Shown: one piece after another, positions 1 to 64,000 of the stretch
How positions within the stretch are numbered: position 1 is the first letter of the stretch
Layout: each line of letters opens with the position of its first letter
Assembly (NCBI GenBank): GCA_028284495.1
Contig: JANQRP010000015.1
Span: 6,466 to 70,465 of the forward strand
DNA from: Longimicrobiales bacterium
GTDB taxonomy: Bacteria; Gemmatimonadota; Gemmatimonadetes; Longimicrobiales; Gaopeijiaceae
Length of the DNA stretch: 64,000 bases
Reading direction: 5' to 3'
Position numbers and translations under genes: made by a program
The notes under the pieces: model-generated
Told to the model about the DNA's origin: nothing
Seen by the model: the letters and a program-made list of their open reading frames with translations, nothing else
The model's database searches: none

Positions 1-973
1 CGTCGCCGAGAAGCCGCACCAGCGCGTCCGCGAGCGCGTCGAGGTCGCCCGGCTCGACGAGCAGGCCCGTCCGCCCGTCCACGACCGCCTCGGGCGTGCC
101 GCCCACGCGCGTCGCCACTACCGGTAGGCCGGCCCCCGCCGCCTCCAGGAGCGCAACACCCAGGCCTTCCGAGCGCGCCGGATGCACGAGGAGGTCGCAG
201 CACTGCAGCAGCTCGACCAGGTCCTTCCGGAATCCGGGGAGCCGGACACGATCCCGCAGCCGCTCGCGATCGATCTGCTCGGCGATCGCCTTGCGGCGCG
301 GACCGTCCCCGAACAGGACCACTCGCGTCCGCGGTTCGGCGGCCACCACGCGCGGCAGGACGTCGAGCAGAAGGTCGTGGCCCTTCCGATCGACGAACTG
401 CGCGACCATTGCGACCACGAGCGCGTCGTCGGGCAGGTCGAAGGCGCGTCGCGCCGCACCCGGGTCGGGACAGTCGAACGGCATCGCCTCGGCGTCGATC
501 GCGGAGTGGATCGTGACGACCTGGTCGGGCGGGATGCCCTCGCCGATCAGCACGTCGCGGATCCCGTCGCTGACGGCGATGACGCGGTCGCAGCGTCCGT
601 ACTTGATCCGCGCGATGAACCCGGGCTCCGGTGTGTCGACCCGTCGGGTCAGGACGGTGGGCACGTCGGAGCGCCACGCCGCGAGAAGCCCGAGGGTGTC
701 GGCGCCGCGGCGTGAGTGGAGGTGGACGATGTCGGGCTTCTCGTCCTCGATCCGTGCCTTGAACCGCCGGACGAACCCGAAGTCCGCCTCACCATGGAAG
801 AGGAGCGGGATGGTCGGGATGCCGCGGGAGTCCGCGGTCGCGAGCACGTCGCTGTCCTCCGGCGCCATCAGGATGGCGTCGTCGCCCATGGCGCGCAGAC
901 CCGCCACGAGGTGCAGGACCTGGACGCCCGCGCCGTGCACGTGCCGTCGGGTCTCGAGATGGAGTGTCTTCAC
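1..973 (-). CDS. Glycosyltransferase family 4 (GT-B), 3' end runs off the window
   Basis: Manually translated from GTG at 973: MKTLHLETRRHVHGAGVQVLHLV...KPDIVHLHS...VAQFVDRKGHDLLL...HPARSEGLGVALLEAAGAGLPVVATRVGGTPEAVVDGRTGLLV, the GT4 EGxGxxxxEA signature. Absent from the ORF track because no stop lies in the window. Confidence 0.9.
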   Translation of the reverse strand, partial: MKTLHLETRRHVHGAGVQVLHLVAGLRAMGDDAILMAPEDSDVLATADSRGIPTIPLLFHGEADFGFVRRFKARIEDEKPDIVHLHSRRGADTLGLLAAWRSDVPTVLTRRVDTPEPGFIARIKYGRCDRVIAVSDGIRDVLIGEGIPPDQVVTIHSAIDAEAMPFDCPDPGAARRAFDLPDDALVVAMVAQFVDRKGHDLLLDVLPRVVAAEPRTRVVLFGDGPRRKAIAEQIDRERLRDRVRLPGFRKDLVELLQCCDLLVHPARSEGLGVALLEAAGAGLPVVATRVGGTPEAVVDGRTGLLVEPGDLDALADALVRLLGD

Positions 974-1004
974 GGGCGGAACGTGGGCGACCGACGGGCG
1001 GTTG

Positions 1005-2138
1005 TCACGAACGTGCGGGCGGTCGGGGGTCGGGTCGGCCTTCCAGCAGGTCTTCGACGTGCCCCAGCACCTCGTCCCGGGTGATCCGATCCATGCACCA
1101 CCAGGCGCCATCGCAGGTCGGACCCGGACCGCGTACCATGCACCGCACGCACTCGAGCTCGTCGTGTCGGATGATGCGGGTCACGTCGGTAGGAGGCACG
1201 ACGTAGGCCGCAGGCCCGAACAGGCAGACGGTGGGCCGGTCGTGGTAGTGCGCCACGTGGGTGAGGCCGGTGTCCACCCCGACGACGAGGTTCGCCTCGG
1301 CGACGATCGCCGCCGCCGCGCCCAGCGACGTACGACCAACCAGATCGACCAGGGGCGACGACGTGATTCCGCGAACGATACGAGCGGTGGCCTCGCGGTC
1401 ACCGGGACCGCCGAGCATCACGACGGGGTGTCCGGTCCGCGTGTGCAGCGCGTCGATCAGCGGCCCCCACCGGGACTCCTCCCAGTGCTTCTGGGGTCGG
1501 GTCGTGTGCGGGATCACCACCACGTAGCCGTCGCCGACGCCCACTGCAGCGAGGTGGTCGCGCGCCTCCATTCGGGCCGCCGCCGGCACCGGTGCGTGGA
1601 GCCGCCACGCGTCGGCATCGAGCCCCATCCACGCGGCGACGTCGCGGAAGTCGCCGCCCATCCGATCCACGTCGGTCCAGCCGGGGAAGCGGTGCGTGTA
1701 CATCGCGGCGCTCCCCTCCCTGGCGTCGTACCCGATCCGGATCGGCGCACCGGTGACGCGGGCCAGGAGCCCGCTGCGCAGCATTCCGTGAAGGTCCACC
1801 ACCAGGTCGTACCGCCGCGCCCGCAGGCGGCGGCGCAGGGACAGGGCCTCGCGCGCGAGTGCGATCAGCCGGCCCGACCGGAGGAGCCGCTTCCACCGCG
1901 TCCGGTCCCAGACCACCAGCTCGTCGATGGCGGGGTGGCCCTCGACCATGTCGGAGGCCGGCTTCTCGACGACCCAGTCGATCTCCACCCCGGGCCACCG
2001 CGTCTTCACGAGGTCGGCGAAGGGGAGCGCGAAGAGGACGTCGCCCCGCGCGCTGAGCCGGATGAGGAGAACCCTCCGGGGATGCTCCGGTAGATCCGGG
2101 GGCGGGGGAATGGGGCCGCCGTCGTAGGGTGGGGTCAC
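1005..2138 (-). CDS. Glycosyltransferase family 9 (LPS heptosyltransferase-like, WaaC/WaaF family)
   Basis: RRVLLIRLSARGDVL...IDWVVEK...YDLVVDLHGMLRS...DLVGRTSL...VGVDTGLTHVA. Start estimated at GTG 2138 (track ORF begins 2216). Confidence 0.85.
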   Translation of the reverse strand: MTPPYDGGPIPPPPDLPEHPRRVLLIRLSARGDVLFALPFADLVKTRWPGVEIDWVVEKPASDMVEGHPAIDELVVWDRTRWKRLLRSGRLIALAREALSLRRRLRARRYDLVVDLHGMLRSGLLARVTGAPIRIGYDAREGSAAMYTHRFPGWTDVDRMGGDFRDVAAWMGLDADAWRLHAPVPAAARMEARDHLAAVGVGDGYVVVIPHTTRPQKHWEESRWGPLIDALHTRTGHPVVMLGGPGDREATARIVRGITSSPLVDLVGRTSLGAAAAIVAEANLVVGVDTGLTHVAHYHDRPTVCLFGPAAYVVPPTDVTRIIRHDELECVRCMVRGPGPTCDGAWWCMDRITRDEVLGHVEDLLEGRPDPRPPARS

Positions 2139-2222
2139 GGAAGCGGGACGCGTGTGCTGGCGCGTGGGCTGGATGGGGCCGCGTGCGTTGGCACCCGGGC
2201 CGGATGCGGCCATCATCTTAAC

Positions 2223-3467
2223 ATGATCCGCCCTCTCGACGCCGCATATGCGGCCCTGCTGGGCGTCACGTCACCGGTGTGGGGGTTTTCGCTCCTGCGC
2301 ACGGGCAAGTGGCGGACCGACTGGAAGGGTCGGCGTGGCTTCGCGCCGCCGCCGCCCGACGTCGACGCTCCGACGGCCCTCCTCCACGGCGTCAGCGTCG
2401 GTGAGGTCGTCGCGGCGGAGCCGCTGGTCCGCCGGCTGCACGCGGAGGGCGTGCGGGTAGTCGTGTCCGCCACCACCAACACCGGGACGGAGCGGGCGCG
2501 TGCCCTCTTCGCACCCGAGCACCCAGTCGTGCGGTTCCCGCTCGACTTCAGCTGGATGGTGTCCCGGTTCCTCGACCGGGTACGCCCGGATGCCGTGGCG
2601 CTCCTCGAGCTCGAGGTGTGGCCGCACTTCACGGCCGAGTGCCGGCGGCGCGGGATCCCCGTGTCGGTCGTGAACGGCCGGCTCACGGAGTCGAGCTTCC
2701 GGGGGTACCGCCGCCTGAGAGGGCTGGCGGGACCCTCGTTCCGGCGCCTCACCCGCGTAGGCGCGCAGACCCGTGAATACGCCGATCGATTCGAGGGCCT
2801 CGGGGTTCCGGCGGACCGGATCGACGTCACGGGCACCATGAAGTGGGACGTCGAACTGCCGGACGACCTGTCGGCACGGGCCGCCGAGCTGCGAGCGGAC
2901 CTCGGAGTCCCTTCCGACCGTCCCGTCGTGGTCGCGATCTCGACCGGCCCCGACGAGGAGCGCGCACTTCTCGACGCCGTTCCGGCGGACGTGACCCTCG
3001 TCGTGGTGCCCCGGAAGCCCGAACGGTTCGCCGAGGTCGCGAGCCTCACGGAGTGGACCAGGCGCAGCGAGCGTCGGGGTCCCGACGGGCGTACCGGGCC
3101 CGCCGAGGGACCCTTCCTCATCGACACGATGGGGGAGGCGGAGGTGGCGACCGCACTCGCCGACGTCGTCGTGATCGGTCGAACTTTCGACGGGCTCGGA
3201 GGGTCCAACCCCATTCCGGCCGCCGCGCTCGGCAAGCCGATCGTGGCCGGACCGGACCACCACAACTTCGCGCAGGTCGTCGAGGCGCTCGGGCCGGCGG
3301 TCCGGGTCATCGACGATCCGTCGGCGATCGGTGCCGTGCTTGCCGACCGTGCCGCGCTCGAGCGGATGGCCCGCGCGGGGCCGGACGTGGTCGCGGCGCA
3401 GCGCGGCGCCACGGAGCGCAACGCGGCCCTCGTGCTCGACATGCTTTCCGGGCATGGATCCAGCTAG
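2223..3467 (+). CDS. waaA: 3-deoxy-D-manno-octulosonic acid (Kdo) transferase
   Basis: LLHGVSVGEV, RFPLDF, LELEVWP, VNGRLTESSFRGY, VVPRKPERF, IDTMGE, GG(S)NPI motifs; sits upstream of msbA/lpxL. Confidence 0.9.
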   Translation: MIRPLDAAYAALLGVTSPVWGFSLLRTGKWRTDWKGRRGFAPPPPDVDAPTALLHGVSVGEVVAAEPLVRRLHAEGVRVVVSATTNTGTERARALFAPEHPVVRFPLDFSWMVSRFLDRVRPDAVALLELEVWPHFTAECRRRGIPVSVVNGRLTESSFRGYRRLRGLAGPSFRRLTRVGAQTREYADRFEGLGVPADRIDVTGTMKWDVELPDDLSARAAELRADLGVPSDRPVVVAISTGPDEERALLDAVPADVTLVVVPRKPERFAEVASLTEWTRRSERRGPDGRTGPAEGPFLIDTMGEAEVATALADVVVIGRTFDGLGGSNPIPAAALGKPIVAGPDHHNFAQVVEALGPAVRVIDDPSAIGAVLADRAALERMARAGPDVVAAQRGATERNAALVLDMLSGHGSS

Positions 3468-3476
3468 CTTTTCGAC

Positions 3477-5333
3477 GTGAGTCTCTACTTCCGCATCCTC
3501 GGATACCTCCGGCCCCACGCCGGCCTGTTCATGGTCGGCGCGGCCGCCACGTTCGCGTTCGCTGCGCTGGATGCGTGGACGTACGTGCTGCTCATCCCCT
3601 TCGTGAGTGCGCTCTTCGGTCAGGGCGAGGTGCCCGGCAACGCATCCGGGGCCGCCGACGGGCCGCCCAACGCGATGGAGCGGTTCCTCGACGCGACCGT
3701 CCACCAGTGGATCGACCTCGACGCGACGGCGCCGGAGGAGATGCTGGTCGCGGTGCAGCAGGTGATCCTCCTGATCCTGCTGACGTTCCTGCTCAAGAAC
3801 GTCTTCGACTTCCTCCGGAACTACCTGATCGCGCGGGTGGAGCAGGGGGTGACGCGGGACCTCCGTCGCGAGGTCTACGACCATCTCCTCGAGCTGGACC
3901 TCGCATTCTTCGGGCGAACGAGGATGGGTCAGATCGTGTCGCGGCTCACGCACGACGTCGAGCAGCTCCGAACCCTGCTGGCTCGCGAACTCGCGAAGAT
4001 GCTGTCGGCGGTGTTCGAGTTCGTGGTCGCCTTCGTCGCGATGATCGCCATCTCGTGGCAGCTCACGCTGGCCGCCTTCGTGGTGATCCCGGGCACCATG
4101 GCGATCTGGGGCCCGCTCGTGAAGAAGCTCCGGCGGGGCGACCGGCGCGTGCTGGACCTCGCGGGCGACGTGAACGGCCACATCCAGGAGACGCTCTCCG
4201 GGATCCGCCTGGTGAAGTCCTCCGGGGCGGAGCGGCTGGAGCGGACGCGCTTCCACCGTCTCACCCAGGACTACTTCAGGACGTTCGTCCGAACCGAGCG
4301 CTGGCGGGCCCTGGCGGCGCCGGGGACCGAGACGCTGGCCGCGGTCGGCACGGTCGTCATCCTGTGGCTCGGCGCGAACCTGGTGATGATCGAGCAGTCT
4401 CTGACCGGGGCCCAGTTCGTCGGCTTTCTCGCCCTCTCGCTCAAGCTGTACCAGCCGGTAAAGTACGCCGCGAAGTTCCCCGCGCTGGTGCAGCCCGGAC
4501 TGGTCGGGGCGGAGCGGGTCTTCGAGTTCCTGGACGCTCCCGCCGAAATCCACGATCGGACCGGAGCGCTCCCCTTCCCGGGGCTGCGGAAGGGTGTGCG
4601 GTTCGACGATGTGACGTTCGCCTACCGCGAGGGGCAGGTGGTGCTGTCCCACATCGACCTCGACATCCCGGCGGGAACCGTCACGGCGCTCGTGGGGCCG
4701 AGCGGGGCGGGGAAGACCACCCTCGTGGATCTCCTCGGGCGCTTCTACGACGTGACGGACGGGCGCATCTCGATCGACGACGTGGACCTTCGGGACATCC
4801 GCATCGAGGACCTCCGCGGCAGCCTGGGCATCGTGTCGCAGGAAACGGTCCTCTTCCACGACACGGTGCGCGCGAACATCGCGTACGGTCGACCCGACGC
4901 GAGTGACGAGGCCGTCGAGGCGGCGGCCCGGGCCGCGAACGCGCACGCCTTCGTGCGGGCGCTTCCGGAGGGGTACGACACGATGGTCGGGGAGCGCGGA
5001 ACCGAGCTCTCGGGCGGACAGCGGCAGCGGATCGCGATCGCCCGCGCGTTGCTCAGGGATCCGCCGATCCTCGTATTCGACGAGGCGACCAGCGCGCTCG
5101 ACACCGAGTCGGAACGGCTGGTACAGGACGCGATCGAGCGCCTGCTCCGTGGAAGGACGGTGTTCGTGATCGCCCACCGCCTCTCGACCATCCAGCGGGC
5201 CGACCGCATCGTCGTGCTGGACGAGGGGCGCATCGTCGAGCAGGGCCGGCACGAGGAGTTGCTCGAGGCGGGCGGGACCTACCGGCGCCTCCACGAGATG
5301 CAGTTCCGCGAGAGTTCGGCCCCGGCCGAGTGA
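3477..5333 (+). CDS. msbA: Lipid A export ABC transporter ATP-binding/permease (MsbA-like)
   Basis: N-terminal TM domain, Walker A GPSGAGKT, signature LSGGQRQR, Walker B VFDEATSALD, H-loop IAHRLST; lipid A gene context. Confidence 0.85.
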   Translation: MSLYFRILGYLRPHAGLFMVGAAATFAFAALDAWTYVLLIPFVSALFGQGEVPGNASGAADGPPNAMERFLDATVHQWIDLDATAPEEMLVAVQQVILLILLTFLLKNVFDFLRNYLIARVEQGVTRDLRREVYDHLLELDLAFFGRTRMGQIVSRLTHDVEQLRTLLARELAKMLSAVFEFVVAFVAMIAISWQLTLAAFVVIPGTMAIWGPLVKKLRRGDRRVLDLAGDVNGHIQETLSGIRLVKSSGAERLERTRFHRLTQDYFRTFVRTERWRALAAPGTETLAAVGTVVILWLGANLVMIEQSLTGAQFVGFLALSLKLYQPVKYAAKFPALVQPGLVGAERVFEFLDAPAEIHDRTGALPFPGLRKGVRFDDVTFAYREGQVVLSHIDLDIPAGTVTALVGPSGAGKTTLVDLLGRFYDVTDGRISIDDVDLRDIRIEDLRGSLGIVSQETVLFHDTVRANIAYGRPDASDEAVEAAARAANAHAFVRALPEGYDTMVGERGTELSGGQRQRIAIARALLRDPPILVFDEATSALDTESERLVQDAIERLLRGRTVFVIAHRLSTIQRADRIVVLDEGRIVEQGRHEELLEAGGTYRRLHEMQFRESSAPAE

Positions 5334-5346
5334 CACCCGTTCCATC

Positions 5347-6234
5347 GTGCGAGACCGGCTCGAGTACGCGCTGTTTCGGCTGCTGCGCGGCGTCCTGACT
5401 CTCCTCCCCGAGCCCGCATCGCGCGCGCTCGGGTCCGGACTCGGGTGGTTCGTCGGGGTGGTGCTCGGTCTCCGGCGGAAGGTCGTGCGGGAGAACCTGG
5501 AGATCGCGTTCCCGGACTGGACACCGGCTCAGCGCCGACGAATCGCCCGTCGGTCCTGGGCGCACCTCGGTCGAGAGGCGGTCGCGACGTTCCGCCTGTC
5601 CGCGGAGACGCCCGCTTCGGTGCGATCCCGGATCGAGGGGTGGCACGGGTTCGACGCGTTCGCAGCGCGGGTGCAGGAGGGGGACGGTGCTATCGCGGTG
5701 ACCGGCCACTTCGGCAACTGGGAGATGGCCGGCGCGGTGGTCGCCGCCCGCGGCCTTCCCATCGACGCGGTCGCCACGACGCAGCGGAACCCGCTCTTCA
5801 ACCGCGATCTGGTCGAGTCCCGGGGTGACCTCGGCATGACGATCGTGCCGCGGGACGAGGCCCCGCGCCGCGTTCTGAAAGGTCTGCGCAAGGGGCACGT
5901 GGCGGGGATCGTGGGCGACCAAAACGTGGCGGTCGGGGGTATTCACGTCGAGTTCATGGGGCGTCCGGCCGCAACCGCTCGCGGTGCGGCCGTGTTCGCC
6001 CTCCGGACCGGAGCCCCCCTCTTCGTCGGGCTCGCGGTCGCGCTTCCGGGTTCGCGATGGCGCTACCGCTTCTCGATCGAAGAGGTGACCATTGAGGCCA
6101 GCGGCGATTTCGACGAGGACGTGCGTCGGCTGACGCAGGCACACACGGACGTGCTCGAGCGGGCCGTACGGGCGCATCCGGAGCAGTATTTCTGGCCGCA
6201 CAAGCGCTGGAAGGAGCGAACGACGACCAAATGA
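5347..6234 (+). CDS. lpxL: Lipid A biosynthesis acyltransferase (LpxL/HtrB family)
   Basis: TGHFGNWEM (HxxxxE/D), GIVGDQN, FMGRPAAT, PEQYFWPHKRWK. Confidence 0.85.
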   Translation: MRDRLEYALFRLLRGVLTLLPEPASRALGSGLGWFVGVVLGLRRKVVRENLEIAFPDWTPAQRRRIARRSWAHLGREAVATFRLSAETPASVRSRIEGWHGFDAFAARVQEGDGAIAVTGHFGNWEMAGAVVAARGLPIDAVATTQRNPLFNRDLVESRGDLGMTIVPRDEAPRRVLKGLRKGHVAGIVGDQNVAVGGIHVEFMGRPAATARGAAVFALRTGAPLFVGLAVALPGSRWRYRFSIEEVTIEASGDFDEDVRRLTQAHTDVLERAVRAHPEQYFWPHKRWKERTTTK

Positions 6235-6980
6235 TCCACGTCTGCATCCCCACCCGTGACGAGGCCACCACGCTCGGGCCCCTTCTGTGGAAGGTCCGGC
6301 GCGTGTTCGGTGCGCTCGGGCGCGACTTCCGGATCCTGGTGTTCGACGACGCGTCGAGCGACGACACGGCCGAGGTACTGGCCCGCTACGAGGGTACGCT
6401 CCCCATCACCGTGATCCGCTCCGACGCTCCCGTCGGGTACGGCGCCGCGGTGGACCGACTGCTCCGCCGCGCGGCACATGACTCCGAGTACCCCAAGCGG
6501 GATGCCGCGCTGGTCGTTCAGGCGGACTTCACGGACGACCTGGACGCGGTCGAGGAGCAGGTGAAGACACTCGAAGGCGGTGCGGACATCGTGGCCGGTG
6601 CCGTGCGGGAGTGGACGCCGGAGACCACACCGAAGGGTGTCGCGTGGGCGCGCCGGCTCGCGCCCTGGGTCCTGGGTCCCGCGCTGCGTGGCGCGCCGGC
6701 CGACCCGCTCACCGGATTCCGGGCATACCGCCTGGTCGTGGTGAAGAAGGCGCTCCGCGACGACGACGCGCCGATCGCGTCCTCGGACGAGCCGTGGGTG
6801 GCGAATCTCGAGACGCTCCATCGGCTGGCGCCGGAAGCCCGGCGCATCGAGGAGGTCGACGTGCGGATGCGGTACGAGCGGCACGCCCGCGAGTCGCGCT
6901 TCCGCGCCCCCCGCGCACTCAAGGCGCTCTTCGCGTGCCGTGGACGCCGCTGGCCGACCGACGAGGGGAGGGCCGCGTGA
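6231..6980 (+). CDS. Glycosyltransferase family 2
   Basis: VCIPTRDE, VFDDASSDDT, G(Y)GAA, DPLTGFRAYR; ATGA overlap with lpxL. The usual DxD motif reads QAD. Confidence 0.75.
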   Translation: MIHVCIPTRDEATTLGPLLWKVRRVFGALGRDFRILVFDDASSDDTAEVLARYEGTLPITVIRSDAPVGYGAAVDRLLRRAAHDSEYPKRDAALVVQADFTDDLDAVEEQVKTLEGGADIVAGAVREWTPETTPKGVAWARRLAPWVLGPALRGAPADPLTGFRAYRLVVVKKALRDDDAPIASSDEPWVANLETLHRLAPEARRIEEVDVRMRYERHARESRFRAPRALKALFACRGRRWPTDEGRAA

Positions 6981-7819
6981 TGCTCCGTCGAGCCGCCGCC
7001 GTCCTCGTCGCGTGCGTCGCCCTCTGCGCCGATGCCGCCGCGGCCCAGAACTCGGACGGAATCACGATCCGGATGCCGGACAGCCTCGCCACGACCGAGC
7101 CGCCCGACGTCCCCTTCGGCCCGGGCGAGGACCTCTACTACCAGGTGAAGCTCGGGATCTTCTCCGTCGGCGAGGCGAACCTCCGTGTGCTTCCGGAAGA
7201 CACGGTGCGGGGGCGCCGGACCTATCCGGTCGAACTCGCCATCAACGGCAGCGCCTTCTTCGGCCGTGCCAAGGTCCGAGACCTCTTCCAGTCGTGGATG
7301 GACGTGTACACGCTGTCGTCCCTCCGCTTCCGCAAGGACCAGCACGAGCTCAGCTACAAGAGCAAGAAGTGGTACGAGATCTACCCCGAACGGCAGGAAT
7401 GGGATCGGGCCGAGCCGGACATCGACGAGTCGGGACCCACGATCTCGGAGCTGCCGCTCGACGAGATCGCCTTCCTCTTCTTCATCCGGACCCTCGACCT
7501 CGAGGTGGGGAAGGAGTACACCTTCGATCACTACTTCAAGGAGGACGGGAATCCGGTCGTCCTCCGGGTGCTGCGGCGTGAGGTGAAGGAGGTCCCGGCC
7601 GGGACGTTCCGCACCATCGTGGTCCAGCCGATCATCCAGACCGACGGCCTCTTCTCCGAGGGGGGTGAGGCGGAAGTCTATCTCACGGACGACGACGAGA
7701 AGCACATCGTGCATCTGCGCTCCAGCATTCCGGTGATGGGGTCGCTGACGCTCAACCTTCGGCAGATCGCCGACCCCTCCTCCGACGGCCTCGCGAGCCG
7801 GGTGGACAACGGCGGGTGA
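6980..7819 (+). CDS. Secreted DUF3108-like beta-rich protein
   Basis: Signal peptide MLRRAAAVLVACVALCADAAAAQ; PFGPGEDLYYQV...VPAGTFRTIVVQP...EVYLTDD..HIV pattern; TGATG overlap with GT2. Track ORF 6611..7819 is over-extended. Confidence 0.7.
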   Translation: MLRRAAAVLVACVALCADAAAAQNSDGITIRMPDSLATTEPPDVPFGPGEDLYYQVKLGIFSVGEANLRVLPEDTVRGRRTYPVELAINGSAFFGRAKVRDLFQSWMDVYTLSSLRFRKDQHELSYKSKKWYEIYPERQEWDRAEPDIDESGPTISELPLDEIAFLFFIRTLDLEVGKEYTFDHYFKEDGNPVVLRVLRREVKEVPAGTFRTIVVQPIIQTDGLFSEGGEAEVYLTDDDEKHIVHLRSSIPVMGSLTLNLRQIADPSSDGLASRVDNGG

Positions 7820-8364
7820 AGCTCACGCTGCGGAAGCTGCGCCTGAAGGGGGCGTGGCTCCTCGTCGTCCCGTTCCTCTGGTTCGCGACCTCGACCGCGA
7901 ACACGCTCGCCATCGGCGGCGTGATGGCCGTGCTGGGGCTCCTCGTCCGGACGCTCGCGGCGGGCTTCATCCACAAGGACGACACCCTCACGACCACGGG
8001 ACCGTACGCCCACACCCGCAACCCGCTCTACGTCGGCAGCTTCCTGCTGGGACTGGGGGTGACAGTGGCCGGCGGGAACCTGCTGTTCGTGGCCGTCTTC
8101 CTCGTGTTCTTCGTCACCATCTACACCGCCTCGATTCGCGACGAGGCCGCCTTCCTCGCGGACCGGTACGGGCAGGCGTACGCCGACTACGCGGCCAACG
8201 TCCCGCTGTTCGTCCCGCGACCGACGCCCTGGCGCTCGGCCGGAGTCGACGCGCGTCCCGAGTTCTCGGGCGCGCAGTGGCGGAAGAACCGGGAGTACGA
8301 GGCGCTTCTGGGGACCGTCGCGGCGTTCGTGGCGCTCGCGGCCCGGATGATGCTCGCGGGCTGA
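7816..8364 (+). CDS. Isoprenylcysteine carboxyl methyltransferase / phospholipid methyltransferase family membrane protein
   Basis: LTTTGPYAHTRNPLYVG and EAAFLADRYGQAYADYAANVPLFVP motifs; hydrophobic helices; GTGA overlap. Confidence 0.8.
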   Translation: MKLTLRKLRLKGAWLLVVPFLWFATSTANTLAIGGVMAVLGLLVRTLAAGFIHKDDTLTTTGPYAHTRNPLYVGSFLLGLGVTVAGGNLLFVAVFLVFFVTIYTASIRDEAAFLADRYGQAYADYAANVPLFVPRPTPWRSAGVDARPEFSGAQWRKNREYEALLGTVAAFVALAARMMLAG

Positions 8365-8370
8365 GGTCGT

Positions 8371-8796
8371 TCAGGAGCTGACGGGGGTGCCCTCGCCCGG
8401 CTCCTCGTCGGTCTCCCAGAGGTAGAGGATCGGGCCTTCGTGCCACGTCCCCTTCACCTGGATGCGGAAGGTGTAGGTGCCCGCCTTCGGGAAGACCACA
8501 TCGGTGAGCGGCTCGATGTAGTACGTCCGGGGCGCGGGCCCGCTCGGGTCGGCGTCCGCGACCTCGGTGTATCCGGTGCCCTCGAGGGACGGATTCCCGT
8601 CCGGGTCCAGCAGCTGGACCTTGAAGGTGAACCGACCGTGGTCCGCACGATCCCACTCGACGATGGTCACCAGCGTCAGCTCGTGCTTGGCCGGGAATCC
8701 CGGCGCGTAGAGGTCGTTGTACTGACCCTCGACGAAGAGGCGACCGTCGGACCGCTGAACCGCCCGGTCGCAGACGCAGGAGAGGAGGAGCTTCAT
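8371..8796 (-). CDS. Small beta-sandwich protein (DUF6941-like)
   Basis: MKLLLSCVCDRAVQRSDGRL...VFPKAGTYTFRI; start overlaps the upstream stop; coding-like codon usage. It is the 3' part of track ORF 8371..10314. Confidence 0.6.
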   Translation of the reverse strand: MKLLLSCVCDRAVQRSDGRLFVEGQYNDLYAPGFPAKHELTLVTIVEWDRADHGRFTFKVQLLDPDGNPSLEGTGYTEVADADPSGPAPRTYYIEPLTDVVFPKAGTYTFRIQVKGTWHEGPILYLWETDEEPGEGTPVSS

Positions 8797-9587
8797 CGGC
8801 TCGTGTCGAGAGGCGTGGTGTCGAACGCGCCGGCCGGAAGGTCGGCGCCGAACTCGACCACGCGGTACCGCTCGGTCACCCGCATGATCCCCTGGGGAAA
8901 CTCGACCACCTGACGTCGCACCACCGGACGCGGGCCGTCGAACTCGAGGGCGTAGGATCCGGATGGCTGTCCGGCCACGGTGATGTCGCGGAACACGGAG
9001 GTCGCGTCGGTCGCCTCGGGGATGTCGACCTGCGCGGCATCGGTCGGCGTCACGACGACCCACTCCGCGACTCCACCGTCCGCGTGGTCGGGCGGCGCCG
9101 CACCGCTCAAGCGGGCGAGATTGTGCAGGACGCCCATCCGCGTGAACCCGACGCCGAGCGCGTCGCGCAGCGCCGGCGGCGTGTCGGCGCCGCCCTCGGA
9201 CCCCGTCCAGAACATGCGCTCCCCGTCGGAGATGAGCGTCATGTCGAGCGCCTGGCCGGCGAAGTCGCCGTTCGCCTCCAGCCGGGCCCGACCGTCGTCT
9301 CCGAGCAGGAGCGTGCCGGTCAGGTCGGCGGCGACGGCGCCCTCCGCGGTGACGTCGAAGGCGATCCGCGTCGGCGGGCCTCCCGATCGGAGCGAGGCCT
9401 CGAAGGCCTCGAAGGCCTCGGACGGCGAGGTTGGCCCGGGCTGACCGCTGGCCTCGGCGGACGGGGCCCCCTCCGGCTGCGCTCCGTCCGCCGGGGCGCC
9501 CTCGCCTCCGCACCCCGCGATCGCGATCGCGATCCCGACCACGCCCGTGACGAGGCTGCGGGAGGATCCGCGCACTGATCTGGTCAT
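8793..9587 (-). CDS. Hypothetical lipoprotein
   Basis: Lipobox-like IAIAG-C after a hydrophobic stretch; purine-rich RBS; 9 nt downstream of the hydantoinase B stop. Confidence 0.65.
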   Translation of the reverse strand: MTRSVRGSSRSLVTGVVGIAIAIAGCGGEGAPADGAQPEGAPSAEASGQPGPTSPSEAFEAFEASLRSGGPPTRIAFDVTAEGAVAADLTGTLLLGDDGRARLEANGDFAGQALDMTLISDGERMFWTGSEGGADTPPALRDALGVGFTRMGVLHNLARLSGAAPPDHADGGVAEWVVVTPTDAAQVDIPEATDATSVFRDITVAGQPSGSYALEFDGPRPVVRRQVVEFPQGIMRVTERYRVVEFGADLPAGAFDTTPLDTSR

Positions 9588-9596
9588 GCTCTCTCC

Positions 9597-11243
9597 CTAG
9601 TCGTGTTCCGGCTCGTCCGGGGTACCCCACCCGCCGCCTCCGGGCGAGTGGAGCGAGACGACCTCCCCGGATGCGATGTCGAGGGTCGCCTTCGAGGGAA
9701 GCTCGTGCTCGCGGCCCTCGACGTCCACGCGCACGCACCGACCCACTCGGCCCGGAGCGCCCCCGGCCGCCCCGTCCGGGGCGACGCGTCGGCGCTCCGT
9801 GAGGAGCCCGATACGGGCGTCCGTAAGCACGCGGAGGTCCCGGATCAGCCCATCGCCACCCGCGTGCCGACCCTGGCCGCCGGATCCGCGCCGAACGGCG
9901 TAGCGTTCGATCCGGAACGGGTACGCGTGCTCGAGCGCCTCGACGGGGGTGTTCAGCGAGTTCGACATGTGGCTGTGGACGCCCGAGATCGCCGCCCCCG
10001 CCGGACCCGCGCCGATGCCTCCGCCCATCGTCTCGTAGTAGGCGAACGGGAGCCCGGAGCGCGGGTCCACGCCACCCACCGTGAGGTTGTTCATCGTTCC
10101 CTGCGAGAGCGCCGGGACGACGTCGGGGAGCGCCGGCTGGAGGGCGCGCAGGAGCACGTCGGTGATCCGCTGGGACGTCTCGACGTTGCCGGCTGCGACG
10201 CTCGCGGGTGGGCGAGCGTCGACGATCGACCCCGGTCGGGTGAGCACGGTGATCGCGTCCAGGGAGCCCCCACCCGCGGGCAGCGGCGTGCCGAGTAGCT
10301 GTTCCGCGAGGCACCGGAGCACGTAGCGTGTGGCGGACTCCGTGATGGCGCGGACGGCGTTCACGCCGCCGGTCGTCTGGTCCGCCGACTCGCGGAAGTC
10401 CACGACCATCCGGTCGCTCTCCACCTCGATCCGGACGCGGATGGGAAGCGGCCCCGACCCGAACCCGTCGTCCTCGATCACGTCCTCGGCCTCGAGGGGG
10501 CCGGCGGGGATCCGCTCGATGGCCGCGGTGAGAAGGCGATCTGCGTAGGCCAGCAGCGCGGACATCGCGAGCCGGGTCGTGTCGAGCCCCCGGCGGGCGA
10601 CGATCTCACGAAGCCGGGCGGCCCCCGTGTGGAGTGAGCCGAGCTGCGCGTCGAGGTCGCCTTCGCGCTCGTCCGGGGTGCGGACGTTGGCGAGCAGCAG
10701 GCGCCACACGTCGTCGCGCCGCTCGCCGCCGGCCATGAGGAGCACCGGAGGGATCCGGAGTCCCTCCTGGACGATCTCGCGCGCGAGCGGCATCGACCCC
10801 GGCGCCATTCCTCCGACGTCCGCGTGGTGGGCGCGCGACGCTACCCACGCGACCGGTCGGGGCTCCTCGTCCACGTGGACGGGCGCGACGAGCGTGACGT
10901 CCGGAAGGTGCGTGCCGCCCCGGAACGGATCGTTCAGGACGACGACGTCCCCGCGCCCGAGGCTCGGGAAGGTGGCGATCGCCGCTTCGACCGAAGCCGG
11001 CATGGCTCCGAGGTGCACCGGCATGTGGTCGCCGAGGGCCACCGGGCGGACATCCGGATCGAAGAGCGCGCACGAGTAGTCCCGCCGCTCCTTGATGTTC
11101 GGGCTGAACGCCGCCCGGCGGAGCGACGCCCCCATCTCCTCGGTCAGCGCGGAGAACAGATTCCGGAAGATCTCCAGCTGGATCGGGTCCAGATCGGAGG
11201 GGTGCACGGGTTGGCTCAATGGGGTCACCTGGTTAATCTTCAA
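9597..11243 (-). CDS. Hydantoinase B / oxoprolinase family protein
   Basis: DPIQLEIF...EEMGASLRRAAFSPNIKERRDYSCALFD, HMPVHLGAM, LNDPFRGGTHLPD, RAHHADVGG, NTPVEALEHAYP. Exact start uncertain. Confidence 0.9.
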   Translation of the reverse strand: MKINQVTPLSQPVHPSDLDPIQLEIFRNLFSALTEEMGASLRRAAFSPNIKERRDYSCALFDPDVRPVALGDHMPVHLGAMPASVEAAIATFPSLGRGDVVVLNDPFRGGTHLPDVTLVAPVHVDEEPRPVAWVASRAHHADVGGMAPGSMPLAREIVQEGLRIPPVLLMAGGERRDDVWRLLLANVRTPDEREGDLDAQLGSLHTGAARLREIVARRGLDTTRLAMSALLAYADRLLTAAIERIPAGPLEAEDVIEDDGFGSGPLPIRVRIEVESDRMVVDFRESADQTTGGVNAVRAITESATRYVLRCLAEQLLGTPLPAGGGSLDAITVLTRPGSIVDARPPASVAAGNVETSQRITDVLLRALQPALPDVVPALSQGTMNNLTVGGVDPRSGLPFAYYETMGGGIGAGPAGAAISGVHSHMSNSLNTPVEALEHAYPFRIERYAVRRGSGGQGRHAGGDGLIRDLRVLTDARIGLLTERRRVAPDGAAGGAPGRVGRCVRVDVEGREHELPSKATLDIASGEVVSLHSPGGGGWGTPDEPEHD

Positions 11244-11314
11244 GGCTGGACAAACTACACATCTGGGGCGACGCCGGCGACGGTGTGCCTGACCAAATAC
11301 GACGGGGGTGCCGC

Positions 11315-11644
11315 ATGGGTCACGACAAGCTGATGGACCGAGCGAGAGACGAACTGTTCAGCCACATCAACCGGTGTGGTGTGCTGCAGGCCTCCCCAGA
11401 GGACCAGAAGACGTGGATGTCCGAGACGATCGACTACCTGGCGGAGCGGTACCCCGACCTCTCGGACCTCCACCTCGACCAGCTCCACAACATCGGCCTG
11501 CGCTTCTGCCAGCCGGCCATCGGCCACGGCACGGACAACGCGGTGAGCTCCGAGGGCCCCGACGCGCCCGAGGCCGAGACGGCGGCCGAGGACGAGGTTG
11601 CCGAGGAAGAGGTCGCCGAGGAAGAGGTGACGTCGGCCGCCTGA
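11315..11644 (+). CDS. Small hypothetical protein with acidic repeat tail
   Basis: MGHDKLMDRARDELFSHINRCGVL...; strong coding bias; tail EDEVA-EEEVA-EEEVT encoded by 15-bp repeats; followed by a terminator. Confidence 0.75.
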   Translation: MGHDKLMDRARDELFSHINRCGVLQASPEDQKTWMSETIDYLAERYPDLSDLHLDQLHNIGLRFCQPAIGHGTDNAVSSEGPDAPEAETAAEDEVAEEEVAEEEVTSAA

Positions 11645-11707
11645 CCCGGCGGGCGGCACCACGGACGCTGCCCGGCGCGGAAACGCGCCGCCCGCAGCGG
11701 CACCCAG

Positions 11708-11745
11708 ACGGGGTGGGGACGCACGTCCCCGCCCCGTTCGTTGTT
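11708..11745 (+). terminator. Intrinsic terminator hairpin
   Basis: acggggtggggacg / cgtccccgccccgt stem (one G-U pair) followed by tcgttgtt. Confidence 0.65.
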
Positions 11746-11815
11746 CCGGGCCGCTGCGCTCGGACCTCTTTGCGAGCCGGGCGCTCGGAAAGGGATGGCG
11801 CCGCTGCGCGTACCT

Positions 11816-11824
11816 TGGTATAAT
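11816..11824 (+). promoter_or_regulatory. Extended -10 sigma-70-type promoter element (TGnTATAAT)
   Basis: Exact tggtataat about 50 nt upstream of ATG 11877 in a very GC-rich background. Confidence 0.55.
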
Positions 11825-11876
11825 TCCGCCCCATTTTTTTCTGGTGATCCCGGATTCCCGGGTCTTCGAGGACGCC

Positions 11877-12245
11877 ATGGCACGGTGGCACATACAGGAG
11901 CCCGCCCGTTTCGAGGGGCAGGAGCTCGACAACGAGAAGTGGCTTCTCGAAGCCTACTACCAGCGGGCACGCATCGAGTCGCCCGTCGGCGGGCCCCTCA
12001 ACCCGCTGCTCGTCGAGTACGCGGACGACGGGAGCGGCGTGGTCCGGTTCGAGTGTCTCGTCTCGTCCCTCCGATACTGGGTTCGTATCCCGAAGGCGAC
12101 TCGGACGGAGCGCACCGCGGTGCGCGAGCAGCGGGGGAGAGGATTCGATCCGACGTGCCCCCGCTGTCGGCCGGCCGATCGGCTGGTCCGGAGCGGCGGC
12201 GTGCTCGTCTGCCCGCACTGCGGCGTGCGTTTCGGTCGTCCCTGA
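11877..12245 (+). CDS. Hypothetical protein with C-terminal zinc ribbon
   Basis: CPRC...CPHCG; ATG 11877 has a gagg RBS (alternative GTG 11844). Confidence 0.7.
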   Translation: MARWHIQEPARFEGQELDNEKWLLEAYYQRARIESPVGGPLNPLLVEYADDGSGVVRFECLVSSLRYWVRIPKATRTERTAVREQRGRGFDPTCPRCRPADRLVRSGGVLVCPHCGVRFGRP

Positions 12246-12435
12246 GCGAGGCCGCAAACCGGGTCTCGACGCCCGGACTTGTCCGTCCGGGTAGTGGAAA
12301 CGTATGTTTATTCCGCCATGACGGGCCGGGCTCTGGTCGCCCCCGAAGGGTGCGATTAGGTTCCGGAAAATTCGGGGCCGACGGCCGCCTCCGTCGCCCT
12401 CCGTGCCTCCAGGAAATCACCCACCCGGAGTACAC

Positions 12436-13545
12436 ATGCCGGACTCCTTCCTCAGTTCCGAGGAATACGACGAGCAGGCGCATCAACTCTACAACAGCGG
12501 TGACTACGAAGGGGCTCTCCAGATGCTCAAGGAGGGCCTTTCTCTTTATCCCAACTCGGTCGACCTGAGCGTCGGCCTGGGATACGCGCGTCTGGCCCGA
12601 GAGGAGTTCGCCTGGGCCCGGACCGCCTTCGAGCGAGCTCTCGTCCTGGACCCCGGGCACGAGGACGCGATGGTGGGACTTGGTGAGGCCCTGCTGCGGT
12701 TCGGTGAGCGGGACCGGGCGCTGAAGCTGTTCGAGGAAGTCGCGCGAATGGGATACGTGGACGACGTCGAGCTCATGCTCACCGTCGGCCGGGCCCTGTA
12801 CCGCGAGCAGATGTACGCGGAGGCACGCGACGTCTTCGCGCGCGCCTCCGCCTCCTTCCCGGACAACGCCGAGGCTGCGGCGTCCATGGGCTACTGCCTG
12901 CACCGGCTCGGCGACGAGCTCGGCGCGAGTCGTCAGATCCGGCGAGCGCTGCGGCTCGACCCGGACCTGTACGAGGCGCGCATCTACCGGGGTCACCTGC
13001 TGTACGATCGGGGGGACTGGGAGGGAGCGCTTCGCGAGTTCGAGCGGGTACCTCCGGTGGAGCACTGGGACCCGGTCGCGGTGTGGCGCATCATGGAGCT
13101 GAAGCGGGCGCTCTGGCACATGGAGGAGGGCGACGCCCGGCTCCGGCCATGGGAGGAGCGGCTTCGCAGCCTCGAGACGCTGGACGATCCGATCGATCGC
13201 ATGCTCGCCGAGATCGAGGCGGCCGCGAACGGCCGACCGCTCTTCCACATCGATCCGTCACAGCTCGAACTGTTCCAGGCCGCTTCCGCGGACGATGTGG
13301 ACCGCCACGCCGTGCGGACGTCGGACGGCGTGGTCCATCGCGGGACCTGGAATCAGATCGTCCGGAAGATGCAGATCGACGCCGGGTTCGGTCACGAGAC
13401 GCTGGTGCAGTACATGCGACGGCTGGCCGAGGGGTGGCACGAGCGCAGCGGCATCGAGGTTCCGTTCCAGGATCCGGAGTCGTTTCTCCGGGTGGCGGCG
13501 GCCCACCGACTGATCTTCCTCGAGGACGACGCGCGGGATACATGA
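12436..13545 (+). CDS. Tetratricopeptide repeat protein with unknown C-terminal domain
   Basis: Repeated TPR patterns (AHQLYNSGDYEGALQML...YP; ALVLDPGHEDA; ALRLDPDLYEA); ggag RBS. Confidence 0.8.
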   Translation: MPDSFLSSEEYDEQAHQLYNSGDYEGALQMLKEGLSLYPNSVDLSVGLGYARLAREEFAWARTAFERALVLDPGHEDAMVGLGEALLRFGERDRALKLFEEVARMGYVDDVELMLTVGRALYREQMYAEARDVFARASASFPDNAEAAASMGYCLHRLGDELGASRQIRRALRLDPDLYEARIYRGHLLYDRGDWEGALREFERVPPVEHWDPVAVWRIMELKRALWHMEEGDARLRPWEERLRSLETLDDPIDRMLAEIEAAANGRPLFHIDPSQLELFQAASADDVDRHAVRTSDGVVHRGTWNQIVRKMQIDAGFGHETLVQYMRRLAEGWHERSGIEVPFQDPESFLRVAAAHRLIFLEDDARDT

Positions 13546-14252
13546 CCCAGGACACGTTGAAGCGGTTCTTCGAGTCGCTGGTGGAGGCGTTGCGCGAGCG
13601 CGGGCCGCAGGACCTGACGGCCCCCTTCACGGTCGCGGAGATCTACCAGGATCTCGTGCCGTACCGGACCCACAGGGACGTGCTGGGCTTCGAGATGAAC
13701 GGGGACTACGAGCACGCCCTCCTCCAGTTGCTGGCCGGCCGCGAGGGCTACCTCGAACTCGAGTCGGAGCACGCGCTCGAGGAGATCCGGACGGAGCTCG
13801 ACGGGAAGAACCCCGACACGTCGCTCTATCGGGACTTCGCCGCGGTGGACGTGCGGATCTCCCCCGGGATGGTACCTCCGGCGCCCACGTCGGCCCCGCC
13901 TCCGGCCGAGGTCGCCGGGGAGGAGAACGCACCCGAACCGTCCGCCGCAGAGGCGCTCGCGGTCCGCGGGGTCGAGTCGCTCGCTCCGGACCCCGGCGCT
14001 GCACCCGACACCTCGGCATCGCCCACGACGTTCATCGAGGGGGCCAGCCCCGGCACGTCCCGTCCGGTCGTGACCCCGTCGGCCGACGGCATCTGTCGCT
14101 CGTGCCACTCCAGGCTTCCCGACCGGGACGATCTGAGGTACTGCCCCTTCTGCGGCGAGGACCTCTCGCGCACCCCGTGCGGATCCTGCGGGGAGTTGCT
14201 CGAGCCGGACTGGGACTACTGCATCGTATGCGGAGCCCCGAAGGGGCAGTGA
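13542..14252 (+). CDS. Double zinc ribbon domain protein
   Basis: C-terminal CRSC...CPFCG...CGSCG...CIVCG; Pro/Ala-rich linker; ATGA overlap with the TPR gene. Confidence 0.8.
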   Translation: MTQDTLKRFFESLVEALRERGPQDLTAPFTVAEIYQDLVPYRTHRDVLGFEMNGDYEHALLQLLAGREGYLELESEHALEEIRTELDGKNPDTSLYRDFAAVDVRISPGMVPPAPTSAPPPAEVAGEENAPEPSAAEALAVRGVESLAPDPGAAPDTSASPTTFIEGASPGTSRPVVTPSADGICRSCHSRLPDRDDLRYCPFCGEDLSRTPCGSCGELLEPDWDYCIVCGAPKGQ

Positions 14253-14701
14253 GGCGCTCCGCGACGACCGTCGTGCCCACCCTGCTGGCGGCGGCCGCAC
14301 TGGTGGCGTGCGACGCCCCACCCGAGCTTCGACCCGATCAGGTCCTTCGCGACTCCCTCGGACTCACGGACCGTGACCGGGTCCACGTCGTGCGCCTGTC
14401 GTCGTCCGGGACGGGCGAGGACGTGGCAGAGCCGGCGGAGACGGTCGTGCGCTCGGGTGATCTCGTGACCTTCGACCTCGCGGATCGGCGCGCGCGTACG
14501 GTACGGTTCGATGCCTCCGGGCTGGACGCACTCACGTCGGCGTGGGCCGACTCGGCGGGCCTGCTTCGAGCGCCGTTTCTGGCCGACTCGGGCGCGCGCT
14601 GGGTCCTGGACTTCGCCGACGCACCCTCCGCGCGGTTTCCCTTCACGGTCGTGGGCGGCGGAGAATCGGGTGCAGGCGCGATCGTCGTGGAAGCGCGATG
14701 A
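14249..14701 (+). CDS. Hypothetical lipoprotein (possibly cupredoxin-like fold without clear Cu ligands)
   Basis: LVA-C lipobox; VRSGDLVTF and C-terminal GAIVVE; GTGA overlap. Confidence 0.6.
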   Translation: MRRSATTVVPTLLAAAALVACDAPPELRPDQVLRDSLGLTDRDRVHVVRLSSSGTGEDVAEPAETVVRSGDLVTFDLADRRARTVRFDASGLDALTSAWADSAGLLRAPFLADSGARWVLDFADAPSARFPFTVVGGGESGAGAIVVEAR

Positions 14702-15750
14702 GCCGGAGCATCGCGGTGGTTCCGGGGGACGGAATCGGCCTCGAGGTCGTGCGCGAGGCGGTGCGCGTACTCGAGACCGCGTCCCGTCGGTTCGACCTCG
14801 ACCTCACGCTGGCTCACTTCGAACTCGGGGCGGATCTCTATCTCGCCCGCGGCGTGGCCATCACCGATGAGGAGTTCGAGCTGCTCGCCGGCCACGACGC
14901 GATCCTGCTCGGCGCCCTCGGTGACGAGCGCGTTCCCGGAAACGAGCACATGCGGGAGATCCTGCTCGGCCTCCGCTTCGGCCTCGACCTCTTCATCAAC
15001 TACCGACCGTGCCGCGCCCTGGACCCGGCGCTGTCGCCGCTGACCGGCGCAGCCGATCGGGCGATCGACCTCCACATCTTCAGGGAGAACACGGAGGGGA
15101 TCTACAGCGGAATCGGGGGCCGTCACCGGCGTGGGACGCCGGACGAGATCGCGATCCAGGAAGACGTCAACACGAGGCGAGGCGTGGAGCGCATCGTCCG
15201 CGCCGCCTGCGAGTTCACGGCCGACCGGCGCCTCGGACTGCTCACCATGGTCGACAAGGCCAACGCCATGCCCGACGTCGGCGGGCTCTGGCGCGACGTC
15301 TTTTCGGAGGTGACCTCCGAGTACGACGGATTCGACACCGAGGTTCGGCTCGTGGACGCCATGGCCATGGACCTCGTACGACGGCCGGAGCGCTACCGGG
15401 TGCTCGTGACGGGTAACCTCTTCGGGGACATCCTCAGCGACCTCGCGGCGCAGGTCACGGGCGGGCTGGGGGCGGCCCCGTCGGCCAATCTGCACCCGGG
15501 TGGGCACGCCCTCTTCGAGCCGGTGCACGGGTCCGCGCCCGACATCGCGGGTAGCGGAACCGCGAATCCGCTCGGCGCGATTGCGTGTGCAGCGCTCGCG
15601 CTCGACCATGTGGGGTCGCCGGACGCGGCGCGGGCTGTGGAATCCGCGATCGCCACGTGTGTCGCAGCAGGTCCGCGAACCGCCGATTTCGGCGGCGCGG
15701 CGAGTACCGAGGACGTCGGACAATGGATCGCGGAGAGGGTATCCGCCTGA
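14698..15750 (+). CDS. Isocitrate/isopropylmalate/tartrate dehydrogenase family protein
   Basis: IAVVPGDGIGLEV, RENTEGIY, VDKANAM, NLFGDILSDLAAQVTGGLG, FEPVHGSAPDIAG..ANP. No leuC/leuD nearby, so the substrate is uncertain. Confidence 0.9.
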   Translation: MSRSIAVVPGDGIGLEVVREAVRVLETASRRFDLDLTLAHFELGADLYLARGVAITDEEFELLAGHDAILLGALGDERVPGNEHMREILLGLRFGLDLFINYRPCRALDPALSPLTGAADRAIDLHIFRENTEGIYSGIGGRHRRGTPDEIAIQEDVNTRRGVERIVRAACEFTADRRLGLLTMVDKANAMPDVGGLWRDVFSEVTSEYDGFDTEVRLVDAMAMDLVRRPERYRVLVTGNLFGDILSDLAAQVTGGLGAAPSANLHPGGHALFEPVHGSAPDIAGSGTANPLGAIACAALALDHVGSPDAARAVESAIATCVAAGPRTADFGGAASTEDVGQWIAERVSA

Positions 15751-15779
15751 ATCCGGGCCTGCGGGCCGGGGAGTAGCAG

Positions 15780-17036
15780 ATGACACCGAGGCAGAACATC
15801 GGAGAGATCCTCGTGGGATTCGGGAGAATCACCCAGGAGGACGTCGATCGGGCACTCGACCATCAGAGGGAGAACGGAGGCTACTTCGGCGCGGCGCTGA
15901 TCGCGCTCGGCGTCGTGTCCCCCGAGGAGATCGAGTGGAGCCTCGCCTCCCAGTTCGACATCCCGTACGTGTTCCCCGACGCGGAGTCCGTCGATCCGGA
16001 GGCGGTGGCGCTGGTCACGCCCGAGTGGGCGCTCGCGCACCTCACGCTCCCGATCACACGGTCGGGATCTTCCGTCACGGTGGTGGTCGATTCTCCGATG
16101 CGCACGAAGGCGATCGACGAGCTGGCGAAGCGGACCGGGTGCGAGATCTCCCTGGCGCTCGCGTCGGCCGCGCACATCCGGGAGCTGATCCGCGATGTGT
16201 TCCTCCGGCACCAGCGGGACGTCGCGGACCGGCCGACCCCGATCTCGCTCGAGGAAGGACTCGCCCTGACCCTCGGCGCCGTATCGGAGGCGTTCGGCGT
16301 GTCGACGCGCGGACGCAAGTCGATCTTCTGGTACGACGACGGGGGCGAGGTTCGCCGTCGGCTGCTGCTTCCCGAGTGGTCGCCGCAGCTCGACGCGTTC
16401 ATGGAGCCGAGTCCCAGCACGCAGGTGCACCGCCGGGATCGGGCGGTGTTCACGGCCCGTCTCAACCGGCGTGGACTCGTGGGCAACGTGACGGTCCGGT
16501 ACCTGGCCGACGAGAGTGGCGAGGAGCTTCTGATGCGCCCCGTCGACGAACCGGCGGACGCCGGGCCGGGCTTCGCGGTACCGCCACCCGGCATCGTGTC
16601 GGAGGTCCGGATGCTGGCGAGATCCGGGGCCGGACGCTTCCTCGTGCTCACGGATCCGAAGGACCTCGGTCACGAGATCCTGCCGAGGATTCCGGGCGCG
16701 CTGCTCGACCCCCACTGGCGGTCGATCTACGTGCACCACGACCAGAACCTCGAGGGCAACCGAGCCTTCAGTCTGCCGTTGCCCGACGAGGAGGATCAGT
16801 GGGCGAGCGAGCTCGAGGCGCTGCGGGGCTTCCGGTTCGACGTCGTGACGGTCGATCTCGATGGCTCCCCGGAGTCGTGGCTGGGTCCGGCGCTCAAGAT
16901 CGCCTCGGTCGCCTTCGTTCTCTGGCCGGCCGGCGAGGACCGCGGACCCGCGCGCGACGCGGGGATCCGCTGGGAACTCCGCATCTCCGAGGGGTCGGAC
17001 GACCAGCTCGAGTGGTCGCTGAACCCCCTTTCCTGA
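15780..17036 (+). CDS. MshEN/GspE-N domain protein, degenerate PilB/GspE ATPase paralog
   Basis: Tandem MshEN-like motifs (IGEILVGFGRITQEDVDRALDHQ; FGAALIALGVVSPEEIEWSLASQ) plus a T2SSE_N-like region; PilB-like N2 segment (VTVRYLADESGEELLMRPVD); no GxxxxGKT. Confidence 0.7.
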   Translation: MTPRQNIGEILVGFGRITQEDVDRALDHQRENGGYFGAALIALGVVSPEEIEWSLASQFDIPYVFPDAESVDPEAVALVTPEWALAHLTLPITRSGSSVTVVVDSPMRTKAIDELAKRTGCEISLALASAAHIRELIRDVFLRHQRDVADRPTPISLEEGLALTLGAVSEAFGVSTRGRKSIFWYDDGGEVRRRLLLPEWSPQLDAFMEPSPSTQVHRRDRAVFTARLNRRGLVGNVTVRYLADESGEELLMRPVDEPADAGPGFAVPPPGIVSEVRMLARSGAGRFLVLTDPKDLGHEILPRIPGALLDPHWRSIYVHHDQNLEGNRAFSLPLPDEEDQWASELEALRGFRFDVVTVDLDGSPESWLGPALKIASVAFVLWPAGEDRGPARDAGIRWELRISEGSDDQLEWSLNPLS

Positions 17037-17052
17037 ACCGGACGCACGCACG

Positions 17053-18132
17053 ATGGCTCAGATCGATCAGTTCCTGAAGGTTCTCGTCGAGAAGAAGGGA
17101 TCCGACCTGCACCTGACCACGGGGTCCCCCCCGGTGATGCGGGTCCACGGCCACCTCCAGCGGTTCAAGTTCCGCGAGCTCTCCGCGAAGGACATGGAGA
17201 CGCTCGTGTACGAGATCATGGAGGAGGAGTGGCGGATGCGATTCCTCGACAAGATGGACTACGACTTCGCGTACGAGATCGAGGGGCTCGCGCGCTTCCG
17301 GGTGAACGTCTTCTGGCAGAAGAAGGGGCTCGGGGCGGTGTTCCGGACCATCCCGTCCAGGATCGTCACGGCGGATGAGCTGGGGCTCCCGGAAGCGGTG
17401 AAGCGCCTCTGCATGCTGACCAAGGGGCTCGTCCTGATCACCGGCCCCACGGGATCGGGGAAATCCACCACGCTCGCCGCGATGGTGGACCTGATCAACG
17501 ATACCCGACCGGAGCACGTGCTCACGATCGAGGATCCCATCGAGTTCGTGCACGAGAACCGCAAGTCTCTCGTCAACCAGCGGGAGATCCTGACCAACAC
17601 CAAGTCGTTCGCGAACGCGCTTCGCGCGGCGCTCCGCGAGGACCCGGACGTGATCCTCGTGGGTGAGATGCGGGACCGTGAGACGATCGAGCTCGGCATC
17701 ACCGCGGCGGAGACCGGCCATCTCGTGTTCGGAACGCTTCACACGAATTCGGCCCCGAAGACGGTGGACCGGATCATCGACGTCTTCCCGGCCGACCAGC
17801 AGGACCAGATCCGCGCGATGCTCGCGGAATCACTGAAGGGCGTCGTCTCGCAGGTGCTGCTCCGCCACAAGGACGGCAAGAGCCGCATGGCCGCGATGGA
17901 GATCATGGTGGGTACGGGCGCGGTGCGTAACCTCATCCGTGAAAACAAGATCCATCAGATCCCGTCCATGATCCAGACGGGGAAGAAGGACGGAATGCAG
18001 CTTCTCGACCAGCACATCCTGGAGTTCCTGATGGCGGGTCAGATCACGCCGGAGGAGGCCTACATGAAGTGCCACCACAAGCAGGCCTTCCTCCAGTACC
18101 TCGACAAGGAGCCCGAGGAGGAATTCGTCTGA
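17053..18132 (+). CDS. pilT: Type IV pilus retraction ATPase PilT
   Basis: SDLHLTTG, GLVLITGPTGSGKSTTLAAM, TIEDPIEFVH, ALREDPDVILVGEMRD, AETGHLVFGTLHT, AVRNLIRE (AIRNLIRE motif). Confidence 0.95.
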   Translation: MAQIDQFLKVLVEKKGSDLHLTTGSPPVMRVHGHLQRFKFRELSAKDMETLVYEIMEEEWRMRFLDKMDYDFAYEIEGLARFRVNVFWQKKGLGAVFRTIPSRIVTADELGLPEAVKRLCMLTKGLVLITGPTGSGKSTTLAAMVDLINDTRPEHVLTIEDPIEFVHENRKSLVNQREILTNTKSFANALRAALREDPDVILVGEMRDRETIELGITAAETGHLVFGTLHTNSAPKTVDRIIDVFPADQQDQIRAMLAESLKGVVSQVLLRHKDGKSRMAAMEIMVGTGAVRNLIRENKIHQIPSMIQTGKKDGMQLLDQHILEFLMAGQITPEEAYMKCHHKQAFLQYLDKEPEEEFV

Positions 18133-18208
18133 CCTCGACGGTCCGCGCCGCCGCCCGCCCGATCCACGTCGCGGGGGAGGCGAAGGCCGGCGGATTCTCT
18201 TAGGATCA

Positions 18209-18242
18209 GGGGGTGGGCGCGCGGGCGCGCCACCCCCTTTTT
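18209..18242 (+). terminator. Intrinsic terminator after pilT
   Basis: gggggtgg...ccaccccc GC-rich stem followed by ttttt. Confidence 0.65.
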
Positions 18243-18263
18243 CGTACTCAGCGCCGGACCGAC

Positions 18264-19469
18264 ATGGGCACGCAGTCGCACCCGAAGGACGTGGTCTTTC
18301 TCTCCGGAAAGCGAACCGGATTCGGTTCGTTCGGAGGCTCGCTCAGGAGCTTCACCGCCACCGATCTCGGAGTGGCGTCCGCGGAGGCCGCGATGGCCGC
18401 CGCCGCGATCTCCCCCGACCTCATCGATCACGTCGTGTACGGGAACGCGCTGCAGACGTCGTCGGACGCGATCTACCTCGCCCGCCACGTCGGCCTTCGG
18501 TCGGGCATCCCGCAGCAGACACCCGCCTACACGATCAACCGACTCTGCGGATCGGGGTTCCAGGCGATCGCGAACGGGGCCCAGGAGATCCTGCTCGGGG
18601 ACGCGCGCACCGCGCTCGTCGGCGGCACGGAGTCGATGTCTCAGGCACCCCACGTCGTTCGCGGCGCGCGCTTCGGCGACCTTCGCCTGGGCCCGGCCGG
18701 CAAGCAGTTCGAAGACCTGCTCTGGGAGGCGCTCCTCGATACCAACTGCGACCTGACGATGGCGCAGACGGCGGAAGAGCTCGGGGATCGCTACGACGTC
18801 ACCCGGGAAGAGTCGGACGCGGTGGCCCTGAGGTCGCAACAGCGGGCGAAGGCGGCGTGGGATGCCGGGCGCTTCGATGCCGAGATCGCGCCGGTGACCG
18901 TCCGCACGCGGAAGGGAGAGGTCGAGTTCGCCTCCGACGAGCACATGCGGCCCGACACCACCCTGGAAGGGCTCGCGAAGCTGCGACCGTACTTCAGGGA
19001 GGGCGGCTTCGTGACGGCGGGGAACGCGAGCGGGATCGGCGACGGTGCCGCCGGCGCGGTCCTCGCCGAGCGCGAGTGGGCCGAGGCGCAGGGGCTCGAG
19101 CCGATCGGCCGCCTGGTGTCGTGGGCGTTCGTCGGGGTCGAGCCGGCCATCATGGGGATCGGGCCGGCACCCGCCATCCGGAAGGCCCTCGAGCGTGCCG
19201 AGCTGACCCTCGACGACATGGACCTCGTGGAGGTGAACGAGGCGTTCGCGCCGCAGTACGTGGCCGTCGAGAAGGAGCTGGGCCTGGACCCCGAGAAGAC
19301 GAACGTGAACGGCGGTGCCATCGCGCTGACACATCCTCTGGCCGCGTCCGGTGCGCGCATCACGATCCACCTTCTGCACGAGCTGCGTCGGCGTGGCGCT
19401 CGCTACGCGGTCGGTGCGGCGTGCATCGGGGGCGGCCAGGGCGGCGCCGTCGTGGTCGAGGCGCTCTGA
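18264..19469 (+). CDS. Acetyl-CoA C-acyltransferase (thiolase)
   Basis: INRLCGSG (catalytic Cys), GGTESMS, TAGNASGIGDGA, EVNEAFA, NVNGGAIALTHP (His), AACIGGGQG. Confidence 0.95.
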   Translation: MGTQSHPKDVVFLSGKRTGFGSFGGSLRSFTATDLGVASAEAAMAAAAISPDLIDHVVYGNALQTSSDAIYLARHVGLRSGIPQQTPAYTINRLCGSGFQAIANGAQEILLGDARTALVGGTESMSQAPHVVRGARFGDLRLGPAGKQFEDLLWEALLDTNCDLTMAQTAEELGDRYDVTREESDAVALRSQQRAKAAWDAGRFDAEIAPVTVRTRKGEVEFASDEHMRPDTTLEGLAKLRPYFREGGFVTAGNASGIGDGAAGAVLAEREWAEAQGLEPIGRLVSWAFVGVEPAIMGIGPAPAIRKALERAELTLDDMDLVEVNEAFAPQYVAVEKELGLDPEKTNVNGGAIALTHPLAASGARITIHLLHELRRRGARYAVGAACIGGGQGGAVVVEAL

Positions 19470-19482
19470 CGCGGTCCGCAGG

Positions 19483-20397
19483 ATGACCGATCCGTCCCGC
19501 CCCGGCCGATCGCTGACCCGTCGCCAGTTCGACGAGGTGATCCGTCGTGCGTCCGAGCTCGCGCTGCGCGACATGGACGGCGACGACGGCGAAGCGATGT
19601 CCGAGGCGGACGTCTACCGCATCGCTCGTGAGGTCGGGCTTTCCGAGGCGCATGTCCGGAAAGCGCTCACCGAGGTCGGGTCGGGGGCTGCCGGATCGAC
19701 GCTGGCGCAGCCCACCTCCTGGTGGGATCGGTTCTGGGGATCCGAGACGATTCGCGTGACCCGGGTCGTGCCCGGAAGCGCGAAGTCCGTCGCGAAGAAG
19801 CTCGACGAGTACATGGTCGGGGGGCGGCTGCTCCAGCCGGTCCGGCGATCCCCGAGCTTCCTCCAGTATCGACCGGCGGTGGACTGGATGAGCCAGGTGG
19901 CGCGGGCGGCGTCGGGGACGGCTCGGCGCTACTACGTGGCCTCCGCCAAGAGCGTGGAGGTCGAGCTCGAAGCCGTGGACGATCACCGAACGCACGTGGG
20001 GCTCAGCGTGGACGCCGGCGTGCGGGGCAACTACGTGTCCGGCGGGCTCATCGGTGGGATCAGCGCCGGCGGCGCCGTGGGTGCCGCGTCGTTCATGGCC
20101 ATCACGGCGGCCGGCCTGGGTATCCCGCTCGCCGTCGCGGCGGTCGCGGCCGCGCTCGGGCTCGGCGTCGCAGGTGTGTCCAGGGCGACGGCCCACGCGC
20201 ACCGGGCGAAGGTGCAGGAGGTCCAGGCCGAGCTCGAGGGGGCGCTCGACATGCTGGAGGCTGGCGGGCAGCCCGAGCCGCCGCCGCCCGCCTGGCGGAA
20301 GTGGATCGAGCGCCGCTTCCACGGTGCCCGCCGGCTGCTCGAGAGCGAGGACCCCGCGCTCATCGACTTCGGGATGGACGACGACGACGAGCCCTGA
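19483..20397 (+). CDS. Hypothetical membrane protein
   Basis: N-terminal helical domain (FDEVIRRASEL...VYRIAREVGLSEAHVRKAL) and two Gly/Ala-rich TM helices; lies between thiolase and hbd. Confidence 0.75.
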   Translation: MTDPSRPGRSLTRRQFDEVIRRASELALRDMDGDDGEAMSEADVYRIAREVGLSEAHVRKALTEVGSGAAGSTLAQPTSWWDRFWGSETIRVTRVVPGSAKSVAKKLDEYMVGGRLLQPVRRSPSFLQYRPAVDWMSQVARAASGTARRYYVASAKSVEVELEAVDDHRTHVGLSVDAGVRGNYVSGGLIGGISAGGAVGAASFMAITAAGLGIPLAVAAVAAALGLGVAGVSRATAHAHRAKVQEVQAELEGALDMLEAGGQPEPPPPAWRKWIERRFHGARRLLESEDPALIDFGMDDDDEP

Positions 20398-20443
20398 AAC
20401 GGCCGTCGAGACGGACTCTGTACGGACTCTGGAGGAGCGGTAC

Positions 20444-21322
20444 GTGAAGATCGAAAAGGTGGGAGTGGTGGGAGCCGGGCTGATGGGCAGCGGCATCGCG
20501 GAGGTGTCCGCGAAGTCCGGCTTCGACGTCATCGTGCGAGAGATCGACGATGCCTCCGCGGACCGGGGGCGGGCGCGCATCGAGACGTCGATGAACCGGG
20601 CCGTCGAGAAGGAGAAGCTCACGGCCGACGACCGGGACGCCGCGCTCGGACGCATCCGGTTCACGACCGAGGTGGACGAGCTCGCGGACCGCGACCTCGT
20701 GATCGAGGCGATCGTCGAGAATCTCGAAGCGAAAAACGAACTCTTCGGGAGGCTGGACGAACTCTGCGGCGAGCAGACGGTGTTCGCGTCCAACACGAGC
20801 TCGCTCACCATCACGGACATGGCGGCGGCCACGAATCGACCCGATCGCGTCGTGGGCCTGCACTTCTTCAATCCGGTCCCGGTGATGAAGCTGGTCGAGG
20901 TCGTCCGGACCATCGCGACCTCGGACGAGACGTTCGGGGCTGCGTTCGACTTCGCCCGCGCCGTCGGGAAGGTGCCGATCGCGGCGAAGGACAACTCGGG
21001 GTTCGTGGTGAACCTGCTCCTGGTGCCCTACATGCTCGACGCGATCCGCCAGCTGGAGCGGGGTGTGGCGTCCATCGAGGACATGGACGCCGGCATGGTC
21101 CTCGGCTGCGGGTACCCGATGGGCCCGTTCACGCTGTGCGACTTCGTCGGGAACGACACGACGCTGCGGATCGCCGAGATCATGTTCGAGGAGTACCGCG
21201 AACAGCGCTACGCCCCCCCGCCGCTGCTCAGGCGAATGGTCGCGATGGGGCGCCACGGTCGGAAGGCGGGACGGGGCTTCTACGACTACTCGGGCGACGC
21301 GCCGGTCGCGCTGCCCGTCTGA
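20444..21322 (+). CDS. hbd: 3-hydroxybutyryl-CoA dehydrogenase
   Basis: GVVGAGLMGSGIA, IEAIVEN, FASNTSSL, GLHFFNPVPVMKLVE, GYPMGP, GRKAGRGFYDY; ggaggag RBS. Confidence 0.93.
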   Translation: MKIEKVGVVGAGLMGSGIAEVSAKSGFDVIVREIDDASADRGRARIETSMNRAVEKEKLTADDRDAALGRIRFTTEVDELADRDLVIEAIVENLEAKNELFGRLDELCGEQTVFASNTSSLTITDMAAATNRPDRVVGLHFFNPVPVMKLVEVVRTIATSDETFGAAFDFARAVGKVPIAAKDNSGFVVNLLLVPYMLDAIRQLERGVASIEDMDAGMVLGCGYPMGPFTLCDFVGNDTTLRIAEIMFEEYREQRYAPPPLLRRMVAMGRHGRKAGRGFYDYSGDAPVALPV

Positions 21323-21327
21323 ACGAC

Positions 21328-21363
21328 GAAGAGGGCCCCCGACCGGAGTCGGGAGCCCTCTTC
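21328..21363. terminator. Hairpin between convergent hbd and rpsU (probable bidirectional terminator)
   Basis: gaagagggc...cccgac-cgga-gtcggg...gccctcttc inverted repeat. Confidence 0.7.
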
Positions 21364-21400
21364 GCGCTCTGCTTCGAGGCCTCGAGGAGGCCGGCGCGGA

Positions 21401-21598
21401 TCAGCGGCGGGTGTTCCGGCGCTGACGACGGCGCTCGCGGCGGACCGCGGCCTCCTTCTTCCGCTTGCGCTGGGCGCTGGGCTTCTCGTAGAAGCGACGC
21501 TTGCGAAGCTCGGAATAAAGACCGGAACGCTGCACCTTCCGCTTGAAGCGGCGGAGCGCCCGCTCGAGGCTTTCGTTGTCCTGTACCTTGACTTCCAA
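21401..21598 (-). CDS. rpsU: 30S ribosomal protein S21
   Basis: [21 protein letters not shown]...[28 protein letters not shown] start at 21598 with ggtgag RBS. Confidence 0.95.
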
Positions 21599-21747
21599 AG
21601 AACTCACCCGCGCGGCTTGAAGATCGACGAAACAAAGCTCTGTAAGATAGGAAAGAGCCTGCGACCCCGTCAACGCGCCGCGCTCCATGCAGCCCGCGAA
21701 GCCCCGAGCGCCCACGCCACCACGGCCTATCCCGCCGATCCGACACG

Positions 21748-23310
21748 ATGAATCGACCCGACATGCTCGAAAGGCTCGACGAACGCACCGACCCGTGGGA
21801 CATGGTCGTGGTCGGCGGCGGCGCCACCGGCGTGGGTGTGGCGGTGGACGCCGCCGCGCGTGGATACGACGTGGCCCTGTTCGAGGCCTGTGACTTCGGC
21901 AAGGGAACGTCGTCGCGGAGCACCAAGCTCGTGCACGGCGGGGTCCGGTACCTGCGACAGGGCAACGTGCCGCTCGTCATGGAGGCCCTCCGGGAGCGGG
22001 GGATCCTCCGGCGCAACGCGCCCCACCTCGTGAACGAGCTGCCCTTCGTCGTGCCGAACTACGACTGGTGGGAGGCACCCTTCTACGGCATCGGCCTGAA
22101 GGTGTACGACGCGCTCGCGGGGAAGTACGGATTCGGGTCGTCCCGGCGCCTCGGCCTCGACGAGACGATCGAGCGCCTTCCGACCATCGAGCGCGACGGG
22201 CTTCGCGGCGGTGTGGAGTACCACGACGGCCAGTTCGACGACACGCGTCTGCTCGTGCACCTCGCCATCACGGCGGCGGAGCAGGGAGCGGTGCTGGTCA
22301 ACCACGCGCCGGTCGAGGCGCTGACGAAGGCCGCCGACGGGTTCGTTTCAGGGGTCAGGGTCCGGGACGTCGAGACGGGGGACGTCCGCGACGTTCCGGC
22401 TCGCTCCGTGATCAACGCCACCGGCGTCTTCACGGACTCCGTCCGCCGGATGGACCGGCCCGGGGCCGCGTCGATGATCCGGCCGAGCCAGGGCATCCAC
22501 CTCGTACTCGATCGGCGGTTCCACCCTGGAGACGCCGCGATCATGGTACCGCACACCGACGACGGACGGGTGCTCTTCGCCGTGCCGTGGCACGGGAAGG
22601 TGCTGGTCGGCACCACGGACACCCCCGTCGAGGTCGCCGACCCGGAACCGCGACCCTTCGACGAAGAGGTCGAGTACGTGCTCCGCCACGCCGCCCGCTA
22701 CCTCGAGGAGGATCCCGGCATCGACGACGTGCTGTCGGCCTTCGCGGGGCTGCGGCCGCTCGTCGGGTCGGGGGACGACGAGGATACGTCGGCCCTCTCG
22801 CGGGACCACACGCTCCAGGTGTCGCGATCCGGGCTCGTGACGATCACCGGGGGCAAGTGGACGACCTACCGGAAGATGGCCGAGGACACCGTCGATCATG
22901 CGGCGGTCCTCGCCGGCGTCGAGGTGCGGCCCTGCACGACGAAGGAACTCCAGATCCACGGGGCCCACGCGCACGCCGACCGATTCGGGCACCTCTCCGT
23001 GTACGGAACCGACGCGCTGCTGGTCGAGGGCCTCGCGGAGGAGGAGGCCGGCGGGTCGGACCCGCTCGACCCCGCGCTGCCCTACATCGAGGCAGAGGTG
23101 CGCTGGGCGGCGCGCGAGGAGATGGCACGGACCGTCGAGGACGTCCTGTCACGGCGCACGCGGGCGCTGCTGCTCGACGCCCGCGCCGCGATGCGGGCGG
23201 CGCCCCGCGTGGCCGAGATCCTCGCGGACGAACTGGGAAGGGACGCGTCCTGGAGGAGCGACCAGGTTCGGGAATTCGAGGGGATCGCGCGGGGTTACGT
23301 CGTAGCGTGA
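21748..23310 (+). CDS. glpD: FAD-dependent glycerol-3-phosphate dehydrogenase
   Basis: [60 protein letters not shown]. Confidence 0.92.
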
Positions 23311-23365
23311 CGACGCTGCCCGACGGGACGCAACGCGAGGCGCATCCGCGTCCCACCCCGGGGTC

Positions 23366-24088
23366 TCAGGGCAGAATGCCCTCGCGGTGCAGCGCGTGGG
23401 TGTATCGCCGGTACTCCGGCTCGTTGGCCACGTAGTCGCGGGCCCACGTCTGGAAGTCCGGGAGTGGGAGCCGACGCTCGATGAACTCGACCACCAGCAT
23501 GGCGAGCTGGTGCTTGTCGCCCGCGGCGAAGTCGATCCCCTCGATGTCGTCGATGATCCGGCCCACCGCGATCTCGAAGTCGTCCGGGTGTACCAGCTGG
23601 ATGAAGTGGCAGACCTGGTCGAGCCGATAGGATGCGTACAGCGAACGCATCTCCTCGAGGTCGGTCTGCTCCGACGTGGGCGGCACCTCGAAGTCCGCGA
23701 TGCGCGTCGCGTTCTCCGTCAGGAGGTCGTGGAACCACCGCTTCAGGAACGGGGATCGATCATCCTCGCGCGTCCGTGTGTGGATGGCCGAATCGAGGAG
23801 ACCCGAGAGCAGCGGACGCCCCAGTTCACGAGCCTTCCGGGCGATCTGGTTTTCCTCGCTCTCGATGAAGATGTCACCGGTGCGCACCTCACCCGCGTCC
23901 GCGTCCGTTCCGGAGAGCCGGAAGGCGAAGTGACCCTTCCACGCACGGTCGGCGGGGTCGAGGAAGGTGACCAGGAAGCATGCCCACTGCTCGCCCTCCC
24001 GTTCCAGGAAGCCGACGGACCGCCGCCGCAGGTGCAGGCGGCGCTCGGGGAGCGGCAGGTCGGAGGGAACGGAGAGTGGTTCGATCAC
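23366..24088 (-). CDS. Hypothetical protein, unnamed domains B + A
   Basis: Coding-like composition; shares motifs with 25137..25754 and 26472..26816 (see findings). Confidence 0.75.
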   Translation of the reverse strand: MIEPLSVPSDLPLPERRLHLRRRSVGFLEREGEQWACFLVTFLDPADRAWKGHFAFRLSGTDADAGEVRTGDIFIESEENQIARKARELGRPLLSGLLDSAIHTRTREDDRSPFLKRWFHDLLTENATRIADFEVPPTSEQTDLEEMRSLYASYRLDQVCHFIQLVHPDDFEIAVGRIIDDIEGIDFAAGDKHQLAMLVVEFIERRLPLPDFQTWARDYVANEPEYRRYTHALHREGILP

Positions 24089-24240
24089 CCTGGCAACTTC
24101 GGCGGGGAGGTCGCCTCGGGCAAGCGGGCGAAATCCTTGCTCGCGCGGGAAACAGATGATTATTCTGACAATCCCCCTGCGGACTTCGCCGCGGGGGCAG
24201 AGGCGGCCGGAATCGACCGGCCCGACGCCCGGCGAACCCG

Positions 24241-25134
24241 ATGATCAACTCGTCCCTGCACCTGGATGCGCGTCCGGAGGCGATGGAGGACGTACCCGGC
24301 GTGTGCGAGCTGCCGCTCACGCGCGCGATCGTCCAGTATCGGGACGTGCACGAAGTCGAGAATGCGGGGGGCCGCATCCGCGACATCGGGCTCGCGCTCG
24401 TGCTGGAAGGACGGTACGCCGCGTCGGCGGACGTCGTGGATCTGGGCAGCGCGGACGTGAAGCAGCTGGACCTGAGCCACGAGCTCGTGGTCCTCGACTG
24501 GGCCTACGAGCCGACCCTCGAGCACGCGGCGGATCTGCTCCGCGACGCGGCGTCGCACGGGCGGGACGGCGAGCTGGAGCGATTCTGCTTCCGGGTCGCA
24601 CTGCGCGCCATCGAGAGGGTCGGGTTCTCGCCGCTGACGCGACCCACGCTGCTCCGTATCGGCTTCCGTGACGTGTGCCGTGACCTCGACCTGCACGAGG
24701 CCACGGCGGTGCGGCTCGCTCTCGGGGGCAGCCGGGTCGTCCGGATTCACATGGACTACGACGCGAACGCTCTGACCGTCCGGACGCCGACCGCGCACCG
24801 CGATCCTTCGCTCGAAACCGCCCTCGCGGCCGCGTTTCCGGCGTGGGACGTGCGAAGAATCGTTCCGCCGTCCGTCGCCCAGGCGGGCGGGTACCAGGTC
24901 CGGCTTCCGCTGTCGCTCTCGCTCGGTGAGTTGCGCGACCAGGTGACCCGCGTCCGGACCGGGCTGATTCGGCTCATCGGCCGGTTCGAGCCGGCCCGGA
25001 TGCGTCAGGTGGAGCAGCACGTGGACACCTTCGGCGAGCGGGAAACGCTCGCGCGCATCCGCGACACCGGAGAGGTGGCCTGCACCGTGTCGATCGGCCG
25101 CGGCACGGCTCACGGCGACGACACCGTGCACTGA
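24241..25134 (+). CDS. Hypothetical protein
   Basis: 297-aa ORF with normal codon bias, divergent from 23366..24088, 2 nt before the next gene; no family recognised. Confidence 0.7.
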   Translation: MINSSLHLDARPEAMEDVPGVCELPLTRAIVQYRDVHEVENAGGRIRDIGLALVLEGRYAASADVVDLGSADVKQLDLSHELVVLDWAYEPTLEHAADLLRDAASHGRDGELERFCFRVALRAIERVGFSPLTRPTLLRIGFRDVCRDLDLHEATAVRLALGGSRVVRIHMDYDANALTVRTPTAHRDPSLETALAAAFPAWDVRRIVPPSVAQAGGYQVRLPLSLSLGELRDQVTRVRTGLIRLIGRFEPARMRQVEQHVDTFGERETLARIRDTGEVACTVSIGRGTAHGDDTVH

Positions 25135-25136
25135 CG

Positions 25137-25754
25137 ATGACGCCCGATCTGTCCTGGCCGTCCACCCTTTCCCCGTCCGACGTCGGCATCGCCGAGGTCG
25201 GACCCGTCGCGATCGGCGGCGAGAACCCGGCGCTCCGATCACGCTACCAGGCGTATCGGGTCCAGCAGGGTCGCGACCTCGTGGCGCTTCTTCCCCGAGA
25301 GGGGCTGCGTGCTCTGCTCCGCGAGATGCACGATGCGGGGACCGCGATCGACTTCATGTCGGCGGACGGGTTCGAGGCGCTCGCACACCGCTGCGCCGAC
25401 CTCCTTCCGCTCCCGCCGTTCGACGTCTGGGCACGCGACTTCGCGAGCAACCGGGCTGCGTACGGAGGACCCGAGTCTCCGCCCCTCGCTCCCGCACGCG
25501 CGCGGGAGGAGGCGGTGACCGTCGCCGTGGTCGAGTTCCTGAGCGACCACGGAGAGGAGTGGGTCGCGTCGTTGGAGGTCCGCGAGATCGATCTGCGATG
25601 GACGGGCACAGTCCGGTTCCACCGACCCACCTCGGCGGCCACGTGTCGAACGGGGCCGATTCTCCGCGAGGCGGACCCCGAGAGCGTGCGCGCCCGCTTC
25701 GCCGGATTCGATCGAACGACGCTCTCGGCGCTCCTCCGGTCCGCACTTCCCTAG
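25137..25754 (+). CDS. Hypothetical protein, unnamed domains A + B
   Basis: LRSRYQAYRVQQ...LPLPPFDVWARDFASNRAAY followed by GEEW...WTG...RTGPI. Confidence 0.75.
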   Translation: MTPDLSWPSTLSPSDVGIAEVGPVAIGGENPALRSRYQAYRVQQGRDLVALLPREGLRALLREMHDAGTAIDFMSADGFEALAHRCADLLPLPPFDVWARDFASNRAAYGGPESPPLAPARAREEAVTVAVVEFLSDHGEEWVASLEVREIDLRWTGTVRFHRPTSAATCRTGPILREADPESVRARFAGFDRTTLSALLRSALP

Positions 25755-26123
25755 GATCGGACTTTTCCGAAAATTCTCTTCCACGTCGCCGGCGTCCTCA
25801 CCGACCCGGGACGTGCCTTCCGTCCCGCGTTCCCGCGCGATCCGGCCTTCCGGAGGCGTGGCACACGCGTGCTCGGCGCGGATCCGATTCGGCGAAACTT
25901 GCCAAATCATCGAACGCTGTAACCTGTTGGGGGACATGAGCGTACGGTTTTCCTACGGGCTCGCCTGGACCAGTGGGAGCGGGTTGCGTCCGGGGCGGCG
26001 TGCGGATAGAGTCGATCTCCGCGCCACGGCGGCGCGATCGACGGAGCAGGAGGAAGGCCGGAGGCCGGAGCTGCACGACGTCGGAACCTGGGCATCAACG
26101 GTCAATCCGGGAGGAATCCGAGC

Positions 26124-26339
26124 ATGTGGGAGACGCGTTCCGTCCAACTCAACGTCCGCCTTCCGCGAGAGATTGCGGACCAGGCGGAAGAGGTCCAGGC
26201 GTCCGATCCGGAGTTCCTCAGCCGGGTCGTCATGTACGGCCTCACGCGTCGCTCCATCTATCGCCACCTCCGGGACGCCCCGGCCACCGCCGGGCCCTCT
26301 CTGGAAGCCGGGTCGCTCCCGGCCTCACCCGGGACCTGA
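26124..26339 (+). CDS. Small ribbon-helix-helix-like protein
   Basis: Strong gggagga RBS; SVQLNVRLP beta-strand followed by two predicted helices. The RHH fold is inferred. Confidence 0.65.
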   Translation: MWETRSVQLNVRLPREIADQAEEVQASDPEFLSRVVMYGLTRRSIYRHLRDAPATAGPSLEAGSLPASPGT

Positions 26340-26471
26340 CGGGCGCACTGCGGGTACCCGCGAACAGCTGCCCGACGACGATCGGGTTCCTGACGCCGGG
26401 CGGGTCGACGGAGTTCCCGACCGAGCGACCGGAGCGCATCGAGGCTCCGGTGCCTTCGAACCGCGAGCGGG

Positions 26472-26816
26472 GTGTTCGTGAACGAGCGGTCCAGCGAGCC
26501 GCCGGAGATGGGCTCGGACGAGGGACTCGACCTTCTGCGGGCGAAGTACCTCGACTACTGCTCTGCGCAGCTCGCCGATCTCCTGCTCTACCTCTCTCCC
26601 GACGAGATCTTCGTTCTGTCGGAGAAGATCGCGAGCCGTGATCCGGAGGGTCGCTCCCGCGGGTACGGGCGCATCGTCCGTGTCGCGACCGAGTGGCTCG
26701 CCAACCGCGTCTCGCTCCCGCCGTTCGAGGTCTGGCTCGAGGACTACCGGGCGAATCCGGAGCGGTACGACACCTATCTCATGGGACTCTGGGAAGAGCC
26801 TGGCGTCGAACGGTAG
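26472..26816 (+). CDS. Hypothetical protein, unnamed domain A only
   Basis: LRAKYLDYCSAQ...VSLPPFEVWLEDYRANPERY; start could be GTG 26478. Confidence 0.75.
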   Translation: MFVNERSSEPPEMGSDEGLDLLRAKYLDYCSAQLADLLLYLSPDEIFVLSEKIASRDPEGRSRGYGRIVRVATEWLANRVSLPPFEVWLEDYRANPERYDTYLMGLWEEPGVER

Positions 26817-26847
26817 GACCGACGCAGCCCCTTGGAGTGAACAGGCC

Positions 26848-27204
26848 CTAGAAGGGCAGCCCGTCGTCCGAGGCTTCGGGCGGCGCCGAGGTCGGCCACG
26901 GCTCGTCCGCCGGCGGTTGAGGTGCACCGGTGCCCTGATCGCGATCGATGCGCCAGGCCTTCACGTCGGTGTACCAGCGCCCGTTGTACTCACGGCTCTG
27001 GATGTCGATGGAGGCCGTCAGCGTCTCGCCCTCCTGAACGCCGAACTGGTCGATGTTGTCGCCCCACTGGACGATGCAGATCTGCTTGGGGTACTGCCCC
27101 TGCGTCTCGAGGACGAACTCCTGCTTCCGCCAGGGGCCGTTGCGGCCCTCTCCGGACTGCTCCTCGAGAATCTGGACGACCTTGCCGGTGAGCTTCAGAT
27201 CCAT
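26848..27204 (-). CDS. DUF3127-like OB-fold protein with SSB-like acidic tail
   Basis: GPWRKQEFVLET...YPKQICI..WGDNID...SREYNGRWYTDVKAWRI; ends DDGLPF. Confidence 0.8.
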   Translation of the reverse strand: MDLKLTGKVVQILEEQSGEGRNGPWRKQEFVLETQGQYPKQICIVQWGDNIDQFGVQEGETLTASIDIQSREYNGRWYTDVKAWRIDRDQGTGAPQPPADEPWPTSAPPEASDDGLPF

Positions 27205-27252
27205 GATGCGGCGTGCGTGCGAGTCGGTGTGTTGGAACGGGACCGTTCGGTG

Positions 27253-27711
27253 TCAGAAGGGGAGGTCGTCGTCGGGCTCGGAGAGCGGCGTGCCGCCACC
27301 CGAACCACCGGCCGACGATCCCCCTCCGAAGCTACCACCACCGCCGCCGCCGCCGAAGTCGTCCCCGCCGCCCGGACCCCCGCCGCCGAGCATCACCATC
27401 TCGTTGACGACGATGTCCGTCCAGTAGCGCACGTTCCCCTGATCGTCCTGGGTCTGGGAGTACTCGACGCGGCCCTCTACATACAGCCGGTCCCCCTTCT
27501 TCACGTACTGCTCGACGATGTCGGCGAGACGTCCGAAGAAGGTCAGTCGGTGCCACTCCGTCTTCTCCTGCGTCTGACCGTCGCGACCCTGCCAGGAGCG
27601 GTTGGTGGCGAGCGACACCTTGCCGACCCGCGCACCGGAGGAGGTGGAGCGGATCTCGGGATCGCTCCCGACGTTTCCGATCAGCATGACCTTGTTGAGG
27701 GACCGGCTCAT
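27253..27711 (-). CDS. ssb: Single-stranded DNA-binding protein
   Basis: SLNKVMLIGNVGSDPEIR, TEWHRL, VKKGDRLYVEG, Gly-rich linker, C-terminal DDDLPF. Confidence 0.97.
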   Translation of the reverse strand: MSRSLNKVMLIGNVGSDPEIRSTSSGARVGKVSLATNRSWQGRDGQTQEKTEWHRLTFFGRLADIVEQYVKKGDRLYVEGRVEYSQTQDDQGNVRYWTDIVVNEMVMLGGGGPGGGDDFGGGGGGGSFGGGSSAGGSGGGTPLSEPDDDLPF

Positions 27712-27830
27712 GGGACTCCCGAAGCGGGCGGGGTGGTTATGTTCGAAGGGCCGCTAAGGTACACCTGAGCCGCGTGCAGGTCCATGTGCCGAATCGCCCT
27801 CCAGCACCCTCGAACCACGGAGATGTCGGG

Positions 27831-28616
27831 ATGTCGGAAGAGCAGTTCGTACGCGTAGATCGGGACGGCGACATCGCCGTCGTGACGGTCGATCGGGAAG
27901 AGAAGATGAACGCCCTGAACGAGGCCGTCATTCGTCAGATCGGCGCCGCGTTCGATTCGCTCCGCGCGGACGACGACGTCCTCGGCGTGATCCTCACCGG
28001 GGCGGGGGAGAAGGCGTTCGTCGCGGGCGCCGACATCGGGGAACTCGCACAGATGACCCCCACCACCGGCGTGGCGACCAGTCGTCTGGGGCAGCGGGTG
28101 TTCGGCGCGATCGAGCGGTTCCCCAAGCCGGTGGTGGCGGCCATCGGGGGATACGCGCTGGGCGGCGGCTTCGAGCTGGCCCTCGCGTGCCACGTCCGGA
28201 TCGCGAGCGGCAATGCGCGATTCGGACTGCCGGAGGTTACGCTCGGGATCATTCCCGGGTACGGCGGCACCGTGAGGCTGGCGCGCCTGACGGGCCTGGG
28301 GCGAGCCATCGAGCTGACGCTCACCGGTGAGATGTTCGACGCGCAGCGCGCGCTCGAGCTGGGGATCGTGACGCGGGTCGTCGAGCAGAGCGACCTCACG
28401 GAGGAGGCCCGGACGCTCCTCCGCTCGATCACGAAGAACGGTCCGATCGCGGTGCGCCTGGCACTCGAGTCGATCTACTCGGCGCTCGACGTCAACACGA
28501 GGCAGGCCATGGACCACGAAGCGGCGCTGTTCGGCGTACTCGCCTCGACCGACGACATGAAGGAGGGGATGACCGCCTTCCTGGAGAAGCGGAAGGCGGA
28601 ATTCCGCGGGTGGTGA
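27831..28616 (+). CDS. Enoyl-CoA hydratase/isomerase (crotonase family)
   Basis: KMNALN, KAFVAGADI, GYALGGGFELALACH, FGLPEVTLGIIPGYGGT, EGMTAFLEKR. Confidence 0.93.
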   Translation: MSEEQFVRVDRDGDIAVVTVDREEKMNALNEAVIRQIGAAFDSLRADDDVLGVILTGAGEKAFVAGADIGELAQMTPTTGVATSRLGQRVFGAIERFPKPVVAAIGGYALGGGFELALACHVRIASGNARFGLPEVTLGIIPGYGGTVRLARLTGLGRAIELTLTGEMFDAQRALELGIVTRVVEQSDLTEEARTLLRSITKNGPIAVRLALESIYSALDVNTRQAMDHEAALFGVLASTDDMKEGMTAFLEKRKAEFRGW

Positions 28617-28623
28617 CGGCCGT

Positions 28624-29091
28624 TCAGCGGTAGGAGATGCGGTTGTCCCCGAGGTTCCACTCCACGGTGTCGCCGTCGCCGAGAAGGAACGCAGGTGAGC
28701 GAAGCGCGGGCCGGCCGGCCCTGCGACCCTCGAGGAAGTACTCGCCACTTCTCACGTCGCGGTAGACGAAGCGGCTCGACCCCGCCGCCGACACCGACCC
28801 GAGTCGGATCGGCCCCCCCGTGGTCGAGGATATGAAGACGATCATCCCGACGTAGCCCGACTCGAAGTTGTCGACCACCACCGTCGCGCGCGGCTCGGCG
28901 CCGGGGAACGGTCGGTCCGGTCCGGGCAGGCCGGCACACGCGGAGGCGAGTAGTGTGACCGCGACGCAGAGCCAGTACGGGCGAATCGAGCCGGGGAGCA
29001 GCTGGCGGGGCGAGCGACGTTGCGGCCTTGCTCGGGCGGGCCGACCTGGACCGGGCTCCGACCGGGCGGAGTGGGCTGCGGGTTCGTGCAT
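28624..29091 (-). CDS. Hypothetical lipoprotein
   Basis: Hydrophobic stretch + LASA-C lipobox; true start probably downstream of 29091. Confidence 0.55.
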   Translation of the reverse strand: MHEPAAHSARSEPGPGRPARARPQRRSPRQLLPGSIRPYWLCVAVTLLASACAGLPGPDRPFPGAEPRATVVVDNFESGYVGMIVFISSTTGGPIRLGSVSAAGSSRFVYRDVRSGEYFLEGRRAGRPALRSPAFLLGDGDTVEWNLGDNRISYR

Positions 29092-29288
29092 GGGTTCGGT
29101 CGGGTGTCGGGGAGCGGCGTCCTCGACTCAATACACAGCCCCGGCGCCCGCCCGTCCAGCCCTGCCGCGTAACAGCGCTGAACACCTTGTCCCACAACGA
29201 CTTCATGGCGCCCGGCGCGGGTAGCGAGCATGGCGGCAAATCGGTAGTTTACAAGGATGATTCCGGCACTCTCCCCCGGCCGCCCCAC

Positions 29289-30401
29289 GTGCGTTTGACG
29301 GCTCTCTCGCTGCGTCGATTCCGAAACCTCGCGTCCCAGGACCTCGCGATCCCGCGGGAGGGCCTCGCGCTGGTGGGGGAGAACGCGCAGGGGAAGTCGA
29401 ACTTCCTCGAGGCGATCTACTATCTGGAGACCCTCCGGTCGTTCCGGGGCGCGCGGGACGATCAGCTGGTGGGCTTCGACGAGGACGTCTTCCGCGTCGT
29501 CGGGACCCTGGCCGAGGAGACCGGGACGAGGGAGGTGGCCGCGGCGTATCAGCGGACCGGTCGGAAGAAGAAGGTGACGATCGACGGCGAAGAGCCCGAT
29601 CGCCTGACCGATGCGATCGGTCACGTGGCAGCGGTTCTCTTCTCCCCGGCCGACGTCGCGATCGTGTCCGAGGGTCCCGCCGAGCGCAGGCGGTTCCTCG
29701 ACATCGTCCTGTCGCTGAATGTCGATGGGTACGTCGAGGCGCTGGCCGAGTACCGGCACGTGCTCGGCCAGCGCAACGCGGCGCTGAAGGCGCCGCGGCC
29801 GAACCGGACGGTCCGCGTCTGGAACGACCTCCTCGTCGAGGCCGGTGCGACGCTCATGCACGCGCGCCGCAGCTGGGTGGAGAGCCGTGCCGAAGGCTTC
29901 TCGCGGTACTACGCGGATGTTTCGGGCGGGCAGGCGGCGGCGCAGTCGTACCGCCCGAACGTGCAGATCGACCAGGCATCGGACGTGGGCGAAGTCGGGG
30001 ACGCGTTCCGGGCCGCGCTCGAGGAGGCGGAGTCGAGCGATCTCCGCCTCCGGACGACGACGGTGGGACCGCACCGCGACGAGGTGCGCTTCCATCTCGA
30101 CGGTGAACGGGAGCTGGACGTGCGCGAGTACGGGTCGGGTGGACAGCGCCGCACCGTCGCGCTCGCGCTCCGGCTGCTCGAGGCGGACACGATCCGCGAT
30201 GCGCGCGGCCACGAGCCGATCGTGCTGATGGACGACGTGTTCGCCGAGCTGGACGAGGGCAGAAGCGAGCGGATCATGGAGCTGATCGACCGGGACGACG
30301 CCGGGCAGGTGATCCTCACGGCACCGAAGGAGAGCGACGTGAAGCTTCGCACCGACGTGCTGCCGCGGTGGTCGATCGCTGCGGGGCGGATCGATGCATG
30401 A
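29289..30401 (+). CDS. recF: DNA replication and repair protein RecF
   Basis: LRRFRNL, GENAQGKSNFLEAI, RSFRG, ERRRFLD, GPHRDE, GSGGQRR, LMDDVFAELD. Confidence 0.95.
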   Translation: MRLTALSLRRFRNLASQDLAIPREGLALVGENAQGKSNFLEAIYYLETLRSFRGARDDQLVGFDEDVFRVVGTLAEETGTREVAAAYQRTGRKKKVTIDGEEPDRLTDAIGHVAAVLFSPADVAIVSEGPAERRRFLDIVLSLNVDGYVEALAEYRHVLGQRNAALKAPRPNRTVRVWNDLLVEAGATLMHARRSWVESRAEGFSRYYADVSGGQAAAQSYRPNVQIDQASDVGEVGDAFRAALEEAESSDLRLRTTTVGPHRDEVRFHLDGERELDVREYGSGGQRRTVALALRLLEADTIRDARGHEPIVLMDDVFAELDEGRSERIMELIDRDDAGQVILTAPKESDVKLRTDVLPRWSIAAGRIDA

Positions 30402-30453
30402 CGGCCCAGGCTCGAGCTTCGGCGCGAGACGGTCACGTCGGCGGACGCGGACC

Positions 30454-30756
30454 GTGAAGGGCGAGGGACCCGAAAAGGTCGGTGACCTGCTGGGCGCGAT
30501 CCTGGACGAGGCGGGGATCCGCGCGGATCTCGACCGTCAGTCGGCTCTCTCCCAGTGGGAACGGAGCGTCGGCCCGAAGATCGCCGCGGTGTCGCGCGCG
30601 CGCTCGGTCGCGGACGGCACCCTGGTGGTCGAGGTGCGGTCGAGCGCGTGGCTCATGGAACTGAACATGATGAAGGGCGAGATTCTGGGGCGTCTCAACC
30701 GGGATCTCGACACGGAGGTGGAACGGCTCGTCTTCGTTCTCTCTCCCGAGGGCTGA
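30454..30756 (+). CDS. DUF721 / DciA family protein
   Basis: QWERSVGPKIAAVSRA...GTLVVEVRSSAWLMELNMMKGEILGRLN; classic position between recF and gyrB. Confidence 0.85.
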   Translation: MKGEGPEKVGDLLGAILDEAGIRADLDRQSALSQWERSVGPKIAAVSRARSVADGTLVVEVRSSAWLMELNMMKGEILGRLNRDLDTEVERLVFVLSPEG

Positions 30757-30764
30757 GTCGATAG

Positions 30765-32753
<1,989 letters not shown>

Positions 32754-32763
32754 GGAGTTCGAG

Positions 32764-34290
32764 GTGGAGGTGTCGGAAGCCGCTGCGCCATACCTGGTCG
32801 TCGGGGGCGGACGGCTGGCACGGCACCTCGCCCACTACTTCGATCTCCTCGGCATCACGCACACGGGCTGGGTACGGGCGGACGGGGCCGACGCGCTCGC
32901 GGCCCGCGCGGACGCGGCGCGGGCGGTCCTCCTGGCCCTCCCCGACGACGCCCTCGAGACGTTCGTTCGGGAGCACGACGCGCGGCTCGGCCCGGGCCCC
33001 CGCGTGCACTTCTCCGGTGCGCGGAGCGTGCGCGGTGCGACCGGGTGCCACCCGCTCGGGAGCTTCGGCGCGTCGATGCTGCCCGAGGCGACGTACCGGT
33101 CGGTGCACTTCGTCGTGGACGAGGGCGCCGGCGCGGCAGCATCCGGATTCGACGAGCTCTTCCCCGAACTCCCGAATCCCCATTCGACGATGCCTGAGTC
33201 GTGGAAGGCCGCATACCACACGGCCGCCGTGATGTCGGGCAACTTCACCGCCCTCCTGTGGCGGAGGGCCGCGGAGGTGTTCGACCGGCTGGGACTGCCC
33301 GACGCGGCGTGGGTCACGTACCTCGATACGGTGGCTCACAACATCCGCGCCGATGTGGAAGGCGCGGTCACCGGCCCGATCGTGCGCGGTGACGACGGGA
33401 CCGTCGCCGCCCACCTGGCGGAGCTCGGTGCGGGACCCTGGGGCGGAGTATACCGGGCCTTTCTCGGCGCCGCGGGGGTGACGGTGCCGGACTCGAGCGC
33501 GAGCGCGGACCGGCACCCCGCCGACGCGCTCGCGGTGTTCCGGTCGAGCCGTCCGATCGTCGCGACCACGGCGTACGACGCCTCGACCGCGGCGATCCTC
33601 GACGACATGCCTCTGGACTTCCTGCTCGTGGGCGACTCGGTGGCGATGGTCGTCTACGGACATCGCTCGACCCGCCGGGCCGACGTGGACATGCTCGCCC
33701 GGCACACGGCGGCGGTCCGGCGCGGCGCACCGTCGAAGTCGATCGTCGCGGACCTGCCATGGGTGGCGACACGCGATCCCGAACTGGGCGTGGCGGCCGC
33801 CCGCGCGCTGCTCGGTGCCGGCGCGGACGCCGTGAAGCTCGAGGCGCTGCCCGACAGCTGGGAGGTGCTGGCCGGGCTCCGCCGGGCCGGGGTCCCCGTG
33901 ATGGGTCACGTCGGACTTCTGCCCCAGCTGGTCGAGACGGGCGACTTCCGCGTGGCCGGCCGGGGTGAGGCCGCGGAAGCCGTACTCGAGGCTGCACGGC
34001 TCCAGGAGGAGGCGGGGTGCTTCGCGCTCGTGGTGGAGTGCGTGCCGAGGGAGCTGGGCGAGGCGATCACGCGCGAACGGACGATTCCCACCATCGGGAT
34101 CGGTGCGGGGTCCGCGACCTCCGGTCAGATCCTGGTTCTGAACGACATGGTGGGACTCTCGCCCGGACTCTCCCCGCGATTCGTGCGGGAGTTCGGCGAT
34201 GCGGCGACGCCCCTCGCGGACGCGGTCCGCGCGTACGTGAATGCGGTCCGCGACGGGTCCTTCCCGGCGGCGGACGAGGCGTACGAATGA
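32764..34290 (+). CDS. panB: Apparent fusion: Rossmann-like/DUF2520 (PanG-type ketopantoate reductase) + 3-methyl-2-oxobutanoate hydroxymethyltransferase PanB
   Basis: N-half VVGGGRLA, HFSGA, CHPL, YHTAAVMSGNF, TGPIVRGD; C-half TAYDA, LVGDSV, DLP, VKLE, GHVGL.PQ, VECVP, PTIGIGAG. One continuous frame as given; junction is in a G5 run (see findings). Confidence 0.85.
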   Translation: MEVSEAAAPYLVVGGGRLARHLAHYFDLLGITHTGWVRADGADALAARADAARAVLLALPDDALETFVREHDARLGPGPRVHFSGARSVRGATGCHPLGSFGASMLPEATYRSVHFVVDEGAGAAASGFDELFPELPNPHSTMPESWKAAYHTAAVMSGNFTALLWRRAAEVFDRLGLPDAAWVTYLDTVAHNIRADVEGAVTGPIVRGDDGTVAAHLAELGAGPWGGVYRAFLGAAGVTVPDSSASADRHPADALAVFRSSRPIVATTAYDASTAAILDDMPLDFLLVGDSVAMVVYGHRSTRRADVDMLARHTAAVRRGAPSKSIVADLPWVATRDPELGVAAARALLGAGADAVKLEALPDSWEVLAGLRRAGVPVMGHVGLLPQLVETGDFRVAGRGEAAEAVLEAARLQEEAGCFALVVECVPRELGEAITRERTIPTIGIGAGSATSGQILVLNDMVGLSPGLSPRFVREFGDAATPLADAVRAYVNAVRDGSFPAADEAYE

Positions 34291-35045
34291 TACGGGCCGA
34301 GACGGTCGCCGAGCTGCGGAGCGGGCGCGAGGGAATGGCGGGCCCGGTTGGATTCGTGCCGACGATGGGCGCGCTCCACGCAGGGCACCTCGCCCTGATC
34401 GAGCGGGCCCGCGAGGAGTGCGAGACGGTCGTCGGCAGCGTCTTCGTGAATCCGACCCAGTTCAACGACCCGGCGGATCTTCGGGCCTATCCCCGCGACC
34501 CGGACACCGACCTGACCACGATGGAAGGGGCGGGCGTGGATCTGGTGTTCACGCCCACGCCGGCCGCCATCTACCCGCACCTGTACCGGTACCGTGTGAT
34601 CGAGACGGAGCTGACCAGGGTCCTGGAGGGGGCCGGTCGCCCGGGTCACTTCGACGGCGTGCTGAGCGTGGTGCTCCGTCTGCTCAACCTGGTCGGGCCG
34701 GACCGAGTCTACTTCGGCGAGAAGGACTGGCAGCAGCTGACGCTGGTGCGCGAGATGGCGGAAGCCTTCTTCCTCCCGGTCGAGATCGTCGCGGTGGCGA
34801 CCGTCCGAGACGAGAACGGAGTCGCGCTCAGCTCCCGCAACCGGAATCTCGGCGCCCGGGCCTACGGCGGAGCCGTGGAGTTCGCGCGTATCCTCCGCGA
34901 GGCCGGCAGCGCCGAGGAGGCCCGCGCGGCCCTCGAGGCGCACGGAATCGACGTGGAGTACGTCGAGGAGCGCTGGGGCCGCCGGCTCGCGGCGGTGCGT
35001 GTGGGTGGCGTCCGGCTGATCGACAACGTGCCGGCCGGCACGTAG
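34287..35045 (+). CDS. panC: Pantoate--beta-alanine ligase (short form)
   Basis: GFVPTMGALHAGH, SVFVNPTQF, RPGHFDGV, YFGEKDWQQ, ALSSRN, RLIDNV; ATGA overlap with panB. Confidence 0.95.
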   Translation: MIRAETVAELRSGREGMAGPVGFVPTMGALHAGHLALIERAREECETVVGSVFVNPTQFNDPADLRAYPRDPDTDLTTMEGAGVDLVFTPTPAAIYPHLYRYRVIETELTRVLEGAGRPGHFDGVLSVVLRLLNLVGPDRVYFGEKDWQQLTLVREMAEAFFLPVEIVAVATVRDENGVALSSRNRNLGARAYGGAVEFARILREAGSAEEARAALEAHGIDVEYVEERWGRRLAAVRVGGVRLIDNVPAGT

Positions 35046-35176
35046 GGCTCGCGTCGCTGCCGGACGGACCGGCGGATCCGGCTCATCGGGCCATGGCGCC
35101 GCGTCTGGACGCCCTGCATGGTGGACGGGGGTGGCGCGTTCCGTGCCCGCCCGGGGTCCTCTACAGGAGCGGAAGC

Positions 35177-35401
35177 ATGTCGGACGCAGGCAGGGTCGCG
35201 GCGGTCGGAGTACGGTTTCTCTCGGCGTACCTGCTCATGCAGTCGGCCCTCGGACTGGTGGGCGTGGCCGGGCTGGCGCGGGTAGGGTCGGGCTTCGGAG
35301 CGATCGGGCTCGTGGCCGTCCTGATGCTGATGTTCCTCGGCGGCCTGCTCTGGGTCGCGGCGCCGACGTTCGGCGCCCTGCTCGCGCGCGGGATCGACTG
35401 A
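35177..35401 (+). CDS. Small hydrophobic membrane protein
   Basis: aggagcggaag RBS; 74 aa, two TM-like segments. Confidence 0.5.
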   Translation: MSDAGRVAAVGVRFLSAYLLMQSALGLVGVAGLARVGSGFGAIGLVAVLMLMFLGGLLWVAAPTFGALLARGID

Positions 35402-35552
35402 CCACCAGGGCCCGGGCGGAGCGACCTCTGTCCACGGGCCCACCCTTCGCGGTCCCGGGGCCGACGCTATCTTTCAGGGATTGAAGAATTCTGCCGCGGC
35501 GCTCGTCCTCCTAACCGTGGACAGGTCGCAGCCATCCTTGCGTCCCACTCCG

Positions 35553-36965
35553 ATGCTCCTCCGCCCGCTTCCCGGCTCTCGCCCCGCACGCACGTCCGCC
35601 AGCCCTGCCGCCGCACTGGGCCTCGTCCTGCTGACGGGGTGTGGCCCGGGCGCACCCGGCGCCGGCGACGCGCCGACGCCGACCCCCATCTCGACCGAGA
35701 TGGCGCTTCAGACGTTCGATTCGGCGTGGAGCCGCATCAACTCCAGCTACTACGACCCGGAGTTCCGGGGGATCGACTGGCCGGGGATCCGCGACGAGCT
35801 CAGACCGTCCGCCGCCGCCGCGAACACGCGGGAGGATCTCCGGACCGTGCTCCGTGACATGCTCTCGAGGCTCGGTGAAAGCCACTTCGCGATCCTGCCG
35901 GAGGAGAGCGTCGACGCGATTTCGGTGGACGACGACGGAGTGGTCGAGGAGGACGACGCGACGGAGGGCGGTCCGGGCGATCTCGGGCTCGAGTTCCGGT
36001 GGGTGGACGGACGCATGACGGTGTTCCGGGTGCGCGAGGGGAGCGCCATGGACGCGGGTGTGCGGGCCGGATGGGTCGTCGCGTCGATCGGCGATCGGTC
36101 GATGGACCGCTGGGAGTCGGTGGTGTCCGAAGCGGAGCCCGGCCGGGCGCGGATCGCCGTGGAGACCGAGACCCTGCAGGGTGCCGGGTCGCTGGTAGAG
36201 GGACCCTCAGGCAGTATCGTCCACCTCACGCTGGAGGACGGCGACGGAGAGCTGCGCGCCCTGGCGCTGGAGCGTCGGCCGGTGAAGGGCGATCTCGTGC
36301 AGTTCGGAGCGCTCCCCGCGATGGCGTCGTGGCTCGACTACCGCCGCGTCCCCACCGATTCGGGCGCCTGCATCGGCGTGATCGAGTTCAACATCTGGAT
36401 GGCGCCTCTCGTCGCGCCCTTCAATCGCGCCGTGGACGCTCTGGACGACTGCGCCGGCATGGTGATCGACCTTCGAGGCAATCTCGGCGGCGTTGGGGGA
36501 ATGGTGATGTCGACCGCGGGGTCCTTCTTCGGCGAACGCGCAGAACTGGGTACGGTCGAGTCGCGAACGGGCGAACTCAACTTCGTGGCCATGCCGCGCG
36601 GCGTGGACTCCGAAGGCCAGCTTCGCGACGCCTTCGAGGGACGTCTCGCGGTGCTCGTCGACCGGATGAGCATGAGCACGTCCGAGATCTTCGCCGCGGG
36701 CCTCAAGTCGACCGGGCGCGCCCGGCTGTTTGGGCAGACGACGCCCGGGTACGCGCTCCCGGCCATGACGATCCGCCTCCCGACGGGCGACGTGCTCTAT
36801 CACGTCGTTTCGAACCTGACCGACCCCGAGGGCGTACGCATCGAGGGCCTGGGCGTCCAGCCTGACGTCGAGATTCCGCTTCGGCGCGACGTGCTGCTCG
36901 AGGGACGGGACGAAGTGATGGATGCCGCGATCGCCTGGGCCGCCGAGTCCGGGCAGGAGCGGTGA
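35553..36965 (+). CDS. S41 family peptidase, predicted lipoprotein
   Basis: LTG-C lipobox; YYDPEF.GIDW; DLRGNLGG; SMSTSEIFA; GQTTPG; GLGVQPDV. Confidence 0.85.
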   Translation: MLLRPLPGSRPARTSASPAAALGLVLLTGCGPGAPGAGDAPTPTPISTEMALQTFDSAWSRINSSYYDPEFRGIDWPGIRDELRPSAAAANTREDLRTVLRDMLSRLGESHFAILPEESVDAISVDDDGVVEEDDATEGGPGDLGLEFRWVDGRMTVFRVREGSAMDAGVRAGWVVASIGDRSMDRWESVVSEAEPGRARIAVETETLQGAGSLVEGPSGSIVHLTLEDGDGELRALALERRPVKGDLVQFGALPAMASWLDYRRVPTDSGACIGVIEFNIWMAPLVAPFNRAVDALDDCAGMVIDLRGNLGGVGGMVMSTAGSFFGERAELGTVESRTGELNFVAMPRGVDSEGQLRDAFEGRLAVLVDRMSMSTSEIFAAGLKSTGRARLFGQTTPGYALPAMTIRLPTGDVLYHVVSNLTDPEGVRIEGLGVQPDVEIPLRRDVLLEGRDEVMDAAIAWAAESGQER

Positions 36966-37045
36966 ACAGAACCACGCGCCGTGCCGTATTTCCGGCGTGT
37001 GACGGATCCGAACACGGACCTATCAACCAATCTGGAGTCATTTCG

Positions 37046-37813
37046 ATGTACGCATCATCCCGCATTCTTCGACTCGGCGCGCTCGCGCTCGGCCTGGCCG
37101 TGGGGCTTCCGGCCGTCGCGTCGGCCCAGGACCTCCCGCCCGCGCAGCAGATCATCGACCGGTACGTCGAGGCGATCGGGGGCCGCGACGCGGCGCTCGC
37201 GTCCGTCTCCACGCGGACGGTCGGCTCCTTCTCGATGCCGGCGATGGGCGTGGAGGGTGACCTCGTCGTGCTGACCGGCGAGAACCAGGAGATGTACACG
37301 AAGGTGACGATCCCGGGACTGGGCGAGATGCAGTCCGGCTACACCGGCGAGGTGGGCTGGTCGATGGACCCGATGACGGGGCCCCGGCTGCTCGACGGAC
37401 TCGAGTTCGAGGCGATGCGCGAGCAGTCCAACGATCTCTACGCCGTGCGCGACGCTTCGCTCTTCACGTCCTTCGAGACGGTCGGCGAGGCGGAGTACGA
37501 CGGCGAGGCCTGCTGGGAGGTCGCCTACGTGTTCACCAGCGGACGCGAGTCGACGGAGTGCTACTCGAAGGACTCGGGTCTGCTTCTGGCCATGGTCTCG
37601 GCGCAGGAATCGCCGATGGGCTCCATGGACATGGTCACGCGTCTCTCCGACTACCAGCGGTTCGGCGACCTCATGGTACCGACCACCATGCGGCAGTCGG
37701 CCATGGGTCAGGAGCAGATGATGCGGATCGAGTCGATCGAGTTCGGCACGGTCGAGGCGTCGGAGCTTCAGCCGCCGGCCGCGATCATGACGCTGATCAA
37801 CTCGGGCGGCTGA
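37046..37813 (+). CDS. Secreted protein, LolA-like / DUF620-like fold
   Basis: Signal peptide ending ASA-Q; IIDRYVEAIGGRDA; SDYQRFGDLMVP; ggag RBS. Confidence 0.6.
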   Translation: MYASSRILRLGALALGLAVGLPAVASAQDLPPAQQIIDRYVEAIGGRDAALASVSTRTVGSFSMPAMGVEGDLVVLTGENQEMYTKVTIPGLGEMQSGYTGEVGWSMDPMTGPRLLDGLEFEAMREQSNDLYAVRDASLFTSFETVGEAEYDGEACWEVAYVFTSGRESTECYSKDSGLLLAMVSAQESPMGSMDMVTRLSDYQRFGDLMVPTTMRQSAMGQEQMMRIESIEFGTVEASELQPPAAIMTLINSGG

Positions 37814-37843
37814 TCCGCTCGCCGCTGCCGCCTCCGGTGGCGG

Positions 37844-38395
37844 TCAGGCCGCCGGACAGAAGCGCGTGAGGGTGCTCCGGGTGACCCCGGGAGCCGCGAC
37901 CACGGTGTAGAGACGCTCGTACTCGCTCTCGCCGATCGGGCTCACGGGGTCGCCTCCGAGCGCCTCGACCAGACCCGGCGTGGTGTTGGAGTGCCCGACC
38001 ACCAGCACCACGCCGCCCATCCCGCGGAGTTCTTCCGCGAATCCGCCGAGGGCGCGGGGATCGTACTCCTCGACCGTGAGGCCGAGCAGCTCGGCCACGG
38101 GGGCCGCCGTCTCCATCGTCCGCCGATACCCCGTCGAGAAGACCCGTGTGATCCCGGCGTGTTCGAGCGTCCGGGCGAGGCATCGAGCGCGCTCGTCGCC
38201 GACGGCCGAGAGCGTGGGGTCGGACTGCGCGACCATCTGCTCCCCGGGCGCCGGGTCGTCGGCGCGTTCGGCGTGCCGCACCGCGATGACGACCGTTCCG
38301 TCGGACGACTGCGCCGAAGCGGGCGCGGCAGCCGGCATTCCGGCCGCGAGCAGCACGAGAAGGGGCAGCGCGCTTCGAGTTCGGTTCGGCGTCAT
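37844..38395 (-). CDS. Secreted histidine phosphatase family protein (SixA/PGAM-like)
   Basis: Signal peptide; VRHAE, LSAVGDERA, STGYRRTMETA, VVGHSNT. Confidence 0.85.
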   Translation of the reverse strand: MTPNRTRSALPLLVLLAAGMPAAAPASAQSSDGTVVIAVRHAERADDPAPGEQMVAQSDPTLSAVGDERARCLARTLEHAGITRVFSTGYRRTMETAAPVAELLGLTVEEYDPRALGGFAEELRGMGGVVLVVGHSNTTPGLVEALGGDPVSPIGESEYERLYTVVAAPGVTRSTLTRFCPAA

Positions 38396-38555
38396 GGCTG
38401 AATCTCGGGTCGTCGGGTCGGGTTCGTCGGGCCGATGCGCGTGGCGCTGCCGCGTCGGACTCGCGCAGCGCCGGTCCGGAAGGTACGATCCGGGCCGAAG
38501 CCGGGCACGTTGCCCGGATCGATCGCCTGGGAAGGTCTCGAGCGGGGGCAGTGCG

Positions 38556-39662
38556 GTGACGAAGCGATGGGGAAGTCGGGGTCCGAAGGCGGCCCGTGGA
38601 AGATGCCGGCGCGCTTCCGGCATCGCCGTTCTCGTCGCCCTCGGTGTGGCGCCCACGGCGCTCTTGGGCCAGGAGTCCGCCGCACCGATCGGGCTGGGGG
38701 CGACCGAGGTCACCGCAGACGCGACGCAGGTCGCCCGTCCCCCCGACGTGCCGCGCCTCCACCACACCCACCTCAACTCGCTCGATCCCGACGCCGCGAT
38801 CGACTGGTACGTCGACGTGTGGCCGGAGGGCGAGCGCGGAGAGATCGCCGGCCACCCCGCGTTCGTCGCCGACGTACCCGTTCTCTTCACCCGCGTCGAG
38901 GAAGCACCTTCCGGCGCCTGGGACTTCGAGAGGAATCGGGCCTTCCCGCAGAGCGCCTTCTGGCACATCGGTGCCTTTGGAGACACGACGGACCGCTTCG
39001 AGGCGCTCGAGGCCCGTGGGCACACAGCCCTGCGCCTCGCCAGAAGCGCGGACGACGACGCGGGGGTCGTGCGATCCGGGCTGGCGGGGGACGAGCCACG
39101 TCCCGGCGGCTTCGGCTATCTCGTCGGGCCGGACGGCGCGCTCGTCGAGGTCACGGGCGGCCCGAACACGGGCCCGCGCTTCGCGCACGTCCATCTGTTC
39201 GGGGAGCACCCGCGCTGCGCCGCGAACTGGTACGCCGAGATCCTGGGGTTCTCGCTTCCGGATGGACGCGACCCCGACACCGGGAACCCCGTGCCTCGCG
39301 AACGCTACGAGCCGTGCGAAGGCGAGCGCGCCGAGCCCACCTGGCCCTCTCTCGATCCGGCGGGGACCATCCGCGGACCCAACGCGACCGTCCGACACGG
39401 CTCCGGAACCATCTCGATCTACCCACGGCAGTGCCTCGGGACCCAGTGCGAGGTGGACGAACCGCTGGTGCCCTCGCGAGGTCAGGTGCTCGATCATGTG
39501 GCGTTCGAGGTGGACGACCTCGATGCGTGGGCCGCGTGGCTCGAAGAGAAGGGCGTCACCGTCCTCGACGGGCGGGGCGCGTTCGGGGTCGAGGGCCGGC
39601 AGTTGATGATCGAGGGGCCGGACGGCCTCTCGATCAAGCTCGTCCAGATCGGCGGTGGGTGA
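38556..39662 (+). CDS. Secreted VOC (glyoxalase/bleomycin resistance) family protein
   Basis: LHHTHLNS, WHIGAFG, GPDGALVEV, FAHVHL, LDHVAFEVDDLDA, GPDGLSI; start approximate. Confidence 0.75.
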   Translation: MTKRWGSRGPKAARGRCRRASGIAVLVALGVAPTALLGQESAAPIGLGATEVTADATQVARPPDVPRLHHTHLNSLDPDAAIDWYVDVWPEGERGEIAGHPAFVADVPVLFTRVEEAPSGAWDFERNRAFPQSAFWHIGAFGDTTDRFEALEARGHTALRLARSADDDAGVVRSGLAGDEPRPGGFGYLVGPDGALVEVTGGPNTGPRFAHVHLFGEHPRCAANWYAEILGFSLPDGRDPDTGNPVPRERYEPCEGERAEPTWPSLDPAGTIRGPNATVRHGSGTISIYPRQCLGTQCEVDEPLVPSRGQVLDHVAFEVDDLDAWAAWLEEKGVTVLDGRGAFGVEGRQLMIEGPDGLSIKLVQIGGG

Positions 39663-39829
39663 CGGGGGCTCGACCCGGTCCTGTCGAACCGGTCCGGTTC
39701 CCCCCGGCACGGGGCTTAACGGATCGCCGCGTCCGAGTGTCTCTTTCAGCGCTCGGTGATCCCGAAGCCCCCCAATGGTGTACACGCAACCGTCCGCTCG
39801 TGAAGCCGACCGCTGAACCGAATCGACCC

Positions 39830-40606
39830 ATGCGCTCCATAACGCTCGCCTCCGCCCCGGCTCGTGTCGGGCCCGCCTGCCTCCTTGCCTTCGCCGCGCT
39901 CCTGGTGGCCGACAGCCTCTCGGCCCAGACGCTGCGTGGGCGCGTGACCGAGGGTCGCACGCAGGAGCCGCTCACCGACGTGGTGGTCTCCTTGCTCGAC
40001 GAGGACGCCAACGTGCTGGTGCAGACGGAGACCGGGCCGAGCGGCGGGTTCTCGCTGTCCGCGCCCGGGCCCGGCGAGTACTATGTCCGCGCGGAGCGCC
40101 TCTCCTTCACGACGGTCACCGACGGCATCTTCGCCTTCGCGTCGGAGGCGGGCGAGATGTCGATCGTGCTGTTCATGCTGCCGCAGCCGACCGAGCTCGA
40201 CGGCATCGACGTGCGCATCGAGCGGGAGCAGATCCGTCGCCGGCTCCGGTCCTCAGGGTTCTACGAGCGTGCGGCGATGGGCTTCGGACGCCACATCGGG
40301 CCCGACGAGATCGAACGGCGGCCCATCTTCACCTTCGCGGACTTTCTGCGGGGAATTCCCGGAGTTCGATTCGAGGACGAAGCGATCCAGTTCTCCGGCG
40401 GCCTTGCCGGCACGTGCACGCCCAACATCTACATCGACGGCGCGCAGGTCTTCCAGGACTTCGGGATCACGACGCTGATCCAGCCGGAGGAAGTGGAGGG
40501 GATCGAGGTGTACCGTGGTGTCGCGCAGACACCGATGGAGTGGGCCGGGTTGAACGGGACCTGCGGCGTCATCCTCATCTGGACGAAGTTCGGGGGAAGC
40601 GGGTAG
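39830..40606 (+). CDS. Carboxypeptidase-regulatory-like domain + TonB plug-like domain, no beta-barrel (paralog A1)
   Basis: Signal peptide; LRGRV.E...PL.DV.V.L; GFYER...G..IGP.EIE; C.PNIYIDG; EVEGIEVYRG...P.EW...GTCGVILIWTK. Confidence 0.75.
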   Translation: MRSITLASAPARVGPACLLAFAALLVADSLSAQTLRGRVTEGRTQEPLTDVVVSLLDEDANVLVQTETGPSGGFSLSAPGPGEYYVRAERLSFTTVTDGIFAFASEAGEMSIVLFMLPQPTELDGIDVRIEREQIRRRLRSSGFYERAAMGFGRHIGPDEIERRPIFTFADFLRGIPGVRFEDEAIQFSGGLAGTCTPNIYIDGAQVFQDFGITTLIQPEEVEGIEVYRGVAQTPMEWAGLNGTCGVILIWTKFGGSG

Positions 40607-41089
40607 CGCTTGTACCGCGGTGGGGCCGCGGCGAAGGGCGGCGTGGGCACCGAGCACCTCGATCGGGGAGCCCAGCCCAGGCTGCCCGCCACGGTTCGCG
40701 GGCCTGGCCCCGACCGCCGCACTCGGGGTAGCCGTCTCGTCCGCGCCGCCGCCGCCGCGTTCGTGGCTCTTGTCGCCTACGCCACGCTCCTGCTCCTCCA
40801 TCCCGACGGCTTTCCGTCGGAGAATCGAACGTCGGGGCGGTTTGGTCGACGTGTCCAGTTTCGTTCGACACGTGCCCGGCATCACGGCGATGCAGAGCCT
40901 CGTGCCATGCAAACGGCGGGGTCTGATCGAGGTCGCGGAGAGTCGGCGGTCGCCCGGTGAACCGCCGGCGCCGTCGCGCAGAGGGTACACAGGTGTCCAC
41001 TTCATCGGACATCATTGCATGGCCTTGGCCCGAGGTCATCCGCGCCGGTTGGCCCGGCCTGCGGCGGCCGTCCCGCATGCACAGCGCGA

Positions 41090-41105
41090 CGGAACGCCGC
41101 TTGCA
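41090..41105 (+). promoter_or_regulatory. Putative sigma-54 (-24/-12) promoter
   Basis: CGGAACG-CCGC-TTGCA has exact GG-N10-GC spacing and is close to consensus TGGCACG-N4-TTGCW; about 80 nt upstream of ATG 41185. Confidence 0.55.
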
Positions 41106-41184
41106 ATCGTGCACAGGTTGAACCGTGGACGGCCCGGCCCCCCTGCCCGGCCTCGTCACATCAGCAATCCGCACAGGAGGCGGC

Positions 41185-42222
41185 ATGAAGCTTGGGACCG
41201 CAGGCGCGCTCGCGGTAGTCACCCTTGCCCTGACTCTGGCGGTGCCGCCGTCCGGGTTGGGTGCGCAGACCTTCGAGGGTCGGGTCGTCGCGCACGGGTC
41301 CGACGCGCCCATCCAGGGCGCGCTGGTCGAGCTTTTGGGCTCCCGGCTCGTCACCATCACCGATGCCGACGGTGCGTTCGTGTTTCGCCGGGTCGGTCTC
41401 GCTGCCGACTCGATCCGCATCAGCCGCCTGGGCTACGAGACGCGCACCGCCTGGATCGACGTCGAGGCGCTCGACGGCCCGACCTTTCGGCTCGCCCGGG
41501 CCCCCATCGTGCTGGAGGGCATCACGGCCGACATGACGATGGAGACGCGCCTGCGCTGGATCGAGGAGCGTCTCGACGAGAGGGTGGGGGAGTGGCCCGG
41601 CGTGGCGCGCGTCGCCGATCGCGACGACCTCCGCCCGTTCGACGAGGACTGGTCCGGCAACAACTGGGAGTTCCTGCACAACGGCCCGCTCGGTGTGAGC
41701 TGGAACGGAGATGCGCCAGCGTCCCGCCCCTCGGTCCCGGCGCGGGAGGTGCGGGCCATCGGCGGCTTCGAGTCGGGGATCTGGGGGCCCGAGCAGGGCT
41801 ACGGAATCTCGAGTTCCACCGCCGACCTGACGTGGGTCGACGGCTACGGTGCCGTCACCCTGGAGTGGTGGCTGGACGACCAGCGCGTGGTCCGTCAGTC
41901 CGTGCTCAGCACACCGAACGAGTCGCTCTGCCGCATGGAGGTGTATGTGCCGGAGCGCTTCGTCGAGGACATCCAGCCGGCGCCTCAGTTGCGAGCCTAC
42001 ACCTGCTCCTTCCTGGGGCGTGTAGCGGCGGGCGAGGACGAGATCTGCCCGATACTCCAGCAGGCGGGACTGTTCATCGACCCCAACGCACAGGCGGGCA
42101 TCCTGCCGATCGTCCGCTTCTCGGCGGTTCGTCCCCTGGGCGCGATCGACCCGATCCGGCTCCAGGGCGCCGGGGACTACTCGGGGTCGAGTCCGGGGAT
42201 CGACTCGCGAGCCTGTCGGTGA
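41185..42222 (+). CDS. CarboxypepD_reg-like domain protein with divergent plug-like C-terminus (paralog B1)
   Basis: aggagg RBS; signal peptide; FEGRVV....PIQGA.V.L...TDADG.F.F; conserved Cys; highly similar to 43131..44156. Confidence 0.75.
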   Translation: MKLGTAGALAVVTLALTLAVPPSGLGAQTFEGRVVAHGSDAPIQGALVELLGSRLVTITDADGAFVFRRVGLAADSIRISRLGYETRTAWIDVEALDGPTFRLARAPIVLEGITADMTMETRLRWIEERLDERVGEWPGVARVADRDDLRPFDEDWSGNNWEFLHNGPLGVSWNGDAPASRPSVPAREVRAIGGFESGIWGPEQGYGISSSTADLTWVDGYGAVTLEWWLDDQRVVRQSVLSTPNESLCRMEVYVPERFVEDIQPAPQLRAYTCSFLGRVAAGEDEICPILQQAGLFIDPNAQAGILPIVRFSAVRPLGAIDPIRLQGAGDYSGSSPGIDSRACR

Positions 42223-42247
42223 ACCGCGGGCCGATCGTAGCGGGCGG

Positions 42248-43126
42248 ATGAGGTCGGAGATCCGGGTCGTGCCCTGGGGCCTGACCGCGGCTGCGGTCAC
42301 ACGGAAGATTCCGGTGGTCGCGGTGGCGGCGCTGGCGCTGCTCACCGCGACGCCGGTAGACGCGCAGATCCTGACCGGCCGGGTCCTCGACGGCACCTCG
42401 AACGAGCCGCTCACGGACGTCGCGGTGACGCTCCTCCACCCCGACGGCCATGAACTGGCGGACCCGGTGCCGTCGGATGCCCGCGGCAGGTTCGAAATCG
42501 AGCTCCCCGGCCCCGGCTCGTACTACCTGCGCGCAGACCTGATCGGCTACACCTCGATCGTCGACGGCATCTTCCACTTCGAGTCGGAGGAGGGGCGGAT
42601 GGACGTCGCGATCTACCTCCGCGTCGAACCGGTGGAGATCGAGGGGGTCGACGTTCGAGTCGAGCAGAGCCAGGCCCGGCGACACCTGAGGGCGGCGGGC
42701 TTCTACGAGCGGGCGGCAATGGGCTTCGGCGACTTCATCCCACCCGAGCAGATAGAGCAGCAGATTGCGGGGCACGTCTCGGATCACCTCCGCCGGATTC
42801 CGGGCGTCCGGACCTACTCCAGCCTCGTGCTCTTCCGCCGCCAGGGCCCGGGTACGATCACCGTCCGATACGCGGACGGGCGCTCGGTCGACCTGAATCT
42901 GTGCGAGCCGAATGTGTACGTGGACGGGGTCATGATGGCCAAGGCGACGACCTTTGGTGACACCATCCCGGAGACGCGTCTCGAGATGGGCCTCGATGCC
43001 TTCATGATGCCGCACGACATCTCCGCGATCGAGGTGTATCGCACCGCGAGTTCGACGCCCATCCAGTGGAGCGGCCTGAACGGCACGTGTGGCGCGATCG
43101 TCATCTGGACGAAGAGGGGGAGATGA
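42248..43126 (+). CDS. Carboxypeptidase-regulatory-like + TonB plug-like, barrel-less (paralog A2)
   Basis: Collinear with 39830..40606 (PLTDV.V.LL, PGPG.YY.RA, GFYERAAMGFG, IEVYR..TP.W.GLNGTCG.I.IWTK). Confidence 0.75.
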   Translation: MRSEIRVVPWGLTAAAVTRKIPVVAVAALALLTATPVDAQILTGRVLDGTSNEPLTDVAVTLLHPDGHELADPVPSDARGRFEIELPGPGSYYLRADLIGYTSIVDGIFHFESEEGRMDVAIYLRVEPVEIEGVDVRVEQSQARRHLRAAGFYERAAMGFGDFIPPEQIEQQIAGHVSDHLRRIPGVRTYSSLVLFRRQGPGTITVRYADGRSVDLNLCEPNVYVDGVMMAKATTFGDTIPETRLEMGLDAFMMPHDISAIEVYRTASSTPIQWSGLNGTCGAIVIWTKRGR

Positions 43127-43130
43127 GCAC

Positions 43131-44156
43131 ATGCCGACCACGAATCGACGGAGCGGGTTCATGATGGTAGCAGGCCCGCTCCCCATCGCCCGGTTCGGCC
43201 GGATCGCCCGACGTGTGCGGATCACCGGGGCGGGCGTCGCATGTGTCGCCGCCCTGGCGGGGTCGCCGCCGGCGGTATCCGCGCAGGCGTTCGAGGGTCG
43301 TGTCGTGGCCGCCGGGTACGGTACGCCGATCGTTGCGGCCACCGTCGAGCTGCTAGACGCCGGCCTGGTGACGCTCACCGACGACGAGGGGAGGTTCGAG
43401 TTCCTCCGGATCGCGTCGAGCTCCGACTCGGTACGGATCACGCGTCTCGGGTACGCGACCACGACGGTCCACGTGGTCTTCGGCGACGTCGACGAGCCGA
43501 CGTTCGAACTCGAGCGTCGACCCATCGAGCTCGAGGGCATCTCGACGGAACTCGACTTCGCGGGTCGGCTGGCGGTGCTCGACGAGCGTCTCGATCAGCG
43601 TATCGGCGAGTGGCCGGGAACGGCGCGTGTGGTAGGCGCGGACGACATTCGGCCCTTCGACGACGAGTGGGAGGGAAACCCCTGGAAGGCGCTGCACTAC
43701 AGTCCGCTCGGGGTGCGATGGGCAGGCGATTTCAGCGGTGCCGGGGCACTTGCCACCGATCGGGCGTGGATCGACGACTTCGGGTACGCCCGCCCCGAGG
43801 TCTGGATCGACGATCGACAGGTCTGGCTGCAGGCCCTGATCGAGACGCCCAACGAGTCTCTCTGCCGGCTCGAGGTGTACGCGCCGAAGCGGTACTACGA
43901 AGGCGTGCAGCCATTGGCGCAGCTGCGCGCGTATACATGCGCGTTCCTCGCCCGCGTCGCCGAGGGCCACGTCGAGGTGTGCCCGGTGCTCCAGTGGGGC
44001 AGGCTCATTTCGGGGCCCGATGCCGGGGGAGGCCTCGCGCGCGTCGACCGCCGTGCTGCCGTCCGTCCGCCCGGGTCGGTCACTCCGATCGACCTCGGGC
44101 CCGATCTGGATCTGTCGGTCACCGCGACGGGGGTGGGATCGGGCGCCTGCCTCTGA
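43131..44156 (+). CDS. CarboxypepD_reg-like domain protein (paralog B2)
   Basis: Shares ERLD.R.GEWPG.ARV, RPFD.W.GN.W, TPNESLCR.EVY.P, QLRAYTC.FL.RVA.G with B1. Confidence 0.75.
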   Translation: MPTTNRRSGFMMVAGPLPIARFGRIARRVRITGAGVACVAALAGSPPAVSAQAFEGRVVAAGYGTPIVAATVELLDAGLVTLTDDEGRFEFLRIASSSDSVRITRLGYATTTVHVVFGDVDEPTFELERRPIELEGISTELDFAGRLAVLDERLDQRIGEWPGTARVVGADDIRPFDDEWEGNPWKALHYSPLGVRWAGDFSGAGALATDRAWIDDFGYARPEVWIDDRQVWLQALIETPNESLCRLEVYAPKRYYEGVQPLAQLRAYTCAFLARVAEGHVEVCPVLQWGRLISGPDAGGGLARVDRRAAVRPPGSVTPIDLGPDLDLSVTATGVGSGACL

Positions 44157-44175
44157 GCCGACACCGCGGAGCGTC

Positions 44176-45426
44176 CTACTCCTCGGAGTGGTCCACGATG
44201 AGGCGGTGCGCGGTCAGGCGAAGCGCGTTCACACGGATGAAGCCACGCGCGTCCTCCTGGTCGTAGCCGCCGGCGACGTCCATCGAGCTGAGGTCCTGGT
44301 CGTAGAGGGAGCTCGGGCTCGACCGGCCCTCGACGATGCAGCTGCCCCTGAAGAGCTTCAGCCGCACCTCGCCGTCGATGAGCGCGGAGGACTGCTCGAA
44401 CGCGGCCTCGACGAAGTCCATCTCGGGTGAGAACCAGAAGCCGTTGTAGATGATCTCCGCGAAGCGGGGCGAGAGCATGTCGCGGAGCCGCCGCACCTCA
44501 CGGTCCATCGCGATCCCCTCGAGGTCGCGGAGCGCGAAGTGGAGGACGGTGCCGCCCGGCGTCTCGTACACCCCGCGCGACTTGATCCCCACGAACCGGT
44601 TCTCGACGATGTCGATCCGGCCGATCCCGTGCGCGCCGCCGAGGTCGTTGAGGTACCCGACGACGCCGACCGGATCGGACACCGTCGTCCCGTCCCCGAG
44701 GTTCTCGACCTCGACGGGGACGGCGTCCTTGAACCGAACGACGATCCGGTCCGGGGTGTCGGGCGTGTCCTCGAGCGCGCGCGTCAGCTTGAACATGTCC
44801 TTCGGCGGCTCGGCGTCGGGGTCCTCCAGCATCCCGGCCTCGTAGGACCGATGCATCAGGTTCTCGTCGCTCGAGTACGGCTTCTCGGCGGTCGCCTCCA
44901 CCGGGATGTCGTGCTCGGCGGCGAAGGCGAGAAGGTCCCGACGTCCCTGAAAGCGCGCCAGGAACTCCGGGTCCTTCCACGGCGAGATGACCTCGAGATC
45001 GGGCGCGAGGGCGGCGAAGGCCAGTTCGAAACGCACCTGGTCGTTGCCCTTGCCCGTGGCCCCGTGCGCCACCGCCGTCGCGCCTACCCTCCGGGCTACC
45101 TCCACCTGGCGCTTGGCGATCACCGGCCGCGCGAGCGCCGTCCCCAGCAGGTAGCGGTTCTCGTAGACCGCATTCCCGGCGATGGCGGGGAAGATGAAGT
45201 CCGTGACGAACTCGGCCTGCAGGTCCTCGACGAACACCTGCGACGCGCCGGTCTGTCGGGCGCGCGCCGCGATGTCGTCGAAGTCCTCGAGCTGGCCGAC
45301 GTTCGCCACGTAGGCCACGACTTCGTGGCCCTGCTGGATGAGCGTCTTGAGGATGCAGGCGGTGTCGAGACCCCCGCTGTAGGCGAGGACGACCCGCTTC
45401 CCGCCCGCCGACACGGCGTCGCTCAC
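44176..45426 (-). CDS. argG: Argininosuccinate synthase
   Basis: [68 protein letters not shown] start overlaps the upstream TGA. Confidence 0.96.
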
Positions 45427-48137
45427 CGGCGCTGCATCCACCACTCGTCGCGGAGGATCGAGGCCTTCGCCTCCATCCGCTGTCCGTCCACGTTCAGGAC
45501 GAAGCGGTACTCGCCGACCGGAGCGTCCGCGCTCTCGTAGCGGATCTGGTCCTCGCTCATCCGGTTGCCGAACCGCTCCCGCATCTCGGCCTGGTCGGCC
45601 TCGCTGCGCTCCACTCGGCGCTCCATGTCCCAGGCGGCCATGTGCAGGCCCTCGGAGGTCTCCGCCTCGAGCTCGGCCACGAGCATCTGACCCTGGTAGA
45701 CCTCGAGCGTCACGTTGGCGGCGCCGAACCCGAGCCAGTAGTAGACCGGGATCTCCATCGCCTCGTTTTCGCCGTTGAAGTTGTGGAACGCCGAGTGCCC
45801 GCGATCGCTTCCGATCCAGCGGACCTTCGACTCCGGCGTGAACAGGTGGGCCGCGGACGCCATCACCGTCGGCGTGAGCTGCGCGAGCGGAGCGATGTCG
45901 GCGATGTAGATGCCTCGCCCGTGCGTGGCGACGATGAGGTCGTTCTCACGCGGGTGGATCTGCATGTCGTGCACCGGCTGCGTCGGCATGTTGTTCTTCA
46001 TCGAGACCCAGCTCCCGCCGCGGTCGGCCGACGCCCACACCTGGAACTCGGTGCCGACGAAGAGCAGGTCGGGGTTCTGGTGGTGCTCGCGAACCACGTT
46101 GATCGGACCGTAGTCCGGGAGGTTCGACGAGATGTCCCTCCACGTGGCGCCGAAGTCGTCGGTGGCGTAGACGAAGGCGCGGAAGTCGTCGCGACGATAC
46201 CCGGTGTAGCTGACGTACGCGCGGGCGGGGTCGTGGTGGGACGCCTCCACGCGGCTCACCCAGTATTCGGGGTTGTTCGGGATGTTCGCGTTCAGGAGCG
46301 TCCAGCTGTCGCCGCCGTCTCTCGTAACCTGGACGTTCCCGTCGTCCGTGCCGACCCAGATCACGTCAGCGTCCAGGTCCGACTGGTCGAAGGTCGTGAT
46401 CGTCGCGTACTGAATGTTGCCGTCGCCGCCCTTGCCCGTCGTGAGCGTCATCGGGTCGGCCTTCGTGAGATCCGGACTGATGTAGTCCCATGTGGTGCCC
46501 CTGTCGGGTGAGCGGAGGAGCCGGTTCGCGCCGTGGAAAATCACGTCGCAGTCGTGGTTCGACACCTGAATCGGCGCGTTCCAGTTGAAGCGGAGGTCCG
46601 GGTCCTGCATGCGGATCCCCTCGGACTCACCCGTCCAGAGGTCGGTTCGACGGAGCGGCCCGAACTGGGACTCGTTGTAGAGATAGCGGTTGTTGCAGAG
46701 GTCGAAGACGTTGTACATCCCGTCCCCGCCTCCGACCGTCTCCCAGTCCTCGAAGCCGATCGAGTTGCCGCCGGGGTTCGTGTGGTACGTCATGTGGGAG
46801 CCGTTGTCCTGCAGCCCACCGGCGACGCGGTACGGATAGGACATGTCGTAGCCCACGGCGTAGAACTGCGCGAGCGACTGGTTGTCCGGGTGCGTCCAGT
46901 TTTCGCCCCCGTCGAAGGTGACGCCCATGCCGTGGTCGTAGCCGAGGATCATGTGGTTCGAGTCCTCGGGGTTGATCCAGAGCGCGTGGTCGTCCCCGCC
47001 GAAGCCGAGCGCGCCCATGTCCCACGTCCGGCCGCCGTCCTCGGACGCCATGGTCCGGACCGACAGCACCCAGACGCGGTCCGCGTCGTTCGGGTCGACC
47101 CGGATCTGGCCGTAGTAGTACGCGGGGCCGCCGCCGATCGGCTGATCGTCGGGGTTGGTCTTCACCCACGTCTCACCGGCATCGTCCGAGCGGTAGATCT
47201 CGCCGCCGATCATCCCGCGGGAGGACTGGTGCGTGAGGAGCTCCTGGTAGCGCTCCTCGTCGCTCATCCCCGGCTTGTTCGCGTTCTCGATCGTCAGGTA
47301 GACGATGTCCGGGTTCTGCGGGTAGATGTCGACGCCGATCCGTCCGAGCATGCCCATGGGCAGGCCGCCCTCCAGCATCTCCCACGAGTCACCACCGTCG
47401 GTGGACTTGTACACCCGGCTCCCCGGGCCACCGAGGTCGTAGCTCCACGGCACGCGCACCTTGTCGAAGGTGGTGGCGTAGAGCACGTCGGGAGTGAGGG
47501 GGTTCATCGCGACGTCCACGACGCCGATCGTCTTGCCGTTCACGACCGGAGCGAGGATCTGCTCCCACGACTCCCCGCCGTTGGTCGAGCGGTAGAGGCC
47601 GCGCTCGGGGTTCTCGCTGTAGAGCTTCCCGAGGGCGGCGACGTAGACGAGGTCCGGGTCGTCCGGATGCACGACGATGCGTCCGATATGGTGCGACTCC
47701 GGCAGACCCATGCTGGTCCAGGTGTCCCCGCCGTCCGTCGACTTGTACACCCCGTTGCCCCAGTAGCTCGACCTGGAGTTGTTCGGCTCACCTGAGCCGA
47801 GATAGAGGATGTCCCCGTCGGACGGGGCGACCGTGATGTCCCCGATCGAGAAGACTTCCTCGTCCGTGAACTGGACCTCGAACGTGGTGCCGTGGTTCTC
47901 GGTCTTCCAGAGGTGCCCGGATGCGGCGGCGATCCAGAAGGTGCGCGACTGCTCGGGGTGCACCGCGATATCGACGAACCGGCCACTCCGGCGGGTCGGA
48001 CCGATTTCGCGGTACTCGAGCGACGCTACGTGGTCGGCGGTGAAGTTGGCCGACTGGGCCTCGGCCGGAGCCGGGTTCGACGGGACGAGCAGGAGCCCGG
48101 CGGCGAGGCCGAGGACGCTGCGACGGGGAAGGGACAT
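45423..48137 (-). CDS. Secreted BNR/Asp-box (sortilin/VPS10-like) beta-propeller protein, putative glycosyl hydrolase
   Basis: Signal peptide; IGPTRRSGR; many SxDGGxTW Asp-boxes ([32 protein letters not shown]); substrate unknown. Confidence 0.85.
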
Positions 48138-48369
48138 CGGGCGAGACTCCGGACTGTTCGGTACATGGGCGGATCCACCCTGAATGGACCGGTGAACCCC
48201 GCCGAATGCTGAAAGGACCGAGACAATACGGCCATGACGGGGCGGATGCGAGGGTCGGCGGCTGACCGACGGGACGGAGGCCGCGCTTCGGTGCATCGAC
48301 CCGGCGCGAGCGCGCCTGCTCGCGTCCGCCCAGACGTGGCGAGACTTCCGAGATGGCGTGCCGGTCCGG

Positions 48370-50325
48370 TTATCCCCCCGGACCGACGAAGATCAGGCGC
48401 GCATCGTCGTCGAGCACCGCCTGGTAGAATTCGACGAGTTCCTGGATCGACTCCGGCTCGAACACGCCGGTCGTGCCGTTGCTCATCCGTCGCAGGCGCA
48501 TGATCCGACCTTCTTGTGTGTAGCTCGACTCGTAGTGCCCGAAGCGGGAGTCGACGGTCACGGACGGTGGGAGGTCGGCGAGCCATCCCTCCGGCAGCGC
48601 GATCTCGATGCGCGTGTCTTCGAGGACGGGGCCGATGACCTGCTCGGACTCGACGGGGAGGCGGCGGTCGGCGGCCTCGCGCTCCAGCTGACGAACGAAC
48701 GTCGGGTCCGCTTCCGGTGCCAGGGGCGTCTCCAGCCACAACCCCGCCCCCCTCGCCGGGCGGGTCACCCGGGACGCCTCGAGGTTCATCGCGATCCGCA
48801 CCGGCGTATCGGGATCGTCCATGCCCTCGAGGACCACGTCGGATCCGGTCGCACCGGCGAACAGCGCTCCCGCGAAGCCGTCCGCGAAGTCTTCCATGAA
48901 CTCGGGTTCTTCGGGGTCGAGGAATCCGAACATCCCCCTCAACTGCTGTGCCGCGGCTCCATCGGCCCGGAGCTCGATGCGTCCCGTGAGCAGCCCGTCC
49001 TCGGTGAGCCCGCCCTCGAACTCCGTAATCGTCGTAGACGCCCACTCGTCACTGGGAAACTCCACCTCGTGGGTCGAGCCGTCGTCGAGGACGATCATGC
49101 CGAACTCGCCGGCGTACGAAAGCGGGACTCCGCCGAAGGGAACGACGTCGGTGGTCAGATCCGCCCACACCCATGCGTCGTCCACCCGGACCGCGGCAAT
49201 CATGTGGTTGAGCTGGGTCAGGGCCGGTACGCGCTCGTCGAGCCCGCCGTCGCTGAGCAGGACGGGGAAGGCCTCGAAGCCGAGCGCCCGCGCGAGTCCG
49301 ATGAAGAGAGCGGCCTTGTCCTTGCAGTCGCCCGAACGCGTCCGGAGCACGTCGGCGGCGGCCTGTGGAACGTAGCCGCGTTCGCCCAGGGCCACCGACA
49401 CGTACCGGAAGTCGTCGACGATCCAGCGGTGGAGCGCGCGCAGGGCGTCCCGACCCTCCGCCTCGCCGATGACCGAATCCGCGGCCGCGCGGACGTCGTC
49501 GGTGATGGCCCACGGATCGTCGAGCAGCTCCGCATACCAGGCGCCGATATCGGCCCACGAGCCCGCAGACGCCACCTGAACCCAGTGGAACTCGTCGTTC
49601 TCGAAGGGGGCGAACGGCTCGGCCTCGAAGGGCGGCTGATCGCGTGCGCTCCAGGTGTACAGGTCCCGGCCGTCTGTGGTGGCGAGGTCGTAGGACGGTG
49701 CACCTTCGGACGCAACGATTCTGAAATCGAAGCCTGCTGGCACGTCGACGGTGAGCCGCGACCGTCGGACCTCATCCGCGGAGCTGATCAGCCACGCCTG
49801 GAGGAAGTCTCCATGGCGAATGCGCTCCTCATACTCGTATGTGTAGCTGACGTCGACGATGGAGCCTGGTTCGACTCCGGAGAGCGAGATGCGGACCTGG
49901 CGCGTGTCCGAGTAGACCGGCTCGCTGCCGAAGGTCGGCAGAGTGGAGGCCTCCTGATGAATGGGTGCGTCTTCAAGAACGGTCCCGTCGGGTGTGACGA
50001 CACGTGCCCAGTTGTAGGCCCCCGTCGACGTGGCACCGTCCCAGGTGAGAACCTGCTCGGCGTTCGTTGCCACCGCATCCCGGGTCCGGACGTGTACGAC
50101 GGTGCGGTACGTCGCCCGGACCACGCCTTCCTCCTCGACCACGACGTAGCCCTCGTCGAGGAGCACGACCTGATCGGCGTCGGCGTCGATCGCGGAATCC
50201 GCCGCGAGCTCGTACAGCTCGATGTCGTCCGGGGTGGGATCCGGGCCGGTGACGGGGTCCTGCGCCCGAACCGCCGACGGGATCGCAAGCAGCGCAAGCG
50301 CGAAGAAAAGGACGTAAGGACGCAT
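48370..50325 (-). CDS. DUF3857 + transglutaminase-like domain protein
   Basis: Signal peptide; GVEPGSIVDVSY; FRYVSV.LGERGYVPQAAADVLRTRSGDCKDKA (catalytic Cys); NHMIAAV; DLT. Confidence 0.85.
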   Translation of the reverse strand: MRPYVLFFALALLAIPSAVRAQDPVTGPDPTPDDIELYELAADSAIDADADQVVLLDEGYVVVEEEGVVRATYRTVVHVRTRDAVATNAEQVLTWDGATSTGAYNWARVVTPDGTVLEDAPIHQEASTLPTFGSEPVYSDTRQVRISLSGVEPGSIVDVSYTYEYEERIRHGDFLQAWLISSADEVRRSRLTVDVPAGFDFRIVASEGAPSYDLATTDGRDLYTWSARDQPPFEAEPFAPFENDEFHWVQVASAGSWADIGAWYAELLDDPWAITDDVRAAADSVIGEAEGRDALRALHRWIVDDFRYVSVALGERGYVPQAAADVLRTRSGDCKDKAALFIGLARALGFEAFPVLLSDGGLDERVPALTQLNHMIAAVRVDDAWVWADLTTDVVPFGGVPLSYAGEFGMIVLDDGSTHEVEFPSDEWASTTITEFEGGLTEDGLLTGRIELRADGAAAQQLRGMFGFLDPEEPEFMEDFADGFAGALFAGATGSDVVLEGMDDPDTPVRIAMNLEASRVTRPARGAGLWLETPLAPEADPTFVRQLEREAADRRLPVESEQVIGPVLEDTRIEIALPEGWLADLPPSVTVDSRFGHYESSYTQEGRIMRLRRMSNGTTGVFEPESIQELVEFYQAVLDDDARLIFVGPGG

Positions 50326-50463
50326 CATGTGGGAGCCGAATGGGTAGAATCGCCACCCTCGCAGCTTACCGGGTGCGCGTGCGACCGGGAAAGGGGGCGT
50401 GGCCTGCACCCATCGGCCCCGGCCACGCCCCCGACCTGCGCACGGCGCGGTAGCGGCCCAGCG

Positions 50464-51189
50464 TCAGCGCCGCCGCAGCCCCCGCCGGCCGCGCTGCTCC
50501 AGATCCACCTCGAACACCTCGCCGTTCACGACGAGTTCGGCGAACTGCGTGCCGTCGAACGTGAGCGTCGCCTCGACCGAGCGCATCTCGTCGCCGTTCG
50601 GCCCGTTCGTGATCTCGACGGTGAGCGAGCGGGCGATCGTTCCGGACAGCGGCCATGGCCGGGTCTCGCGATCGACCGCGCGGACCACGTCGGTCGTGGC
50701 GGTGGTCCCGGCCAGAACGTAGCTGCGCGTACCATCCTCGTCGCTGGTCCGCACCCTCGAGCGGTCGTCGCTCCCGTCGCCGTTCCAGGTCCGCTGCGTC
50801 TCCTCCCCCTCGAGCCCGCTGACCGTCATGTCCCGCGAGCGGGCGAGCGTGAGCTGCATGTCGCCGCGGGAGGCGCTCCCTTCCGTCTCGGTGACGGTCC
50901 GGATCGCGGCGGTGAGCAGCGGGTCGTACCGATCCATCTCGGCCCCGTCGCCGTCGAGGTAGGTCCGGGTGCGGGTGCGCGTGAACTCGGCCTCCGTCGG
51001 CGACGGCCCACCGGGGACCGCGAAGTTCATCACCGAAAGGTCCTCGGCCACCGCGTCCGCGACGACGAGGGCCATGTCCCCCGCGAAGTCGAAGTCCGTC
51101 CCGTCGGGTCCCGCCGTGCTCTCGGAACACGCCGCCGCCGCGACGAGCGCCGTCAGCGCGCAGGTCGCGCGAAAGGTCGATTCCTTCAT
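50464..51189 (-). CDS. Hypothetical lipoprotein
   Basis: AAA-C lipobox, acaggggg RBS, beta-strand-rich sequence. Confidence 0.7.
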   Translation of the reverse strand: MKESTFRATCALTALVAAAACSESTAGPDGTDFDFAGDMALVVADAVAEDLSVMNFAVPGGPSPTEAEFTRTRTRTYLDGDGAEMDRYDPLLTAAIRTVTETEGSASRGDMQLTLARSRDMTVSGLEGEETQRTWNGDGSDDRSRVRTSDEDGTRSYVLAGTTATTDVVRAVDRETRPWPLSGTIARSLTVEITNGPNGDEMRSVEATLTFDGTQFAELVVNGEVFEVDLEQRGRRGLRRR

Positions 51190-51369
51190 CGTGGTATCCC
51201 CCTGTTCGTTGCCGGTTGTGGGCGCCGGTCGTGGGCGTCGGTCGCACGTGTCGACCGACTGCGGCCCGCACATCGCGGCCGCGTCGTTTCGTGACGGGCT
51301 CGTCCCGTCGCACGACCAACAGACGACGCAGCCATGGGAAGGCGTTAAACCACCCCACCACGGAACGCG

Positions 51370-51789
51370 CTATCGCGGGTACGTGCGGTCCATGTACGCG
51401 AGCGACTCTTCGGCGAGATCCTCGAGCACCGTGAGGTCGATGTCCTCGAGGCGGTTCACGTAGAGGCACGACTTCCCGGTCCTGTACTTGCCGAGATTCG
51501 CCATGATCTCCTCGTATCGGTCGAACCCCGGCATGATGTAGATCGTGAGCGACTGCTTGCGCGGCGAGCAGCCGATCCGTGGCCACGTGCCGGTGCGCCC
51601 CGAGTCGTACTCGTAGTCGTACGTCCCGAACCCGATGATGCTGCCTCCCCACATCGTCGGCTCCTCGCCGGTCAGGCGGGCGAGCATCTTCATCACGACG
51701 CGACAGTCCTCGCGGCGCTTCTCGTTCTCGACGGTGGCCAGGAACGCGTCGACGTCTCCGTCGTTCGGGCGGGTCTTCAGTTCGGCCAT
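51370..51789 (-). CDS. DUF1801 (YdhG-like) domain protein
   Basis: MAELKTRPNDGDV, PTMWGGSIIGFGTY.Y.Y.SGR.G, PRKQSLTIY, LGKYRTGKSCLY; ggagg RBS. Confidence 0.85.
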   Translation of the reverse strand: MAELKTRPNDGDVDAFLATVENEKRREDCRVVMKMLARLTGEEPTMWGGSIIGFGTYDYEYDSGRTGTWPRIGCSPRKQSLTIYIMPGFDRYEEIMANLGKYRTGKSCLYVNRLEDIDLTVLEDLAEESLAYMDRTYPR

Positions 51790-51829
51790 CTCACACCTCC
51801 ATTCAGGGCCCGTTCACGGCTGCGTGTCG

Positions 51830-52114
51830 TCAGGTGCGCTGGATCCGGATGCCGCCACAGGTACGCTCTCCATCGCGGCCCACGCGGATCGTGTCGACGG
51901 CGGCCGAGTCGGCGGCGTTCTCGGCCTCGACGTACCTGAGCTGACAGTCCGCCCATGGCGCGCCGATCCCGAGGAGCGAGCGCATGGCGATGACCAACAC
52001 GACGACGAGCACGAGGGTCACGGGGATCCACACGCGCTCCCACCCCTCGCGCGGCGCGAGGGGCGGGCCTTCCCGGGGCGGCACGTTCGGAGGACGTTCG
52101 GCGCCGTCGCTCAT
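51830..52114 (-). CDS. Small single-pass membrane protein
   Basis: One TM helix and two Cys in the C-terminal part; overlaps the upstream stop. Confidence 0.55.
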   Translation of the reverse strand: MSDGAERPPNVPPREGPPLAPREGWERVWIPVTLVLVVVLVIAMRSLLGIGAPWADCQLRYVEAENAADSAAVDTIRVGRDGERTCGGIRIQRT

Positions 52115-52575
52115 CGATTCTCACCTCGGGCCGTTCGCAACGCGGCGCGGTCCTCCCGGCGATGCACGAATCGGAGGCCGGACCAGTCCTCGTCGACCGC
52201 GCAGATCTTGTTGTCGACCAGACCTCTGTCGAGCCCGTGCGCCCGCACGTCGCCCTCGCGGAGCTCCCGGAAGAGCGGCGACTTCATCTTGGGCCAGCAG
52301 ACCCAGAGACCTCCGTCCACCTCGATGCGCTCGGCGAGCGGCTCGAAGTCGTCGACGAGCGTACCGATCTCGTCCGTGAAGAGGAGCACCACGTCGTACC
52401 GCTCCGTGCCGGCGGGATGCGCCGCGCTCGCGAGCGGTTCCAGGCGGACACCCGGAGGCAGGGGACCGAGAGTGTCGTTCAGATGATCGGGGGCGTGCCG
52501 GGTGCCCACGCGCGAGCCGTCCCGGATGCCGAGCTTCTTCGGCAGCGGCGTGCCCGAGTACCCCGCGCGGCTCAT
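52111..52575 (-). CDS. DUF3052-like protein
   Basis: AGYSGTPLPKKLGI, GGLWVCWPK, GLVDNKICAVDEDWSGLRFV. Confidence 0.8.
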   Translation of the reverse strand: MSRAGYSGTPLPKKLGIRDGSRVGTRHAPDHLNDTLGPLPPGVRLEPLASAAHPAGTERYDVVLLFTDEIGTLVDDFEPLAERIEVDGGLWVCWPKMKSPLFRELREGDVRAHGLDRGLVDNKICAVDEDWSGLRFVHRREDRAALRTARGENR

Positions 52576-53093
52576 CGGCGCCGGTAGGTGCCGTCGAACG
52601 CCGTGGTCCAAGTCTCGCCGCCGTCCGCGGTCGCCTGCCAGAGCTGCCGGACCGAACCGTCGTCGGCGGGCGTCCAGGTCACGCGGTTCAGCACTTCGGA
52701 TCCGTCGGGCTGGATGGTCGTGCCCTCGAGTACCATCGCCCCGTCGACCACTCCGCCCTCGAGCGTGAGCAGCGCCCCGTTCTGGTCGACCCACGTCTGG
52801 TGCCAGACGCCGCGACTCCGGTCGAAGACGTTGAAGCTCTCCCCGTGGTATCCCTGCGCATTCGTGTAGGACTCGTGCACGACGCAGTCGTTCATCTCGA
52901 GGGTGATGATGCTTTCGGCGACGAGCGTGCCGGCAGGGTTGAAGACGTCCCACTCGCCGACCCAGAGGTCGAACGCGCGGTGGGGCTCGCTGCTGCAGTC
53001 CGGCGGCGTCTGCTGCGCCGCGAGGGGACCCGCCAGGACGAGCGCCGACAGGACCAGGAGAGCGAAGCGAGGGCGGGAGACGGGAGCGTTCAT
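52572..53093 (-). CDS. Secreted beta-barrel-like hypothetical protein (DUF1579-like)
   Basis: Signal peptide; CSSEPHRAFDLWVGEWDV; W.QTWVDQNG; VRQLWQ..DGGETW...FDG.Y. Confidence 0.7.
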   Translation of the reverse strand: MNAPVSRPRFALLVLSALVLAGPLAAQQTPPDCSSEPHRAFDLWVGEWDVFNPAGTLVAESIITLEMNDCVVHESYTNAQGYHGESFNVFDRSRGVWHQTWVDQNGALLTLEGGVVDGAMVLEGTTIQPDGSEVLNRVTWTPADDGSVRQLWQATADGGETWTTAFDGTYRRR

Positions 53094-53152
53094 GCCTCGA
53101 AGTTCGGGCGCGCGCCCTGGTCGTGCCAGCCTCCGGCGTCCGCCGGAACGGT

Positions 53153-54682
53153 TCACAACTCGAGCGCGAGACGCACGTCCTCGTCCAGCTCGTCCATGGT
53201 GCCGCCCCGTGTCACCGCGCCCACGAACAGGAAGACGCCGAGCGAGAGCACGAGTGTCATCGCGCTCGCCGTGATCCCCTCGGGCACCGTGAGGAGTGGG
53301 TCGCCGGCGCCGCTCCAGGTCAGCAGTCCCAGCGCGAGACTCGACACCAGACCGGTGACGATACTTGCGACGGCGGCGGCACGCGTCGCCCCTGCCCAGT
53401 TCAGTCCGACCGCCAGCGCCGGCACCAGTGCCGAGGCCAGGAGCCCGTAGCCCGCGATGCCGAGAAGCGCCACGAGCGTACCGGACGTCTGGGCCACCAT
53501 CCCCGAGGCGACGGCGAGGGCGACGGTGGCGATCCGACCCGCGCGCAGCTCGTCGTGGAGCGGGCGCCCCAGGGCCGTCGGGATGTCGTGGGTGATCGCC
53601 GCCGCGCCGACGTTGAGGAAGGCGTCGACGGTGCTCATCATCGCGGCCGCGATCCCGCTGAACACCACGGCCGCGAGCAGCCGGGGCGTGTGCTGGAGCA
53701 GGAACAGCGGCGCGGCGTTGTCCTCGGGGTTCGGAACCGGCGCCTGACCGGTCACGACGAGCGCCTTGTAGGCGAGCCCCACGCCGAACATGAGCAGGAT
53801 CACGACCGTCATCGCGACCGTGACGAGCAGGGGGTACCACTTCAGGCGCCGCGGATCGCGAATCATGAAGAACTTGTGCATGACGTGTGGCTGGCCGACC
53901 ACGCCGATGCTGAACAGCAGATAGAGCGAGAGCGCCGCGATCGGGGTGAACGCGCCCCACGGGCTCATGAACTCGGGTTCCGCGACCATCAGCGTGGTCG
54001 AGATGTTGCCCAGGCCGCCGCCGCTGTCGAGCGCGTACAGGAACACCAGGACGCTCGCCACGGCCATGATGGTGCCCTGAAACACGTCCGTGTAGATGCC
54101 GGCGAGGATTCCGCCGGTCGCGGAGTACAGGAACACGACCGTCGTTCCGATCCAGATCCCCCAGCCGAGTCCGACCCCGAACAGCGCGTCGAGGACCAGC
54201 CCCAGCGCGAGCACGTTCGTGGCCATGTAGCCGACGATTCCCGCGAGCACCGCGACACCGGCCCACCCCTGAGCGCCGCGGCTCCCGAACCGCAGCCCGA
54301 TCGCGCCGGGGATGGAGAGTACCGGACGGACCTCTGCCAGCAGCCGGAGCCGCTTGGCGACGACCCAGACCGTGAAGGCGTTGGTCACCGAGGCCGGCAG
54401 GACGAAGAACATCGCGCCGAGGCCGGTGGCGAAGAGCAGGCCGGGCCCCCCGATGAACGTGAACCCCGAGAAGGTCGACGCCATCGCGGCGAGCGTGAGC
54501 GCGATGAGTCCGATGCCCTTTCCGGCCAGGTAGAAGTCTTCCCGCGTCCGGGTCCGGCGCCCGGCCCAGACCGCGATCATCGCGACCACCGCGAAGTACG
54601 CGAGGCCCACGCCGATCACGAGTGGCGAGGCGGCGGAGGGCAGTTCTCCGGTCTGGGCGGCCGGAATCAGCGCGACGGTCAT
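53153..54682 (-). CDS. Sodium:solute symporter family transporter (PutP/PanF-like)
   Basis: DFYLAGKGIG, STFSGFTFIGGPG, YSATGGILAGIYTDVFQG, GQPHV..KFF, AAMMSTVD; about 13 TM helices. Confidence 0.9.
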   Translation of the reverse strand: MTVALIPAAQTGELPSAASPLVIGVGLAYFAVVAMIAVWAGRRTRTREDFYLAGKGIGLIALTLAAMASTFSGFTFIGGPGLLFATGLGAMFFVLPASVTNAFTVWVVAKRLRLLAEVRPVLSIPGAIGLRFGSRGAQGWAGVAVLAGIVGYMATNVLALGLVLDALFGVGLGWGIWIGTTVVFLYSATGGILAGIYTDVFQGTIMAVASVLVFLYALDSGGGLGNISTTLMVAEPEFMSPWGAFTPIAALSLYLLFSIGVVGQPHVMHKFFMIRDPRRLKWYPLLVTVAMTVVILLMFGVGLAYKALVVTGQAPVPNPEDNAAPLFLLQHTPRLLAAVVFSGIAAAMMSTVDAFLNVGAAAITHDIPTALGRPLHDELRAGRIATVALAVASGMVAQTSGTLVALLGIAGYGLLASALVPALAVGLNWAGATRAAAVASIVTGLVSSLALGLLTWSGAGDPLLTVPEGITASAMTLVLSLGVFLFVGAVTRGGTMDELDEDVRLALEL

Positions 54683-55176
54683 TGGTCGTCCACCGCCGCG
54701 TCGCCCACCTGCGGCGGCCCGGGCTCGCCCTCCTTCCACGCGACCCGCCGACGGGCTTCGTGCAGTCGCTCGAGCGCGTCGTCCGACAGCGTGGCGGATC
54801 GGAAGAGGATGGCCCAGGCGAGCGGAAGGAAGAGCGCCGGGCTCAACCCCAGCACGTAGATCATCCAGGCGGCGGGGAGGGGGAGCCCCCAGAAGAAGGG
54901 AGTCTCGAGGTCGGAGGGTGTGCTCCAGAGGATCCCGAGGAATCCGATGCCGACCCAGAGGGCCGTCCCGGCGAAGACGAACCGAACCGCCGCCGGCCGG
55001 CCGTCGCGCCGGCCCGCTCCCAGGTCGAGGAAGCCGAACAGAAGGAGGCAGATGCCGGCCGCGACACTCCACGCGGGCCAGGCCGGGGCGGGCCCGGGCA
55101 GAAGTACGGCGCCGTACGCGGCGGCGACGGCAAGCAGCCCCGTCACCAGCGAGGTCAGCCCGACGGTCGGTCGCAT
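54679..55176 (-). CDS. Membrane protein coupled to the SSS transporter
   Basis: Four hydrophobic segments; stop overlaps the SSS start (ATGA). Confidence 0.7.
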   Translation of the reverse strand: MRPTVGLTSLVTGLLAVAAAYGAVLLPGPAPAWPAWSVAAGICLLLFGFLDLGAGRRDGRPAAVRFVFAGTALWVGIGFLGILWSTPSDLETPFFWGLPLPAAWMIYVLGLSPALFLPLAWAILFRSATLSDDALERLHEARRRVAWKEGEPGPPQVGDAAVDDQ

Positions 55177-55210
55177 CAGGCCGGAACGCCCCGGGGGAGC
55201 GGGCCTTCGA

Positions 55211-56233
55211 TCAGGCCGCGTCCTCGCAGCGGAAGGTGTTCAGGATGGTCTGAAGCTGGATCATGTACTCGTACTTCTCCTTGCCGGGCGCGTACAGCCA
55301 GGCGTCGATCACGTACATGCGGTTCTGAGCCGGGCAGCTGATCGCTCGCAGGATGAACGGGCCTCCCGCCGGCCATCCCGCGTCCGGCGTGTTGGTCCAC
55401 GCCGCCTGGATCTCGTAGGCCTGCAGGTTCCCAAGACGGGCCGGGCCCGCCTGTGCACCAGCCAGATCCACGAGCTGCGGCTCGGAGTAGTGCTCGGCCG
55501 CGACGGCGGCCCGGACCTCGAGCATCTGCTCCGCCTGGAACTCCTCGGCCGGCGGAATCGGCGAGCGCCACGTGACCGCGATCTGGCGGATGAGTTCCGA
55601 GGGATCGGGGTTGTCGTTCCGGAAGACGAACACCGAGTCGCGGCGATCCCAGTAGTAGACCTGCGGCAGCAGGAGGCTGAAGCCGTGCTCGGTCCGGAGG
55701 GTGTCCGCGAGCGCTGAGTCCGCACCCGACACGAACATCTTCTGGCGCGCCCACCGCCGGTACTGGTCGTCGTAGAGGGCCGAGAGCTCCGGCAGCCGCG
55801 CCCTCACGCCGGCCGCGGCACCGTCCTCGGGCGTGACCAGGATCGTGACCATCTGGTTCCGCGCCCAGACATCGTCGGTCTGGAGGATCTGCGGGGGGGT
55901 GATTTCGCCCGCGTCGTCGACTTCGTCGAGGGCCTCCGCGACGTACGGATCCGAGGCGGGTCCAACCAGCAGCAGCTGTCGGAACTTCCGCATGTTGCCC
56001 CAGATGCCGTCCCCCGGCACGGCGTGGGTCACGGTGAACGCCTTCTCCTCCGTCACGGTGAACACCGTCGGCTCGAGCGCCTCGAACACCGACGCCTCGA
56101 CCTCGGTCCAGAGCTCGGGATCGACGGCAGCGACGATGCTGTTCGGGTCGCCCCAGGCGCCGACCTGGTCACCGCAGGCCGTCACGGAGGCCAGAAGGGG
56201 GAGCGCGAGCGCGAGTCCGATGAGACGCTTCAT
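55211..56233 (-). CDS. DUF4837-like lipoprotein
   Basis: VTA-C lipobox; DDVWARNQMV; GGPF...YVIDAWLYAPGKEKYEY..QL. Confidence 0.75.
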   Translation of the reverse strand: MKRLIGLALALPLLASVTACGDQVGAWGDPNSIVAAVDPELWTEVEASVFEALEPTVFTVTEEKAFTVTHAVPGDGIWGNMRKFRQLLLVGPASDPYVAEALDEVDDAGEITPPQILQTDDVWARNQMVTILVTPEDGAAAGVRARLPELSALYDDQYRRWARQKMFVSGADSALADTLRTEHGFSLLLPQVYYWDRRDSVFVFRNDNPDPSELIRQIAVTWRSPIPPAEEFQAEQMLEVRAAVAAEHYSEPQLVDLAGAQAGPARLGNLQAYEIQAAWTNTPDAGWPAGGPFILRAISCPAQNRMYVIDAWLYAPGKEKYEYMIQLQTILNTFRCEDAA

Positions 56234-56288
56234 GGGGATCCGTCGTCGGGGTGGGGCGCGCCGTGGTGGGTCCCGGCGCACGTGGATT

Positions 56289-58409
56289 CTACGCGGCCGC
56301 GGGTCCGAGGTTTCGCTCGATCAGTGCCTCGAGATCGGGGTCGCGGCCCATGAACTCGCGGAAGAGCTCCTCGGGCGGCGCGCTGTCGCCTCGACTGAGG
56401 ATGGCCCGGACGTATTCGCGGCCGACGTCGCGGTCGAACACGCCCTCCGATCGGAACCGGGTGAACGCGTCCGCATCGAGCACCTCGGCCCAGAGATAGC
56501 TGTAGTAGCCCGCCGCGTATCCGCCGCTGAAGAGGTGGGTGAAGGCGGTGAAGTTCTGGGCCCGTGCGAAGTCGGTGCGGATCGAGAACGGTTCGAGCCG
56601 CTCCTGCACGAACGCGACGACGTCCGCCGGCCCGGCGTCGGACGCGGTGGGCGCGAAGTCCGTGTGGAGATCCAGATCGACGGAACCGAAGGAGATCTGG
56701 CGCATCTGGGCCCAGCCGCCCATGAACCGGCGAGCCCGCTCCATCCGCTCGAACAGCTCGTCCGGGAGCGGATCGCCCGTCTGCCAGTGTCGTGCGAACA
56801 CGGAGAGGGCTTCACGCTCGAGCGTCCAGTTCTCCATCAGCTGGCTGGGCAGCTCCACGAAGTCCCACGCCACGTTGATACCGGCGCGCGCCCTGACCCG
56901 GACGTCCGAGGTGCAGTGGTGAAGAAGGTGCCCGAACTCGTGGAAGATCGTCTGCACCTCGCGGTGCGTGAGCAGCGCCGGCGCATCGCCGTCGGCGGGC
57001 GTGAAGTTTCCGCAGATGACCCCGAGGTGCGGGTCGAATCCGCCGTCCTCCCGCGGTCCGCCGGTGATGAAGCTGTTCATCCACGCACCCTGCCGCTTCT
57101 CGGGCCGCGGGAACCAGTCGGTATAGAACGAGCCGCGATGGACGCCCGACTCGTCGCGGATCTCGAAGTAGTGGACGTCCGGATGCCACACCGCCTCGTT
57201 CTCCGCGGCACTGATCGTGAAGCCGAACACGCGCTCGACGATCTCGAACAGTCCCTCCATGACCGCATCGAGCGGGAAGTAGGGCCGGAGATCCTCGTCG
57301 TCGAGGTCGAAGCGGGCCTTACGGAGTCGCTCGGACACGAACGAGACGTCCCACGGCTGGATCTGGTCGATGCCGAGTTCCCTCGCGTGGGCCTCGAGCG
57401 CGTCGGCGTCGGACCGCCAGTAGGGCCGTGTGCGCTCCGCGAGCTCGCGTTCGAACTCCTGCGCGGTCCGCCCCGTACGCGCCATCCGCTCCTCGAGCCG
57501 GTAGTCGGGGAAGCTCTCGAAGCCGAGCATGCCCGCGAGGCGGTGACGGAGCTCGAGGATCTCCACGATCAACCCGCGGTTGTCGAACTCCCCGTCCCGG
57601 CAGCGCGTGGTGTAGGCCTCGTGGATGCGCTGGCGCAGCTCACGGCTCTCGGCGTGCTTGAGGACTGCCTCGACCGACGGAAAATCGAGGGTGACGACCC
57701 AGGCGTCGCCGTCCACGCCACGGTCTTCGGCCGATCTGCGGTACCTGCGCTTCGCGGGCTCGGGCACCCCGGCCAGCTCACGCTCGTCGTGGATCACGTG
57801 CTCGTAGGCAGCCGTCGCGTCGAGCACGTGCTCCGCGAAGTTCTGCTCGAGCCGCGCGAGGCGAACCTTCAACTCCTCGAGCTCGCTTCGCTCGTCGTCG
57901 GAGAGGTCGGCGCCGGCCCGACGGAACGCTCGCACCGTCTTCTCGAGGTGGCGGCGGCGGACGGGGTCCAGACCCTCGGCCTCGCTCGTGGCGGCGAAGG
58001 CCTTCACCCGCGCCCAGAGGCCGGGGTGGAGCTCGAGTCGAGACCAGAACGAGGTGATCGTCGGCAGCACCGCGTTGTAGGCGGCGCGCAGCTCCGCCGT
58101 CTCGGCTACCGACACGAGATGGCCGACCGGCGCCAGGCGCTCGGAAACGTCGAGCGCGAGGTCATCGAGCGGACCCATCACGGTGTCCCACGTGGGGGCG
58201 CGCGAGTCGGCGGCGATCTCGGCGACCCTCGCCTCCCCGGCGTCGAGCACGGACCGGGTCGCGGACTCGACGTGCTCGGCCTCGATGCGATCGAACGGGA
58301 TCCTGAAGACCCGATCGAGCAGGGGGTTCTCCGGCTCGGTCGCCGCCCCTCCCGCCGCCCCTCCCACCGCGGAAGGGCCGCTCGATGCGGATAGGTTGCC
58401 TTCGGTCAC
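56289..58409 (-). CDS. prlC: M3 family metallopeptidase (oligopeptidase A)
   Basis: NPLL, RPEKRQGAWM, QTIFHEFGHLLH (HExxH), WDFVELPSQLMENW, HLFSGGYAAGYYSYLWAEVLDADAF; start approximate. Confidence 0.92.
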   Translation of the reverse strand: MTEGNLSASSGPSAVGGAAGGAATEPENPLLDRVFRIPFDRIEAEHVESATRSVLDAGEARVAEIAADSRAPTWDTVMGPLDDLALDVSERLAPVGHLVSVAETAELRAAYNAVLPTITSFWSRLELHPGLWARVKAFAATSEAEGLDPVRRRHLEKTVRAFRRAGADLSDDERSELEELKVRLARLEQNFAEHVLDATAAYEHVIHDERELAGVPEPAKRRYRRSAEDRGVDGDAWVVTLDFPSVEAVLKHAESRELRQRIHEAYTTRCRDGEFDNRGLIVEILELRHRLAGMLGFESFPDYRLEERMARTGRTAQEFERELAERTRPYWRSDADALEAHARELGIDQIQPWDVSFVSERLRKARFDLDDEDLRPYFPLDAVMEGLFEIVERVFGFTISAAENEAVWHPDVHYFEIRDESGVHRGSFYTDWFPRPEKRQGAWMNSFITGGPREDGGFDPHLGVICGNFTPADGDAPALLTHREVQTIFHEFGHLLHHCTSDVRVRARAGINVAWDFVELPSQLMENWTLEREALSVFARHWQTGDPLPDELFERMERARRFMGGWAQMRQISFGSVDLDLHTDFAPTASDAGPADVVAFVQERLEPFSIRTDFARAQNFTAFTHLFSGGYAAGYYSYLWAEVLDADAFTRFRSEGVFDRDVGREYVRAILSRGDSAPPEELFREFMGRDPDLEALIERNLGPAAA

Positions 58410-58504
58410 CACGCTCTCCGATGTCGAAACGCTGGATTCATCACCCCTGTTGGATAAACTCTTGCAGCCTGGTGAGAAAGAGCCGCGTGTGAAAGACGGC
58501 TCGC

Positions 58505-59389
58505 TCAGCGTGCCAGAGTGCGGCCGACCCGGACCTCGGTTCCGGGCGTGATCGCCGCCTCCGGCCGCGGGCCCGACGGGACGAGGAGCACGACGGTGGA
58601 CCCGAGGTGAAACGCCATGAGCTCGTCGCCGGTCGACACCTCGGGCGGGTCGGGATAGCGACGCTCGGTGAGCCCGGCGCCTCGCCGATTGGTTACGCCC
58701 GCGTTCGGTCCCCCCGCCCACTCCGGGTCGAAGGTCGCCGAGATCCGACCGACGTTCATCGCGCCGACCGCCACCAGGGCGACCCCTCCCACATCACTGT
58801 CGATCGAGCACACGAGCCGCTCGTTCCGGGCGAAGAGGTGCGCGACCTCCGTCACCGCCGCGGGGTGCACCGGGAACAGCCGTCCGGGGACGTGACGCGC
58901 CGACACGACATGTCCGGCGACCGGCGTGTGGATCCGGTGGTAGTGGCGCGGCGAGAGATAGATGGTGATGAACAGGCCACCCTCGAACCGCGGCGCCTGG
59001 TCCTCGTCGGCGAGGAGCGCACCGACGGTGTAGTGACGCCCCTTGGCCTGCACGAGGCGGCCGTCCGTGACGACACCGACCTCCCCGATCACACCGTCGA
59101 CCGGAGAGGCCACGATGCCCGGACCCGGCTCCCACGTGCGAAGACCCGGTCTGAGCGCCCGCGTGAACAACTCGTCGAAGGATCCGAATGCCTCCACGGG
59201 GCGTGCGGCCTCGTCCATGCGAATGCCGGTGGCTCGCACGAACCCTCCGAGCATCGGGCGCCGGAGCGGGCGCGGGATCGGGATCCGGGCGGCGGCGCCG
59301 ACCAGGCGGCTCGCCATTCCCTGGGGCGTGAACCGGAGCCCCCACAGCAGCGCGCGCCAAGGGAGGCTCGCGCGGGGGGTGTCAGTCAA
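58505..59389 (-). CDS. psd: Phosphatidylserine decarboxylase proenzyme
   Basis: FTRALRPG.R, SPVDG, QAKGRHY, YLSPRHYHRIH, NERL, VGAMNVG, FHLGSTVVLL (LGST self-cleavage site). Confidence 0.93.
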   Translation of the reverse strand: MTDTPRASLPWRALLWGLRFTPQGMASRLVGAAARIPIPRPLRRPMLGGFVRATGIRMDEAARPVEAFGSFDELFTRALRPGLRTWEPGPGIVASPVDGVIGEVGVVTDGRLVQAKGRHYTVGALLADEDQAPRFEGGLFITIYLSPRHYHRIHTPVAGHVVSARHVPGRLFPVHPAAVTEVAHLFARNERLVCSIDSDVGGVALVAVGAMNVGRISATFDPEWAGGPNAGVTNRRGAGLTERRYPDPPEVSTGDELMAFHLGSTVVLLVPSGPRPEAAITPGTEVRVGRTLAR

Positions 59390-59726
59390 CCTCGTCGGCT
59401 CCGGTGGTCCAACGGTGGCGCGAAAGATCGACCCGCCCGTCCACGTCGAATCCGACGTCCTCCTTCTCGAGAAGCGTTCGCTGAAGCGACCGGAGCCCGA
59501 GGTGGGACGGAATGGTGAGAGCGCCCGAGCGATTCACCACGCGCCACCACGGCAGATCGGCTTCCATGCGTCCCGACAGCACCGCGCCGACGCCCCTCGC
59601 CGCGCGGGGGCTTCCGCACACCGCCGCCACTTCGCCGTAGGTGGCGACGCACCCCTCGGGAATCGATCGCACCGCGGCGATGACGCGCTCCGAAAAGGGA
59701 GGCGAACTCGGGCTCGGCTTCGGCAT
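59382..59726 (-). CDS. Alkyltransferase-like (ATL) protein, MGMT family
   Basis: IPEGCVATYGEVA, AARGVG, LPWWRVVN (Trp in place of the catalytic Cys of PCHR), Q..LLEKE.V. Confidence 0.88.
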   Translation of the reverse strand: MPKPSPSSPPFSERVIAAVRSIPEGCVATYGEVAAVCGSPRAARGVGAVLSGRMEADLPWWRVVNRSGALTIPSHLGLRSLQRTLLEKEDVGFDVDGRVDLSRHRWTTGADEVD

Positions 59727-59901
59727 ACCCAACTGTATACCCGAGGCCCGTGAAGGGTCGAGTCGGGCCCACCCGAGGGCCGGTCGAATCGAAGAGGATT
59801 GACCGGAGGCGCCGCGTGTCGAAGAATCGCCACGTCCGCCCACGCCCGGCCGCTCGACCACCACCGGGCCGCGAGCATCAACCCAACCTCCGAGGGACGA
59901 A

Positions 59902-60135
59902 ATGGACCGCTGGGACGCAGTCGAGACCGGGACCGTCGTGGCCGCCGACTGGGACGACGACGACGACTGGGAAGAAAAGGCCTGGGAGGAGTCCGACGAC
60001 GACGAGGACGACGACTGGGACGACGATGACGACGACGGCGACTGGGATGACGAGGACGGCGACGACGAGGACGGCGACGACGACGAGGACGAAGGCTGGG
60101 AGGACGACGAGGACGAGGACTGGGACGACGAGTGA
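59902..60135 (+). CDS. Extremely acidic (D/E/W-rich) small protein
   Basis: gaggga RBS, ATG, in-frame GAC/GAG codons with periodic Trp; followed by a strong hairpin. Confidence 0.65.
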   Translation: MDRWDAVETGTVVAADWDDDDDWEEKAWEESDDDEDDDWDDDDDDGDWDDEDGDDEDGDDDEDEGWEDDEDEDWDDE

Positions 60136-60172
60136 GGGGGGCGACTCGGCCGGCCCTCGACCCCGAAACGAC

Positions 60173-60208
60173 CCGAGGGGCAGATCGCGTCGGCGACCTG
60201 CCCCTCGG
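60173..60208. terminator. Hairpin between the convergent acidic protein and TonB receptor genes
   Basis: Perfect 11-bp stem ccgaggggcag / ctgcccctcgg. Confidence 0.65.
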
Positions 60209-60235
60209 TTCACTTCGAAATGCGGCGAACGTGGA

Positions 60236-62887
60236 TCAGTAAAACGAGTACCGCAGGCTGAACGTCCCGTACGGCCCGTACTCCTCCCACTGGAGGATAC
60301 GGGATCCGGCCTCGTGCGGATCGCCCAGCACCTCACGCTCCTGCTGGGCGGTGAGGCCGTTGAGCTGCGCCGACAAGGATAGGCGGTCGCTCAGCGTCTT
60401 GACCACCGAGAAGTCGATCGAGAACTCGTCGTCGAAGAAGACGTCCTCGAGCGGCCCGTCGCCTACGCCGATCAGCAGCGCGTCACGGTAGTTCGCAGCC
60501 GCCACGAAGGAGAAGCCCAGGCGGCTGTTGTCGTAGAGCACCGAGAGGTTCGCCGTGTGCTCCGGCGAGTTCGTGAGCTGGAGCGACCGTCCGCCGAAGT
60601 CACCCTCGGACCACGTGTAGTTGTAGTTGCCGAAGAGGCGGAACCCGTCGAGCCCGGGGCTCAGGAGGCTGAGCGGCTGGTTGAAGCTGAACTCCAGCCC
60701 GATGTATTCGGCGATGCCGTCGCCCTGGACGGTCTGCGTGGCGATGAACGTCTCGCCGCCGACCACCTCGTCGAACACGCGCGTCGTGTGGAACGCCCGG
60801 AATCGCTTGTAGAACACGCCCGCCGTGAGGACGCCGAGCCTCGAGGTGTAGCGCTCGAAGAGGAGGTCGAAGTTGTCCGCCGTACGCGGCTCGAGGTCGG
60901 GGTTCCCGTAGGAGATCTCCCGCTCCTCCTCGTCGACGACCCTCCGCGGGATGAGTTCCTCGTACGACGCGCGCGCGAGCCCGGTCGAGTACGCGGCGCG
61001 GATGTTCGTGTCGTCGTCCGGCCGAAACGTCAGATGGACACTCGGAAGGAAGTTCGAGTATCCACCCTCTCCGCGGAGCGGGGTATCGGCCGTCTCCGGA
61101 TTGGGCTGCAGGAAGTCCGTCGACGTGTTCTCCCACCGCCCGCCGATCAGCGCGGTGAAGCGGTCCGAGAAATTCAGCGTGGCCATTCCGTAGATCGCGC
61201 CGACGTCCTCGGATGCGTCGTAGTCCTCGGTGATGTTCCTGGGATTACCCGCGTCCGTGAATAGCGACTGCACGGCGGGGTCGTCGAAGCGCTGGTCCTC
61301 GAAGCCGAACGCGCCTTCGGGCAGGGTCTCCGTGCGCGTGAAATCCGTCACCTGGAAGCGGACCCGCTCGTACGACACGTCCTTGTGTCGGAACTTGCCG
61401 CCGAAATGGAAGGTGTTCGCCATGCGACCCATCGAGAACGGGACCGTGAAGTCCAGCTGCGCGCTCAGGTCCGCGTCGTCCTTGATCATGTCGTCCCACC
61501 GCAGCCGGTCCAGCGTCGGAGCGCCGAGTCCGGCGAAGGTGGAGGTGCCGTCCAGGTCCTTGAACTGCTCGTTCGAGATCCCGCTGAAGGGGTTGTCGCG
61601 TCGGTACCGAAGGTAGGTCCGGTCCGGGAGCTCTTCCGTAGACTGGATCCACGCTCCCCTGAACTCGACGCCGACCGGCCCGAGCTCCGTCTCGGCGCCC
61701 GCCATGAGAAGTCGAAGCCGCTGATCCTCCACGCGATTGCGCGTCTCTCGGATCTCGCGCTCGCTGTCGAGGAGAAACTCGGCCTCCCGCCTCACCTCGT
61801 TGTCGAGGTATACGTTGTAGCTGCCCCGTGCGTACACCCGGCTCGTCGGCGAGAAGTCATAGTCCAGGGTGGAGCTGAAGCCGAACCGGTCGCGGACCAG
61901 GTCGTAGTCGTTGGTGTGCTGCGCGTCGACCTCGGTACTCGTCCCGATGTACTCGAACTCCCGGAGCTTCGAGTGCCTGGACGTCCTGTACCACGCCCCG
62001 TCGACCAGGAGGCCGAACCGGTCGTCGGCGAAGCGCTGGCCCCACACGCCGGCGAAGTCGAGGATCTCGTTCCCGTACGTATCGAAGTCGGACGTCTGAC
62101 TGTTCAATCCGGCCCCGACCTCGATTCTCGCGATGCCGGTCGACGGTGCATTGCGAAGCCCGAAGTTCACGACTCCGCCCACGGCGTCGCCGTCCATGTC
62201 GGGGGTGATCGCCTTCACGACCTCGATTTCGCCCAGAAGGTTGTTGTTCACCAGGTCGAGACCGACGGCGCGGGTCCCGCCACCCTCGTCCGGCGCGGGG
62301 ATACGAATCCCGTTGATGGTGAGCGAGTTGAACTCCTGGTCGATCCCCCGGATCTGGACGAACTCGCCCTCGCCCTGGTCGCGGTCCACCGAGAGGCCGG
62401 GGAGCCTCCGCAGCGTCTCGGCCGCGTTGCGGTCGGGGAATCGGTCGAACAGCTCCTCCGACACCACGGTCGAGATGTTCGGCGCGGACTTCTGCTTCTG
62501 AAGCGAGAACGCCTGACCTCGGGTGACCGATCCGAACACGGTGATCCCGCTCAGCTCGACCGCTTCGACGGGCATCTCGACGTCGGCCGTGGCCACCTCG
62601 CCCTGGCGGACCGTCACGCTCGTCTGCGTCGACGCGTACCCGAGGTACACGGCTTCGATCGTAGTCTGCCCGACGGGCAGGCCGCGGAGGATGAAGCGTC
62701 CCTCGCGGTCGGCCTGCGTGGTGTAGGTCGCGTTGCCGACCACTCGGACCGTGGCGGCGGGGAGCACGTTGCCCGTTCCCGCCTCCCGCACCGTGCCCGC
62801 GACCGACCCCGTCTGGGCCTCCGCGGGCTCGGCCACGAAGGCGAGCATGAGGGCGAGCGCTCCGGATACGAACGTCCGAACCTTCAT
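60236..62887 (-). CDS. TonB-dependent receptor
   Basis: Signal peptide, CarboxypepD_reg domain, plug (FPDRNAAETLRRLPGLSVDRDQGEGEFVQIRG), barrel with GNPDLEP and C-terminal aromatic residues (SFY). Confidence 0.92.
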   Translation of the reverse strand: MKVRTFVSGALALMLAFVAEPAEAQTGSVAGTVREAGTGNVLPAATVRVVGNATYTTQADREGRFILRGLPVGQTTIEAVYLGYASTQTSVTVRQGEVATADVEMPVEAVELSGITVFGSVTRGQAFSLQKQKSAPNISTVVSEELFDRFPDRNAAETLRRLPGLSVDRDQGEGEFVQIRGIDQEFNSLTINGIRIPAPDEGGGTRAVGLDLVNNNLLGEIEVVKAITPDMDGDAVGGVVNFGLRNAPSTGIARIEVGAGLNSQTSDFDTYGNEILDFAGVWGQRFADDRFGLLVDGAWYRTSRHSKLREFEYIGTSTEVDAQHTNDYDLVRDRFGFSSTLDYDFSPTSRVYARGSYNVYLDNEVRREAEFLLDSEREIRETRNRVEDQRLRLLMAGAETELGPVGVEFRGAWIQSTEELPDRTYLRYRRDNPFSGISNEQFKDLDGTSTFAGLGAPTLDRLRWDDMIKDDADLSAQLDFTVPFSMGRMANTFHFGGKFRHKDVSYERVRFQVTDFTRTETLPEGAFGFEDQRFDDPAVQSLFTDAGNPRNITEDYDASEDVGAIYGMATLNFSDRFTALIGGRWENTSTDFLQPNPETADTPLRGEGGYSNFLPSVHLTFRPDDDTNIRAAYSTGLARASYEELIPRRVVDEEEREISYGNPDLEPRTADNFDLLFERYTSRLGVLTAGVFYKRFRAFHTTRVFDEVVGGETFIATQTVQGDGIAEYIGLEFSFNQPLSLLSPGLDGFRLFGNYNYTWSEGDFGGRSLQLTNSPEHTANLSVLYDNSRLGFSFVAAANYRDALLIGVGDGPLEDVFFDDEFSIDFSVVKTLSDRLSLSAQLNGLTAQQEREVLGDPHEAGSRILQWEEYGPYGTFSLRYSFY

Positions 62888-63083
62888 GACTTGCTCCGGA
62901 TCTCCATGGATTGGCGCGCCGTCCGCGCACCGTTGACGCCACGTTGCGGGGCAGATGTGTCCGGTGTGCGCAGAATTCGGTGACGGCCGCGTAGCAAGCC
63001 GGTGACGGATCGGCGAGCCGCCTTGTGGAGGGCGGCGCAGCGTCGGAGGGTGAAGGAGCGGACACACCCACCACGCGGGGCAC

Positions 63084-64000
63084 ATGAGAACCGTCTTCCC
63101 TTCGAGCGGAGTCACCTGCGCCGTCCTGGGCCTGCTGATGACCCCGATCACCTGCGGTGTGCTGATCGCCGAGTCGGCCGCCCGGCCCGAAGACGACCGG
63201 CCGCGAGTGCTGGTCGTGGTGATCGACGGCCTCCGTCCCGACTACGTCCGCTCCGACTGGATGCCGCGCCTGAACGCGTTCGCGGAGAGCGGCGTGCGAG
63301 GACTCGACCACCACGCGGTTTTCCCCACCGTGACCCGCGTCAACGGGCCCGCGATCTTCACCGGACGCCACCCGGGCGGAAACGGCGCGCTCGGGAACTC
63401 GGTCTACCTCCCCGATGTCGAGCGGGGGCGGATCCTGAACGCGGGCGACGTGGCGGATCTGTGGCGGATCCGGGACGCCTACGGCGGGCGGCTGCTGACG
63501 GCACCGTCCCTGGGTGAGATCCTGGCGGCGAACGGACTCGTCTACTTCGCCGCGTCGTCCGGGTCCACCGGATCGGGTTCACTCATGAACCACACCGGCG
63601 CGGGCGCGGGACTCGTGCACCACGCCGTCACGATCCCCGAGAGCCTCGGGCCGGTCGTGGCGGAGATCCTCGGACCGGTACCGGACCTGGTCGAAGGGGA
63701 GCCGGAGATTCCGCTCGTGGCACGGGCGATCGACGCGGTCCTCGAGATCGGACTCGATCGCGCCGACGCGGACGTGCTGGCCGTGTGGATGACCGAGCCC
63801 GACGGCACGGCCCACGCGTACGGAATGGGTGCGCCCGAGACCGTCGCCGCGCTGGCGGACGTCGACGCGGAGTTCGGCCGGATGCTCGACGGGTTCGCCA
63901 GGCGGGGGCTGCTGGAGCACACCACGGTGCTCGTGACCTCCGACCACGGATTCTCGATGCGCACCGGTGAGCGATCGCTGACCGACCTCCTCATCGAGTC
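63084..64000 (+). CDS. Alkaline phosphatase superfamily nucleotide pyrophosphatase/phosphodiesterase, runs off the window
   Basis: Manually translated: signal peptide, VVIDGLRPD, FPTVTRVN (Thr nucleophile), EPDGTAH, VTSDHGF. Confidence 0.88.
   Translation, partial: MRTVFPSSGVTCAVLGLLMTPITCGVLIAESAARPEDDRPRVLVVVIDGLRPDYVRSDWMPRLNAFAESGVRGLDHHAVFPTVTRVNGPAIFTGRHPGGNGALGNSVYLPDVERGRILNAGDVADLWRIRDAYGGRLLTAPSLGEILAANGLVYFAASSGSTGSGSLMNHTGAGAGLVHHAVTIPESLGPVVAEILGPVPDLVEGEPEIPLVARAIDAVLEIGLDRADADVLAVWMTEPDGTAHAYGMGAPETVAALADVDAEFGRMLDGFARRGLLEHTTVLVTSDHGFSMRTGERSLTDLLIE

Follow-up and report, generated by a model that had tools for sequence, protein, structure and literature searches.

Phylum-specific 'signature' proteins, which occur in all sampled genomes of one phylum and are annotated only as hypothetical, are among the closest described counterparts of the gene cluster analyzed here. 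The cluster resembles them in all these respects but differs from them in being a unit of five genes, with paralogues among them and with conserved regulatory DNA of its own; a search of the literature on Gemmatimonadetes signature proteins gave no description of it. Soils, sediments, wastewater, and host-associated communities all harbour Gemmatimonadota in abundance, and Gemmatimonas strains exist in culture. To our knowledge, very little is known about the lineage-specific biology of the phylum.

Three other kinds of described system resemble parts of the cluster. With two modules arranged as B-A and A-B in neighbouring genes, plus a single-domain copy, the cluster is like other sets of paralogues in which domain order is swapped, a phenomenon tied to no one family; here, both modules are undescribed and occur nowhere else. 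The RHH regulators (Arc/MetJ/CopG; Arc PF03869, RHH_1) are small, as is the 71-aa protein of the cluster, whose gene likewise heads an operon with a conserved dyad upstream; near-invariance across a whole phylum would, however, be unusual for an autoregulator. The 297-aa protein was modelled as a two-layer alpha/beta sandwich with a weak, non-significant likeness to the type III secretion class I chaperones (ExsC/YbjN-like fold), from which it differs in having two halves in one chain, no secretion genes nearby, and no Pfam or PDB sequence match.

The cluster occupies positions 23,366–26,816 of a 64,000-nucleotide stretch of DNA from a Longimicrobiales bacterium (hereafter, the window). All five open reading frames proposed in an initial annotation of the window are present, and the motif strings quoted there were found in their translations. 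We put at roughly one in two the probability that the cluster is a vertically inherited, lineage-specific core locus of Gemmatimonadota whose proteins make up a cytoplasmic module that includes a small DNA-binding regulator of its own.

Two undescribed domains in three paralogues

Domains A and B are two previously undescribed domains, a helical bundle with the LPLPPFxVW motif and a beta-meander with helices, respectively, distributed over three paralogues. The 240-aa B-A protein (23,366–24,088, minus strand), encoded divergently from the 297-aa gene, carries domain B at residues ~18–112 (nt 23,753–24,037), where a beta-meander is followed by helices, and domain A, a five-helix bundle, at residues ~137–240 (nt 23,369–23,680). 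The order is swapped in the 205-aa A-B protein (25,137–25,754, plus strand), with domain A at residues ~25–115 (nt 25,209–25,481) and domain B at residues ~128–205 (nt 25,518–25,751). The 114-aa A-only protein (26,472–26,816, plus strand) has domain A at residues ~16–107 (nt 26,517–26,792).

Pairwise BLASTP searches and family HMMs bear out the claim of the initial annotation that domain A is common to all three proteins and that domain B, N-terminal in one and C-terminal in the other, is common to two. Domain A of the B-A protein aligns with that of the A-B protein over 104 aa with 28 per cent identity (BLASTP; E-value = 7e-10) and with that of the A-only protein at an E-value of 9e-10; the match between the A-B and A-only proteins (E-value = 4e-5) is limited to the C-terminal LPPFxVW part. 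Residues 25–102 of the B-A protein align with residues 132–204 of the A-B protein in domain B (E-value = 7e-5; 31 per cent identity). At the profile level, matches among the three protein families were significant as well (domain E-values from 1e-13 to 7e-8): the B-A family HMM matches the A-B protein over two distinct domains whose order is reversed (i-E-values of 1e-13 and 7e-8) and the A-only protein at 3e-12, and the reciprocal A-B family HMM matches the B-A protein at 1e-12 and 1.5e-9 and the A-only protein at 2e-12. A domain-A HMM built from the B-A family matches 108 of the 110 members of the A-B family. Across the three families, the positions Y..Y, L-P, F, and W of domain A are invariant; they lie within the motif LRxRYxxYRxxQ...LLPLPPFxVWxxD.

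The initial annotation recognized no family for either domain, and this holds after searches of Pfam, NCBIfam, PHROGs, PADLOC, and PDB sequences, none of which matched any of the four large proteins, and after Foldseek searches, which gave nothing significant for the two modelled proteins (B-A and 297-aa). None of the five proteins had a PADLOC match at an E-value of 1 or below; PHROGs and BFVD held no significant match to the cluster proteins, and a plasmid search returned none. When a profile of domain A was run against 1.84 billion representative proteins, no more than 196 matched, all in the same three architectures. No real fusion of domain A is among them: one outlier (P0464) is a B-A protein with a long linker, and two others (P0474 and P0452) are frameshifted products. 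A further outlier (P0489), the sole link to Tim44, consists of half a Tim44 domain fused to the ~55 C-terminal residues of domain A; it was found on one contig only, of 1,054 nt, and seems to be an assembly chimera. Domain B has no sequence or fold match to Tim44/NTF2-like proteins, all NTF2-like Foldseek matches having E-values of at least 0.5.

All named matches come from Gemmatimonadota or Longimicrobiales. The B-A protein is encoded in 226 species genomes and has 617 homologues from these same lineages, all of them unnamed. Its AF2 model has a pLDDT of 77, with an uncertain arrangement of the two domains relative to each other (pTM of 0.47). Domain B and the 297-aa fold, both modelled with confidence, add new protein domains without significant structural relatives, as does domain A, which is less confidently modelled. 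The swapped-order paralogues offer a natural case for how domain permutation rewires a complex.

The 297-aa and 71-aa proteins

The 297-aa protein (24,241–25,134, plus strand) is as conserved as the B-A protein, and its homologues, of which there are at least 996, carry no Pfam domain. Among the large proteins of the cluster, it has the best model (AF2; pLDDT of 84, pTM of 0.78) and is predicted to fold into two alpha/beta halves, each of five strands plus helices; an N-terminal segment (residues 15–48) is rich in invariant positions and modelled with low confidence. Foldseek against the PDB gave a best E-value of 0.013 and nothing at or below 0.001. Single halves of the model align to ExsC, SigE, and SpcU, and the likeness to the type III secretion chaperones ExsC and SigE is weak (probabilities of 0.7–0.84, E-values of at least 0.05, TM-scores of ~0.4). 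Individual matches to ExsC (3kxy; E-values of 0.05–0.24, probabilities of 0.57–0.84, target TM-scores of 0.38–0.42) and SigE (1k3s; E-value = 0.13) are non-significant. Neither an internal duplication of the protein nor a relationship between its halves and domain B was recovered (hhalign; probability below 1 per cent in both cases). ExsC is part of a partner-switching regulatory cascade, and switching of this type would suit a module of paralogous binding domains.

The 71-aa protein (26,124–26,339, plus strand) has a nearly invariant 52-aa core (MWETRSVQLNVRLPRxIAxQAEEVQxxDPEFLSRVVLYGLTRRSIYRHLR) and a variable, acidic, Pro-rich tail. Its median identity is 81 per cent in the core and 75 per cent overall, compared with 74 per cent for ssb. 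We regard it as a putative DNA-binding regulator. It had been called RHH-like, and its sequence pattern is compatible with that description: as read from the sequence, a strand of alternating hydrophobic residues at the N terminus, which ends in LP (VQLNVRLP), precedes two predicted helices. A match to a family model did not materialize, however: Arc was found in 1 of 22 members, below threshold (E-value = 0.13; a score of 12.6 bits, where the cut-off is 20.4), and RHH_1 and CopG were not matched. Other, equally weak sub-threshold Pfam matches were to HTH_20 (E-value = 0.039) and Reb1_MybAD (0.1), and PDB sequences gave no match. An RHH fold is plausible, and a three-helix HTH fold equally possible; the C-terminal GLTRRSIYRHLR is similar to an HTH recognition helix.

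Conserved DNA in the two intergenic regions

Operator-like conserved DNA was found in both regions singled out by the initial annotation for binding of the small protein, the divergent promoter region between the B-A and 297-aa genes and the spacer upstream of the small-protein gene. In an alignment of 52 loci, the divergent region (24,089–24,240) contains a conserved promoter-like motif, TTGCTC-N18-TATTCT (24,137–24,166, plus strand), and within it a cluster-specific box of the AACAnnTGGTT type, AACAGATGATT (24,151–24,161, plus strand). A GGCAAGC block (24,119–24,125) supplies, when read on the minus strand, a CTTGCC -35-like element that points to the B-A gene. The AACAnnTGGTT box has 58 matches in 58 kb of intergenic DNA of the cluster, as opposed to 2 in 948 kb elsewhere. 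Across loci, its AACAnnTGG form is common to both intergenic regions of the cluster; the window's own spacer is without it.

The spacer between the A-B and small-protein genes (25,755–26,123, plus strand; 369 nt) is conserved in length (364–383 nt in 43 of 57 loci). It contains an AT palindrome or hairpin, CTTTTCCGAAAA (25,762–25,773; consensus TTTTTTGTAAAAAA), which fits a protein-binding DNA site and not an RNA stem because its symmetric bases are kept without compensatory changes. Further downstream are a degenerate 27-nt dyad, GTAACCTGTTGGGGGACATGAGCGTAC (25,919–25,945; consensus TAAGTnnTTG-N5-CAAnnACTTA), a promoter-like TTGCGT-N17-TAGAGT (25,984–26,012) that stands 111 nt before the ATG, and the ribosome-binding site GGGAGGA (26,109–26,115). 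The promoter-like motif recurs in 69 of 72 loci, in 64 of which its -10 end lies 112–123 nt before the ATG. These motifs are almost confined to this spacer, of which the window's copy, with its degenerate dyad, has the highest GC content and has diverged furthest. Neither the dyad nor the T6/A6 palindrome occurs in the divergent region, so an action of either element there too can be set aside. The dyad and the AACAnnTGGTT box are candidate operators of the small protein.

A consensus sigma-70 scan of the window returned no promoters, and a weak AT hairpin was seen only after the A-B gene; the promoter calls are thus inferred from comparative conservation only. For the ~110-nt 5'UTR ahead of the small-protein gene, RNAalifold gave no consensus structure, and the z-scores of single-sequence folding are centred on -0.1, so that a riboswitch or other structured leader was rejected. 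The 64-kb window and eight orthologous loci likewise contained no Rfam family at its gathering score, and the only matches were at chance level (mir-3661, E-value = 0.57; Chlorobi-1, E-value = 0.035, within the A-B coding region).

Gene order, conservation, and competing readings

In support of the reading in the initial annotation, the genes are linked across Gemmatimonadota, in the same order in all sampled genomes with enough flanking DNA. Among these genomes, the 297-aa gene adjoins that of the B-A protein in 74 of 74 loci, the small-protein and A-only genes are each in place in 57 of 57, and the A-B gene is in place in 47 of 57. The A-B gene is absent or decayed in the other 10, two of which retain fragments of domain B; it also encodes the least conserved member (median identity of 39 per cent, compared with 52 per cent for the A-only protein). 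A-B is thus dispensable, and the other four genes are in every sampled genome. Because the start codon of A-B is 2 nt past the stop of the 297-aa gene, these two are probably co-transcribed, and the A-only gene, 132 nt past the small-protein gene, probably belongs to the same transcription unit as the latter. The layout fits three units (B-A; 297-aa and A-B; small protein and A-only), with conserved promoter-like motifs on the second and third.

All five proteins are soluble, acidic, and cytoplasmic, and the purifying selection on them is comparable to that on recF and ssb when measured within one set of genomes. Since all sampled members keep the cluster under selection of this order, its function is probably central to the phylum. 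The designation of the cluster as a new system does not hold in the mobile or accessory sense, the locus being a vertically inherited core locus.

Conserved order alone is no proof of a functional link because synteny extends to the housekeeping genes on either side. The region is collinear throughout the phylum, including recF (55 of 57 loci), an enoyl-CoA hydratase, ssb (56 of 57), and a 3-hydroxyacyl-CoA dehydrogenase. The five genes might, then, be functionally unrelated neighbours, with the A/B paralogy a trace of old tandem duplications and no present cooperation, which would agree with the nearly equal synteny of these four flanking genes and with the division of the cluster into three transcription units on two strands. 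We consider this unlikely: insertions (e.g. glpD and DUF3127) and variable gaps (up to 3.6 kb from ssb to A-only and up to 4.1 kb from B-A to the dehydrogenase) are found at the borders only, spacing inside the cluster is tight, the box common to both intergenic regions is near-absent elsewhere in 1 Mb of loci, and domains absent elsewhere in the 1.84 billion proteins are common to three of the five.

The neighbouring ssb and DUF3127 genes, both confirmed by Pfam, carry little weight because the whole region is syntenic phylum-wide, and DUF3127 is an insertion in 1 of 57 related loci. A role in DNA replication, repair, or nucleoid organisation, as an accessory complex that partners ssb, recF, and gyrB, is a long shot, even with ssb next to A-only in 56 of 57 loci, recF and gyrB within 4 kb, a nearly invariant DNA-binding-like small protein, and five acidic cytoplasmic proteins in its favour. 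The ssb gene is convergent to the cluster and set apart by the variable gaps or inserted genes, the enoyl-CoA hydratase gene lies between ssb and recF, and no domain of DNA metabolism (OB fold, nuclease, ATPase, or other) was found; moreover, cumulative GC skew climbs steadily across the window, which argues against a replication origin here, the AT-rich conserved spacer included. Further still from the evidence, and close to refuted, is a mobile accessory module, such as a toxin–antitoxin or anti-phage defence system, in which the RHH-like protein would serve as antitoxin or regulator. The small RHH-like gene before that of a small acidic protein lends it a superficial likeness, against which stand the lack of matches in PADLOC, PHROGs, plasmids, Pfam, and NCBIfam, an identical, non-patchy chromosomal position in every sampled genome, housekeeping-level conservation, and the absence of a GC anomaly and of any visible integrase or repeat context.

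If the cluster is a lineage-specific core module, as we prefer, its five proteins would act together as a single complex or regulatory circuit in the cytoplasm. Domain A may, as proposed in the initial annotation, mediate hetero-oligomerisation or bind a ligand. The 297-aa protein would be the conserved core or scaffold of the module, and the paralogous A and B domains could supply like-with-like or alternative contacts, so that the A-only and order-swapped A-B proteins would compete with or complement the B-A protein. The small protein might bind the conserved dyad, the AACAnnTGGTT box, or both, and thereby couple expression of the units. More tentatively, two new folds may underlie a hitherto unknown, phylum-specific, and possibly essential cellular machine or partner-switching circuit formed by the five proteins. 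In it, B-A, A-B, and A-only would compete for or bridge the same surfaces of the 297-aa core, and the nearly invariant small DNA-binding protein would signal, at operators specific to the cluster, which state the complex is in.

A search for RNA data on the window itself turned up runs of coral metagenome DNA only. At one orthologous locus (L030), metatranscriptome-labelled contigs, which are unstranded assemblies with possible DNA carry-over, cover all five genes at a depth similar to that of the neighbouring ssb and hydratase genes.

Two new domains, swapped in order between adjacent paralogues

The five ORFs proposed in the initial annotation are present in the window (approximately 70 per cent GC) at exactly the positions assigned to them: B-A (23366–24088, − strand, 240 aa), the 297-aa protein (24241–25134, + strand), A-B (25137–25754, + strand, 205 aa), the small protein (26124–26339, + strand, 71 aa), and A-only (26472–26816, + strand, 114 aa). 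The proposal that two domains recur in swapped order among these proteins is correct, and the similarities are far above chance. In BLASTP comparisons, B-A and A-B have two separate segments in common, in opposite order (domain A, E = 7e-10; domain B, E = 7e-5), and A-only matches domain A of both B-A (E = 9e-10) and A-B (E = 4e-5). Hidden Markov models built from the homologues of each family recover the other families for each domain (i-E of 1e-13, 7e-8, 1e-12, 1.5e-9, and ~2e-12), with the B-A model of domain A matching 108 of the 110 A-B family members. Across the three-family alignment of domain A (motif LRxRYxxYRxxQ...LLPLPPFxVWxxD), Y, Y, L-P, F, and W are invariant.

Homologues were detected for B-A (617), A-B (110), and the 297-aa protein (at least 996). 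All are named 'hypothetical protein', none carries a precomputed Pfam domain, and every named source is assigned to Gemmatimonadota, Gemmatimonadales, or Longimicrobiales; B-A is encoded in 226 species-representative genomes. One locus labelled Gammaproteobacteria (L034) is probably mis-binned, since its 5-kb contig was produced by the study that also yielded a Gemmatimonadetes bin (L058). When a domain-A profile of all three families was compared with 1.84 billion representative proteins, only 196 matched at E ≤ 1e-3, in just three layouts: N-terminal in proteins of ~190–220 aa, C-terminal in proteins of ~215–266 aa, and stand-alone (~100–140 aa). The exceptions comprise a B-A with a long linker, two products of frameshifts, and a protein from a JGI contig of 1,054 nt (P0489, named 'Tim44 family' in IMG), in which one half of a Tim44 domain (Pfam E = 1.3e-18) is attached to the final ~55 residues of domain A. 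We rejected the latter as a true fusion, as it most likely derives from a chimeric metagenome contig, and the 196 matches thus include no informative domain-A fusion.

The novelty of these proteins was assessed against Pfam, NCBIfam, PADLOC, and PHROGs models, by profile searches of PDB sequences, and by Foldseek. B-A, the 297-aa protein, A-B, and A-only matched none of the models, 107 and 91 aligned family members scanned singly against Pfam gave scattered chance matches only, and the PDB profile searches were empty. The AF2 model of B-A (pLDDT 77, pTM 0.47) has a beta-meander (strands 21–58 and 74–76), helices to residue ~132, and a five-helix bundle (144–234); that of the 297-aa protein (pLDDT 84, pTM 0.78) has two alpha/beta halves. 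Neither model retrieved anything from the PDB at E ≤ 0.001, nor did the B-A model from BFVD. Type III secretion chaperones (ExsC, SigE) bear a weak likeness to single halves of the 297-aa protein (Foldseek probability 0.7–0.84, TM ~0.4, E ≥ 0.05), in which neither an internal repeat nor a relation to domain B was detected. Domains A and B and the 297-aa protein are therefore two new domains and one protein with no known family by sequence or fold comparison. Because we also found no description of them in the literature, the cluster would appear, as far as these comparisons reach, to fall outside every known kind of system.

Gene order and constraint

Among 80 related genome loci, with flank identities confirmed by Pfam, the order is recF, enoyl-CoA hydratase, ssb, A-only, small protein, A-B, 297-aa protein, B-A, (glpD), and 3-hydroxyacyl-CoA dehydrogenase. 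Counting only loci with enough flank, the 297-aa gene adjoins B-A in 74 of 74, the small protein and A-only are each present in 57 of 57, and A-B is present in 47 of 57; the neighbourhood is thus conserved across Gemmatimonadota. The loci without an intact A-B are L026, L028, L033, L041, L043, L065, L066, L071, L073, and L079. In these ten, the 297-aa stop and the small-protein start lie too close together to leave room for an A-B gene, and two of them retain pieces of domain B, which indicates loss or ongoing decay of A-B. Since the other four genes persist there, the order-swapped paralogue is dispensable.

Median identities to the window's proteins, over the same loci throughout, are 75 per cent for the small protein, 74 per cent for ssb, 58 per cent for recF, 56 per cent for the 297-aa protein, 55 per cent for B-A, 52 per cent for A-only, and 39 per cent for A-B. 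The cluster is restricted to one phylum, present in every genome sampled, and fixed in order, and its constraint is housekeeping-grade. All five proteins are acidic (pI 4.5–5.8), with the negative mean hydropathy of soluble proteins.

The small protein and candidate regulatory DNA

Within the small protein, a 52-residue core reaches 81 per cent median identity and is near-invariant from DPEFLSRVVLYGLTRRSIYRHLR on. The initial reading of this protein as ribbon-helix-helix (RHH) rests on a strand pattern, VQLNVRLP, with two helices after it; we see this pattern too, but database support is absent, with no match in the PDB and, among 22 family members scanned against Pfam, only Arc (E = 0.13, one member), Reb1_MybAD (E ~ 0.1, 11 members), and HTH_20 (E = 0.039, one member). 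The segment GLTRRSIYRHLR resembles an HTH recognition helix. The sequence points to a probable DNA-binding protein, with RHH and HTH folds both in play.

A spacer (25755–26123) separates A-B from the small-protein gene and is 364–383 nt long in 43 of 57 loci; this near-fixed length of ~370 nt holds phylum-wide (orthologous spacers in L003–L080), and AT-rich conserved blocks stand out within genomes of otherwise ~70 per cent GC. Its motifs, which are almost confined to it, include a TTTTTTGTAAAAAA palindrome (T6-N2-A6; 25762–25773 in the window) immediately 3' of the A-B stop, a conserved GGAACAnnTGGnTTT block, GGAACAnnTGG, and a 25-bp dyad, TAAGTnnTTG-N5-CAAnnACTTA (degenerate in the window, 25919–25945). 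The symmetric bases of the dyad are kept without compensatory changes, the pattern expected of a putative protein-binding DNA site. TTGCG-N17-19-TAnnnT occurs in 69 of 72 loci (25984–26012 in the window), and in 64 of these its −10 end lies 112–123 nt upstream of the ATG. Scanning the window for a simple sigma-70 consensus returned no promoter, and so it is from conservation that these motifs would be assigned promoter function. No conserved secondary structure was found in the small-protein 5'UTR, and no Rfam family reached its gathering score in the 64-kb window or eight orthologous loci. Matches to tRNA, rRNA, or riboswitches were likewise absent from the Rfam scan of the window.

A separate conserved element, CTTGCG...AAACAGATGGTTATCGT (24137–24166 in the window), lies in the intergenic region that divides B-A from the divergently oriented 297-aa gene; it includes a box (24151–24161) of the form AACA[GA][GAT]TG[GA][TA]T. 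Over the 58 kb of the cluster's two intergenic regions, this box has 58 matches, against 2 in the remaining 948 kb of the loci, and it nearly always has the orientation in which the 297-aa and small-protein genes are read. Such near-exclusive placement suggests that one regulator may be common to the two + strand units. In the window, the spacer has the highest GC content and the greatest divergence of those compared, and lacks the box.

Proposed joint function and its alternatives

Given the swapped domain order in adjacent paralogues and the cluster-specific cis-elements, we infer that the five proteins may work jointly, as a cytoplasmic complex or a regulatory circuit. Domains A and B would mediate protein–protein contacts, B-A would have alternative partners in A-only and A-B, the 297-aa protein would be the core, and the small protein would act as a regulator at the dyad and/or the box. 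We put the probability of this overall picture at about 0.5, and that of any specific biochemical output much lower.

The five genes might instead be syntenic without cooperating. By itself, conserved gene order says little about a functional link, because ssb (56 of 57 loci) and recF (55 of 57) are nearly as syntenic as the cluster genes. However, insertions fall at the cluster borders, namely other DNA, a lineage-specific glpD (21748–23310), and, between ssb and the cluster, a DUF3127 gene (26848–27204, − strand) confined to the window and L001, its closest relative (1 of 57 loci), and internal spacing is tight. Border-only insertions, paralogy, and the shared DNA motif tie the five genes together, making synteny without cooperation unlikely. 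An accessory role in DNA metabolism alongside ssb, recF, and gyrB is a little less likely still. A toxin–antitoxin or defence module is very improbable: nothing in PADLOC or PHROGs pointed to a defence or mobile system, and tblastn searches of 72,556 plasmids with the small-protein core and the 297-aa protein gave no match. The cluster is a core locus and not mobile.

The window derives from a coral metagenome that has no RNA runs. For an anammox bioreactor genome (L030, positions 3500–9500), contigs assembled from runs labelled metatranscriptomic cover all five genes and the spacer at depths comparable to those of ssb and the hydratase gene nearby; being unstranded and open to DNA carry-over, these contigs hint only weakly at expression of the cluster.

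Residues 15–48 of the 297-aa protein (24283–24384) are dense in invariant residues (M15, D17, V18, G20, C22, T27, R28, Q32, Y33, R34, E38, G43, G44, R45, and D48), yet are modelled by AF2 with low confidence, a pattern that would be consistent with folding only upon contact with a partner.
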